Source: Antedon mediterranea
Lineage: Eukaryota; Animalia; Echinodermata
Length of the DNA: 64,000 nucleotides
NCBI RefSeq assembly: GCF_964355755.1
Contig: NC_092676.1
Span: 27,236,871-27,300,870, forward strand
Direction: 5' to 3'
Shown here: positions 1-64,000 of the stretch, in pieces
Position numbering within the stretch: the first letter of the stretch is position 1
How the letters are laid out: every line of letters begins with the position of its first letter
The notes under the pieces: generated by a model
Databases searched by the model: none
The model's input: the letters and a program-made list of their open reading frames with translations, nothing else
What the model was told of the DNA's origin: nothing
Program-made: the position numbers and the translations under genes

Positions 1-810
1 CATTTTTTTCTCCATTTAGTCTATTGTACTTTATAATATTATTATATATTTACCGTATTTTATGTATATTTCTATTCATAGTGTTGAATGTTATTGTATT
101 CGTATTTTTCAATAAGAGCATTTAGCTCAATTTAGCCCTGTTTTGTACTACTGTTGCAGTTTACAGAATTTATGATATAACAATTAGTTTGAATGTGAAT
201 GTATTCATTACAATACCATTATCATGCTCATTAACAGTAGCATGAATAGTAACTATTATAATGAAAACAAAACATATATATTTTATTGATAACTTCTCTT
301 GCTATTAAAACAACTTTTAATATGGCTTCCCATAGAAAACAATTTTAATCATTCAAGCCTTGAATTTCAACAACTTATACATTAATTTTATTACTTTTGT
401 TGTTAGCCGTATTATTATTTATTGCAAATATAAATTACTATTGTTATTAATCAGTATCATTTATTGCAGAAATAATATATTCATTTAACCTCTTAAAAGA
501 TCTGGTGACTTTGTTAATTATAGCATTAATTTGGTTAAATTAATTAGCAATTTTAATTTCAAAGTTTGTAATTATCTCGTAATAGTCTAGTTTAATAATG
601 AACACCCTTCCCTGGTATTAAATAAAAGAAAGTGAATTTGTGGTATTTTTTTTCGAAAGTTAATGAATCATTTTATTTAAACAAGTTATTTACAGAAGCT
701 ACTTCCGATAGCATCCAATTATTTATTGGCTTATTCTTTTGTATTGACGGTAAATAATTATAAAAATGAAGAAAGCGACATTTAAGATGTTTACGCTGGA
801 GATAAGTAAT

Positions 811-949
811 CTGTTCCCACTAGGACGCAGCGCAAGGGAGTAAGCGCAACGCAAGTACTTTGACCAATCACGACGCGATGATCATCCGCGAACTGTCATT
901 ATCTCGCTCGCGTGCGCTTTTTGAATTGCGTCCAAGTAGGAACGAAGCA
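811..949. mobile_element. MITE family B (TIR AAGCTTGGTTCCCACTAG, GCAAC-rich arms)
   Basis: Degenerate palindromic copy. Confidence 0.7.
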
Positions 950-1465
950 TTAAGACAGAGGGTGAGAAACAACGTGCGTTGCTATAGTTTGAAATAAATT
1001 ATGAATTATTGAAATTAGCAATCTTCGAATTTACTTATATATATTATAAATAAATAAATAAGCTTTACCAACCATTACTATCGTCAACAACAATACAAAT
1101 GTATATGTATGAATTCTATGGTATATAATCTTCCTTAACAAAACGGAATAAAAACCATAAAAAGGTATATTATTTTGAGGTTATTGATATAATGTCTTAC
1201 ACGCTACAACCAGGCCTATTATTCGCCTTGACAATTAGTTAGACTCATCTCTCATTAATCCCCCACGAATTAAACTTAACAACCGCTTATCAAAATACAG
1301 ACTTGGTCATTAATCTTCAATTCTTTTTTAACCATTACAAATTTCATGCTCATCATCTTATTGTAGTTTCGTGTTCCTAATCGTTGTAATGGCAGTGGGC
1401 CTTTCTTAAATGGAAGATATCCTATAGATATTGGGCTAGGCCTAACTCTTGCACAAGTTATGACA

Positions 1466-1704
1466 TTAAATATATTGTTTCCCCTGAAAAAAAAATAATT
1501 TTTAAAATTGTGTCTGTTGAATATGTCATTTTAATGTCCCATAATAGTTATTCACCAAAGTAGGATCACAAAAAAAAAATATTTACCTGAAAAAACTTTA
1601 ATTTAAAGCAAAACAAATTGTCTGTCAGTGTTTGGTTAAATTTAACTGTTTATTTTGTCTTTTTATAAGTGAAATAATTGTTTTTGAGGACAACACATCT
1701 TTAA
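1466..1704. mobile_element. TTAA MITE family E
   Basis: Shares TGTTGAATATGTCATTTTAATGTC and terminus GGACAACACATCTTT with 13845-14165. Confidence 0.75.
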
Positions 1705-2207
1705 TTTATCGATCCTATATTAAGCTAGACAATAGCCACACCCATTACATAGGAAGATATATATAGTCTAGGTTCGTTTGATACCAAAAGAAGCAATGCA
1801 ATTGTGGTATTTTTCTTTTCTTCATTTCTACTGCAACGGTCGTTTTATGCCTTGTACGTGTATGCTACATTCAGCGGATGAGTAAAACGTGATGTATACC
1901 ACGTTTGTAGTACATATCCAACTGGAAATGTATTTTAAAAGGATAATAAAAAGACAACAAAAGTACATCTTGTGTTTTACCATGCTTTTGCAAAGAACAA
2001 TAACACGTGTGAATCAAACAATAAATTAAACATTATAAGTAACAATATTCCATCACAGAATTATTATTCAATAATAAAACAGAATATTTTCTTAAATCAA
2101 GTAATAAAAGTAATACCATAAAGCGCGGTTTGTTTGTGCCATAAAGGCACTCATGGTTTACGTTGGATGTTTTCCAGTTCCTACATTTCCAGTTCAATTT
2201 CACTTAC

Positions 2208-2352
2208 GCTATCTACACTATCAAACTAGTTGACAAAAGTGTGATGTGGTAGTAATGTGCCCAAATATGGTAGTGATATGACATCATCATGTCCATATAT
2301 GGGCACATCACATTTTTTTGTAACATAAAGTTAGATGTATGTAGACAGAGCT
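2208..2352. mobile_element. MITE family A (about 130-160 bp, TIR AGCTCTGTCTACACTATCAAAC)
   Basis: Degenerate TIRs plus internal AATATGGTAGTGATATG motif; about 15 copies in window. Confidence 0.85.
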
Positions 2353-3435
2353 TTAGATTCAGAAATAGATTTGTATATTCTGAAATAGATTTATTATTGT
2401 TCGTGGTGTTTTTCACCTCCATGACCATTTATTTTACCACGATTACGATTGTGTGTCACAGAGTCATATGTTATGGTATAGGTTATTTTTCACAAGCTCA
2501 ATTTTTTTTTTTGGCCAGAGAAAAAATATTCAAACAGTGTTTGTGGGTATATTATGAATAACCACTGAAATATCTTGTACTAATAATTAATAATGTTAAT
2601 GTAGTTGCGTATGTTTGTACTTTTCTAATGTAGTTAACATTATACTGTATATCTATAACAGGTAGACCTACTTATAATGTTGTTTATCCTATAGGAATTA
2701 CTTTTAATTCCTTTAGGCCTATATTTATCCCAGTACGAGAACGGGAATTACTAACACTTTTAGTTCTTACACAATTATTTGTTGTCTGTTTCGTATGGAT
2801 AATCTTCATGTATTTACCCAATTAAAACTAAAGTATCCGGCTAATCCCTTGTTGTTCGTATACCTAGGCTTAGCCCGTCGTATGATCCCTTGCAAAATTA
2901 ACAAGCCGACGAAAGAACATATACATCGGCTTAACATTCAGTAGTATAATACGCCCTTCTTATGATTCCTTTGTGGCTTCAGATGATGAGCGTAAGGATG
3001 TAATTCTAAGTTTATCATCAGTGATCGCTCCTCATCACAGGTCTATTTACAATCACACTATAATTCAAGTCTTTGTTCTTGTCGGGGAAACAACCTAGTG
3101 AAGTTATCTATTAAATTAGAGGTACTTAGCGTTTTACTCAATTAGGGAATAGGAATGTTGCCGAGACATGTATAATTTTACCGTAGTATCCACCGCAAAT
3201 TTCAACTAATTGGAAATCAGGTACCGTGGTTTGGTGATGCCTTTGAATGAAGAACGCATTGAACAAGCACTGGTGTCTTTAGCATGTTGGAAACCCAGTA
3301 TTAGGTTTTTTCGGTCATTCAGTTTTCTTGTATGTCTGTCAATCCGTACAATTTCAGTCCATAATGTTAATATTATGTACGGTATGCAGGGAAGAAAGAA
3401 ATAAAATTGTAATTTTACTTTTTCCTGGTATATGA

Positions 3436-3522
3436 TTTTTTTATTTTTTTTATTTAAACTTTATTTATAGAGGGTAACCCTTCCAGCTGAACCCGCAGGC
3501 CAGCTGATATTCAGGGGCCCTC
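3436..3522 (-). mobile_element. LINE (L2/CR1-like) 3' end fragment
   Basis: On minus strand, GAGGG...CCCTC stem-loop followed by AATAAA-rich tail; related fragment at 60872-60945. Confidence 0.5.
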
Positions 3523-4383
3523 TTAAAAATACGAATCTATATACATTTAAATTTAAAACAATTATATAAAATAATAATGATATTTCAACAATTTATTTAT
3601 AGGTTTGCTGTCTCAGTCAGTTTCTTTGTCTGTCTGCATAACAGTGGTTAGTCCTTTATTCTGATTTCTTTTATTTCAATAAACGAGAACAACATTTCTG
3701 CATGTAACAAAATAGAGTTAGGCTATATATTTTATGTTTACTATACTTAAACAAATGCATTAAATAATAGTACGGTATTGCAGTGTTGAACGCGTACAAT
3801 TTATATAAATATTAGGCCTAAGCCTTGTTGATCTGATCTGATATAGTATTGTAACTATGGACGTCTGTTTCCGAAATAAAAGTAAAATGAATGGAATGAA
3901 TGAGTATCATAGTATATCCAGACTCCAAAGCAATTAAATTATACACTACAGGTAACAGACGTACGCTATGCATATATAATGAGCAAGATGATAATATATG
4001 CAAATTGAAAATCATGAATGGGTTGACGTGTAGAGAAACACAGTATACCTCTAGGCACCGCACACCACTGCGCATACTTAAGTTCTAGGCCTACATAATT
4101 TAGCTTCTACCCATATATAAATATATTATTAAGGACATTATAGAGAATGTAGCCCCGTGGTAAAAAAATTGTGGTGATGTACAAGTCCCCGCTTGATGTG
4201 AATTGGTAATCAAAATGTCTGGTATACGATTTCCTTAACTTCCATCCATATGTAGAACCTTCTTTTTTGCTTACGTTGAAAATGGAATTCACAAAATGGT
4301 TAACATTGAGGTTTTAAGAGTGATGGGCTGATATACACTTAGGCCTATTAGTACGGTAATGATATACATTGGTCCGCACCTTA

Positions 4384-4547
4384 AGCTCTGTCTACACTAT
4401 CAAACTTGATGTAACAAAAAATGTAATGTTCTCATTATCATGATGATGTCATATCACTACCATATTTGGGCATATCACTACCATATAGGCACATTACATT
4501 TATTTGTAAATCTAGTTCGATAGTGTACCGTAGGCCTAGACATAGTT
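4384..4547. mobile_element. MITE family A
   Basis: Left TIR intact, right TIR interrupted by ccgtaggcct. Confidence 0.8.
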
Positions 4548-4666
4548 TAGAGGAACATTCATTCATACATATAAATTAACGTTGATTATCGTGGAAATAG
4601 TAGCTTTGCTTGTTTGCATCCCATGTTATATGTAGCGTGTGTTAGACGGTAGTCATCGGTACGGTA

Positions 4667-4847
4667 AAGCTTGGTTCCCACTAGAACGTAACGCAAGGAC
4701 GTAAACGCAACGCAAGCGTTTTAACCAATGACAAGCGAAGTTATAGACAGTTAGCAATCACAAGCGAATAAGCCATCGCTTGTGATTGGTCAATTCACTT
4801 GCGTTGCGTTACGTCCTTGTGTTGCGTCGCTAGTGGGAACCACGCTT
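4667..4847. mobile_element. MITE family B
   Basis: TIRs aagcttggttcccactag/ctagtgggaaccacgctt; nearly identical to 15032-15212. Confidence 0.9.
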
Positions 4848-4887
4848 TAGTATATGCTGCGCTTTACGTGATGACGTCTATAATTTT

Positions 4888-5165
4888 GATATAATATCCT
4901 GGATTTATATAGCGCATAATGTTGTGAAACCTCTAAGCGCTGAACATTATTACCCCGGTTATTTTTTGCTTCAAACATGTATGGATACTCCCCCAGCGCA
5001 AAGTTGTGTCTTGATCTAACCGGGTACCCGTTTATAGACCTGGATGGAGAGAGGCAAACGTAATTAAGGTATCTTGCGGATAGGCCTACAAGCAATGCGG
5101 CAGAGTTGGATTCGAACATCGATCTCACGATCAGTAGACCAACGTCCAAAACACTGCGCCACACA
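4888..5165 (-). mobile_element. tRNA-derived SINE with L2-type tail
   Basis: Reverse complement of 32003-32298; B-box-like GTTCGAATCC; tail AGCGCTTAGAG...GCGCTATATAAAT. Confidence 0.8.
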
Positions 5166-5614
5166 CTCTTACTTTCCGTTGGATTTCAAAACATGACGTA
5201 TGACGCTACCGTATGTGATAAGTTAGTGAACCCGCTGATGTTGTAATTAAGTGTAGGCTACAGCAATGAATACAACACTCTCCTTGTACTAAAATAAACT
5301 TGATGATAATGAAACTATAATTATTGCTACATTGTTAGTCAAATTTATCAGTCTTTCATACAGCGCTGGTATTCTAATTTCTTTGTTCCTATTTTACTTG
5401 CTGTTGCATGCTTATTGGAATAATTAGTGGAATAATTATTTGGAAATTGTTCCTTTTGGTTTCTAGATTATGCTTATAGTTGTTCACATTTTGAATGTGA
5501 ATAATAAATCGTTAAGTATAGGTATTAGTCTGATATGACTTTATAATGAATCTATTATTTCTCAGTTCAAAAAGTAGAAGTGTTGATTTTCCTATTATTT
5601 GTTATTTCCTACTA

Positions 5615-5773
5615 CTGTCTACACTATCAAACTAGTTTGACAAAAAAAAAGTGTGATGTGCTCAAATATGGTAGTAATATGCCTAAATATGGTAGTGTTA
5701 TGACATCATCATGGTCATATATGGGCACATCACATTTTGTTGTCACATAAAGTTTGATAGTGTAGACAGGGCT
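5615..5773. mobile_element. MITE family A
   Basis: TIRs and internal motif. Confidence 0.85.
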
Positions 5774-6703
5774 TATAAAAGTAATTTACGCTTCTGTAAA
5801 GTTGTTCCAAACCTATACTGTACGGTACTAATCAGCTGCGCTCAACTCAAATTTCACTTTATATTTATAAGTTGGTATTGTGAAATAAATCACTTTCTTT
5901 AATAGTATTCTATTTACTTTCCATGTGAATCGATGGCCGTGATGTTTGTTTAAGGGAAATATTAAGACATATGCCGAAACGCTTAGTTGTGTGTGTATAG
6001 TAATTATACCAAAATGGCACTGACGACGTCTATTATCTAAGTATGTTTCTTACCAAAAACGAGCTACCTATGCCGCCTATGGGCACGTCGATATCGAGAG
6101 AAAGAAAAGTCGGACAGGCACTTGGCAAAGCCACATTAAAATGTCACTCAATCGTCACCGCAGTCGCAAATCGCTTAAAAGGACAATTTTTTTGGCGAAT
6201 TGTAGTGCGTTAGAAAATGTAATAATAATAAAGTGGTATAGGAGAGTGTTTGGTTTGCTTTGGCAGTGACAGCCTGATGACAAATCGGTAAATATGACGC
6301 GGGAAATTTGCCGGATAGGTCGTCTGAAATCAATTAAAGAGTATATCAACGATTTGTGGTAATATTCTGACGATTGTGTACACAAATGATATCTTAATAA
6401 GGTGTAATGTATTGATTTGATGATAATAACAATTAAACAATCATCACAGCAAGAAATCAAATTGAAATATCGATATACAAGGAATATTGTGATGATAATG
6501 AGGTTAGAGGAATGATGGTACAGTAGTATAAAATATAACTCGATTTAGGTCGTGCACACATACATTTCGGCGTAAAAACTTGGCAATGTTCAAATGTACG
6601 TTTAGGGTGTGTACCGAAGGACTATGCAGGACTAATACCTGTCGTTCACACGAAGTAAATAAATGGTGATAGATCTAGTCGCGTTGGCGGTTTTGGTGTT
6701 GGT

Positions 6704-6754
6704 GGTGATGATGATGACGAGGATGATGGCGGCTGCCTTAGCGTTGGTGGATTG

Positions 6755-6801
<47 letters not shown>

Positions 6802-6975
6802 CTGATGATGAGGATGATGAGGATAATGATGATGATAATGATGGTAATGATGGTATGACGATGAGAATAATGATGGTTTCGGATAATTTCCATGATGTCG
6901 AAGATTGTGATTGTGATTATGATAATGATTGTGTATTAGTGGTAAAGATGATGTGGATATGAATGGTCGTTAGTG
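6704..6975 (+). repeat. (GAT)n microsatellite with degenerate flanks
   Basis: Pure GAT run at about 6755-6800. Confidence 0.95.
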
Positions 6976-8107
6976 ATGTTGTCCACTCACTTGGATGGAT
7001 AAAATAAGTACTACTTATTTTATCCCTTGTTGTTAAAATCAGTTTTAGGCTTACTTGTGTATTTTTCATTTAAAATAGATATAGGTTTTAATTGTATTTA
7101 ACGTATTGAAATGTTTGAGGTATACCGTGCTTTCACAAAACTCGCAGTTGACAATTTCCGTTTTGTTTTATTTGAATTAATTGAGATTGTACAAGACAAT
7201 CACCACCTGCGCAGGTGACAATATTGCTTAGGCCTATTATTATTTCTACTAGTGATCCGTTCCAATTTTTTTTATTGTTTTAATCATTACACATTTATTT
7301 TTGTCTGCTTATTTGGTAATAATTTTGGTTGTCAACTTGACGTTTTAACACTTCTATTTATCACTTTCTGTAATCCGTTGAATTCGCCACCTCGTTTAAG
7401 TGCGAATTCCGGAGGCGTGCCGGACCGCAAACACGCAACTTTTTATGAATCGTACCACATATGACAACATTCTATCATTCACAAAAGTACGGAACAACCT
7501 GTAGCATACCATATTAAACATCCATTTTTTAATCGTTATAAAAATTGCTGTTTTTTATTCATTTTTTCATTCAATATTCCAACATGCCTATCATATATCT
7601 CCATAATTGTCAGTAACTATAGCTCGTAAATTTCACGATGCTAATAATAACCATCAGTCTTCCTATTTTGTGGCATTAATTCATCTTCATTGTTATATCA
7701 ACGTTATAGAATGATTGACGAAAATTGTAGGCCTGTTGAGATTAAAACAAAATGAAATGAAACGAATAAAGTTACCCGTGAGATGTACGACATAAACGTC
7801 AGTTGTCAGTTTGTCCTAGTAATTATTTTCTTTATTACTATTGGAAAAATATGTCCTTGTATATACGTAAAATTATTGTAAAGATAATTATTATAACATT
7901 AATTTTTATGGGTGTTTTTAAATTTGTGAGTGCGTGACAATCTCTCGTACAACATCATATTCTGTAATTGTTTTCTCGCGATAAAAAAAAGTACGAGTAT
8001 ATAAATGAGAGAATCGACATTTAAAGTTGGGTATCATTACCATTTTTATTTGTTTATGGCGTATGTATCATGTTTAAAGTAAAAATAACACAGTGAATCC
8101 TAATACC

Positions 8108-8242
8108 TTGTCTACACTATCAAATTTTATGTGAAAAATGATGTGCTCATATATAGATGATGATGTCATATTACTACCATATTTGGGTATATCACTACTA
8201 TATTTGGGCACGTCAAACTAGTTTGATAGTGTAGACAGAGCT
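8108..8242. mobile_element. MITE family A
   Basis: TIRs and internal motif. Confidence 0.85.
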
Positions 8243-8300
8243 TTATACAATGTCCAACTATATGCTTTGTTTGTAAAGTATAGTTATTAAAAAATACGTA

Positions 8301-8480
8301 GAAAATGATGGGTTAATATCATATGGCGCTTACAGTGGTATAAGAGTAGGATTGTAGCTTGAAAATGATGGGTTAATATCATATGGCGCTTACAGTGGTA
8401 TAAGAGTAGGATTGTAGCTTGAAAATGATGGGTTAATATCATATGGCGCTTACAGTGGTATAAGAGTAGGATTGTAGCTT
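8301..8480 (+). repeat. Perfect 60-bp tandem repeat x3
   Basis: Unit gaaaatgatgggttaatatcatatggcgcttacagtggtataagagtaggattgtagctt. Confidence 0.97.
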
Positions 8481-9050
8481 TAAGATATCTTTTTTTGTTA
8501 TTGTATTTATTTTTTTGTTACGCAGGTGAAGTCACGTCTTCCGATTAATAATGCAAAACACGATTGGCTGGTGTGACTATTGTCTATGACACGCCAAGAC
8601 GGATAAAATTGTCTACAAACTACTCTTGCTCAGGAAACATAGCCACGTATCAATCGCCCCTTAGATGATAATATATGGACATATCGTTTCATAATATACC
8701 GTACTCCATTTTGACGATTCTTCTGCTTAGTTCTGTATAGTATATGTCATATAGACTGTATATATATTTCGATATAATGAAAAATCATTTAAGAGTTAGG
8801 CTTACAATTGGATTATCGCGTGTGAATTCTTTATTTTTGTTTGATCAGAACTGTAACACTCCAATGGTCAGACATCTTTCGTTTTTTTCGTTTCTTGTAT
8901 CGGCTGCGTCGATCATACATTCAATCAATCAGTCAATCGATCAATCAATTAATCGATACAATTTATTTTATTTGCTATAGGCTATGTTTTGTATAGGCCA
9001 TAGGCCTATTAGTTAATGTCATTATATACCAACGAACTGACAAGTCTTTG

Positions 9051-9204
9051 GCTCTGTCTACACTATCAAGATGTTGCCAAAAAGTGTGATGTGCCTAAAT
9101 ATGGTAGTGATATACCCAAATATGGTAGTGATATGACATCATCATTTCCATATATGGGAACATCACATTTTTTGTCCCATAAGTTTGATAGTGTAGACAG
9201 AGCT
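9051..9204. mobile_element. MITE family A
   Basis: TIRs and internal motif. Confidence 0.85.
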
Positions 9205-9585
9205 TAACATAAGTTTAAAATTCCCACAAAAATGTTCACCGCGTAAAGAAGCATTTCGACAAGTTAATCGTATTAAACTCAAGTGCGTGCCTTCATCCCA
9301 ATTAAAGTCCCCTATTCCATGGTATTTAATTACAACGAAACTTGTTGTTGACTTGCAAGTTAATGTTGTTGTATGTAACAGAAACCGTTACCTTGAGTAA
9401 CAAAGCTTTAGAATGTAGTGTTCAACATAAGTAATCAGACGATTAATAGTGACTTTAACTTATTGTATTCTGTAAAGAGGATAAGGCGCTTATCTCTTAC
9501 TACTCGCTCATTACTCGGCTGGGCGGGAAACTTGTTTTGGTACCCATCACAATAGTCATCTGATTACTATAGAAAAAAGGTAAAC

Positions 9586-10000
9586 AACATTGTTGATACT
9601 ACAAAACGAAATAAAATAATTTCTTTTAGCCATGTTAAATGTTTTTTTAATAACTTATAGAAGTAAAAATTAACATCTTTGATTCTGACTATCAGGCCCA
9701 TATACATACTTTCTAAGTAAACGACAGTATTGACACTACAAAACGAAATAAGACAAATTTCTTTTAGCCATGTTGAATATTATTTTAATAACTTATGGGC
9801 CTAGACGTACAATTAACATCTTCGATTCTGACTCTATCAGGCCCAAAACAAGTTTTGAAAAGATAAACGTGTCCTAAAATAAACTTGATGGGCATGGAGT
9901 GTGGGAAATAACTTATATACGTAAAATTAACATCTTCGATTTCTGACTCTATCAGGCCCAATATTTCAAGTTTTGAAAAGGTAAATGTGTCCTAAAGTTT
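9586..10000 (+). repeat. Degenerate tandem duplication, about 120-140 bp, about 3 overlapping units
   Basis: ctacaaaacgaaata...ttcttttagccatgtt and aattaacatctt...ctgactctatcaggccca recur. Confidence 0.85.
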
Positions 10001-11387
10001 ATGGGACTATGAGTGTGGGTAGATTCAGACTCTTTAGGACAGTTTGATATCAACTTGTCAGAATTAACACTATAATCAAAAGAACAAAAGACTAAATTTT
10101 CAAGAGAAAGGCCTAACGGTGATCGATCCGTTTAACGGTCCCCTCTAAATAGCCTCCTCACCCGGGTCAATGGGTTATCGATTTTTGGATAAGGCTAAAT
10201 TCGAGTGTCCTTGCCCACGAGTTGAGTAAAAATCAATTGATTGATTGAATTCAACCATAAACACGGGATTCCACTCGTCGGGTTTTGTCACATCTACTTG
10301 TGAATAAAATTTACTGTATTTTCACGAGTTGGTAAGGGCGTATAATACTGAATATAACAATATTAATATAAAGAAATAATTATATAATACTATAACAATA
10401 CGAATCACATGAGTAAAATGTAATGATATAATAATAGTTGTAATAACACTAATTAATATTATTTATAATTGGTAATAATCTCTTTGTCAGTGAAAATGTC
10501 AATGTGACTGCTATTGTTATTGACAAAACCCTGTATATTTTAATTAAAAATATATGACAATATATAAACAAATAGACCAATATTCGAGACCACTAATCGA
10601 ACCAACCATTTGCTATAATAAATGCAGGTGCCATACCGCTAATACCACATAATATTATACTGTAGTAAACAGAAAATACAGTGTTTCAACCGCCCTCTGG
10701 AGACTGAAGCCAATGACGTAATGCACAGCCGGAATGGGTACCCAACATCATGAAAATTATTATATTAAATCGACACGACAAGACTTATTGATTCTCTTTA
10801 ATGGACTTATCGCGGTACACTGATCAAGAATTAGGTGCGCGCGCGCCTAATCATCATGACGTAATAGTGCGCGTACATAAAACGTTAACTAACGATAGAG
10901 GCAACGATTAATCTTGTCTGCAAATGCACAAATAATTAGATAATCACAAGTAATAAAGCAAATTGAATCTTGCAACGACTAGTGTATCTTCTTAGTTTTG
11001 ATAATTAAAATGCAGGTGAACCCGGATCGGAAATGATATGCAATCCGACGTACTGTGATGTCGGGCTAATTCAGTGAAAGCCTAACACCTGTTCCAATAT
11101 CGGTGTATTGTTTGTTTCTATATTGAAAGACCTAACTTTCTATGAAATCAATTCGAAATCCGGAATTGTCAGCCTTTTTGTATTTCCCTGTTTAAAAAAC
11201 TATTAATTTTGTAAAGAAAATAATATAATCCTACGCCGCGTTTTGAATTTTACACGCGTGTTGTCCTTAGTTGAAAGCACGCATCATTTGCTACTGAAAG
11301 TATATCGTCTGAATTTAGCATTAAGTTTTTCAATACAGAAATTAGTTTTATCAGATCTGTAACCGTCGTTATATCATGATGTTGGTG

Positions 11388-11563
11388 CAGTGGCGTAACG
11401 GCTATGAACGCTTACTGGCTAAACACAGGGCCACACAGCTTATTGGGGCCCAGAAAAAAAGTATGAAAATCTGTCGAAAAAAGCACGTCCGAGGCCTCCA
11501 GCGCTGTGAGGGCCACTTAGGATTCCTAAACCAGGGGCCTAAGGCCTCTGCGTTACGCCACTG
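11388..11563. mobile_element. hAT-like MITE
   Basis: Perfect 13-bp TIR CAGTGGCGTAACG/CGTTACGCCACTG; 8-bp flanks only partly similar. Confidence 0.75.
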
Positions 11564-12221
11564 GTTTGGTACCATGCGCTGGTACGTTCGTTCAACGTAA
11601 CCAAACAACAAGTAATTGTGATGCGCAGTTATTTAGAATACGATTTTTAACAATTTACGTAACATACCGTATATAAATACGGTGCGAATTTTCGTTTTTT
11701 TTTCGTTTAACCAAACCCAATGATAACGAGCGTATTTATATCACAACAGTGTGATTGGTCAACTCTTTTACGCACAGTTCACATACGATCTCATGCATGC
11801 ATGAACGCAATATTTACATATGACACTGTGATTAGTCACCTACGGGTACGCGCAGTTCACACGTGATCTAATTTACATTCTATTTATAAGCATAAATTAT
11901 ATTCTAAAAAATAACACTTTGTTTATCCTACGTCATTCGCAGGATATTAAAAGAATCCGCGTAAGTTTACATTTCGCAAAGATGCCAACTTAAAATGAAT
12001 TCTTATTAAAATTATTCTTCGTTTCGTTGATTAATTAGTCAGATTTGATTAAGAATAATAACGGCTTGTTGTGATAGTGACTAACTTAGCAATCACTGTT
12101 GACTTGCGTTCCCGGGGTGCAAAGTTGAATTTGGCGTCATCGCAAAAAATAACTAAACGTCGATTTAAATTTAAAGCTGTCAAGCATTTTTATGATATAA
12201 TATTAGGCCTAGTGTTTAATA

Positions 12222-12589
12222 CAGTAGAACCTCATTAAAGAGACGACATTGGGACCCAATAAATTGTTTTTTTTTAAATAAATAGTGGTGTCTCCTGAAT
12301 AGTGCCGAGGTTGGCTGTCGTGTTAAAACATATCCCCTTCCCATTAGTTTCACAGAAAAGTGTCCCCTTAATAGCGGTATCTCCTTAATAAGGGTTGGCC
12401 GTATGTGTTCCCACGTTTTTAGTCGCGTGCAACTCTACAGCTCACTATGTCGGTCGGTTGATCGATCGGTCGGTTGGTTGGTCTGTCGGTTGGTCGGTAA
12501 ACACTAACTTGAGCACGCGACTGCAGCCATGTATATGGCCTTGTTTACGGGAAAGTATCCCCTTAATAGATTAATTAGAGGTTCTACTA
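12222..12589. mobile_element. Tc1/mariner-pogo-like MITE with nested insert
   Basis: TA|CAGTAGAACCTC ... GAGGTTCTACT; internal TGTCCCCTTAATAG / GTCTCC repeats. Confidence 0.7.
12416..12546 (+). mobile_element. Helentron/DINE-1-like short element
   Basis: T-run start, AGTCGCGTGC ... GCACGCGACT inverted repeat enclosing (GGTC/GGTT)n microsatellite, 3' hairpin GCCAT-GTAT-ATGGC, T-rich end. Confidence 0.65.
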
Positions 12590-12603
12590 TTAGTATATGA
12601 ATA

Positions 12604-12639
12604 ATTAGATTAGATTAGATTAGATTAGATTGGATTAGA
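12604..12639 (+). repeat. (TTAGA)n
   Basis: About 7 units. Confidence 0.9.
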
Positions 12640-13844
12640 AACAAATACAATAATTTAAATAATAATATAATTAACATAAACAGGGTTAAATAATATTAAT
12701 AATGTGTTACACCAAGCTAAACAAGTCCAATGTACTAATCTAGAATCCTATTTCTAACGCATAAATATTAAAAATTAATGAATTGTAAAAATCCGTCTTC
12801 AATCAAAACATCTTCTGCTTTGGATGTTTGTTCTTGCGCAGGAGTATAATACAACTGTTGTGAGGCATCCGAATTTATATCTAAAAAAAACTCACGCGCA
12901 GTTTGGCAACAAGTCCTGATGACCAAATCATCCAAAAAAATCACAACAAATATAAAAATCCCCTTTTCTGTATAAATTATCCCTATTAGTAAAGCATATA
13001 GTCCGTTTTACGTGTTGTCTGAACAAGAAATGACTGATCGAAACAGAAAACGTACACTTTTATCATCTTCCGATGTAAAAATCGAACAAATCATTAGAGT
13101 TTCGAGTGGGAAACATTGGCAATATTTAGGCCTGTCACTGCCGGTTTAATGATCCAAAAATCGAACCAATCTATAGGTTGTCGGGAGCTCCCGTTTCCGA
13201 CAGTTCATCATCGACAAACACGGGCTTAGGATCTTTATTACTGGGCAGACATTACAAAATCGAAAACGATCTATTTAAGTACTGTGTCTATCTTATTGTA
13301 TGTTAGTGAGAATCGTACGATTTGATCTTATACTCTGAAACAAAATCGAAGAAATCTATTTGTCTTACGCATTCAATATCTGATTTTGGCTTGTTAGAGC
13401 GTAATACAGGAAAGCCCGGGTGATTGGTTTAATTGGACAATGTACTACCGACAATCAATTTGTTCTCTCACCCTGCTTGCTTCAACTAATCGAATATATA
13501 GCTCGATATTAACTTGTCTACATACTATTAACAATTATAACTCAATGTGTAAACAACAGTTAGATTAATGTGTGCATATGCAATTAATACAGTATAAAAC
13601 AAACCGTTTGTTATAATATTATCATATTATGATATCTGGTATAATTTACGTACCCTATATCATCCAAAAAGACCAGTATGTGATGATATAAAATTAAAAC
13701 CCAATATTCCGTATGAGAGAAAACCCACAAACAGAACACAAGCCATAAGTGGTCAAACTATTACAAAAAATAAGTTGAAAATAAACAAAATGAAATTAAA
13801 CAATAAATTATGTATATTTATGTATATTACATATCATTGCTACT

Positions 13845-14165
13845 TTAAAGATGTATTCTCACCCTGAAAAAAATAATTTGTAAACATTTTTTGTTGAATA
13901 TGTCATTTTAATGTCATATAATAGTTATCCACTTTGACCAAAAAATTGGATCGAAACAAACAATTTGAAATCTGAAAAAAACTGTAATTTAAAGCAAAAA
14001 ATAGTCAAATTAGCTGTCAGCCAATGGGTTTTTGGTTGAACTCATTTCATAAGTGAAAACATTTTTTTTTCTACGAAGGTGCGATATAAAACTACAAAAT
14101 AGCCTATTCAAAGTCTGATTTTATTAATCTTCATTTTTCATGTTTTTTGGGGACAACACATCTTT
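13845..14165. mobile_element. TTAA MITE family E
   Basis: TTAAAGATGTATT ... ACAACACATCTTT inverted termini. Confidence 0.8.
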
Positions 14166-15031
14166 GTCATTTATCATTCTTTAAATTAATAAATGTTAAA
14201 AATAAGTAAATGGTGTTTGGGTTTGGATTCGAATCTGACCTACAACAAATAAAAACTACATAGACCTATTCGCACTATGCTATTTAACTGTTCGTAGGCC
14301 ATATAATACATTAGTTGTAACTTCAAGTCAAGAAAATATTTTGTTGTACTGTTTCCACAATTGGTGGTCTATTAATTGTCTTTATATGTTTGTGGAATTT
14401 TTTTTAAATTTAAAAACATGCTTATAACCACCAAGATGACGTAGTTCAAACAGTACACAGTATGTAAAGACAATGCAACTTTACGAAACGTACGAACTGG
14501 CACGGTTTAGATCAAACAGCAAACATACGAAATAAGTAACCAACTAATTTGATATGAATGCAAGCTTTACAACAAATACACACAGGCCATGTCGCGTGTT
14601 TGTCTTTTGGTTTTCAGCATGTGTTTTTGGTCTATTCAGCGCGGTTGCATTACACTTGAGTTATAATGCATATCACGCCTATGGGCTAGCGCAAGTGCCA
14701 ACTTCATTGATCGACTGCTCTGCAAAATGTTTGTTGTTGTTTCAGGTGATTCAAACAGACGATATCCCAACAGCAGACGATATCCCAACAGCAGACTATA
14801 TTCACGATATAAGTCTGAAATTTAAGGCTATGTGTTGCCGAATTTGGTATGCAATGTCAACAAATACTACTTAAGTTTTGAAATTGGTATCTCTCCCATG
14901 TCGCCTTATATAAATACCAGCTGTAATACGTAATGCGTTTATGTTATATAATGTTTATAAAATGTTTAACCAATAGTTGGAATATAATGTTCAGGGAATG
15001 TAAGTGAAAAGAAAGAGAATAGCTCTCGTTT

Positions 15032-15212
15032 AAGCGTGTTTCCCACTAGAACGTAACGCAAGGACGTAAACGCAACGCAAGCGTTTTAACCAATGACAAG
15101 CGAAGTTATAGACAGTTAGCAATCACAAGCGAATAAGCCATCGCTTGTGATTGGTCAATTCATTTGCGTTGCGTTACGTCCTTGCGTTGCGTCGCTAGTG
15201 GGAACCACGCTT
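15032..15212. mobile_element. MITE family B
   Basis: Nearly identical to 4667-4847. Confidence 0.9.
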
Positions 15213-15819
15213 TATATGATATAATAGTTAACGGTGCTAATGTTTTTTATGATTTATTTTATTTTTTTTGCATCTCATTAAAAATATACAACATTTATGA
15301 TACAAGATATATAAATATGTACAATTTCAATTAAAAAAAAAAACAATAAAAGAGATACAAGATATAATGTTCTCATATCTAAACTAAAACTAAATTGCTT
15401 TTATCAGCGAATTTTACTTTAAAGATGCAATTGCAATTTAAAGACGTAAGACGTTAATTATAAACAAAATTAAGTTTTTTTACATATCAACACACGAATT
15501 TTTTTTAAATACACCAGAGGGCAAAATGACGTCATTTTGAAGTTGATTGATTGGTTCTTTTTGAGAGGAAATTCACAAGAAAATATGATAAAGGCCCGGT
15601 AATTCTATATTTCCATAATAATCCGTTGTCTATTGTCTTCTGCACTGAAGCACGCGTCACTCGCAAAGGTTACGCCACTACAAAAGACAAGTCAAATATG
15701 CCTTCTAGCGAAGAGCTAATACCAGGCTCGCAGTAATTTACCCGTGTAGTCATCTTAAAATATGGTTTCATTTATTTGAAGAGAATTTGCATATAACATC
15801 ATCATGACCATCGTCAGTA

Positions 15820-16020
15820 AAGCGTGGTTCCCACTAGCGACGCAACGTAACGCAACGCTACGACGTATTGACGCAAAGTGCTGTATTGCGTAATCACAAG
15901 TGAGAACCGACGACGCAACAGTGCTGCAATCATCGCATCTTTGATTTCACGCAGGCGGAGACAAACTATTCGAAGCGCATTTTCTTATGTTGCGTTACGT
16001 TGCGTCGGTAGCAGGAACCA
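15820..16020. mobile_element. MITE family B subfamily
   Basis: Same termini; internal part shared in inverted orientation with 28743-28938. Confidence 0.8.
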
Positions 16021-16067
16021 ATCTCAAGACGTAATAATAAACGCGCGCACAACTGATGATAATTATG

Positions 16068-16203
16068 GCTACTATCACACTAGTTTGACAAAAAGTGTGA
16101 TATGTATATATAATATATAATGGTAGTGATATGACATCATTATGTCCATATTATGGGAACATCACATTTTTGTCACATAAAGTTTGCTAGTGTAGACAGA
16201 GCT
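16068..16203. mobile_element. MITE family A (degenerate left end)
   Basis: Right TIR and internal motif. Confidence 0.75.
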
Positions 16204-16719
16204 CTAGATGCTGTTTAAAACTTTTCACATGACGCACCGTGACTTTCGGTTCGGATATTATTTCTCATGTACGCGATTGTAGAAAAGGTTACGATTATGA
16301 TAGGATTGTCAAAAGCACGTAATTATTTAACTATAAAATCGATTTCTAACAAGAATTCGAAATTCTTTCATCTTGTACGATAAGATGAAGAACAATGGTT
16401 TCATCGATTAGGCACCAAATGTTGCTTTCTCACAAACACCTGATATAAAGCGATATACCGCAGAAATGTAAGCAAAGTCACACTTATTTGCAAAAAAACG
16501 AAGGTTACTGATTGCGATATAACAGCCTATTTATCGGTTATCAATTTTTATTTGGATAATAATAAGTATATAAATCAGCATCATTTAATTGTCAGATTAT
16601 TGATAAAATAATACCGTATAAGGTTATGACCATCATAAAACTAGATACTGATGCGCACGTGCGTGCAAAAATACATACATCTACGAACACATTATAGGAA
16701 ATGGAGGTTTGTATGCGTT

Positions 16720-16862
16720 AAACTTGGTTTCTTCTAGGACGCAACGCAAGGACGTAGACGCAACGCAGCGAGTTGACCAATCACAAGCGACAGTTCAAAT
16801 AATAAATCTCTTACGTTGCGTTATGTCGTTGTGTTGCGTCTCTAGTGAGATTAAGCCACGCA
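16720..16862. mobile_element. MITE family B
   Basis: Degenerate termini, TGACCAATCACAAGCGA core. Confidence 0.75.
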
Positions 16863-17572
16863 TTAGTAACACAATATTTTGCGCGTACGTATTATTATTT
16901 GTTGTACGCTTTTATATTTGGATAGCGCGCCATTTGATTGATATTAAATTAAGTTATTGTCGATACATACAAACAAATACAAGGTTATGATCTTAAAAAG
17001 ATAATATATGCAATTTGTGAAGTGTTTTTTATAGTTTGCTAATTCTTTATTATTTATTTAATCAATTTAAAGATGGCACAATATGGTCTTTGAAGATATT
17101 TTGTCAATATGTTATAGGTAAATTATTGTTTTTATTTTAAACAAACAAGTACAAATATTAATTAACGATTGCTTTTCAAGGTAAATTAATTGTTATTAAA
17201 AAAAATAAATGAAACACTCGATATGTTTGTACACTATACCCTTTTACTCTTTTTATGAGAAAAGAACTATAACACTATTTTGAATAACGATGTAGCAACA
17301 ATTGAAATCTTTATATAAGCACCAATTCGGTACACGTGACCGTAATGTAAAATATATAAAAAACTAGCGTTTTCTATTTACAATACTCTGTATCGTAATT
17401 ATTTAAATAACTTATGTTTCATCACAATTAATAAACCATAGAGATAATAGAATGTGTATGGTTGAAGCATGGAGCTTTTCTAATGTATAGCAGCTCTATG
17501 GTTGAAGAGTCATTCCAATAAACTTTTCTACCACGATAGAGGGAGCCCTAGTTGATAACGTTATTTTTTATA

Positions 17573-17731
17573 AAGCTTTGTTCTTATTCTCACTTGGACG
17601 CAACAACTTAGACGCAAGTTAGTTGACCAATTACAATCGACAGTTTCGATAATCCATCGCGTCGTGATTGGTCAAGTTGCTTGCGACGCTTACGTATGTA
17701 CTTGCGTTGCGTCAAATTAGGAACTAAGCTT
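17573..17731. mobile_element. MITE family B
   Basis: Degenerate termini and core. Confidence 0.7.
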
Positions 17732-17790
17732 TAGAATACAAAATGTGATGATGATAATGTTTGACATTAGTCCCATGGACTTGTGTCAAT

Positions 17791-17933
17791 CTCTGTTTAC
17801 ACCATGAGACTTTATGTGACAAAAACGTGTGATGTGCCCATATATAGACATGATGGTGTCATATTACTACCTTATTTGGGCAAATCACTACCATATTTGG
17901 GCACATCACATTTTTGATAGTGTAGACAGAGCT
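17791..17933. mobile_element. MITE family A
   Basis: TIRs and internal motif. Confidence 0.8.
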
Positions 17934-19747
17934 TTTGATTTATCGGTCTACTTTTAGCATATTCGGTGTGTCAGTATTATAGGCCTAACTTGTGTGAATA
18001 TAATGTCACATGATTATTATTTAGCAGAAAAAGTATGTCACGATAAGACAAATTAATTGTCAATCTATTTTGAAGACGAATTGATTTAAATGTCATGATT
18101 GACATGTTGCTAAATGTTACAGTTCAATTCTCTTCATTTTATAGTACAGTATAACATTTAGGCCTATTTTGTATTGAAATGTTTTTCTTAAACAAAATTG
18201 ATATAAAAATGGATATCAAATGTTATTTAAGACACACGAACATAGATTTAGCCTATTATAAAAATGAAACTATGTTCGTCTTACATAATAGAGAGTTCAT
18301 TGATGTAAAATGTTATTTAACACAGATTTAGCCTATTATATTAATTAAAAATGTTTTCGATGGGATATTCGACGTGATACAGTCGTGTTGGACACTGGGC
18401 AAACGAGAAGATAAAACAACTTTAATTTAATAGGAAAACATTATATCTTTAAAAGTTACTGAGAAATACATCTATAAATCGAAACTCAAATAATATTTAT
18501 TTAGGCACATAACAAAATACAATCAAACTTAACAACAATACAAACAAACTTAGATTGAACGGGGAAAATCTCCTAACCAATGGAAGTGAAAATCGAACTA
18601 AGAAATTGATCACTTCCTCTCAAACGATCTCAGTCCACGCTTAGCGTCTTGGAATCGCCGACTGGAGCACCACTTAACATGGTATTAGAGCTAAAACGTG
18701 ACCAGGCAAAGGACTATCGTTTATTTGACTTATAAATAATCTTAGAATACGGATCGATTTTTGAGGAATACACTCAAAACATCAAGAGTGTATACAACAT
18801 ACAGATGATGTGGATAGAACTATACAGAACTTGATAACAACATAGGAGAACACTATGATAACCCATGTAGTAACTATTTATTTAAACATTGTTTCTATAG
18901 TTAGGACCAAGTTCATTTTATAGTCATATAGTTAATTAATGGTTTTAAATTTATATAGCGCAAAATACAAATAGTCTCTATGCGCTAATTCTATAATAAT
19001 AATTTCTTTTCACGCAGAAGCTGTATGTATACTGCTATTGAGATTACTATAGACACACTGGGCTTCAATCCGCTACATATCGTCAACATACGATAGATCT
19101 ATAGAGTATAAAATACGGTATATTTAATGATAATACCGTATTTTATCACTTGTACATTGTGTCGTCATGTATGACAACGCGTAGTGACAGAGAGCAGAGT
19201 CACAAAAGGACCACGGGGGTCAAAGGGGTCCTTAAATAGAATGATATCATACTATCTACCCGTGGATTAAAAGCGACTGTCTTTATCATTAATATATCGT
19301 TAATTTTTTAATTTAAACGAATTATTAACTGTTGGACATTGTGTCGTCATTTGAAAAAAAGACCTAGAGTCAAAGTGGTCATTAATTAGAATAACATCCT
19401 ACTATCTAACTGCGTGGATTCCCTTAAAAACGACTGTCTTTATCATTATCATACCGTTAATTTTTTTTATTAAAACGAATTATTAACTGACAACTAAAAC
19501 TGTGGGCCTGACAGCAGATGATGACGTTAATATATACACTTGTTGTCGGATCCGTAAATTGCCATTATTACCGCCTCTATTATAATACACGTTTTACTTC
19601 ACGTATATTTACTTTGTATTACGTTTCAACTGCGGCTTCATTAATAATGTGCACAAGTGCAAGAGTGAGTTGTGTCATTTGTTATTCCTATACAAACAAG
19701 GTTATGAACGACGCAAAGGAGGCAGCCGGACACGCCAGTGTAGTATA

Positions 19748-19843
19748 AAGCTTGGTTCACACTAGCGACGCAGCGTAACGCAGAAGAAGGACACGCGAGT
19801 GTAGTATAGGCTAAAGCTTGGTTCCCACTAGCGACGCAACGTC
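19748..19843. mobile_element. Two tandem MITE family B terminal fragments
   Basis: aagcttggttc(a/c)cactagcgacgca occurs twice. Confidence 0.7.
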
Positions 19844-21839
19844 ACAAAAAAATGTGAGCCAGTGTTAGTTCACGATGCATTCATTGCTCTCTATAAACTC
19901 ATATTCCCACATAAAAAAAAAACGTGAATACGAATCGCGTCTTGTTACCAATGGTTACCACCTATGACGATCTTGATGAAATTCCTCTACCATTGTTGCA
20001 GAGCATTTCGTGCAGAACTAATGGCGCCTCATAGATAATTCATACTTATATTAATTTGAAAATACGACCCAGATATTGTAATCATTAGTAGGCGTTATAT
20101 GTCGTAAGCTTAACGATGGGCTACGGACATCAAACAGTTTGCCAAATCTATTGTTTGCCAACATCTTTCTTTTTATTGAGTTGTATTGTTTTTGCTTTGT
20201 GCCTTTGTTAGTTTAATCACTCTCGCTCGTGGACTTAAATTAAGTGAATAAATAGGCTAGGTTAAACAAACAGGCCCAATTATAGTATAGTTGTATTTGA
20301 AGGCATGGAATCAATTAAGTAAAAGAAAGCCGCCTTTGTGAAAATAAAAACGTTCTTAATATATGTTTTAAAACTTTGAATCAACCCGCAAAGTTTCGAC
20401 GAAGAACATTTATTTCTAATTCACTCTGATAATAATAAACCAATTTCCTCAAATAAAACTTATTATGGCTGTAACGACGAAGTGACGTATTTTATATCAT
20501 ATATATTAAAGCAGCGTTCCGCAACCTTTTTTGACTGCGATCCATTATCCTAATTTGGGGATTCTCGCGACCCAACATTGAGTATTTGAGCCACAGGCCT
20601 GTAGCAAAGCGAACTTTGTTGAATGACAACCCTAGATGGCGTGTTAAAGTACTTGTTTTAATTGTTTTTTTTTTATATTTATTGAGTTAATGGCTTATTT
20701 AATGTTGCTAAAATAAAAAAGTGAAGATCGCAAAACTATTATACTCTACAAAATAATAGGTCTAAAATGAGAAAAACTATCGTAACCAAACATCCTCACA
20801 ATTAAAACACCGGTAACCACATCGCATGCGTTACAAAAGAATGACTACTTCAATACAGTTTATTGTTTTTGAAATTTCTGTTTTATTGCGGTTATTATAT
20901 TATATGTACATTTATAGTTTTTTTTATTATTAATATATATTTATTATTACTTCACACAAACACTCTTTGAAACACGTACTGCGTGAACGCAATAATAGAA
21001 TTGTTATAAAAAAAATTTAAAAAAATAGAAATGTATTGTTTACGCGATACCTTGGAAACAATAATACGGACATCTGGATATTCATAAGGCCACCGGCTCC
21101 GAAGTTTGCTTGTTCAACCCGACCTAAACAATTCTAGTAACAGAGAAATATCGATTTTGGAATTTGGGCCTAAATATGCCTAATAAAATACTCTCGTGGC
21201 TACACTCAATGCTTTGTGTAGGTTTACAATAAAAAGCAGTTAACAGTTAGGCCTAGCGATCGAAATCTTCGATTTGTACTTCTGTAACACAAAAAGCCCC
21301 AGTCGGATGTAAAGAAACATAACATAAGTGGGCTGGTTTTACCGACAGTATTTTATGTAATGTGTAAGATGTGGATTTGACTGACGTTTATGTACAGGCT
21401 TAAAAGTTTAAACAGAGGCGCATGTCTACAATTTGTGGCGCTGATAAGATAGGTCTACTATAAAGCACTGTTCCAAAAATATGTAAATACCTAAAGGCTT
21501 TCGAACTACGTGATGGATACAAAACATCCTAATGATTGCCAATAACCTATTTTTGGTACATATCCCTTTTGGAAACCAATCAATTATGATCCTACCCCGA
21601 TAGGCCCACTGAAATATCCTGGACTCAACAAACAATAATCAATATATTTAGGCCTAAAAGTATTATTTAAATTTCGATTGTTAAAAATTGCCTTAGAGTT
21701 GTTTCTTATGATATCAATTCACAACATAGCATCCGCCACCCGTTTAGTCTGTGACGTAATAGTATCAATCCAACGTGCCCTTCATACAAGTGCCCTCAAT
21801 ACATGACTCTGTCTGTATGAATAACGCATGGACCTCTTT

Positions 21840-21975
21840 AAGCTTCGTTCTCACTAGGACGTAACGCATAGACGTAAACGCAACGCAAGCAACTTGACCA
21901 ATGACAACCGACAGTTTGAATAATCAATCGCTTGTGATTGGTCACGTCCTTGCGTCTCTAGTGGGAACCAAGCTT
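21840..21975. mobile_element. MITE family B
   Basis: TIRs and core. Confidence 0.85.
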
Positions 21976-23119
21976 CACTCATCATTATCAATTCGTCAAA
22001 ACGTATCAAACAGCCTAAATTCTACTTTGTAGTTGTTCGTTTAAAACGAATTATTACGCAGCTGGTGCAAGATACTCGTAGAGAATTTTAAATTAAATCA
22101 TCATTAATCATGAACAGCTTTCAAGGATAGCTGTCTTCACTTTAATTCCTTGTTAATTTTTGTTATAAATATCATGATATATACACTTTGTTTAGGTTTC
22201 CCCAGGAAATTTAATACTTAACTAGGCTTCCGTTCTGTTATAAACAAGACTGATTTGAAATGCAGGCCGTGCGCGTGTAGAGACGTGTTTGGAGGAGGTT
22301 CGGGGTACCCCCATCTTCTTTCCGATGGTCAGCTAAGCTGGACAACTTTTATATAAAGGAACATCTTTGATTCTTTTCCCATGAAAGAAGACCACTAAAA
22401 TTGTACCAAAATTGTACTTAGACGTATGCCCTATCTAAAACAATATTATCCCAAATAATCCTAATCATTTTCTTCGAAATGTATACCATATTATAAGCTA
22501 AACTAAATGCTGCATAGCCATCCCTTCTCCAATAATGTAGATTTTGCGTTTTTCATAAAGAAAAAAATATTAGATAGTTATAAAACAGTTATAACATAAT
22601 CAGTCTCTCTGAATTTTACCAACCCATTGTGCAAAAAAAAAAACATAGGACGTGTGACGATATAGAGGGCGGTATAGCTCTTTTTCTTGTTTACTGCACA
22701 GTATTTTTTGTTCTTTCGGTGCTCTCATTGAAATGTTTATAAGCATGTCATTTTTTTTCTTCTCCGTACTGATAAAAATATTGAGGTAGTACTAGTAGAT
22801 AAATCGGATAATAAAAATGATGTATTTATTTGGAAGCTATGCCTTTGAATATTGGCGCAAATGAATGGTAGGCCTAGTGGCTAGTGGTAGTGTTGCGGTT
22901 TTAATTGACAATTTGAATGATTTTTAAAATTGACATTTCAAGTTGCGCAAGAAAATGTGTTGCACAATTTGATACCTTAAAAAGTGAGTTAAAAATACTT
23001 ATATTTACAAAAAAACTTAAACTAAAGTATGTACAAAATATTAACAAGTACAGTGCAGCAGTCGGTAAACTTATTCCTCCACAAAGTACAACTGCAAGAT
23101 GTCAACGTTGAGGGCTCTA

Positions 23120-23160
23120 AACTTCCGCCACACTCCACTCTCTTTCTGCGACCCACGTGC
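23120..23160 (+). promoter_or_regulatory. Candidate MDN1 core promoter: ETS-like CTTCCG, pyrimidine TCT/TOP-like tract, E-box CACGTG
   Basis: acttccgcc at 23121, ctctctttct at about 23138-23147, CACGTG at 23154-23159, about 190 bp upstream of the ATG; TSS is inferred. Confidence 0.4.
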
Positions 23161-23346
23161 CCTCGACTAGAATTACAAGATTTTTGTGTTGGGTGTTGTT
23201 TGAGATTCACATATATTTCACACATTTTCATAGTTTACAGCGATGCTTTTGTTACTTGCGTAGGTGTAAGTGACGTTTAAGTGTTCATAGGAATGTTTCG
23301 TAGTAAATTATAGCGTTATTTTTTTTTGTAAATAAAAAAAATAGAG

Positions 23347-26300
23347 ATGGAAAATCTTCTGGTCGATGTCAGTGTGGCAGTGGACCGCGTGGTGTGCAAG
23401 CATGCTAGTGAATTCGACTCTCGGCCGATGAAACAAATCCTCGCGAAACAGGTATTTGAGCCTAAAGGGTTTCTCTTTATTTCTTACATATTCTAAAGAT
23501 AAATTTTTATTTTTAAACATCTTCGTATGTATATAAGTATGTTATAAAATTATTGACTAGTTACTAACGAAATAATAATATTTAATTATTTAAACTTTAG
23601 AAGAAACTTGTTGAACATGTGCTTTTTTAGGAGTGTTGAATTTGGGGATTTCGCAATGCGCCCTCATTATTCGGTGACGTTGACTTAGAATGTTGTATTC
23701 TGGGAAATTTAACCACTAAAATTGTGACACTTATAATTTAGGAAAAGACTAGTAACGCAAGTTTAATTTCAACAGATTTAACATTATCATGTGACAAACA
23801 ACATAAAAAAAGTTGACTCAAACAAAGGCAAAGAAAAGGGCTTTAATTTAAAACATTTATACCCATATATGTGCGCAGATTATAGATAGTATTCCTGCCA
23901 TCTCTCGCGCATGATATGCGAGTCTCTTGCATGAGGGCTGATTTTTTATGCCTCGTGCATACATGACTATTTCTCATGCATCAATAAAAATATTCAGAGA
24001 AAACATTATTTTTGAAATTAAATTGCCTAATTTTGGAGGAAAAAAATAGGACTACACATTGTTTAATTTCAGCATAATTAATCGGGAAAGCCTAACTCAA
24101 TTCAGCAAATTTTTTTTAACATACACGGCATATTTTGCAATTATTTGGGGTTATAACATAGAGGACGCTATATACAATTTAAATTTAATGTCTCGTGCAT
24201 TGGCTGAAAATGTTTAAAATACTATTTGTGTAATATAAACAGACATTGATGGATGAGATATTAAAAAATAAATTAGTGCCTCAAGTAATAGCAATGTTTC
24301 CAAAGTAGATTAGGTGCACAGCCTAAATTGTAGAGTTTATTTTAGGCTTCTAGCTTAATTTTATTCAAGCATCCAGTCAAGAAGCCTTTTCAGGGTGGAA
24401 CTTGGCAACTTGCCAGGAAAAGGTTGGAAAGTAGCTATACACAAGGTCACTGGGTGATAGTGTACACAGATTATGGTGTTAGTTTCTTCATAATATAGAT
24501 TCAAGTGTAACTTTTCCTTACAAGGGCCTAGCATAATAGGGGCCTAACATAGGGTATATTCTTTAGTAAGGTACTTCCATTCTTATCCTCTTTTGCAAAT
24601 GCCATTTAAAGTTCTAACTTATATTTATGCCTGCCTAAGGGTTATAATGTATGTTCTATTGTTTGTATTTTTAATGAACTTTGTATAGCTGAATGTCTAT
24701 GTTTCTGTCTTTGTTTACTGTTAGTGTTAGGCTAGTAAAAAAACTGTTAGCTGGTGCGCTAGTGAAATTGAGTATCAAGTTCCCACCATAATTTATCACA
24801 AATAGTACACCTAAACTATATAATTGATATAGTTCCGGTTAGCAACATAGGCAATGGAAACATAATATAAATTTAAATTATTTAAATACAGGTGTGGAGT
24901 AGTAATGACCGATATAAAGTTTTATCGACACTTTCCAATCTACTCGTAAATCCCAAGTGCTGCCTAACAATTGCTGAAAACTGCCGACCAATCATGCTCG
25001 ACCTTTTACATAGAGCAGCAGATAAAGTCATAAAACAAGAGTTTTCATTGGTCGATCATGAGTACTTGTGCATCAGTATTGGTCAACTTTTACCTATTCT
25101 TCCAGATACCTTTCAGTAAGTCTTGAATTTGTTTATGAAAATATTTAGATAAAAAATTAGTGAAATGAATTAATTTCTGTGGTTTTTATTTTCAATTGGT
25201 TTTTTACTTGTTTGTTTTTTATTTATAGATTTGCCTGCAAGTATTTTGATGTGGCACCATCGCCATTTGAAAGACTACTTTCTCCAGATAAACTTCAAAC
25301 AGTAAGTGATTTACTTATTTCCTTCGAAATTTAGTTCAAAGTCTGTTGAATTTTGTGATATTTTGTCATATTACATTATAATTAAGCTCATTTTAACATT
25401 GATTGCTCATTTTTTATGAAATATTTGTTAAATTTTAATATAAATTTAAAGGAAAATTACTAAAAAATGACAATGCAGTAGGTATCAGTGGCTGTATTTT
25501 TAATGGAGATCCAATAAAATAAGCAAAAAGCTAATAAAAAAGTAAAAGTAAAACAAAAAGTTAACTTTAGTTTTCAGGAAACACTAGCCCTTCATCAGGT
25601 AAGCCCTTCATCAAGTAGTACTTGGGACAAAATTGAGAATATGAAGCAGACAAATTTTGATGGAATTTTTGCATTACCGTATCAATTGAAAAAAAAAAAA
25701 AAAAACCATTATTACTTGTTAGCATACCTAACCAAACATGAATGCTTGTTTGTGTTTGACCACTTACACTCTTCCCTGTAATCGGGCCACGAAGTTGTTT
25801 GATCCTTAAAATTGTTTGTTTTCAATTAGTAACTTAAGATTCATCAAAAACGTTAAACTGCATAGCAACGGCTTTCTGTCTACAGTGAGAGTATCATAAT
25901 ACATTTGATGTGATTGCATTTGCTTGTTCTAAATGCTTAAACATTAGTTACGAGAATATAATATAGTTTAGTTACATTAGTGATGCATCACCAACAACAT
26001 GAAATGTGATTTCCTCTGACACTTATAAAATTGTCTTGGGTTAGAAATTAAGTTACCTATTTTTCTTAGGGTTGTAGAATGTTAATTCCTTGTTCTAAAT
26101 ACTTAAACATTACCTACGAGACGTAATATATAGTGTAGTTAAATTTGTGATGCATCACCAACAAAATGTGATTTCCTCCGACACTTGTGAAGTCATCTTG
26201 GGCTAGAAATTAAGTTGCTTATTTTTCTTAGAGTTGTGGAATGTTGACCGGCCAAGACCTGGCATCTATTAGCATACCTGCTGCTTGGGTTGCTTGGATA

Positions 26301-29300
26301 TGGCCGTTCCATCATCATTCCATGCTGTGTCCTAATAAAATCAAAATTGTTTATTCCTAAGAATTATTTAATTATTGTATACACAACCTGTATTGCTAAA
26401 CTGCGCACGTTGCTATAAAACCCATTTGAAAAACATAATTATATAATATTAATACGACTGCCTAATAGTATAGTAAATGGTTTTAGAAGTCATTACAGAT
26501 GTTTTAGTTGTAAAAATTAACAACTAAGGCCCTGTTCAGACCCATGGCGTTAGACCGTTTTAGCGTACGACGCTAAAAGAATGTGTGTCTGAACAGTTGG
26601 GGATTAGCGTACAACGCGTCGTACAACGGTTGTAGCGTTGTAGTGGAAAACGGTTGATAGTACCGTTTTAGCGTACGACGCTACTGTAAGTCAACGTTGT
26701 ATCCAATCAGAACGTTTCCTGTTATGACGCGAAACAAGGTTTGACCTAGGCTGACATCTTGTATCGTCAATGTGTGAGATGGATTTCAATAACAAAAAGG
26801 CCAGAATAAATAAGGCCTAACTACACTACAAATACAACTGTTACAAAGGCTACAAACTATTATCAACTGATTACCATTATATTTTCTAACAAATGACATA
26901 AATACATGCACCTTGTATTTAAACATAGGGACTACGATCCCATCCGCTTTTAGGCCTAGCTAGGCCTAGAGCCATTCACGCATTTCATTCAAGCTAAAAA
27001 CTAGCGTGGGACATCAAGTCACTCATTCATCAAGGCAGACTAGACTGGACAAGTTTAATGCTGAAAACCCCCTAACTCCTAAAAAAATCAGTAAATAAAC
27101 AAGGGGAGCTGTGTCCCTTTTATTAGCAAGTTAAGGGTTATTTTCAACCGACTGAACTAAAGAATATATTGACTGGACTGGATAGACTAATCACAATCAT
27201 TGTTTTCTTCATCATTACGAGGCCTGCTTTATTTTCGTAACACAAGAGCCTGGGGAAAATGTTTTTTACTACAAAATAAAAACAATAGAAACAGAAATTT
27301 GGCTTTACTATATTTTTTTCTTAAATAAATGCTGAGGTATGTTTTATTTACGGCAAATTTTGTCATAATTGTAGGGCTGAGATCTAGGCCTATATACAGT
27401 GGAAATAATGATGAAAACACGTGGGTAAGAGCACATGAATATGCAACTAGAAACAACCTGGATGACGTACTTCCGTTGTAACGATAATCGTACGCTATGG
27501 GTCTGAACACCTCGTTTTTTTCTCTGCGGTTTGTAACGTGACCTTGATAGTAACGTTGTACGCTAAAACGGTCATGGGTCTGAACAGGGCCTAACTTGCT
27601 AAGCCAGTCATGTGGTTCTCATTAAATTTAAATGGGAGGTGATAACCACTTGTATTAAATTGGAATGTTTTCCAAAATATGATATGCAGAATATTTTCTT
27701 GTAACTAGAAACTATGGCTTGCAGGTTTTATTGTTCCTATGGGTGTCTGGTTTAGATAATTTAAAATCTGATCATAGTTAATGTGAAAATTGTCAGGAAA
27801 TTCAGTTATTGGCAAAGAGCCAGTGATGTCTTCCAATTGATTGTGAACAAATTATTTTTTTACTCTTTTTTACAATTAGAAAGGAATATAGATAATAATA
27901 TTTAATTAAGTCAACTAGCTATTCTTGTTCGAGTCGTGTTGTAAATAAAAAAATATTGACTCAAAGGCAAATGACTGAAATATGACAATGATGTGGGTAT
28001 CAGTGGCTGGATCTCAATGGAGATACAAAATAAAATAAGCACTGAAAAAATGACAATGCTATGATATCAGTGGCTGGATCTCAATGGAGATACAAATAAA
28101 ATAAGCAAAAAGCTAAATTAAAATGGCCAGAAAAGTTAGCAGAGCTTTCGGGGAACACTAGCCCTTCATTAGTGCAAATGAGACAAAGTAGATATAAAGC
28201 AGAGAAGCGCTGTCTTAGTGGAATAAAATAAATAAAAACAAAGGAGTTATAGGCTGGTGAATAGAGGGTGGAGAGAGTAACAGTACAAAACAAAGAAGAG
28301 ATATAAACAAATTTGGAATGGAATTGACTCAAATGGTGGTTAATATCGAAACTTAAATTTAGGTAGTCAAATAAAAAAAAAATGGTATGCAATATAAAAT
28401 ATGGTATGCAATATAAAATATGGTATGCAATATAAAATATGGTATGCAATATAAAATATGGTATAACACTATTATAAAGAGTAAACTCGCGAATAAAAAG
28501 GAAGATTTTGCTGTGGGTGTCTAGACTAAACATAACACGGTGTGTTATATTGTTTGTAATAAATCATCATCTTTTTTAACAGGATAGCCGTGTAAGCCTG
28601 TTAGATGTAGTGAAGACTTCCTGGCTGGTATTAAATCATATGAGAAACATGATTGAGGATAAATGGGATTGGAGTGTATTTATCCACCTTATAAAACATG
28701 AGAATTTAGATATTAGATGGTGAGTTGTATAGATTGATATTTAAGCTTGGTTACTACTAGCGACGCAAAGCAACACAATCTACGCAAAGTAAGAAAATGG
28801 TTCTTCCAATAATTGTGTTTGCCCCCCTGTCTGTGTGAAAAAAACCTGCAATGTTTGAAGCACTGTTGCGTTGTCGGTTCCCACTTGTAATTACGCAATA
28901 CAGCACTTTGAGTTGTTGCGTCGCTAGTGGGAACCACATTTTAGTCATTTTTTTAGCACCTTAATTCATTTACATGTACTATTTTAAATTGTTTAAAATG
29001 ATTTATGATATGATGATTGTAATTTTTTGCAACTAGACAGATTTATGTTGAAATCAAATCCATTTAAACTCGATAAATCTTATACTTTGTAACACTGTAA
29101 ATAGGCCATATCAGATTACTATGTAGTATTTCATCTACTTATACATGATATAATGCATCATTGGGTTACTACAGTACTAAGGTGTATGTTCACACACAGA
29201 TACATTGATGCATACTAATATTGAAACATTGTATCCAAATAATGTTGTGTGTATAATATGCTCCCGAGTATCTAGTAAACTTTGTATTTGATTAATGATC

Positions 29301-30273
29301 CCTTTTCGATTTACATCCCAACCTGACCTACATTCTACTCTACTAGTTCATTTTACGACCACCTTGTTGTTTTTACTTTGTATAAAGAAACCTCTGTATA
29401 ACCCCTATTACTGTTGAAAGGTCTTGCTCTCTACGTATAAACTTGCTTTATGAAAGTGTTTCTTGTTTCATTTTAAGGCATGCTGCTCATATTGTCACAA
29501 CGGTTCTACTTATGGTGGAAAATATGAAGATTACATTTTTTGAAAATGTGTTCACTTCTGAACAAATGCGTGATTTAACTTTAAGGTTAGTACTTCTAAA
29601 TTAGAATCATGGTTTAAGCTCTGTCTACACTATCAAACTAGTGTGATGTGCCCAAATATGGTAGTGACATGCTTAAATATGGTAGTGACATGGTAGTCAT
29701 ATGACATCATGTCCATATATGGGAACTCACTTTTTTGTCCCATACAGTTTGATTGTGTAGACAGAGCTTATATGAATTGCAGGTAACTGCTAATTCCTGT
29801 GGAATTTTTCTTATTTAAATTCCCATTTAAAAAATTGCTATATGATGTTAACAAGATTGATGAATTAATATGATTACTACTTATCTTATCACCTCTTGAC
29901 TGATAGCAATAATTTCTATCAAACCACACCTACTTATGTGAAGCCACACCCATTTTGTTGTTATTGGCCATGTATACTTTTACACAATATATCTAAACAT
30001 TTGTACCTGTACCGATTTAATAGACTAAGAACAATGCACCCATTTTACATTTGCATATTTGACACAATTACTTATTGTTACATTTTCAGATATGGTATGA
30101 ATAAATCTGTTAAAACACTGTCTGTACACACAGATCATCATGCTAGTAAACCTGTGGAGGGTACAGGTCAACAAATGTATACACGAGGTCAAGTTACCAA
30201 TACAGATATTGTCCAATCGGTGGTGTCCGTCTGTGACATCCTGTTGGATGTAGCTGAGCAACCAAATTTACAG
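23347..30273 (+). CDS. MDN1: MDN1 exons 1-6, N-terminal domain
   Basis: Exons 23347-23451, 24892-25115, 25229-25301, 28583-28719 (WDWSVF), 29478-29585, 30090-30273; phases consistent. Confidence 0.9.
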
Positions 30274-33200
30274 GTAACTGCTAATTCCTATGTAACGATT
30301 AATGTGCACATTTTGCTTACTTCAATTCCCATATATATTTATGATAATAAATTGCCATGTGATGATAACAAGATTGATGACTTAATTTTGATTACTACTT
30401 ATCTTATCACCTCTTGACTGATGGCAAACAATATATCAAGCCACGCCTACTTATGTGAAGCCACACCCATTTTTTACTGGCCATGTGTAGGCATACTTCT
30501 ACCAAGCCACATTCACTTCTATTGAGTCACAATTGCTTTAACTGTACTACATTAATTACTATGATTATGTCAAATTTGGTATCTACTAGACCAGAAAGAA
30601 ACCACTAATTGCAGTCGCTTCAACAATGAAGAACTTGCGCAGCCTTGTCTTAGCCGTGTCTTCGTCAAGCCCAGTCCTGCTTGAAGGCCCTGTAGGCTGT
30701 GGTAAAACATCATTGGTAGAGTACCTGGCTGAGATGACTGGAAGATGCATTGGTAACAACCTGCTTAGAGTGCAGCTAGGAGATCAGACAGATAGTAAGG
30801 TATGATATATCTTTATATTGGGTAGTTTACACATAAATTCAGCATCAAATATATTGTCGGTATGTTTTATTACGTTTCTAAATTATTTTTTTCTTTCAGG
30901 CACTTTTAGGGACATACTGCTGTACAGACATTCCTGGAGAGTTTAAATGGATTGCAGGACCTTTAACACAGGTAAGCTAAATTTGTTGTGGTTAGGAAAC
31001 ACAATACCACATTACATTAAAGGTGCATGAATGAACTCTGTACAAAGTAATGATTGACATCCGTAAGTCACAAGTGCAAATTATGCAAATGATTTAAGAT
31101 TAATAGTGGCGAGTTTTTGTTTTTTTAGGCTGCTACCCTAGGACATTGGATTCTTTTAGAGGATATTGACTATGCTCCCATGGATGTTATATCAACCCTG
31201 TTACCACTGTTGGAGAGTAGATCACTAAGCCTACCAGGCCACGGTACAACCTTGAAAGCTGCTCCGGGCTTCCAACTTTTTGCCACTCAGAGGTAACAAC
31301 ATTCTGTAGATGGTATATAGAAATACTGGGCTCGCACTGGCCGATCGCCAAGTCGCCATGGGCGAAAACATTTCCAGATTGGCGAAAAATAAAACGGCTA
31401 CTTTAGCCATTTTGGCGATGACATATGATAAAATAGATAATCAAATAATCATTTTGGCGAAAGCATAAAGTCCAACTAAAAGGTCCATTTGTCGATCTTC
31501 AAGCATTTATTTTGTTCGTTATAATGTTGTTTACTTCAAGCTCCATTTTATTGCTTTTTGTGTTAGCACCCCTCTCCTACCACCAGGGTTTCCCACCTCA
31601 TCAATCTATCTAAAATGTGTTTCACTAAGGAATGAATTTTGCACAAGTATTGCATCTGGATTGCACATGTATAATCACTAACAGTGTTAATAGCAAAAGT
31701 TAATTGCTTTTAAATTAATCAAATGTGCTAAACATCCATTAAACAAACGGCTTGTTTAATTGGCTGATATTTATTTATTCTAAACAAACGAGTTAAGAAG
31801 CACTTTAAATTTTTACACAGGCTGGTAAACAGTGGCAGTGGTTTTGTACGACAGCAGCATAGTGATTCATCCATGCTGGATAGAATGTGGACTAGAATAC
31901 AGGTAGCGCCACTATCAACCCAAGAACTACATCAGGTGGGCTTTTTAAAGAATTTTTATGTGAAATACTACAGGCTTTATTGTGTGCTAAAGCAAGATAA
32001 AGGAGGGTGTAGTGTGTTGGATGTTCGACTTCTGATCGTGCGATCGAGGTTGAAGTCCAACTCTCGCCACATTGCTTGTATCCTTGGGCAAGATACTTTC
32101 CTTACGTTTGCCTCTCTGCACTCAGATGTATAAATGTGCACCCGGTTAGATCAAGACACAACTTTGTGCTGATTACTAGCTGCATTATGCGAGTATGTTT
32201 CCATACGCGTTTGATAAAAAAATGTGACTGGGGTAATAATGTTCAGCGCTAGAGGTTTCATTACATTAGGCGCTATTTAAATGCAGGATATTATTATTTT
32301 TAAATATTAGTAATGTTAGGGGTAAAGTAAGGTTGAGAATGTTATGCTACAATCGCCATCTTGAGTAAAAATATATTGGTTTTAATATTTTTTAGGTCGT
32401 AGTAGCATTATATCCAAAACTGAACAATGTGACGGACAAGCTCCTTGAAATCTATGGCTTAATATCATCAGGAGGACATCACGGTGAAGGGGACGCATCA
32501 GACGAAATGGAACGTCTTAATCTAAGCGGCCGTTTGTTGTCAACAAGAGATTTGATTAAGTGGTGCGACAGAATCGTGAAAGACTATGAACACGGTCAAT
32601 CCAAGACTGCAAATATGATATTTCTGGAGGTAAAGTTTTAAATTTTATATTTACTTTAAAAACACTCTTTGTTGCCGGCGCATACAATAATTACAGTTAT
32701 ATAGTCGGAATTTATTTGTCTTGGTTGGTTTGTCATTGGTCTTTTTTTTTCAGGCTTTGGATTGTTTATGTGCTTCGTTATCCAAGTCGTCAAAAAGAGG
32801 AAAGTTGGCCGAAATCATTGGAGCGAAGTTGAATATTTCAAAAGAAAAATCCAGTTTTTTTATGACTAATTACAAACCGTCATTTACAGTGGAGGAGAAT
32901 TTGTGCATTGTGGGAAGGACGACACTTGCCCGAATTCAGCACGATAGGATACAGTATCAACGGTAAGCTGTCGTAGGAGGATTTGAACCAAAGATTAAAA
33001 ATTACACCATTGTGCCACCATTCTATACAAATCAATTTTTTAAATATTTGTTAAAATTATATTAAATTGTTACTAGTGTTAAAACCAATTTTGTTATCCC
33101 TACAGAGCTGCAACTGCCAATTTCGCATTCACGCGCCACACGAGCGTTCTGCTTGAACGGGTCGCAGTTTGTATCAACAACAATGAACCGGTATTGCTGG

Positions 33201-36200
33201 TTGGGGAAACTGGTACAGGGAAGACGTCGTCTGTACAGTACCTAGCTGACCTCACAAACCACAGGTTAAAGGTCATCAATATGAACCAACAGAGTGACAG
33301 CGCTGATTTACTTGGAGGGTAAATAGATTTTTGTAAATATTATATTGAAGACCTTCCCCAAGTAATAAAACAAGTATTTGAAAAAAGTGAAAACTGTACT
33401 TACAATTTTAATAAATGTGATTTTGCAGATATAAACCCCTAGATATAAAACAACTTATCACGCCAATCCGCCAGCAGTTTGAGGAGAACTTTGTGAAGAT
33501 GTTCTCCCGCACTCACAATGAGAAGTTCCTTGGTCACATACAAACGTGTTACACCACTGGTCGCTGGTCAACTTTGCTCAAGTTGATGCTTCACAGTCAG
33601 CAGGCTTCCGTGAAGAGGTTTGAGACCAGCAAAGCCGAGAAATCCGCAGATATAAGAAAGACAGAGGACTCGCAAACTACAGCAAAGTTTTGGAGGGATT
33701 TGGGAGAGCGTATACAACAACTACTGATACAGATTAAACATTCAGAAAATATGCTTGCTTTTTGCTTTGTAGAAGTAAGTATTTTGACCAACTGTGTATG
33801 ATTACACAAGGATATTTCACAGCACATTTACTTTTTGTAAAGCACTGCCTACACTATCAAACTATGTGGGAAAAAAAATGTGATGTGCCCATAATGGACA
33901 TGATGATGTTGTAGCACTACCATATTTAAGTATATCACCACCATATTTTGGGCAAATCACACTTTTTTTGTCTAACTAGTTTGATATGTAGACAGAGCTT
34001 TATTCACCAAGCTTCTTTTTTTCCCTTCTTCTTGCTTAGGGAACATTGGTAAAAGCGCTGACCAACGGAGATTGGGTCCTGCTTGATGAAATCAACCTGG
34101 CAACTGCAGAGACGCTGGAGTGTTTGAGTGGTCTGCTGGAGAGTACATCTGGATCTGTAGTCTTAATGGAAAGAGGGTAAGAGAGAACAACATTTTCTCT
34201 TTCCTAAAAAATTAAGACTTTCCTTATTACGATAATTACAATTATGCGTTGATTAAAACTGTGTATAGGATGAACATTTTTTTGACTGAAAACAAATTGT
34301 TGAGCAGTAAACGTTCTGATACATTTTTTATTTGTTAATTTGTATTTTTGGAATTAAATTTGTGTACTTTAAAATTTTTTTTTTTTTTTTTATATAGCGA
34401 TTCAGCTCCAGTTGTTCGTCATAAGGATTTTCGTCTCTTTGCTTGCATGAACCCGGCAACTGATGTTGGCAAGAAAGAACTACCAATTGGCATACGAAAC
34501 CGGTAGATATTATAATATAATTTAAGTTTAAAGCTCTGTCTACACTATCAAACTAGTTTAACAAAAAAGGTGTGATGTGACCAAATATGGTAGTGATATG
34601 CTTACATATGGTAGTGATGACATCATGTCCATATGTGGGTACATTACATTTTTTTTACATAAAGTTTGATAGTGTAGACAGAGCTTATTACGGCAATAAT
34701 ACTAATAGATGAAATACAATCTGTTTTTAAAAAGTTGTGAATTTAAAAAAAAAATGTTGCAACCTACCACATGATGTTTTATAGATAGATGAAATTAATT
34801 GATTACTTATTATCTATCACCCTTGACTGATGGTATGAATAGATTAGAACAACTTATTTAGCCTTATCATTAAAACAATAAAAATAACTGCATTGAACTG
34901 ATATTTGTCATTTACTTTATATTCTTGTAACTTTTGTTTGTAGGTTCTCAGAATTTTTTGTTGATGAACTAGAAAATGATTCGGACCTGAGAATTCTTGT
35001 GAATAGCTACTTAAGTGGACTGAATGCGTCTGCCAAACAGCTTGATGGTATTGTGAGGTAATTTAAAGCTAATAAAGCTTCTTGTCAGAATCTATTTCCT
35101 TTCTAGTAATTCAAAGTATGCATGCTTCGAAAAGCGCTTTGTGAATTGTTGTGCAAGTTTTGCTTATTGTGCTTTTATTTCCGTTTAGATTTTACCAAGT
35201 CATTCGTTTAGAAGCTGAACAAAAGCTTACAGATGGCACAGGTCATCGTCCTCATTACAGGTAATTTTCAGGTCTGAACATGCTATATACAGGATACTGA
35301 GCTCGCCGTGCAAAGATAGGAACTCGTAACAGTCCTTTGATCTTATGTCTGGCTGCGACAAATACCAACATTACTGTACTATGTACATATTCTATGCGCC
35401 ACTTGGTCTGTTAAGGTCGCAGCCACAGATAAACCCTTTGATTTCTGGAGCTCAGCATCCTGTTGTACATATTCTCAGCAGTGTGCAATGTCTGTTAAGA
35501 TGCATGGATTGTGTCGCAGCCACAGATAAACCCTTTGATTTCTGGAGCTCAGCATCCTGTTGTACATATTCTCGGCAGTGCACGATGTTTAAAGGGCATA
35601 GAACTGATCGTGTTGCAGCCACAGATAAATCCTTTGATATCTGGAGCTCAGCATCCTGTTGTTAAATTGCCTTGCTACATACTTGGGGTAGTTCACTTGC
35701 TATATTTGGGGTTCATGCAAGAGCCAAGGGTTCTTGCTAAGTAAAGGCACTTTACACCACTATTATATCTCACTTAAATTTACTAATTTAGTATTTTGTT
35801 TACATTTTCTACAGTTTAAGAACTTTGTGTCGGGCGTTAAGATTAGCTGCCAGTAACCCTTACGGAAATCTTCTACGTTCCTTATACGAGGTACGGTAAT
35901 TTATTGGATACCACTAATGTTATTAAAATCAAAATAACATTTATCTTCTTCCTATAAGATTAAAGTGGAGCTACACTCAGACTTTCTCAGCTTATATTAT
36001 GTTTAAGTATGTTTAATTGAAAGTGATTACATATCAAAAACCAGGAAAAATACGGAAATATTTTCCAAAAACTCATTTCTAAAAAATCGGTCAGAAAATA
36101 GTGTTTAACAAATTACAGTTTTTCAGTAACTTAGGGGTTATTAGTTTACAATACGTCGCGAAACGCGTTACACTTAGCGACTGACGCGTTTTAGTCGCTG

Positions 36201-39200
36201 GTCAACGCATTGTGGAAATGTCTCCCCTTTGGTAAATTATGTGTCGAAAAATGGGGAATAAATTTTATACACACAATTAATACGATTTGTTTAGGCCTAA
36301 CTAATATTTCCGATAAGAATGTCAGTATAATTTACATGTAACCTCATGATTTTCACTGTACAACAACAGCATAATAATCTTATCAGATTGCTTTTAACTT
36401 TAAGCTAGGGCTAGGCCTAGCTAAGCCGTCTGCTCAGCCTAGCTAGCCTTGAATTTTTGTCTAGAGGCCTATGTATTCATAGGCATGGTCGTTTCGCCCC
36501 ATTTATCGTTCCTGGGTTTTCTCGCACATTAAGAATTGTGAAACACAAAATCCTATAGTATACAGAACAAGAGTAGTAAAGAGTAGTAAAGCGATGTGCA
36601 AGCTTAGACCTGACTGACTGAAAAGCAACTATTCAGGCACCCTATCATGGCCCATGGGTAGGCCAAGGTCGGGTGACAGCAAAACAAACTTCACTGCTGT
36701 CAGCCTAGCCTAGCTAGAGGCCAAGCCACTAAGCAGCATCGGTACATACCTACACTCTAGTAGTAGGCCTAGGCCTAGCTTTATTGAATATATAGCCACA
36801 TCTTTCTCAAATCTCGTTAAATTTGACATTTTAGTAATAGTCTCATAATCACATCATTACACTGTGAAACATAATAAGGTCACATTCAGAATGTTTTAAT
36901 ATACTTTTCGCCCGTTAAAAATAACATCGCGACAAAATAACAGATCGCCAGCTGCAGTGTAGTGTGATTGTGAAAAATGTCACGTGATCGTACTCCCTAG
37001 CAAAATAAAAAACCCAATTGGACCCGAACGGGGGAAAGTGTCTATTTACGCAAAATTGCGCAATGTATACGTGATAAAAATACCAGAAATAGAAAGATCT
37101 GGAAAAATTACATAAATATACATTTTACATTTTTTTTTTGGTGAAGAAATGAATTTTTTAGGATTATTCAAATATACCCCCCTTTTGCATGTAAAAGAAT
37201 AGGAAATTACAAGGTATCCCCCCAAAACGCAAAAAGGCGTGATTTTCAAGAAAATCGTACTCATTGAAAAAAAATTCAAAAAAATATGAAGTATAAGGGA
37301 TGATATTTTTAAATAATAGTTGAAATGTATGAAAAATAGTAATTTTCTGGGTGGAGCTCCACTTTAAAACAATAATAAAATAATGATTGAATTATGTTTT
37401 TTAAATATTAAAATTAGTTTGATGTGCTTGAAAATGATGACAAACATTCGCGCTTCGTATGAAATGTTATGATTATAACAACAATATTTCTTCACTAATC
37501 TTCTGATTCAAGCATACAAAATAACATTTAAAAAAGATCCTTGAAAATTACAAGGGGTTAACCAATTATGGTCTTGGAAAAAGAATTTTAAATGTGTAAC
37601 TTTCTCTCTTACTCTAGAGTTTCTGTCTCAGTTTCCTGACTCAACTAGACAGGGGGTCACATCCCAACGTGGAACAGCTGATTATCAAACATGTGATAGG
37701 TAAAGGAAATGTGCGTGGTATGTTAAAACAACCAATACCACCACCTGTATCTGGTCAGTGCAATAAGATAGAAGGTTATTGGATAAGGCTGGGTGATGTA
37801 GAACCTCTGGTGGCCCAAGACTATGTTTTAACGGCGTCTGTGAGGGCGAATCTGCACGATATATCTAGGATCGTCTCGGCAGGGTAAGAAAGGATCGTTT
37901 TAGAAACATTTACCACATGATGTTTTATAGATAGATGAAAATCTTTTATGATTACTCTTTATCTATCACCCATGACTGATGGTAAATTTTAAGTCTTCTC
38001 GTATTGCTATTGTCATGCTTGTATCGCCTACTATTTGTGTGCCATGTTGGACACTGTTATCCCTAGTTGTCAATAAAGAATAATAATGTTGGATGCGATT
38101 TAATCCTTAGAATGCAACGAAAAATGCAATTAAGCCATGGCCTTCAAACAAATTCACGACATTGCTTAAGTCTACTAAATTTTAATGGCAGTTTTCTCAT
38201 TTTTTCTGTAGGAGTTTTCCAGTTTTAATTCAAGGAGAGACGTCTGTAGGTAAAACAAGTTTAATCCAATGGTTAGCAAAAGCTACTGGTAACAGATGTG
38301 TACGAGTAAATAATCACGAACACACAGATCTTCAAGAGTATGTTGGTTTCTATGCGGCAGATGAAACAGGCAAACTGATTTTTAAAGAAGGTATGTTTGC
38401 ATCCAATTGTTAAGTATAGTTTAATACATCTTTCCTGGTAATTTAATTTAACATTTTGTATCACTTTTTGTACTTTATTTTAGGTGTTCTAGTTGAATGT
38501 ATGAGAAAGGGGTATTGGATTATTCTGGACGAGCTTAATCTAGCGCCCTCTGATGTTCTAGAGGCATTAAATCGGGTAAGCAATCAAATTATTAGATACT
38601 AAGACAACAGTCATAGGTAGTGCAAAGGGTTACACATGGGCATTGACACCACTGACAATATAGCATTTATCCCCATAGAATTTTTACCTTGTTTTCTTTT
38701 GAACTAGTTGTTGGATGATAATCGAGAACTATACATACCAGAAACACAAGACACCGTTCAAGCACACCCACAATTCATGTTGTTTGCTACCCAGAATCCC
38801 GCTGGCCAATATGGTGGTCGAAAGGTACCGTATACTTTACCATTTTGTTACTTTTAACTTGGATATGATGACAAACATTCGCGCTTCGAATGATATTTAA
38901 TGATTATAACATCAGTATTTTCTTCACTAATCTACTGATCCAAGACGTTTTAAAATAAAATAAAGTTGAGGAAAAGTGTATTATTTTATTACAAAAAGTT
39001 AAACAATTTTTTTATGTATAAATTGTAGGTGTTGTCGAGAGCATTTCGCAACCGTTTTGTTGAGCTTCATTTTGATGAAATTCCCAGCCGTGAGTTGCAG
39101 CAAATTCTTCATGATCGATGTGCACTACCAAAGTCGTACTGTATGAGGCTTGTAGCTGTTATGTTAGAGTTACAGGTACGAATTATTACTGTTGTGCTGT

Positions 39201-42200
39201 AGGCTGCCTTCACATTTAAGCTTCGTTCTCACTAGACACTATGTAAGGATGTAAACACAATACAAGCGTGCTGACCAATCACAAGCGACAGTTCTAACAA
39301 TCCACCGCTATTCAGTTCTCTCAATACTATTTTAAGTATTGCCTTATTTGTTTTTAGACACGCCGTAAGAGCTCTGGAGTGTTTGCTGGTAAACATGGGT
39401 ACATCACGTTAAGAGATTTGTTCCGGTGGGCTGAGCGATATAGAAAAGCAAGCGCAGATGATTCGGGCTTCCGTGATTGGGATCAACATCTGGCAGACAA
39501 TGGTTAGTAACTCGTATGTGTATAAAAAACTTTGCAGCTTACCCATTGTGATTTAGACCTAATTATTAGCACCAAAAGAAAAGTATTGAATGTTTGCATC
39601 TTTTATGTTTTAGGGTACATGTTGCTGGCTGGTAGAGTACGTCGTGCAGAAGAAAGGCTAGTTATCCAAGAAGTTATCGAAAAGCACATGAAACGTAAAG
39701 TCGCGCCAGCTAATCTGTACACGTTGTCCGAGAATACTTCATGCGTAACACGGTCCGTGTTGGATCAAGTAACAAGACAAACCGCAGAAGGGTTTTCACA
39801 CCTTGTGTGGACTTACAGTATGAGACGGCTTGCGGTGTTGGTTGGACAGGCGCTTGAATTTGGTGAACCTGTGCTGTTAGTGGGAGAGACTGGGTAAGAT
39901 GACAACATTCAGTTTGTCCTAATATATGCAATCTTGTAGATAAGAATTTGTGGCATTTCTGAATTATGTCTAATTTCGGGATAACCTCCATGTAAAGTTT
40001 CAATGCATATATAATAATATAATAATTATTCTAATTAATAATGATAAATACTGTGTAGTTACAGAATGAATTGTTTGCTTCATTTCAGATGCGGAAAGAC
40101 CACAATTTGCCAGCTGTTTGCTGCCCTCTCACAACAATCTCTTTATACCGTCAATTGCCACCTGCACACTGAATCGTCAGATTTTCTTGGAGGTCTGCGA
40201 CCTGTTAGACATCATGACGATACAGATGCAAGTAGTTCTCATTAGTAGCTTAAACATCTCACTTTTATCATAACAAGATTGTTGATTAGAATCTATATTT
40301 AAGTTATTGCTCTCTCAATATTAAATCATATTTTGCCTTTATAGGACAATAAGAAAAAACTTTTCGAATGGCGAGATGGGCCTTTAGTACTGGCCATGAG
40401 AGAGGGCGCTGCTTTTCTAATTGACGAGATATCATTAGCCGATGACTCGGTTCTAGAACGTTTGAACAGTGTTCTGGAAATTGGAAGGTCTCTGCTATTG
40501 GCTGAGAAAGGCAGTGGTGAAAAGTTTACAGATGAGACAGAGTTGATTAAAGCTGACGAGGGATTCCATGTGTTTGCAACGATGAACCCTGGAGGTGATT
40601 TTGGCAAGAAAGAGGTAAAATAATTGTTACATTACTGTTTAATTAATTTTACTTGTTGTATAATCTTGGAAATGATGATTGGATATTCGCGCTTCGTATG
40701 AAATTCAGTGATTTTAATATCCTTATTATTTCTTCACTACTTTTTCTGATCCAAGATTGTACTTCTATAAATAAAAGTGTCCTTAAACAATGGCTGAATC
40801 CTCAAAATTTGCATGATATGTAAACATATTAAATATGTTTTCTTTTTATACTTGAAGCTTTCACCAGCCTTGAGAAATCGCTTTACTGAAATCTGGTGCC
40901 CTCAACCAAAGGACCGTAATGATCTTGTCCAAATCATTGAGCACAACATCAGTGATGGAGTTCAGCTTGGCAACCAGGAAGATGGAGCAAGCGGAATTGG
41001 GAAAGGGATTATGACGTTCTTGGATTGGTTTACAAACACAGAAGCGGGGAAAAAGTAAGAGAAACTATAATTTGCAACATTTAATTTAATAAATGAACAT
41101 GGTAAATGAATAAACTTATTGAAATGATCATGTGTTGTATTGTTTTAGGTGTACTGTTAGTATACGCGACATCTTATCATGGGTCAATTTTGTTAATGTA
41201 AGCTGCAATACAGGGACTGCAAGACCTTTAGAAGCTCCAGATGCCTTTATTCATGGGGCATGCTTGGTGTTTCTAGACAGCCTAGGATCTGGTAAGTGAT
41301 TTGCTGAAGAAGACATAAAATCATTTCATTGCTACTCTTACTGAACTTGTAAATTGGCTTTTTTCAACCGAAGCTTCTTGCAATTTTAAATTGTTTTTTT
41401 CTTATAATTGGTATGTTTCAATATTTTTTGTAATACTAGTATAATTTATTCTTTAAGAACCTTGTTTAATTTTTAGGTACTAGTCTAGGGAGTGGAGTTT
41501 CTCTGAATGATTCTTATAATACATCACTGGTATTTCTTCAAAATGTGGTAGAGAAGCTATCAGGGTACCATGTGGATATATCAAGCTTGCTGATTGGTCC
41601 ACAGATTGGTCAGCTTAGAAATCCTATTACAGAAACTGTAGATATGTTTGGGATTGAACCATTCTACATTCACAAAGGTATGTGTTTAAACCATGTATTT
41701 CTAGAAAATGTATTATAAAAATTAATGATTTATGTAATGGTATTTGTTCTATGTACATTAAAATGTACAGTACATACTCCCAATACCGGACTCTCTGAAA
41801 ACTGGAAACTCTAAAAATTGTTCTTGAGGTCCAAACGATCCCAAATTAATTTTTACCATTAAAAACAGGGAAAATGTCACTGTGGTCATGTTACAAGAGT
41901 TGTCAAAAACAATTTGACAATATAGTCTATCTGATAATCTACTAGAAAGTAGGAGGCCTTTTGCCATTTTTCCCCTGACTGAAACACATTTGGAAGAACA
42001 TACTTTCTGGAAAACCAAACATATTTGGCCACCACAAGGCTGTCTGGTATTGGTAGAGTTGACTGTATTTTATTTTAAATTCTAGGACCTTTGATGATAG
42101 CCGGAAGCACGACTAGCTATGCCTTGCATGCTCCAACCACATCTCTGAATGCTGAGAGAGTCTTACGAGCCTTGCAGCTGCCTAAGGCTATCCTTCTGGA

Positions 42201-45200
42201 AGGTTCTCCGGGTGTTGGCAAGACCAGCTTGGTGTCTGCGTTAGCAAGAGCATCGGGACATCAGTTGGTCCGCATCAACTTATCGGAACAGACAGTAAGT
42301 TATATTCACCATTCATCATACATTAAAGGGAAACACTTGCACTTAAAATTTAAAAAAACTCTTTAAGTGAATACTAAGGGAAATACTTAAATATTTATTT
42401 ATTGAGTTAAGTGAAATACTTAAATATGTATTGAGTTAAGTGAAATACTTAATATATTATTTGTGTTTAGGACGTTACAGATTTATTTGGCGCTGATCTG
42501 CCGGTGGAAGGTGGCGAGGGCGGTCAGTTTGCGTGGCGTGATGGTCCCCTACTTAGCGCACTCAAGTCCGGACATTGGATTGTCCTGGATGAAGTAAGTC
42601 ATGTGATATTAATTAAAATTTTGATAAATGTTTCTTGGATAGGATGATATAATTGACCTGAAATTCATTAAGTTTATTCTTACTGAATTATGTAGTTTTT
42701 GGTTTAGTTTCTGATCCGAGAGAAAAATAATAAAACATTTATGTTTAAATATTATAGCATTGTGCCTCCAATTATTCTCTACTCGCTTCCCTTTAAAATT
42801 AATATAGTGTATAATAAATGTTGTGTTAATCTTTTACTTATAGTTAAATTTAGCATCACAGTCAATCCTGGAAGGCCTAAATGCTTGTCTTGATCACAGA
42901 GCAGAAGTTGTGGTTCCAGAGCTTGGCATGTCTTTCAGTGTTAGACCAGAGACCAGACTGTTTGCCTGTCAGAATCCACTGGTGCAGGGTGGTGGACGCA
43001 AAGGACTGCCAAAGTCATTTCTTAACAGATTTACCCAGGTAAGAAGAGTTGTGTATTTCAAAAATGTTGAGGACGTTTGTAATATGTTTTTGATAAATTG
43101 TAACAACCAAACCATTATAAAAGCTCTGTCTACACTATCAAACTACTGATATGCCCAAATATGGTAGTGATATGACATCTAATGATGTCCATATATGGGC
43201 ACATCACATTTTTTGGACCACATCAAGTTTGATAGTGTAGACAGAGCTTAATACTTTGTGGATATTTTAATTGTTTTGTTTTACTATAAATGGTTTTTTT
43301 TTTACATTTTTTTTTTCAGGTGTACATTGAACCTTTGACCTCCATGGACTTGCTCTTCATATCCTCTACTATGTATCCTCAAATACCAACCAATTGTTTG
43401 GAGAAGATGGTACAATTTAGTAATTTGGTAAGTTTGATTTCCCTGTGTGTTTATATAAAAATGATGATAAAGTCAAACTGAAATTCAATTTATTGGATTT
43501 GTGTGGTTTGGTTTAGTTTCTGATACAAAGCATTACTCAAAAATTAAGTTCAATTCGGTTTTAAGAGAGTTGACTATAGTGATTATTTAGTGATTATTTT
43601 GATTTTAACCTTTTTAAAACAGATTTACCAGCAGACCATGATAGATCGTGAGTGGGGTCAGCGTGGTGGGCCGTGGGAGTTTAATCTTCGTGATCTGTTT
43701 CGTTGGTGTGACCTCATGGTGAAAGATCATGTATTTAATCCAGGCCAACATATCTCGCTTATTTACTCGGATAGGCTACGAACGTCTGACGACAGAAGAA
43801 AGGTATGATAAAAAAAAATAACAGTAAATATACTAAAAACAACTGTTGCCCAGGTATTATAAAAATGTTTTAAGACTTTTGAATGCATGTTTTAAAAGTA
43901 TTTATTATTATTTATTAGGTTAAGAAGCTTTTTGAAGAACTGTTTGTGATTGGCCCTGAAAAACATGGCCACACCTACTTCTATGAATATTCAAGAAAGT
44001 TTCACATTACACCAAATACTGTACAGGTAAGGTGCTAGCATTTCTAAATGGACAAATTTTGTAATGTTTACGCTCGTAAATTATTTGAATTAAGACGCTT
44101 CTGGATCTTATGGAAAATTGATAATCTTTCGTTTGATTTAAACTTTTATTATCAATGTGTTAATTGTTTAGGTTGGTAATTCCGTTTTACCCCGAGGATC
44201 TACAGGACAACAACCAGTTAACTCTTTGACATCGCCAGTATTTCTTCTGCATCATGGTATGGATGCCCTTGAAGGAGTCATGAAATGTGTACAGATGAAC
44301 TGGATGGCCATTCTGGTAAGGTTACCTCTTCTGCAACTATCTTACAATTGTATACTATTGAAAGCAAACAGATTTGCAATTGCTTAGTAAGCATCAAACT
44401 TTATGCGACAAAAAATGTGATGTGCCCATATATGAACATGATGGTGTCATATCACTACCATATTTAAGCATATTACTACCATATTTGGGCACATCACGTT
44501 TTTTTGTCGCATAAAGTTTAATAGTGTAGACAGAGCATTATAAACTGTTAAATTTGTGCAATCCCTTATATTTCACCAGGTTGGACCAAAGTCCAGTGGT
44601 AAGACGTCATTGGTTCAGAGTATAGCAAGACTAACAGGGAACAAACTGCAACTACTGGCTATGAACAGTGCTATGGATACAACGGAACTATTAGGAGGGT
44701 TTGAACAGGTATGTATATGTTATATGTACTGCTAAACTAAAGCCTTGTTCACACTGGCTTTATTTAACTAAAGCTTTGTTTGCACTGATTTTATTTAAAT
44801 AAAGACAGTGCAAACAAGGCTATTTAACTAAAGCCTTGTTCTCATTGGCTTTATTTAACTAAAGCCTTGTTCGCACTGGCTTTATTTAACTAGAGCCTTG
44901 TTCGCACTGGCTTTATTTAACTAGAGCCTTGTTCGCACTGACTTTACTTTATCTTCAGTCCATGGGCTCATTCAGGCTTAGTTATTTACACGAGTAAGTT
45001 GGTTTCATGGGACAGTTATTACTAACAGTGATAGGTATGAAACCAACTTAACCAGGTAAGTAACTAACATGTACCGGATTAAAAAACATTACAATTCCTT
45101 GCTTACGTCTTGCAGGCCGATTACAATCGTCATTGGGATGAGGTTTACAGTAATGTGAAAACGGTTGTACATGCTGCAGTACAATCCTTACTGATTTTAA

Positions 45201-48200
45201 AGAAGAATCAACAAGTGGAGAAAATGGCACATCAGTTGTTAAGTACTTGGTATGATATTCAAGCATCCAACAAAAAAGGTAAGTTTATAGGAATGCATTA
45301 AAGGTTTGAGTCTGTAAGGAATAACTTAGGTCAATGTAAAAAGTTTGTGGGTATTAGGCATAGTTTTTGTTAGTTACTTTAAAGACAATATTTGCTTAAG
45401 TTGGAATCCTTGTATACCCCGTGTAGACCAAGCTTTTGTTACTTGTTTCAATGTATATACTCTCTATTTTGAATTTCTATATAGAGTCTGCAAAAGGTCA
45501 GTTGTCGGTAAACCGTCTTCTAGCTTTAGAGAACGTCTTGTTGATGACCAAGAATATGTCAAGCAGTTTGAAGATAAACTTTACCTCAGGTAAGTCAAAC
45601 AAACAAATTTGACTTAAGTCATTCACACATAATTTAGTATGTTACATTATCAATTATAAATTATATTTTTTAACAGAGGTGGATTTGTCTGACCTGTTCA
45701 GCAATATTAATCATTTGAAGAGTAAATTCCAGCAAGCTGAAGGGTCAATGATGTCTGGTGGTGGAAAATTTGAGTGGATTGATGGAGTTTTGGTGAAATC
45801 ACTGATCCAAGGAGATTGGTTGCTTATAGATAATGTCAACTTCTGTAGGTAAGTCCTGTAGAAATGCCAGTCTATAATAGACCTTATGGTATATATGTAA
45901 TCGACCTGTTTTGTCTCTAAAGCTCTGTCTACACTATCAAACTTTATGTGACAACAAAATGTGATATGCCCATATATGGACATGATGATGTCATAGCATT
46001 ACCATATTTGAGCAAATCACTTCCATATTTCTTCCACATGGACAATTTTTAATTGGATATATTTTGTTTATTTTAGCCCATCTGTTCTTGATCGCCTCAA
46101 TGGCTTATTGGAACCAAATGGTGTTCTGAGCATCAGTGAAAGAGGAGTAATTGACGGCCAGGTTCCCACCATCAAACCACATCCAAACTTCAGGTAGGTA
46201 CTCCTAAATATGACACAGCATGAGTTATTTAGTAAAGTGTTTAAGCTGCTTTTATGCTGTATATTTGACCACATGTTAAAATATTGTGGCATTCTTTAGA
46301 AGAGACGTTAAGTTGTAAATCATATGTGCTTATAAAACCAATTAGCTGCTGTTGTGCTATATATTTGACCACATAGTCTTAAAATATTGTGGCATTCTTT
46401 AGATGAGACATTAAGTTGTAGGTCATGTGCTTATAAAACCAATCTACACAATTACACATTGCAATGTACATAAGCTAATAAATACTATTTATTGTTAATC
46501 AATTTTGCAGGTTGTTTCTTGCAATGGACCCAAAGCATGGCGAGATTTCACGAGCCATGAGGAATAGAGGTGTTGAGATATACATGTTGGGAGAGGTGAG
46601 TGTTAACAATATGGTTCACTATTAAGATTAATACCAAGTTGAAGGGAAATAAGTGGGGACAAAATGGGTACTCAGCAGTGTTCTAATATATGATATTTGT
46701 TGGAACTTATCAAATTTCTTTTGGTTTCAGAATGAAGGAGGAGAGTATACAAAAGCAGACTTGGTTACCATGCTACACGGAATTGGAATGACAGATGTGA
46801 AACTGGTTGAATTTCTGATCTCTACACATTCTGAAATGATAATCAAGGCATCTGGTAAGTTAGCTGTAAAAATCTTTCCGTACAAAAATACCATGAAACA
46901 AAGAAAGAAACGGGTTAAAATTTACAAAAATCAATAATAGTTTGTTTACTTTTTCTTGTAGGTTTTGTAGTGTACACAGTACTTGATTTGTTACATGCTG
47001 CCGCCCTCATTGTCCAGCAAGTTAACAGAGGATTAGGCTTGAATGCAGCTGTTCGTAATGCTTGTGTCGAGGTGTATGCACAGAGCCAGCTTTTGAATGC
47101 CAACAAACAGGTATATATTATCTAGTTGGACATTTTTACCAATAATTTTTTAAAAAATGAAGAAGACAATGAATATGACAAACCTATTTATGTTTCTTTA
47201 AATACCTCTCTAAATACATTGATTGTTTGATATAGTAGTAGAATAAATGAAAAATTTTGTCATATTTATTATTTCTTCCTACAGAACTCGCTTTCCATTC
47301 TTGAACTCTGTTTTAAAGAGTTGAGTCTGCTCATGGACGACACAGCCAGTGCAACCACCATCCAGCCACTTCTTAGTGTTCAAGAACTTAGTCTGAACTC
47401 AAGGCTTGGTATGATCAACATGCAATCTATGGCTCTTAGAACCATAATAAACCAATTGTCAAACAATGGAGAGCACTCAGAAGAATGGCACCTCTTGCAT
47501 CCAGCCATTCTAGTATTCTTGGAGCAGATAACTATTAATGATTGGCAACTGCGGAGCGATTGGCTGACATCTTTTTGGAATGCACATGAAGTGCTGTCGG
47601 ATAGAGCTGTAATGGACTCACCAGATGTCGTACAATGTATGCCAGCAATGGCATCAGAATGTCTCCAGAGGTTGCTTAGGAGTCCACTTGTGGAGAAGCA
47701 AAGACAACAGATGATAAAACTACAACAATTCTACACAGGTAAAGATGAACAATTTTTCAAAATATTTATTTTCAAATTTATTTAAAAAAAATAGAAATTA
47801 ATAGTTTTCCATACATTAAACAAAAATTTAATTAAATTTTTTTTAATTTTTAGATATGGCAGATTTAGCACTAGACTTGAACTGGCTTCCACATCAATTA
47901 CAAATGCTAAAGACAAAGATAAAACAAGATGAGACTGAATCCATGCAGGTGACCACAAGGGATTCTGAAGAGATAGACCTTACAATTTTTAATAGGTAAT
48001 GCATAGCTTTCTACTTGTACTAAATCATGTGCTTTTATAAGAGTTTCCAGTTTTTAGAGAGTAATATCAGAAAATAATGTTAAGCTTTTTATTACATAGG
48101 TTCAATGTATTGATGTTAAGAAGTCTAAAGCATTATGTTGAAGAAGACAGCTTTGATGGTGTCCACAATCGAACACAAGCAGCACGTACCCCTCTACAGT

Positions 48201-51200
48201 TCTCGTATGCTTTACACAAAGGTAGGTTTGTATATTAAAAATTTTAACTTCCAATAAGCAAATGAAAAATATGTAATGCTCTATCAGCGTTGGCCTAGCT
48301 TTGCGCCAAGTACAAATCAAATATGCATTGTGGCTGGTATGAGACTGGCGACTTTATAGGTGTTGTTGAATATTGGCACCATAGCTTTACATTCTTTTAT
48401 ATACCAGTCGTGTATTTCCTCATTGAGGAATATCTGATATTGTAAACATCATGATGAAGCATTTCTTGTACATATGGAGCAAATAAAGAATAAAAATGTT
48501 GTTTTTTTTTTTCTATTTCAGGCTTTCTGTCTGTGGATAACTTGCCACATCCATCCTTTGCACATCTTTATCCTTTACTTCAGGCCTGGGATGCCTATGT
48601 AGAGGCAAGGCTTATGGACACCACACATGCTCTTACAGAAGACCAGTTAGATGAGGTGGGTAGTTTTAGAAAGAGTCCCATCATGCATCACACTGCTAGA
48701 TCGGGCAAATCTGGTTTTTTTTTATTAAAGACCCCTTCCCTGCAATTTTGGACGTTTTTTGGAAAATAATACATATATATCACTTTAAAAACATTAAACC
48801 ATGTCATTCCTTGTCTTAAATGTACGTTTTATGGTAAATTATGATAAAAAGTGAGAAACAATGCACTACCTAAGTACCTCGCGGCGATCGACCTCTCGTG
48901 GACGGTCTTAGGCCTAGCCTAGCTAGGCTTGGTTTTGTAGGCCTAGCTGGTAAACATCGGTAACGTGCGAACATCGTACGCTAGCTATATACCTAGCCTG
49001 ACGTTGTATAGTTGCTGCATTAATTGTCTTTCTATTTTTGCCAGACTCCGTTGATACAAATTGGGGAAAACCCGGTATTTTCGCTGAAAAGTTAGGAGTC
49101 TTCCATTTGTTTTGGCCTCACGATCGATCGAAAAGTGGGCGAATTACAGGTGAAAAACAAAAATATCAATCCGCGCGCAATGCATTTTGGGATTTATAGC
49201 GGGCTGCTATAATTATTAAAATCGACTTATTTTTCACATTTTTAACCGTTTAAAGACGAAAAAAGTTATCGCAATAGGACCATATAGTATTATTTTTACA
49301 TTAAATATAGTTTGTGATCTTAAATTACATCTAAAAAACGTAGGGAATGGGGCTTTAACCTCTTAATTTAGGCATATTTGTAAAAAAAATTAGAACTGAA
49401 TAGTGAAACTGTGAAATGCATTTTTGTGTTTTGATAAATAGGTTCTCCAGCTCAAGATGGACCTGTATAAAAATAGTACATTCTGAAAAAATTGCGAATA
49501 AAGGATTTTTTACATTTTGGGGATAAATAAAATTAATAATTTAATTATTTTTCTTTTGTGTTAGGTTCTTGTTGCTGAGGAATGGAGAAATCGATTTTGG
49601 CAATGCAGTAACCAGATTTTAACAACCAATGACTCAAGTTGTTTAGAGAAGTTATCATTACATTGGAGTTGGATGTTAAGGAAAACATTCAGGACTGTAC
49701 CATTCACGTTGCAGGGGTCTAATCCAAGGTATGTTTAGTTATATTTTTAAAACTTATGTGTGCATTAGTTTATAGTTTTAGTGATTAGTTTTTGGAAATT
49801 AAATTTCATCTTCCTAGGCTTACAAAATGCTATGTAGGCTATTGGAATACAGATAACTGCTAGTTGTTTAAATGTAGTGTAAATATGATGCTCTCTAACC
49901 GAGAAATAAGTTTTAAACTTCTTGAGATGTGCATAGTCTTAGACTCTACATATGCCATTATTCCCAATATGGACACCTCTTGAAAGGAAAATGGAGTAGT
50001 TGGTTACCAGTTTTCAATTGTGATGGATGTAGGAGGACCAAAATGTTGCATTTTCACAAGTGGAATGTTTATTTTAAGGCCCTCTTGTTTACTTAAATTA
50101 TAAAGATTCTTCAAGCAAAGCTTATGAGAGCTCTTCATTTATAGGCTCACCAAAATGTTTCTCAAGTTGAAAGCTTATTTCAAGGCCCTCTTGCTTGTTT
50201 ACCTGGAAGGACTATAAAGATTCTTCAAGTCCCCTCATTTTTAGCTTTACCAACATTTTTTTTAATGGATTATACAGTTATTTATTTAAGTTTATACTAA
50301 TAATTGAAATAACAACAAAAATTGGTAGAAAGATCCAATCATTGAATGTATGACAAATGATTGTCTGAAAAGTTATGTTGTAAAAACATTAGGGCAGAAT
50401 TTGATACCTTGTGTAACAGAATTGATAATACGACAAAAAGTTCTTCTGGGAGATCCTAACGAAGGTTAGCAGCGTCTAAGTACTGTTTGTTTTACAACCA
50501 CTTTAATGTTTGGAATGTTTATGACTACAACCAACAACTGCCACCTTGATTTTCCTCTTTCTACACTATAAAACTTTATATGCCAAACAAATGTGATGTG
50601 ACATGTTGATGTCATAGCACTACCATATTTAAGCATAACACTACCATATTTGGGCACTTTTTTGTCACAAAGTTTGATAGTGTAGAGAGAGCTTTATAAC
50701 TTGAATCAAACATTACAGAATGTTTGATTGTTGCAACTTAACCCTGATTAAATGCTTTGTAATTAAGGGATGTATTGTGTTGCTATTTCTCTATTGTTCT
50801 TTGTTAATAGTGCATGATGTAAGGGCATTTTACACTTGTTAATGAATACACATTCTATGGTTTATTCAGGGTCATTTTACCTCCTTTGTTAAGTAAATGC
50901 AAATATTTATAATCTTTTTTAAACATTGGAAACTTGGAATCCAAATATACCCTGTTATCCAAACAAAAAATAGTAACTTGTTGTATGGTGTGTAATAGTA
51001 TTTTTAACACTTTGTTTCGTTTTGTAGAACTTTTTTATACTTTTTCACTTTCTAAAAAAAACTGAATATAGAATGAAAACAGGACCAACTCGGCGGAAAC
51101 ACACACATACAAAAAAAGCAGATTCTGCAATAAACAATTCAAGTAGCATTTGAGTACTGTAAATTGTTCTTAGTAATTTAAACATATCTTACTTCTTAAA

Positions 51201-54200
51201 GATATATTGCTCCCCTGAACAATTAAAACAAAAAAAAGAAAAACAAATGTATCCTATTAATATTTCGAAATCAAACTATAAAATCTGACCATGACACTTT
51301 CAATTTGTTCAAACCTGAATTCTTTCAAACCTCACCCAAAATAATGTTTATCTTTTACCTTGAATTTATCTTTTTTTTATGCACCTGATGATTGAGGAGA
51401 TATTTGTTTATCTGACTACAGTTTGTTGTGTTATAAATTTAAGTTTTAAGTAGCATCTTTATTTGAATATTCCTTTATTTATTGCACACTTTTCATAAAT
51501 GACCTGGTTTATGAATGTTCCATAATATATTAATAATCCAAAGGCAAATTTCTGGGAAAAAATGACAATGTTGTAGGGATATCAGTGGCTAGATCTCAAT
51601 GGTGATACTAATAAGAAGAAAAATGACAATGTTGTAGGGATATCAGTGGCTAGATCTCAATGGTGATACTAATAAGAAGAAAAATGACAATGTTGTAGGG
51701 ATATCAGTGACTAGATCTCAATGGTGATACTAATAAGAAGAAAAATGACAATGTTGTAGGGATATCAGTGGCTAGATCTCAATGGTGATACTAATAAGAA
51801 GAAAAATGACAATGTTGTAGGGATATCAGTGGCTAGATCTCAATGGTGATACTAATAAGAAGAAAAATGACAATGTTGTAGGGATATCAGTGGCTAGATC
51901 TCAATGGTGATACTAATAAGAAGAAAAATGACAATGTTGTAGGGATATCAGTGGCTAGATCTCAATGGTGATACTAATAAGAAGAAAAATGACAATGTTG
52001 TAGGGATATCAGTGACTAGATCTCAATGGCGATACTAATAAGAAGAAAAATGACAATGTTGTAGGGATATCAGTGGCTAGATCTCAATGGTGATACTAAT
52101 AAGAAGAAAAATGACAATGTTGTAGGGATATCAGTGGCTAGATCTCAATGGTGATACTAATAAGAAGAAAAATGACAATGTTGTAGGGATATCAGTGGCT
52201 AGATCTCAATGGTGATACTAATAAGAAGAAAAAAAACAAGCTATATAAAACATATTTTCGTGTACTTTCTCTGTAAAGTACGTTTTTTTTTTTTTTCTAA
52301 TAATTTTGCCTTTTACATTTATTTTATTTATTTATTTTATTTCTTCAAAACCAACAGCAACGAAAGTTGCCACTTAAAGGTATCAAACAGAAAACAGATA
52401 CAATAAATACTCTACATGAAGCAAACTTAAATGAATAAGTCAATAGAAAAAAAAAGCCTATTGAGCACGATTATTTAAAAACAAATGTCAATATATTATA
52501 GTTTGGCACAGAAAGTATTTTTCAAGAAAAAACAAAAATAGCCAGAAAGTGCTAAGCTATAGTAAAACATTGTTAATGTATAGGCCTGTATTTTTGTGTA
52601 ATTTTACTGTAAATTATGTTTTGTCTAATAATAATTTATTGAACATACACTTTTGTAACAGTGGTACATTTCAACGTGCGTTCTACAAAGAATGTTTACT
52701 AAAAACCAATGTCTAATAATTTTGCTTTTTCCACATTCAGAGATAAAGACAGAATAATTAAATCCCAAAACAGGAAGTGTAAAATGTGTGTAAATAAACA
52801 AAAGCTGAGTTTTCAAATCTGTAACAATTGTTTATTTGTTATGTAATAACAATAATTCCCTTTTAAGTTGTTAATTCCAAATAAGTTATTATGAACAGTG
52901 AATTGTTGCTTTCCTGTTGTGTTGATTAAAAAAACCAATAATTTAAGTATGTATTGAAATAATTTTAATTGTGGATCTCGGGAATTAAAACACCACTTTA
53001 TTCTAGACAATATTTACTGAGGATGAAACGGGAGAAATGTTAGATTTTTATTGTAAAAAATATTTAGTTTAAGGAAAGTGTTTTACTATGGTAAGCAGAA
53101 ACAATTTCAATTTGAAGTAAAACACATTGATTTCTAGATACTGATGAACTGTGTTTGTGTTGAAGATGAGGGCTAGTAAAATATACAGCTATGGCTATGT
53201 TCAGACGCATGGCGTTAGACCATAGTGTACGATTATTGTTACGGAAGTGCGTCATTCAGGTTGTTTCTAGTTCTGATTGGATACAACGTTGAATTACAGT
53301 AGTGTCGTACGCTAAAACGGTATTATCAACCGTTTTCCACTACAACGCTACAACCGTTGTACGACGCGTTGTACGCTAATCCCCAACTGTTCAGACACGC
53401 ATTCTTTTAGCGTCGTACGCTGAAAGAAACGGTCAACGCCATGGGTCTGAACAGGGCCTAACTAACCCGATGGGTTAACTAAACAATGAGTACTAGGCTG
53501 AAATATATAGGTAACTATCCCAGTGGGCTAGTAAACATTTAGCACTAGGCCAGGTACTACAATTAATTGTCCACATATAAAACATAGCGGGCTAGTAAAA
53601 TACATATCAAATGATGCGAGTGGGCTAAAAACATGACAAAACCTAAAACAATTCCCACATTTCAATAAGGATTTGCTGACAATTTGTTATTTTAAAAAGA
53701 TATTGACTGAATTCCAAGCAGATTTCAGGCCACACCTTGTAATAATAATAATTTATTATCAGTGGCACAATTCAAGTATGAAGAAATACTATTTACTGTA
53801 TATACATGTTATTTATTTATTATTCAACATTTTTTGTTTTGTTTTTGACGTTATCAAATTTTTATTTTCTTTTAAGTTCTGTTATTTGTTAATTTTGTAG
53901 TTTAAGTTAGTTAAGATAAAAGGTACCAAGCTTGATTAGCTTCGGCTATATCTTGGCTACCTTTTGTATTAAATTGTTTTTTGTTTGATACAATAAAGAA
54001 GATTATGTATCTTACATCACAAAGGTCACAAAAATAAGGCTTGTTTTGTAGATACAGTTTTGAAAATGTGTTTTCCATTACAAAACAATATTAATTTAGA
54101 GTACGAATATAAATAGACAGGTATACAATTTAATACATGCTAAAAGAGTAGTATTTGAGCTTCACTGACAATAGTAAACAGTGTGATTATAAACCTATTC

Positions 54201-54694
54201 AAGTACCACAGCAAATACTACGCCATATATAGTATTCATTCAATTGTTGATGGTGTAATTAATTTTTTTCTTTAAATAGAATTTAGTGTTGATATTTTGT
54301 GTTTAATGCAATAATGTGTTGCCATGGGAAATGTAATCAAATTTCATTTAAACACATGCATAAACATTAATTTAACTTTTAAAACATTTATTTATTCTTT
54401 AAAACATTTATTAATTTATTTTGTCAAAATCTTTAATAACGTTATACAAGAAAAATTACAAGAGAAAAAATTATAAGAGAAAATGAATATAATGGAAGAA
54501 CAATTGGTGTATCTCATTATAACTTTGTTTTGTTTTGTTTTATTTTGACTTAATTTGTGCTACTTAGTTTTGTTATTTTTGTATTTTATAAGTAATGATG
54601 GAGTAAGAGCAGTTTTCTGTTTGGGCTCATGCCTATTACTTGCTCCTGGCAAGATGAATTGTAAAATGTACTTTATGAACTTTTGCCGAATAAA

Positions 54695-54725
<31 letters not shown>

Positions 54726-57700
54726 AAGAGATGCTAGTTAGACATTATAGTGTACCAACCCTATTTTATTTAGAAAATACAAGAACATGATTACATGCAA
54801 TAGAAATGGGAGTTAAAATTGTATAAAACTTAATTTTAACATACAAACATATTAAGTTAAAATATTGAAAAATACATATACATGATATTTGTGCCTAAGA
54901 ATAAATGTATTATAAATCTTGGTTCTTGTGTATATAAAAAAGCTTTTTCTTTTCTATTTCCAATTATGGGTTGAGAAAGGTCAAATATTCTTTGTTAGCT
55001 TGTTGATAGTCTTTAAGATAAGGTAATAAAAAGTTATATGCATACTATATTATTTGCATACTCTTCACATATCAACATTTCAAGCGATTAATAATTTGAT
55101 GTCAAATGGAGGTCGCTTTTATTAAAAACTGACTATTGTAGAATATTGTTCTTATGATAAATTAAAATAAAAGTGCGATAAATTTGGACATTTGTACAAA
55201 AAAATAACCCAAATTTTATGCAAGAGCTACATTTTATTAACAGTATGCTTGAAAAGTGAATATGATCTGAAAATAAGATATTTAAAAAATATTATAATAA
55301 TAAATATCAACTATTTTATTTATTATTTATTTCTCATTTTAGAAAGCTATAGAGAGAGAAATTTTAGAGAGGATATTTGTTTAGAATTAAATATGTTAAA
55401 AACATAAGGCTTCATTGTTAATAGAAATTAACTATTTATTCCAGGCCATATGTAAGCTGATCTGAATTTAATTAAGCTAATTGTTAATGCAACCATATCA
55501 CATTCCAAGAAAGAAGTATGTATGTTCTTTATTAACTATTATGTAACCAAGGCTAGGCTTGCTCATTTGCATATGAATGGTGCAATCTGATTGGCCAGTG
55601 TAAGCTTACAATATCAGTCAACTTGAGCACAAGGGAGGCATTCAGTTGGTTGGTTTCATGTGAAGAGGTTCTAGTGTTGCAGATTAGGTATTTGCATTGG
55701 AATGTAGGCTAGGCCATGGCTGATAAGATAAGGCTTAGCACAGTACTACAGGGATTGTCACTTCAAAGGGCAACAGGTATTCCTAGGCCTGCAGTTGAAT
55801 TTAATTGTGTTTGCTTGCTTCTTATATTGTACACTTTCTGCTAGTGTTGGGCCTTGCTTGTTTAGTATAACTATAGCTAACTACTGTACCTTTTCAACTT
55901 TATTGAAGGCTTAGACATTTTGTATTTTTAACTTTCTTTAACTTGTTTTTTTGTAGCTTACTACAGTTCAGTAGATTGGGTGTGTGATTGGGTGTGGTAT
56001 TGTGTTGTGGTGTATATTTATTTATATATTTATAATACCTTATTCCTTTAATTCAATCACTTATATTTCCAACCTGTTCACAAGTAGTTTAAAACTAAGC
56101 AACAGGTATTTTTTCAAGCTAGACTGAAATCCTAGGACATTGCTCTTGTTTGCCTCGGGCTGTTATTCTTGGGTCAGGTCACAGCCTTGGTAATTACTGT
56201 TGAATGCTTAGCTTTTGAATAGCTAAAGAATGTAGTGATTTATAGCTACTTAAAACTACTTTAATTTCATGCCACTTTACTTTATAAGTTTTCCTTGGCT
56301 TGTATTTTTTTTCACTAGGTTCCCTCGTGTTACATTGGATAAATTTTGAACTGCAATAAAAGATATTTTATATAACTATGAAATGATCAATTTATTTATT
56401 TATTCATCAATTTAATTTACTCTTTCTTAGGTTACCCAAGGAATTTGAAGTTATCGCAAGTCGTATCCACCAACAAATCGGTCGTGAAGATGAAAGTTCT
56501 CGCAACTTCGTCGGCATATGGCACTCATTCGGACATGTTGTTCCGTATAGTTCTACTCGAGTTGCTGAATCGGCGCAGCGTCTTGGTGTACTCGTAAAGT
56601 GTATGGACCTACAGCATTTGTCGAGGAATCTGCACACCAGTTCAGGGAGGAAGGCATTCGATGCATGCGTGGCGTTTCTCATACAAGATCATGGCAGTAC
56701 ATTCAGCAAAGTGGTTGAATTGTTACAGAAAGTTGAGCAATTGAATCACAGCCAGATAAATGGTAAATAATAAACAATAACCAATATATCTTTATTAATA
56801 TCTTGCGTTTAGGAAATCATAAAAAGCTATCGTTCTCCTTAAAGCACAACACAAAAATGTGGGTAAAGGAATTAACTTGTTTATAAAGTTCATTTAAATT
56901 TCCCAAAGTTGTTTAACTCAACAAATTTTTATGACCCAATAAAGAAAGCTTCCATTTAACATTTCGATTTCAAACTTATTTTGCAGATGATGATATTCTT
57001 GATGAACTCGACCAATTAGAAGCGCACCTGGTAAACTTTTCTTTGTATGAAAGACCACCAGAAGCTATGGCAGTGGATATCCCTATGGAAGTGAAAAGAC
57101 CAGATATTACCGACATGCATGGTAGGATGGAAGCAATTGTGGAGCTGTTGCCAATTACTCAGCATCTTGTGAATATAGCTGAGCAGTATTTGCTGTGTGG
57201 TGTATTTGATGAGGTTATCACAGGTGTACCTGCTAAGTTAGTGTCTTTGATTTATGACTTTGGCCTTAAGATGCCTCTTGAGGGTTCCCTGTTACAGTTT
57301 CCTTGCCCTTGTTTTTCCCATTTACATACATATTGGTATGTGATTTACCTTTTTAAGCTGGGTCTACACTATCAAACTTTATGCGACAAAAAAAATGTGT
57401 TGATGTCGTATCACTACCATATTTGGGCACATTATACTTTTTGATAGTGTAGAAAGGGCTTAAAAATCATCTGGTATCGCCCTCAACACTAACTGTTCTC
57501 TGAATTATCCTGTTATTTAGCATTAACTATTCTTAAGATCATGCAATTGAAGAATTTTCGGAGTCTTTAACGCCATGGAAGCCATGCTCAACAAGTCCTG
57601 TCTATTGAGTTGCAGGTCATGATGGGTGCCAGTACTGAAATTTCTACCAAGTATTGCACTTTTCATGGCCTGTGACTTATAGGCCTCTCTTCTACCTACT

Positions 57701-60700
57701 AAATCTACTGCCACTGCTGCTAGTTCTGGAGGTCATGTCTTTTGCCAATACTAATTAGATAAGTATTGCACTGGACCTGGCCTTCAGAATTGTGGCTGCA
57801 ATCAACCAATGCTACAGTTATTCCGAGTGGTTTAAAGAATTAGGGCTGCAATCAACCAATGCTACAGTAATGCTGAGAGGTTTAAAGAATTAGAGCTACA
57901 ATCAACCAATGCTACAGTTATGCCGACTGGTTTAAAGAATTAGGGTTACAATCAACTGTTGCTAAGTACAGTTATGCTGAGTGGTCTTAAGAATTGAATT
58001 GCAGAGGGTGGAATACAGTGAACTGGCTAAGCAGTTCTTTAGGTCTTGAGGGGTGCAAATCTGCTGGTATTATAGCTCAGAATTGCACTTCTCCCGGCCT
58101 AGAGAATCCAGTCGTTGCATCAAATTCCACGGTAGCAGATTATTCATATGGAGTCATAGAAAAAAATCTATTGATAAAATAAAAACCTTGATCAATTCTT
58201 GAATCTGAACATGGTCATTGCTTGAAGTGCGCAATTTCTAACCATATTTATAACCACTTTATACCCTAAATATAATTTATTGTACTGTATATTTAGGTAT
58301 GATGGTGAACTCGAATGTCTACTAGACTACAATACTGAACCCGGCCTCGCCACACCAACCCAGCAAATGCTACTACAATACATGTGCACAACAGACCGAG
58401 ATTACAATCTACTTGCTCCAAGAATCTCGCAAGCCTACATGCACTTTACCCAGAATGCAATCTGGCAGGCATCTACCACCCAAGTTAATATGTGGTTGTC
58501 ATGGAGATTAGGGGAACATGAGGATGAAATGGCAGAGGAATTGTGGTTTAAAGTAAATATGGGGATTTTGTTAAAAATCCAATAAATTATAATTTACTTA
58601 TTTTTTGACTGCAGAAGAGGCAGAATGAGGGTTTTAAAATAATCCCCTTTTTAGTTTTGCCGACGGCTTTCATTGACTGCATAACTAGAATAAATATTTT
58701 GTTAAATTGATCCAATTTATACAACACTAGAAAAACTAAAACGAGAGCTACCCTTAATACTACAGTACCGTAAATCTTCAAATAATAACCCACTACTCTA
58801 ATAGTAACCTCCCTTCTAACAATAACCCCCTTCTAACAATAACCCATAGGGGTTACTATTCGAGTCACAAAATTATTGACAAAATGATTGGTTGTTTTTG
58901 ATGCACTAATATTTTGAAATAAGGAGATAATGCATGTTGATCTCGGGAGTGGGAGAAGATTAAGTGTTTTTGAGTTCAACCAAATTTGTTTATTCGTACA
59001 GTTTTATTATTTTGCTATGAGTTGCTGACCGAAAATGTTGGGTGTGTTACTATTTTCAGGTGCCTAATTTAAGATTAGTAATAGTAACCCACTACTCTAA
59101 TAGTACCACTTCTGATAGTAATTTCACCCAAAATTCACAAAAATACTTACAATGCAAATTAATCTCAAAATAATGAATTTTAGGGGAGAAGCCTTTTACA
59201 TTCACCAATCCTGTCTAGCTGCTTATTTAAATTACTTGGACCTGAAAAATTTACCAGTGCTGCCAACATGGCCGACAAATCAATTGGGACTGTATCTCTG
59301 TGGAAGTATCAAGAAAAGACTCAACAACTGACGACCATAAAGAGTCTGCTATGGGAGTGCTCTGGGATGATGTCTTCTGGTGAGAGACAGCAGAGGTAAC
59401 ATACTTATTGTGGCTTACAAATTATTGAAATGAAGCTCCACTTTCTCTGTTTAAAGATGTATTGTTCAAATCAACCAAAAACCCATTGACGTCCAGTCAA
59501 TTTTACTTATTTTTTTGCTTTAAATAGGTGAATAATTTGTTTTCGATCCAGTTTTTATTCAAAGCGAATACAGTAACTGTGTGACATTAAAGCCCCCTTC
59601 CCTACGTTTTTAAGATCTAATTTAAGATCACAAACTATATTTAATTTAAAAATAATACTATATGGTCCTATTGCGATAACTTTTTTCGTCTTTAAACGGT
59701 TAAAAATGTGAAATGGAAGACTCTTAACTTTTCAGCGAAATTACCGGGTTTTCCCCAATTTGTATCAACTGGTCTGGCAAAAATAGAAAGACAATTAATG
59801 CAGCAACTATACAACGTCAGGCTAGGTATATAGCTAGCGTATGATGTTCGTACGTTACCAATGTTTACCAGCTAGGCCTACAAAACTAAGCCTAGCTAGG
59901 CTAGGCCTAAGACCGTTGCGAGCTACTTAGGTAGTGCATAGTTTCTCACTTTTTATCATAATTTACCATAAAACGTACATTTAAGAAAAGGAATGACATG
60001 GTTTAATGTTTTTAAAGTGATATATATGTATTTTTTTCCAAAAAACGTCCAAAATTGCAGGGAAGGGGTCTTTAAAAATGGCATATTCAACAAAAATATC
60101 TTTAATTAAAAGTGATTACATAAAAAAAACCTAGGAAAAATGAAAAATTTGCTGGAAAAAAAACCCCGTTTTCCAATACTTAACATTGTCGGTGAATCCG
60201 TTTTGCTCGTTGGTTAACACGTGTAATTTCTTCCTATATTGTCGAAATCGCGAATCAATGGAATGGTTTTACAATAATAGTAAATATGACCTTGAAACTA
60301 AAAGTTAATAAAACAAACAATTTTACCAACTTTTTAATTACTGTATGTATACACAGTATATGCTGTATAATAAAAGAAGTGTGAATTCTAAACTTAGCTT
60401 TTGTCTTTTACTGTCATCAAGACGCAACAACAGAAAATGAAAAAAGATATGACAACAATGCTCCATAGTAAATATTGATTGCTTACAAAACCTACAGGAG
60501 TAACTAATATTGAATAAAAACTATAATATTCATCTGAACTTCAGAAACAATAAATTAGTAATTATTTTATTATAAACAATAAGTTAGTTGTGTGTGATTA
60601 ATTAGTTACTTAATTACCCACTGAATGTTATATAATGGTTTATTTTTATCAAGAAAACTAATCAAACCAGAAATAATGGTATACTTGTATTCTGTAATTT

Positions 60701-63700
60701 ATATTTTGTTGTTTATATTGTTTGTTAATTTTTCCTGATGAGGTTGTTAATAATAGGCTATTTTTAAACAATGGTGGTGGTATAACATTTTGAAGCTTCC
60801 TTTACATACATTGGACGAATAGACTGTTGTGACCCCTGACCCATACTATATTGGTTAAGCATGTAGCATCAATTTTATTTATTTTTATTTATTGAACCAT
60901 GTTTCATGAGGGTTGCCCATCCAGCAAAGCTAATCGTTGGGGCCTTCGACAATAAAATACAAACAGCACAAAAATATGTTATCTTAAAAAACTAATATAG
61001 AAATTAATAAAATTCAATAACTCAAATATTAAAATATAGAATTCAATATATACACAAAGGTTCAACAATGTATGTACAATTTCAAAATACAAGCAAAATT
61101 CAAAAAGAGACACAGGTTGGAAAACTAATTAAATTTAGGACATATATCTCCATAGTTAAGATATTGTTGAAGTAAAGTAGGATTAAAAGGACAGATGGCC
61201 AATAATTTCATTTTATTACCTTTGCTGTTTATCTGCCACAAAATATGTGTACATATTGCCATTTACTTTCAGTTCTGTTGCTCTACGATCATTCTCTCTC
61301 CACCTCTGTCACCTTCTCATTGCTCTGAGATCATTTGTGAAGGAGGAAGCAGTCGCAAAGTACCACCAACTCTTGGATGACGTCGCTGCGATTCCGTCGA
61401 CGCCAGATGATGAAAGATCATTCAAAGGATCTTTTGAAGATATTTTTAATACTGCAGAAGGAAGTCCAATGGTAAAACTTTACAGAAAAATTGATGGTAA
61501 ACTTCCGGAAAGGTGTCTTTCATTGATGTCAAAATGTTTGGACATTTTGTTGGAAATGTCTTCTGGAGTGGAGCCTCCAATGAAAGAGCGTGTAGCTGAA
61601 TGTTTGGTGAAGGCATGGCAACGTGGTTCTGGTTTTCTACATCTTGGAACATTGCAAACCAATCTTCTGTCGCCTTGTGGGCCAGTTGACCCTGCTGAGA
61701 AGCACACTGTGAAGCTAAATCATTTTAAAAAGGAGGTACTGTATATGAGTCATGTTCATTTTGAAAATACAAATTAAAATTGGTAGCATTTAAAACAACT
61801 GAACATTAGGAGTACCCAAATATATATTTTAAAACAATATTTGGATTTGTTTTATCTAGGCCTTAGATATTGAAAGAGAATTATATGTGAGAGGGCTGCA
61901 GGAGCAGTTAGCCACTGGTAAAACACTAGATGAGAGCAGTATAGACAGGCAGCATCCTAGGCTACGATTTCTCTACAAACGGTTAAACACTCTGCAACAG
62001 TTGATAGAGAAACTAGCTCAACACACAGCAGCAAGGCCTGAAAGGTCACAGGTTAGGTCACAGACCACTTTCCTTTTTAATTTGCTGAATTAAATCATAG
62101 TTGGATAATTAAAATGCTAAATCAAATTGTATTTAAATTAAACTGTTATTTCCAGGAAGCCTCAAGAAAAAAACTATAATTAATAATATTATATAATAAT
62201 AGTTTTCCCAGAATACAGAAGACAACCTGGTTATTTTGTGAACTGCACTATTTTTCGGTATATGTTGAGTGTAAACATAAAAATGGTCTTTTCTTGTAAA
62301 GAACTTTTAAACAATAGCAGCATGTAATTTGTCATCAAAGTGTCTTAATAATATCCTGGACCTTAGTTTGAGTAAAATATGTAATTTAAATACAGTATGA
62401 CGTTAATTATAATGTTCTTTTTTTCAGTTTAATGATCTAATACAAGAGATAAACCATTACAAGTCCAGTATTGGTTCAGAGCAGACTATAGAGGGCTTGC
62501 ATTCTGATCTTTGTACAGCTTTCCACAACAATTCAACCAACATTCATTCTTTGTTAAGACGAGGCAGAGCCTGGCTTCACTCACAGCATCAGTTTATTGC
62601 CAAGTTAGAAGACTCCTACCCCCTTTACAGAGACCTAATTCAACCGTTTTTAGCAGGTGTGGTGCATTTGGTATACGGGATGCAACTGATGGTTGAGACG
62701 GTGGAACGGCTGTACAGAAGACTATCACTAACAATGAATAATTATCTGGTAAATGAATTTGACCTCTGTTTGACTTCCTTTTTTTTTTTTCATTTCATTT
62801 ATTTCAATATCATTATCGCAGCCTTAGCTGAATTACAAAGATATTTACATTTTCTCAATATTAAAATTTGTATAAAAGTATAAAACCAATGATAATTATA
62901 TATAAAAAAGGAGGCAATTTACACAAGACGTCATTGTCAAAAAGCACAGCCCTAAGATGAGCCTGTCATGTGATATCAATTATTTTACGAGATTCTTGCA
63001 CTTCTCTAGTCACATCTATGGAAATCTAGGGAGATCACATGATCTAAAGATTGATCAAGACATTTTTATGTTCAAAGATCTGCTTGTAGCATCACTTGCA
63101 ATTTAGGAAATTGTCATATGCATTAATAAAATGATATATTATTTATTAGGACACCAACTGTTTGGAAACCTTACTGCAAAACCTAGCTTGTTTTCCTATG
63201 CCTACCAATATCTATCTAACCAGTTGTAGCAGGGCCGAATTCCTGTGTAAAGAAGCAACGATGCAGACATTACTGAGCCTAACCAGAGAAAGTAATGCAA
63301 AACACCTGATTGATACTCAGAGTGGCTATAAGAACAGGTATATTGTATGATGAGTCATTACCATCATGGATTGGGTAGTATGTAGTCCAAAGCCTAAATA
63401 ACATCCAGATTATTTCAACCTAAAAGATAAATCAAAAGATAATAGATGTTTTAGTTTGTCATTTTTTATTCTGCCTAATTTAAATATTTACAACTACCAT
63501 TATAAGTTCTTTTTCATAACCTTTCCTTACGTGCACTTAAATCTGTACTGTGGAACCAATGTCAATTGGGTATATATTATACATAACTGTACAAGTTAAA
63601 TCATTATTTATTCTATAGGTTATTGAAGATTATTCTGCTGCATCTTAAGAACCATACGCTTTCATCTGGTTATTTGTCGCCCTCTGTTATGGAGCTTCTT

Positions 63701-63877
63701 TCAGCCATTTTATCAAGGTTTGTCAATTCCTGGCAAGAAGCTGAGGAAGCAGCTAAGAAAGAAGCAGAAGATGAAGCCAGTTTGTTCCGGTTCAAACCCA
63801 GAGTTCATTGTGAAGACATCACAGACGAAGAGCAGGAAGAATTGGAGATAAGACAGTCGTTTCCATTGTTTGATCAG
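23347..63877 (+). CDS. MDN1: Midasin (MDN1/Rea1) AAA+ ATPase, 60S ribosome maturation factor; 60 coding exons in window, 3'-partial
   Basis: Hand-spliced model with frame-consistent junctions (GT-AG, one GC-AG). N-terminus MENLLVDVSV...ILAKQ/VWSSNDRYKVLSTLSNLL...RPIMLDLL resembles recalled human MDN1 MEHFLLEV...FLAKQVWTPQDRQCVLSTLAQLL...RPLLLDLL. Six Walker A motifs: GPVGCGKT, GETGTGKT, GETSVGKT, GETGCGKT, GSPGVGKT, GPKSSGKT. Walker B motifs of the WI/VLLDEINLA type; R-finger LSPALRNRF/LSRAFRNRF. No stop codon reached in the window. Confidence 0.97.
25463..25620 (-). mobile_element. Penelope-like terminal fragment with hammerhead core
   Basis: Minus strand CTGATGA-AGG-gctagtgttt-CCT-GAAA; tail related to 27976-28500 and to the 61-bp satellite. 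Confidence 0.6.
25923..26246 (+). repeat. Diverged tandem duplication of about 165 bp
   Basis: cttgttctaaat...gtgatgcatcaccaaca...ttttcttag twice. Confidence 0.85.
26528..27591. mobile_element. Non-autonomous PIF/Harbinger-like element, about 1.06 kb
   Basis: TIR GGCCCTGTTCAGACCCATG / CATGGGTCTGAACAGGGCC with TAA on both sides (3-bp TSD); no transposase ORF. Confidence 0.88.
27976..28500 (-). mobile_element. Penelope-like terminal fragment with degenerate hammerhead
   Basis: Minus strand CTAATGA-AGGG-ctagtgtt-CCCC-GAAA-GCtctGC-TA; tandem TATCAGTGGCTGGATCTCAATGGAGATAC tail. Confidence 0.6.
28381..28463 (+). repeat. 19-bp tandem repeat, about 4 copies
   Basis: Unit aatatggtatgcaatataa. Confidence 0.95.
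28743..28938. mobile_element. MITE family B subfamily (intron 4)
   Basis: TIRs; related to 15820-16020. Confidence 0.8.
29000..29079 (+). ncRNA. Possible degenerate box C/D snoRNA (intron 4)
   Basis: Stem gatttat/ataaatc, C ATGATGA, D' CAGA, C' ATGTTGA, but non-canonical D box (TCGA). Confidence 0.3.
29617..29768. mobile_element. MITE family A (intron 5)
   Basis: TIRs, TA flanks. Confidence 0.9.
29834..29910 (+). ncRNA. Box C/D snoRNA, U83/U84-like variant (intron 5)
   Basis: Terminal stem attgcta/tagcaat, C box ATGATGT, element TTATCTTATCACCTCTTGA then D box CTGA. Confidence 0.75.
30352..30427 (+). ncRNA. Box C/D snoRNA, U83/U84-like variant (intron 6)
   Basis: Stem ttgcca/tggcaa (compensatory change relative to the intron-5 copy), C box GTGATGA, same 3' element, D box CTGA. 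Confidence 0.78.
30590..32962 (+). CDS. MDN1: MDN1 exons 7-12, AAA1
   Basis: Exons 30590-30799 (GPVGCGKT), 30900-30971, 31129-31292 (WILLEDID), 31821-31935, 32396-32629, 32754-32962. Confidence 0.95.
32003..32298 (+). mobile_element. tRNA-derived SINE with L2-type tail (intron 10)
   Basis: tRNA-like head, TCCTTGGGCAAGATACTT central motif, AGGCGCTATTTAAAT...TATTATTATT tail. Confidence 0.8.
33106..35890 (+). CDS. MDN1: MDN1 exons 13-19, AAA2
   Basis: Exons 33106-33318 (GETGTGKT), 33429-33774, 34040-34176 (WVLLDEINLA), 34398-34502 (FACMNPATDVGKK), 34944-35057, 35189-35260, 35815-35890. Confidence 0.95.
33841..33999. mobile_element. MITE family A (intron 14)
   Basis: TIRs and internal motif. 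Confidence 0.85.
34262..34323 (+). ncRNA. Box C/D snoRNA, SNORD105-like (18S Um799-equivalent guide), intron 15
   Basis: Short tgta/taca stem, C AGGATGA, D' CTGA, C' TGTTGA, guide AGTAAACGTT then D CTGA; complementary to 18S AACGUUUACU; recalled human U105 ends AGTAAACGCT-CTGA. Confidence 0.65.
34532..34685. mobile_element. MITE family A (intron 16)
   Basis: Near-perfect TIRs. Confidence 0.9.
34765..34835 (+). ncRNA. Box C/D snoRNA, U84 (SNORD84)-like, intron 16
   Basis: Stem tacca/tggta, C box ATGATGTTTT, 3' end ATCTATCACCCTTGACTGATGG matches recalled human U84. Confidence 0.85.
35382..35662 (+). repeat. About 98-bp tandem triplication (intron 18)
   Basis: gcagccacagataaa(c/t)cctttgat(t/a)tctggagctcagcatcctgttgt x3. 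Confidence 0.9.
35964..37363. mobile_element. Non-autonomous TTAA-TSD DNA transposon (Kolobok-like), 1.4 kb, intron 19
   Basis: TTAA|AGTGGAGCTACACTCAGA ... TCTGGGTGGAGCTCCACT|TTAA. Confidence 0.85.
37423..37516 (+). ncRNA. Box C/D snoRNA, 28S-complementary family, copy 1 (intron 19)
   Basis: Stem tgcttgaa/ttcaagca, C ATGATGA, ATTCGCGCTTCG then D' ATGA, TTTCTTCACT, D CTGA. Confidence 0.85.
37618..39502 (+). CDS. MDN1: MDN1 exons 20-25, AAA3
   Basis: Exons 37618-37883, 38212-38390 (GETSVGKT), 38484-38575, 38708-38824, 39029-39175, 39358-39502. Confidence 0.95.
37908..37987 (+). ncRNA. Box C/D snoRNA, U83 (SNORD117)-like, intron 20
   Basis: Stem atttacca/tggtaaat, C box ATGATGTTT, 3' end TTATCTATCACCCATGACTGATGG matches recalled human U83. 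Confidence 0.85.
38858..38944 (+). ncRNA. Box C/D snoRNA, 28S-complementary family, copy 2 (intron 23)
   Basis: Stem cttgga/tccaag, C ATGATGA, ATTCGCGCTTCG, TTTCTTCACT, D CTGA. Confidence 0.85.
39218..39310. mobile_element. MITE family B fragment (intron 24)
   Basis: Left terminus and core. Confidence 0.65.
39614..41677 (+). CDS. MDN1: MDN1 exons 26-31, AAA4
   Basis: Exons 39614-39893, 40089-40227 (GC donor follows), 40345-40614 (FLIDEISLADDSVLERLNSVLE), 40858-41054, 41149-41291, 41477-41677. Confidence 0.95.
40662..40758 (+). ncRNA. Box C/D snoRNA, 28S-complementary family, copy 3 (intron 28)
   Basis: Stem aatcttgga/tccaagatt, C ATGATGA, ATTCGCGCTTCG, TTTCTTCACT, D CTGA. Confidence 0.85.
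41768..42066. mobile_element. Tc1/mariner-like MITE (intron 31)
   Basis: TA|CAGT...CCAATACCGGAC / GTCTGGTATTGG...ACTG|TA imperfect TIRs. Confidence 0.65.
42086..44026 (+). CDS. MDN1: MDN1 exons 32-37, AAA5
   Basis: Exons 42086-42294 (GSPGVGKT), 42471-42593, 42844-43038, 43320-43427, 43623-43802, 43919-44026. Confidence 0.95.
42633..42721 (+). ncRNA. Box C/D snoRNA candidate, TTTGGTTTAGTTT family, copy 1 (intron 33)
   Basis: Stem tcttgga/tccgaga, C AGGATGA, internal CTGAAATTCA, TTTGGTTTAGTTT then D CTGA. Confidence 0.7.
43122..43248. mobile_element. MITE family A (intron 34)
   Basis: Near-perfect TIRs. Confidence 0.9.
43450..43529 (+). ncRNA. Box C/D snoRNA candidate, TTTGGTTTAGTTT family, copy 2 (intron 35)
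   Basis: C ATGATGA, CTGAAATTCA and TTTGGTTTAGTTT-CTGA shared with copy 1; weak terminal stem. Confidence 0.65.
44172..46595 (+). CDS. MDN1: MDN1 exons 38-44, AAA6
   Basis: Exons 44172-44315, 44580-44708 (GPKSSGKT), 45116-45278, 45485-45589, 45677-45848, 46077-46193, 46511-46595 (ISRAMRNRGVE). Confidence 0.93.
44390..44536. mobile_element. MITE family A (intron 38)
   Basis: Right TIR and internal motif. Confidence 0.8.
44735..44948 (+). repeat. 31-bp minisatellite with one inverted unit
   Basis: Unit aactaaagccttgttcgcactggctttattt; inverted unit at about 44800-44820. Confidence 0.9.
45921..46030. mobile_element. MITE family A, truncated (intron 42)
   Basis: Left TIR and internal motif only. 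Confidence 0.8.
46245..46443 (+). repeat. About 100-bp tandem duplication (intron 43)
   Basis: tatatttgaccacat...aaaatattgtggcattctttaga...tgcttataaaaccaat twice. Confidence 0.9.
46731..63877 (+). CDS. MDN1: MDN1 exons 45-60, helical linker (partial)
   Basis: Exons 46731-46854, 46962-47110, 47285-47738, 47854-47995, 48100-48221, 48522-48655, 49565-49728, 56431-56762, 56987-57335, 58297-58552, 59184-59395, 61273-61735, 61860-62051, 62428-62748, 63150-63337, 63619-63877; open frames, canonical splice sites, matching phases. Confidence 0.85.
48729..49354. mobile_element. Kolobok-like TTAA MITE family D (intron 50)
   Basis: TTAA|AGACCCCTTCCCT ... AGGGAATGGGGCT|TTAA; inverted near-identical copy at 59591-60071. 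Confidence 0.88.
50555..50693. mobile_element. MITE family A (intron 51)
   Basis: Degenerate TIRs and internal motif. Confidence 0.8.
51558..52228 (+). repeat. 61-bp minisatellite x11, near-perfect
   Basis: Unit aaaaatgacaatgttgtagggatatcagtggctagatctcaatggtgatactaataagaag. Confidence 0.98.
53193..53458. mobile_element. Internally deleted, inverted copy of the Harbinger-like element
   Basis: Reverse-complement match to about 26528-26712 joined to about 27450-27510-like sequence. Confidence 0.85.
55542..56334. mobile_element. Possible solo LTR
   Basis: TGTAAC...GTTACA inverted termini; octamer ATTTGCAT and CCAAT near the left end; no TSD seen. Confidence 0.35.
57356..57460. mobile_element. 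MITE family A, short (intron 53)
   Basis: Degenerate TIRs and internal motif. Confidence 0.8.
57796..57995 (+). repeat. 50-bp tandem repeat, about 4 copies
   Basis: gctgcaatcaaccaatgctacagtta...ggtttaaagaattag. Confidence 0.92.
59451..60105. mobile_element. Family E copy (inverted) split by family D insertion
   Basis: TTAAAGATGTATTG ... GACATTAA [insert] AAATGGCATATTCAACAAAAATATCTTTAA. Confidence 0.75.
59591..60071. mobile_element. Kolobok-like TTAA MITE family D, inverted, nested in family E (intron 55)
   Basis: TTAA on both sides; internal deletion relative to the 48729 copy. Confidence 0.88.
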
Positions 63878-64000
63878 GTTAGAATCTTTCTTATTTCGGC
63901 ACACTTCCAACAGTGAACACCAATAACACAAGAAGTAACAAACTTCAGCTTAGATATAGTAGCAGTGCTTTTGGCATTAACATTTGGAGAAAGTTAAACA

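Follow-up and report, generated by a model that had tools for sequence, protein, structure and literature searches.

U83/U84-family snoRNA genes in midasin introns of Antedon mediterranea: a guide that likely pairs with 18S rRNA without directing its methylation

Introduction

What keeps a snoRNA guide constant when its host gene has changed and no product of the RNA is known? This question is raised by a 64,000-nucleotide stretch of the Antedon mediterranea genome (hereafter the window, to which all locus coordinates refer), in which two box C/D units resembling the mammalian RNAs U84 (SNORD84) and U83 (SNORD117) reside within the midasin (MDN1) gene. The 17-nt guide is unchanged between mammals and Antedon despite the different hosts, which implies strong selection on an RNA without a known product. 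A preliminary description of the window placed two intronic C/D units at 34765-34835 and 37908-37987, assigned them to U84 and U83 by a T/A difference at one diagnostic base, and proposed that the family acts on a ‘still unidentified target’. Its view that the function of the family is unresolved holds, and these RNAs are still orphans in a 2025 study. As described below, more can be said about the target.

SNORD83-family RNAs in two midasin introns

Both units were found on the plus strand and carry C, D, C′ and D′ boxes and a terminal stem, in the sense orientation relative to the host intron, as is characteristic of intronic C/D snoRNAs (Table 1). The C box is ATGATGT and the D box is CTGA in each. 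Comparison with the Rfam covariance model RF00137 (SNORD83) confirmed the U83/U84 identity, with both copies scoring above the gathering score of 35 bits. This family is distinct from the RPL3-hosted SNORD83A/B (RF00593), which guide 18S Am468. The deep conservation of the guide is likewise upheld, as evident by identity at 17 of 17 bases between the T copy and mouse Snord84, and between the A copy and mouse Snord117. A 16-base pattern covering guide and D box, with at most two mismatches allowed, occurs twice in the window, where 0.18 matches would be expected.

Assignment of the host to midasin is borne out by PDB matches: exon 37618-37884 matches midasin only, and exon 40348-40611 matches it with E = 1e-70. 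Pfam domains AAA_5 and AAA_lid_5 are also present in the host exons. A spliced contig (X1 record 1) covers positions 30588-39820, and the 328-nt GT..AG intron that holds the A copy is spliced out in the contig of run X1, a run with no contig covering the A copy itself. For the T copy, an intron of approximately 34503-34943 is deduced from GT/AG boundaries and open frames. In a comparison with 14 named midasins, a panel of non-deuterostomes, most of the well-aligned host exons scored highest with Lingula and molluscs, ahead of arthropods and Trichoplax, but the summed scores carried no information; one linker exon matched no relative. Three contig sets from one other sample carry no changes in 73 nt of the A copy, and the flanking intron in this sample has six variable places, five of them clustered, in the ~75 nt covered. 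Among 39 primer-fetched loci containing the region, 28 have an intact 9-nt guide core.

The same midasin gene contains five further C/D units that had not been noted previously. A scan of metagenomes for homologues gave 24 matches. On visual inspection none had the terminal stem of a C/D RNA, and the 20 of these that were run against Rfam included no SNORD83. Another 79 matches of a looser pattern to viral contigs are regarded as chance. The guide motifs are absent from a Drosophila supplement, but as this seems to list box motifs and not complete snoRNAs, the result has no bearing on flies.

Table 1. Features of the midasin locus and its SNORD83-family RNAs (window coordinates)
Feature	Position	Strand	Basis
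Divergent paralogue 1	29837..29908	+	RF00137 29.0 bits, below gathering score; alignment
Divergent paralogue 2	30354..30426	+	RF00137 24.4 bits, below gathering score
Midasin (MDN1) host exons, AAA-ring region	30588..43149	+	Spliced contig, Pfam, PDB; gene extends on both sides
Box C/D snoRNA, SNORD83 family, T variant (as SNORD84/U84)	34766..34835	+	Rfam RF00137 51.1 bits, E = 2.2e-7; boxes, stem
T copy boxes, with terminal stem	C 34771-34777; D′ 34789-34792; C′ 34799-34805; D 34827-34830		
17-nt D-box guide of T copy	34810..34826	+	Identical to mouse Snord84; T = 34823
Box C/D snoRNA, SNORD83 family, A variant (as SNORD117/U83)	37912..37984	+	Rfam RF00137 53.9 bits, E = 3.8e-8
A copy boxes	C 37917-37923; D 37976-37979		
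17-nt D-box guide of A copy	37959..37975	+	Identical to mouse and human SNORD117; A = 37972

Relationship to the mammalian RNAs

In mouse and human, SNORD84 has T and SNORD117 has A at the diagnostic base and both RNAs are hosted by DDX39B, which agrees with the initial assignment of the two copies and of the mammalian host. A 2016 table gives the conservation of the family as ‘Deuterostomes’, and thus homologues in invertebrates were already implied. The Antedon and mammalian RNAs have in common the C box, a CCA/TGG terminal stem, and the presence of T and A paralogues within one host gene, although this gene is midasin in Antedon and DDX39B in mammals. The guide is common to both mouse RNAs and human SNORD117, whereas human SNORD84 differs at position 16. 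In contrast, the 5′ half of the Antedon copies is unrelated to that of SNORD84 and SNORD117, is AU-rich and, by eye, lacks the GC-rich central stem-loop of the mammalian RNAs.

Furthermore, each Antedon copy resembles the other more closely than it does SNORD84 or SNORD117. Their first 30 nt are common, and 66 of 75 alignment columns are identical (88%). The proposal that both variants had been retained is an overstatement, as this mutual identity suggests that the T/A split probably arose in parallel in Antedon and mammals. The sequences favour an independent duplication in which the T/A change occurred again, or homogenisation of the copies, over one-to-one orthology with U84 and U83. The latter we judge unlikely, because the copies are too alike and lack the mammalian stem-loop.

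Predicted pairing with 18S rRNA

A partner for the family had in fact been put forward before. In the 2016 table, 18S-1320 is the conserved site chosen as the prediction for SNORD84 as well as SNORD117 (ICI 1.39), and chimeric eCLIP data from 2025 support 18S binding in mouse and human. Of six significant SNORD117 rows in these data, five fall on the 18S 1295-1352 region, which was recovered in mouse (45S 5302-5359, 33% of the Snord117 FBL chimeras) and with three human baits. One significant Snord117 row falls in 28S, and Snord84 has no significant row in this data set. The preliminary description sought a perfect complement; the duplex makes use of G·U pairs.

With the eCLIP peak already read, we scanned a 6,226-nt stand-in rRNA in place of that of Antedon, using an 18S numbering anchored by Snord33 (U1326 = 45S 5333). 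For both guides, the top-ranking ungapped site in the stand-in is 18S 1320-1328. The A guide forms 11 bp with 18S 1318-1328 (3 G·U, -15.8 kcal/mol; rank 1 of 17), and only 4 of 200 shuffled guides are equally good. The core of the T guide (34814-34822) forms 9 bp with 18S 1320-1328 (2 G·U; rank 1 of 21), a match that is no better than those of shuffles (55 of 200 equally good). When gaps are permitted, neither guide exceeds its shuffles (31 and 27 of 100; by edit distance, 185-281 of 300). In the predicted duplex, the A at 37972 faces U1319. The 18S core covers only guide positions 5-13, and pairing of the conserved tail (positions 14-17) with 18S 1332-1335 costs +1.6 to +1.7 kcal/mol. The 5′ (D′) spacers have no good or common site in the stand-in rRNA.

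Pairing of this kind has precedents at the same place. SNORD33 and SNORD32 (snR55 and snR40 in yeast) bind the same G-rich stretch of 18S, and Snord33 uses a G·U pair, with a U opposite G1327 in mouse. These guides differ in that they form 13-nt duplexes and have the known products Um1326 and Gm1328.

Taking the sequence comparisons together with the published binding data, we favour, with a probability of roughly 0.6, a reading in which these U83/U84-family genes yield RNAs whose guide pairs with 18S 1320-1328 through G·U pairs and which serve as non-methylating chaperones. We infer that the Antedon copies are expressed and bind the same 18S site, as predicted from the stand-in rRNA, and that G1320 is left unmethylated. 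While the 40S subunit assembles, the snoRNA would keep helix 34 open at its 5′ strand. The variable base at D+4 would face U1319, such that A pairs with this nucleotide whereas T leaves it bulged, an arrangement that would account for the difference between the paralogues at that one position in both lineages. Speaking against the 18S site, the closest paralogues in the midasin gene match 28S far better than 18S.

A possible link to acetylation of C1337

Among the conceivable outputs of an opened helix 34, the one we consider most likely, though less probable than not, would be presentation of C1337 to NAT10, in the manner of yeast snR4. Whether a snoRNA directs ac4C in animal 18S helix 34 at all was stated as open in two 2022 papers, C. 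elegans is without acetylation of this helix, and a paper from June 2026 names a human acetylation guide for C1842 only. By analogy with snR4, it is possible that the U83/U84 family guides 18S ac4C at C1337. In its full form this idea, which we hold with equal reserve, is that SNORD117 and SNORD84 might together be the missing animal C1337 guide, a compact counterpart of snR4 with a single element, and that an Antedon duplicate was retargeted to 28S through two insertions of one base each. The redundancy of two paralogues would explain why such a guide escaped discovery.

Yeast ac4C1280 corresponds to human C1337 and is guided by snR4, whose GS2 element contacts yeast 1264-1271, equivalent to human 1321-1328, and so overlaps with the sites of snR40 and snR55. 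snR4 is also a box C/D RNA, and the predicted U83/U84 footprint at 1320-1328 contains that of GS2. As with snR4, this footprint overlaps the guide sites for Um1326 and Gm1328 (SNORD117 over SNORD32/33) and no methylation product is known. However, the Antedon units are only ~72 nt long, carry their guide directly upstream of box D rather than in an internal loop, and lack the 5′ GS1 extension that is essential in yeast, and no sequence homology with snR4 was found. The predicted internal element pairs 5′ of the CCG target, and the eCLIP peak spans both this element and C1337. We found no counterpart of GS1, the 5′ element that pairs on the 3′ side of the target at 1343-1347: the units have no 5′ extension outside the terminal stem, and their 5′ half gave no conserved match. 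Dipteran SNORD13 is also without the 5′ element.

SNORD13 and its dipteran form Or-CD1, which act on helix 45 ac4C, provide a second comparison. The fly form has a terminal stem and resembles a canonical intronic SNORD, yet it still guides acetylation. The internal element of mouse Snord13 reaches right up to the CCG motif, and the U83/U84 tail, stopping at G1335, would do the same. In contrast to U83/U84, the SNORD13 element is set back from box D and matches the stand-in 18S perfectly over 15 nt, whereas the CCG-proximal part of the U83/U84 pairing consists of four weak pairs after a 3-nt bulge. The unchanged guide narrows the candidate sites to the neighbourhood of C1337, and should the acetylation idea fail, the Antedon units would be a further member of a known family.

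Alternative functions and partners

If the RNAs were instead ordinary methylation guides for 18S G1320, their product would have to be partial, or limited to certain tissues or stages, and hence missed, which we regard as unlikely. The guide lies directly against box D, as is canonical, and places the C at D+5 opposite G1320, the site is exactly that predicted by the 2016 pipeline, and the title of the founding paper speaks of methylation guides (Jady and Kiss, 2000). However, a table of Nm sites covering seven species other than Antedon (fly, human, mouse, yeast, Arabidopsis, Xenopus and Dictyostelium) has no row for 18S 1320, although it does contain 1317, 1319, 1326, 1328 and 1336. The family also remained orphan in the 2025 study, which included RiboMeth-seq and reported a low mean methylation score (0.34) for novel eCLIP sites. 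Moreover, the bulge in the T variant falls between D+4 and D+5. Measured against at least 10 bp over D+5, the G1320 duplex with the stand-in rRNA has 11 bp in the A copy (3 G·U) and 9 bp, ungapped, in the T copy.

It is also rather doubtful that the target is a non-ribosomal RNA (tRNA, snRNA, mRNA or spacer) with a near-perfect complement and that the 18S contact is incidental. Conservation of all 17 guide bases, including U residues that would be free to become C if they faced only G, is in keeping with such a partner, as is the failure of the gapped 18S energies to surpass shuffles. Nevertheless, rRNA accounts for all six significant SNORD117 rows, and the study mapped to snRNA, tRNA and the genome as well.

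A third partner, with a still smaller chance of being the conserved one, is the 28S region just 3′ of human Gm3944 (~3950-3970), bound in a bulged duplex, with the divergent paralogues representing an improved version of the ancestral guide. Paralogues 1 and 2 lie upstream of the T and A copies and have a common 20-nt guide, which is set apart from the T guide by two inserted bases. The predicted partner of this 20-nt guide is 28S near human G3953, in a 19-bp duplex containing a single bulge (-22.8 kcal/mol), a match equalled by 1 of 100 and 0-1 of 300 shuffles, and the arrangement would employ the conserved tail left out by the 18S core. However, the T and A guides themselves reach only -13.7 and -11.8 kcal/mol there, below their 18S values, and the 3-edit match of the T guide is at chance level (281 of 300 shuffles). 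No Snord117 peak lies near mouse 45S 11731, and the C at position 16 of human SNORD84 suits 18S G1334 but mismatches the 28S A.

A cis action on splicing of the host gene has been put forward for mammalian SNORD84, which appears in a list of snoRNAs folding together with the intron around them. For the Antedon units such a role is very improbable, because it cannot account for a guide that is unchanged in a different host gene.

We set aside the idea that the divergent pair binds the 18S site of the T and A copies, as this site ranks 10 of 38 for the pair and 185 of 200 shuffles do equally well. Paralogue 2 is a local duplication, with flanks similar to those of paralogue 1, and together the two would provide a compact example of a change of target in a guide RNA.

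Two U83/U84 snoRNAs in midasin introns

The two box C/D units recognized in the preliminary description, and their assignment to the U83/U84 family, are borne out by matches to the corresponding Rfam model that exceed its gathering score of 35. Both units have all four boxes of this class (C, D′, C′ and D), together with a terminal stem. The 17 nucleotides immediately 5′ of box D, which constitute the guide, match mouse Snord84 at 17 of 17 positions for the copy with T at D+4 (the T copy), and mouse Snord117 at 17 of 17 for the copy with A at this position (the A copy) (PMC11863803). Human SNORD117 also carries the A-copy guide, and the human SNORD84 guide departs at position 16 (PMC4914119). 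These units are therefore well-supported as real further members of the family. The proposed host gene, midasin, was likewise confirmed, and exons from 30588 to 39820 are joined in one spliced contig from which the A-copy intron has been left out. Contigs from one other sample reveal no changes within the A copy and six in the covered flanking intron, five of them clustered, which weakly suggests that the A copy is under constraint. On most well-aligned exons, this midasin is nearer to those of Lingula and molluscs than to those of arthropods, as judged with a panel of non-deuterostomes.

Small RNAs and repeats associated with midasin introns
Feature	Positions	Strand	Rfam match	Remarks
Box C/D snoRNA, T copy	34766-34835	+	RF00137 (SNORD83, U83/U84 family), 51.1 bits	
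Box C/D snoRNA, A copy	37912-37984	+	RF00137 (SNORD83, U83/U84 family), 53.9 bits	
Divergent paralogue 1	29837-29908	+	below RF00137 gathering	
Divergent paralogue 2	30354-30426	+	below RF00137 gathering	
Another C/D snoRNA, three copies	37428-37512, 38859-38944, 40666-40755	+	ceN30 and snoU36a, weak, below gathering	midasin introns
Three miR-92-family hairpins	57606-58107	+	56.5 (above gathering), 32.6 and 30.5 bits	
Short interspersed element	~29614-29760, 33873-33907, 34527-34690, 44362-44537			matching ends; recurs in midasin introns
Imperfect tandem units, three or more, ~100 nt	35270-35670			intron; high-copy in genome

The preliminary description also held that both guide variants had been retained. 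T and A are indeed both present at D+4, but inheritance is doubtful: the first 30 nucleotides are common to the T and A copies, which are identical in 66 of 75 aligned columns and have flanks that do not align. Moreover, both mammalian RNAs carry a GC-rich central stem-loop that, as compared by eye, the T and A copies lack. Because the copies are so alike and this stem-loop is missing, they look like the products of their own separate duplication, or of homogenisation. Repeated change at a single tolerant guide position thus seems a more likely origin for the T/A difference than an inherited mark.

Predicted binding to 18S rRNA

The target, thought in the preliminary description to be still at large, is already in print as a prediction and a chimera peak; what stands is that the function of binding is not. 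A 2016 supplement, which gives the family range as deuterostomes, lists 18S-1320 as the selected conserved prediction for human SNORD84 and SNORD117 (ICI 1.39, threshold 1.0; PMC4914119). In the chimeric eCLIP table of a 2025 study, five of the six significant SNORD117 rows fall on 18S (mouse 45S 5302-5359 and the corresponding human region) and one on 28S, and Snord84 has none (PMC11863803). The mouse interval equals 18S 1295-1352, given that U1326 is 5333. The sole Snord117 28S peak (mouse 45S 11459-11501, just 5′ of A3380; PMC11863803 Table S1) may arise from the D′ spacer of that RNA, a segment that Antedon mediterranea does not conserve.

With the eCLIP peak already known, the guides were scanned against stand-in rRNA, comprising an animal-like fragment (by our reading) and a plant-like unit among eukaryotic contigs in GTDB assemblies (6,226 nt in total). 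Many such assemblies (L081-L126, L151-L153) hold eukaryotic 18S or whole rDNA contigs, with at least 47 primer matches, mostly to 18S. In ungapped scans, 18S 1318-1328 ranks first of 17 sites for the A guide (11 bp, -15.8 kcal/mol; matched or bettered by 4 of 200 shuffles), and 1320-1328 ranks first of 21 for the T guide (9 bp; 55 of 200). Neither guide outperforms shuffles when judged by gapped duplexes (27 and 31 of 100) or by edit distance. For this reason the computed match is weak by itself, and it is the concordance with the chimera peak, 58 nt in length, that gives it weight. A at D+4 is predicted to pair with U1319, whereas T leaves U1319 bulged and pairs with 1315-1318.

D+5 would lie opposite G1320. 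A methylation table spanning fly, human, mouse, yeast, Arabidopsis, Xenopus and Dictyostelium lists positions 1317, 1319, 1326, 1328 and 1336, and 1320 is absent from it (PMC11014333). Given this absence, the most likely reading is that U83/U84 RNAs bind without methylating, and would serve as chaperones of the helix 33/34 strand.

A possible link to acetylation in helix 34

A more tentative proposal, raised here as a testable hypothesis rather than a result, is that U83/U84 RNAs guide acetylation of 18S C1337. Yeast snR4 guides ac4C1280, the equivalent of human C1337, and its internal element GS2 pairs with yeast 1264-1271 (human 1321-1328), overlapping the snR40 and snR55 sites. Similarly, the predicted U83/U84 core covers 1320-1328, and the SNORD32 and SNORD33 peaks share part of the interval spanned by the SNORD117 chimera peak (PMC11863803). 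The human snR4 counterpart was described in 2022 as ‘yet to be identified’, and the introduction of a 2026 article names no guide other than SNORD13, for C1842. Guide positions 14-17 could pair with 1332-1335, ending just 5′ of C1336-C1337-G1338, much as the mouse Snord13 element ends before its CCG; C16 of human SNORD84 would convert a G.U in this tail to G-C.

Several observations argue against this proposal. The tail extension is energetically unfavourable, costing 1.6-1.7 kcal/mol, and the guide is placed in methylation-guide geometry. The 5′ element GS1 is essential in yeast, whereas U83/U84 RNAs lack a 5′ guide, although this objection is weakened because fly SNORD13, which resembles an ordinary intronic SNORD, functions with its internal element alone. 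The site may need no guide in animals. A search for a NAT10 link found none. Among the papers listed in main-text searches of the open-licence literature, none tied SNORD84 or SNORD117 to acetylation (further sources: PMC5464676, PMC9226516, PMC9670809, PMC12848939, PMC4696412, PMC3349704, PMC10324135, PMC8351944, PMC13752856, PMC13433802, PMC7212295).

A divergent pair matching 28S rRNA

The two divergent paralogues can be aligned to the T and A copies at 51 of 85 columns, and their guide is two bases longer. Paralogue 1 sits in a locally duplicated segment, in which the 5′ splice-site region at ~29781 is repeated as well. The 18S site fits this pair poorly (rank 10 of 38, stand-in rRNA). On 28S, their guide forms 19 bp with one bulge. 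The energy of this duplex is -22.8 kcal/mol with the plant-like stand-in, where shuffles do as well in 1 of 100 and 0-1 of 300 cases, and weakens to -18.0 against a second stand-in and to only -10.1 against the animal-like sequence, which is truncated; because of this variation, the match hinges on the 28S of Antedon mediterranea itself. D+5 falls ~9 bases 3′ of human Gm3944, by numbering inferred from Snord111, and human 3952-3954 has no row among those listed in the cross-species methylation table, which comprised all but one of the rows between 3944 and 4042 (PMC11014333). We read the pair as a duplicate retargeted to 28S, predicted to guide lineage-specific methylation near human G3953. 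That this 28S site was instead the ancestral partner of the whole family is improbable: the T and A guides pair with it more weakly than with 18S, and Snord117 has no eCLIP peak there (PMC11863803).

Other small RNAs and repeats

Midasin is a dense small-RNA host here, with a miR-92 cluster and seven C/D units. The 28S sequence immediately 3′ of the SNORD36 site has its complement in the D′ guide of the three-copy snoRNA. The SNORD36 site itself is matched by a conserved element of this snoRNA, which may provide accessory pairing rather than act as a guide because it lies ~7 nt from box D. The miR-92-family cluster is apparently in a midasin intron, and two of its three hairpins have unusual 3′ halves. 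Since miR-92 is a bilaterian marker, the cluster places the source animal among the bilaterians. The short interspersed element is high-copy, with contig depth thousands of times background, and one copy lies ~75 nt upstream of the T copy.
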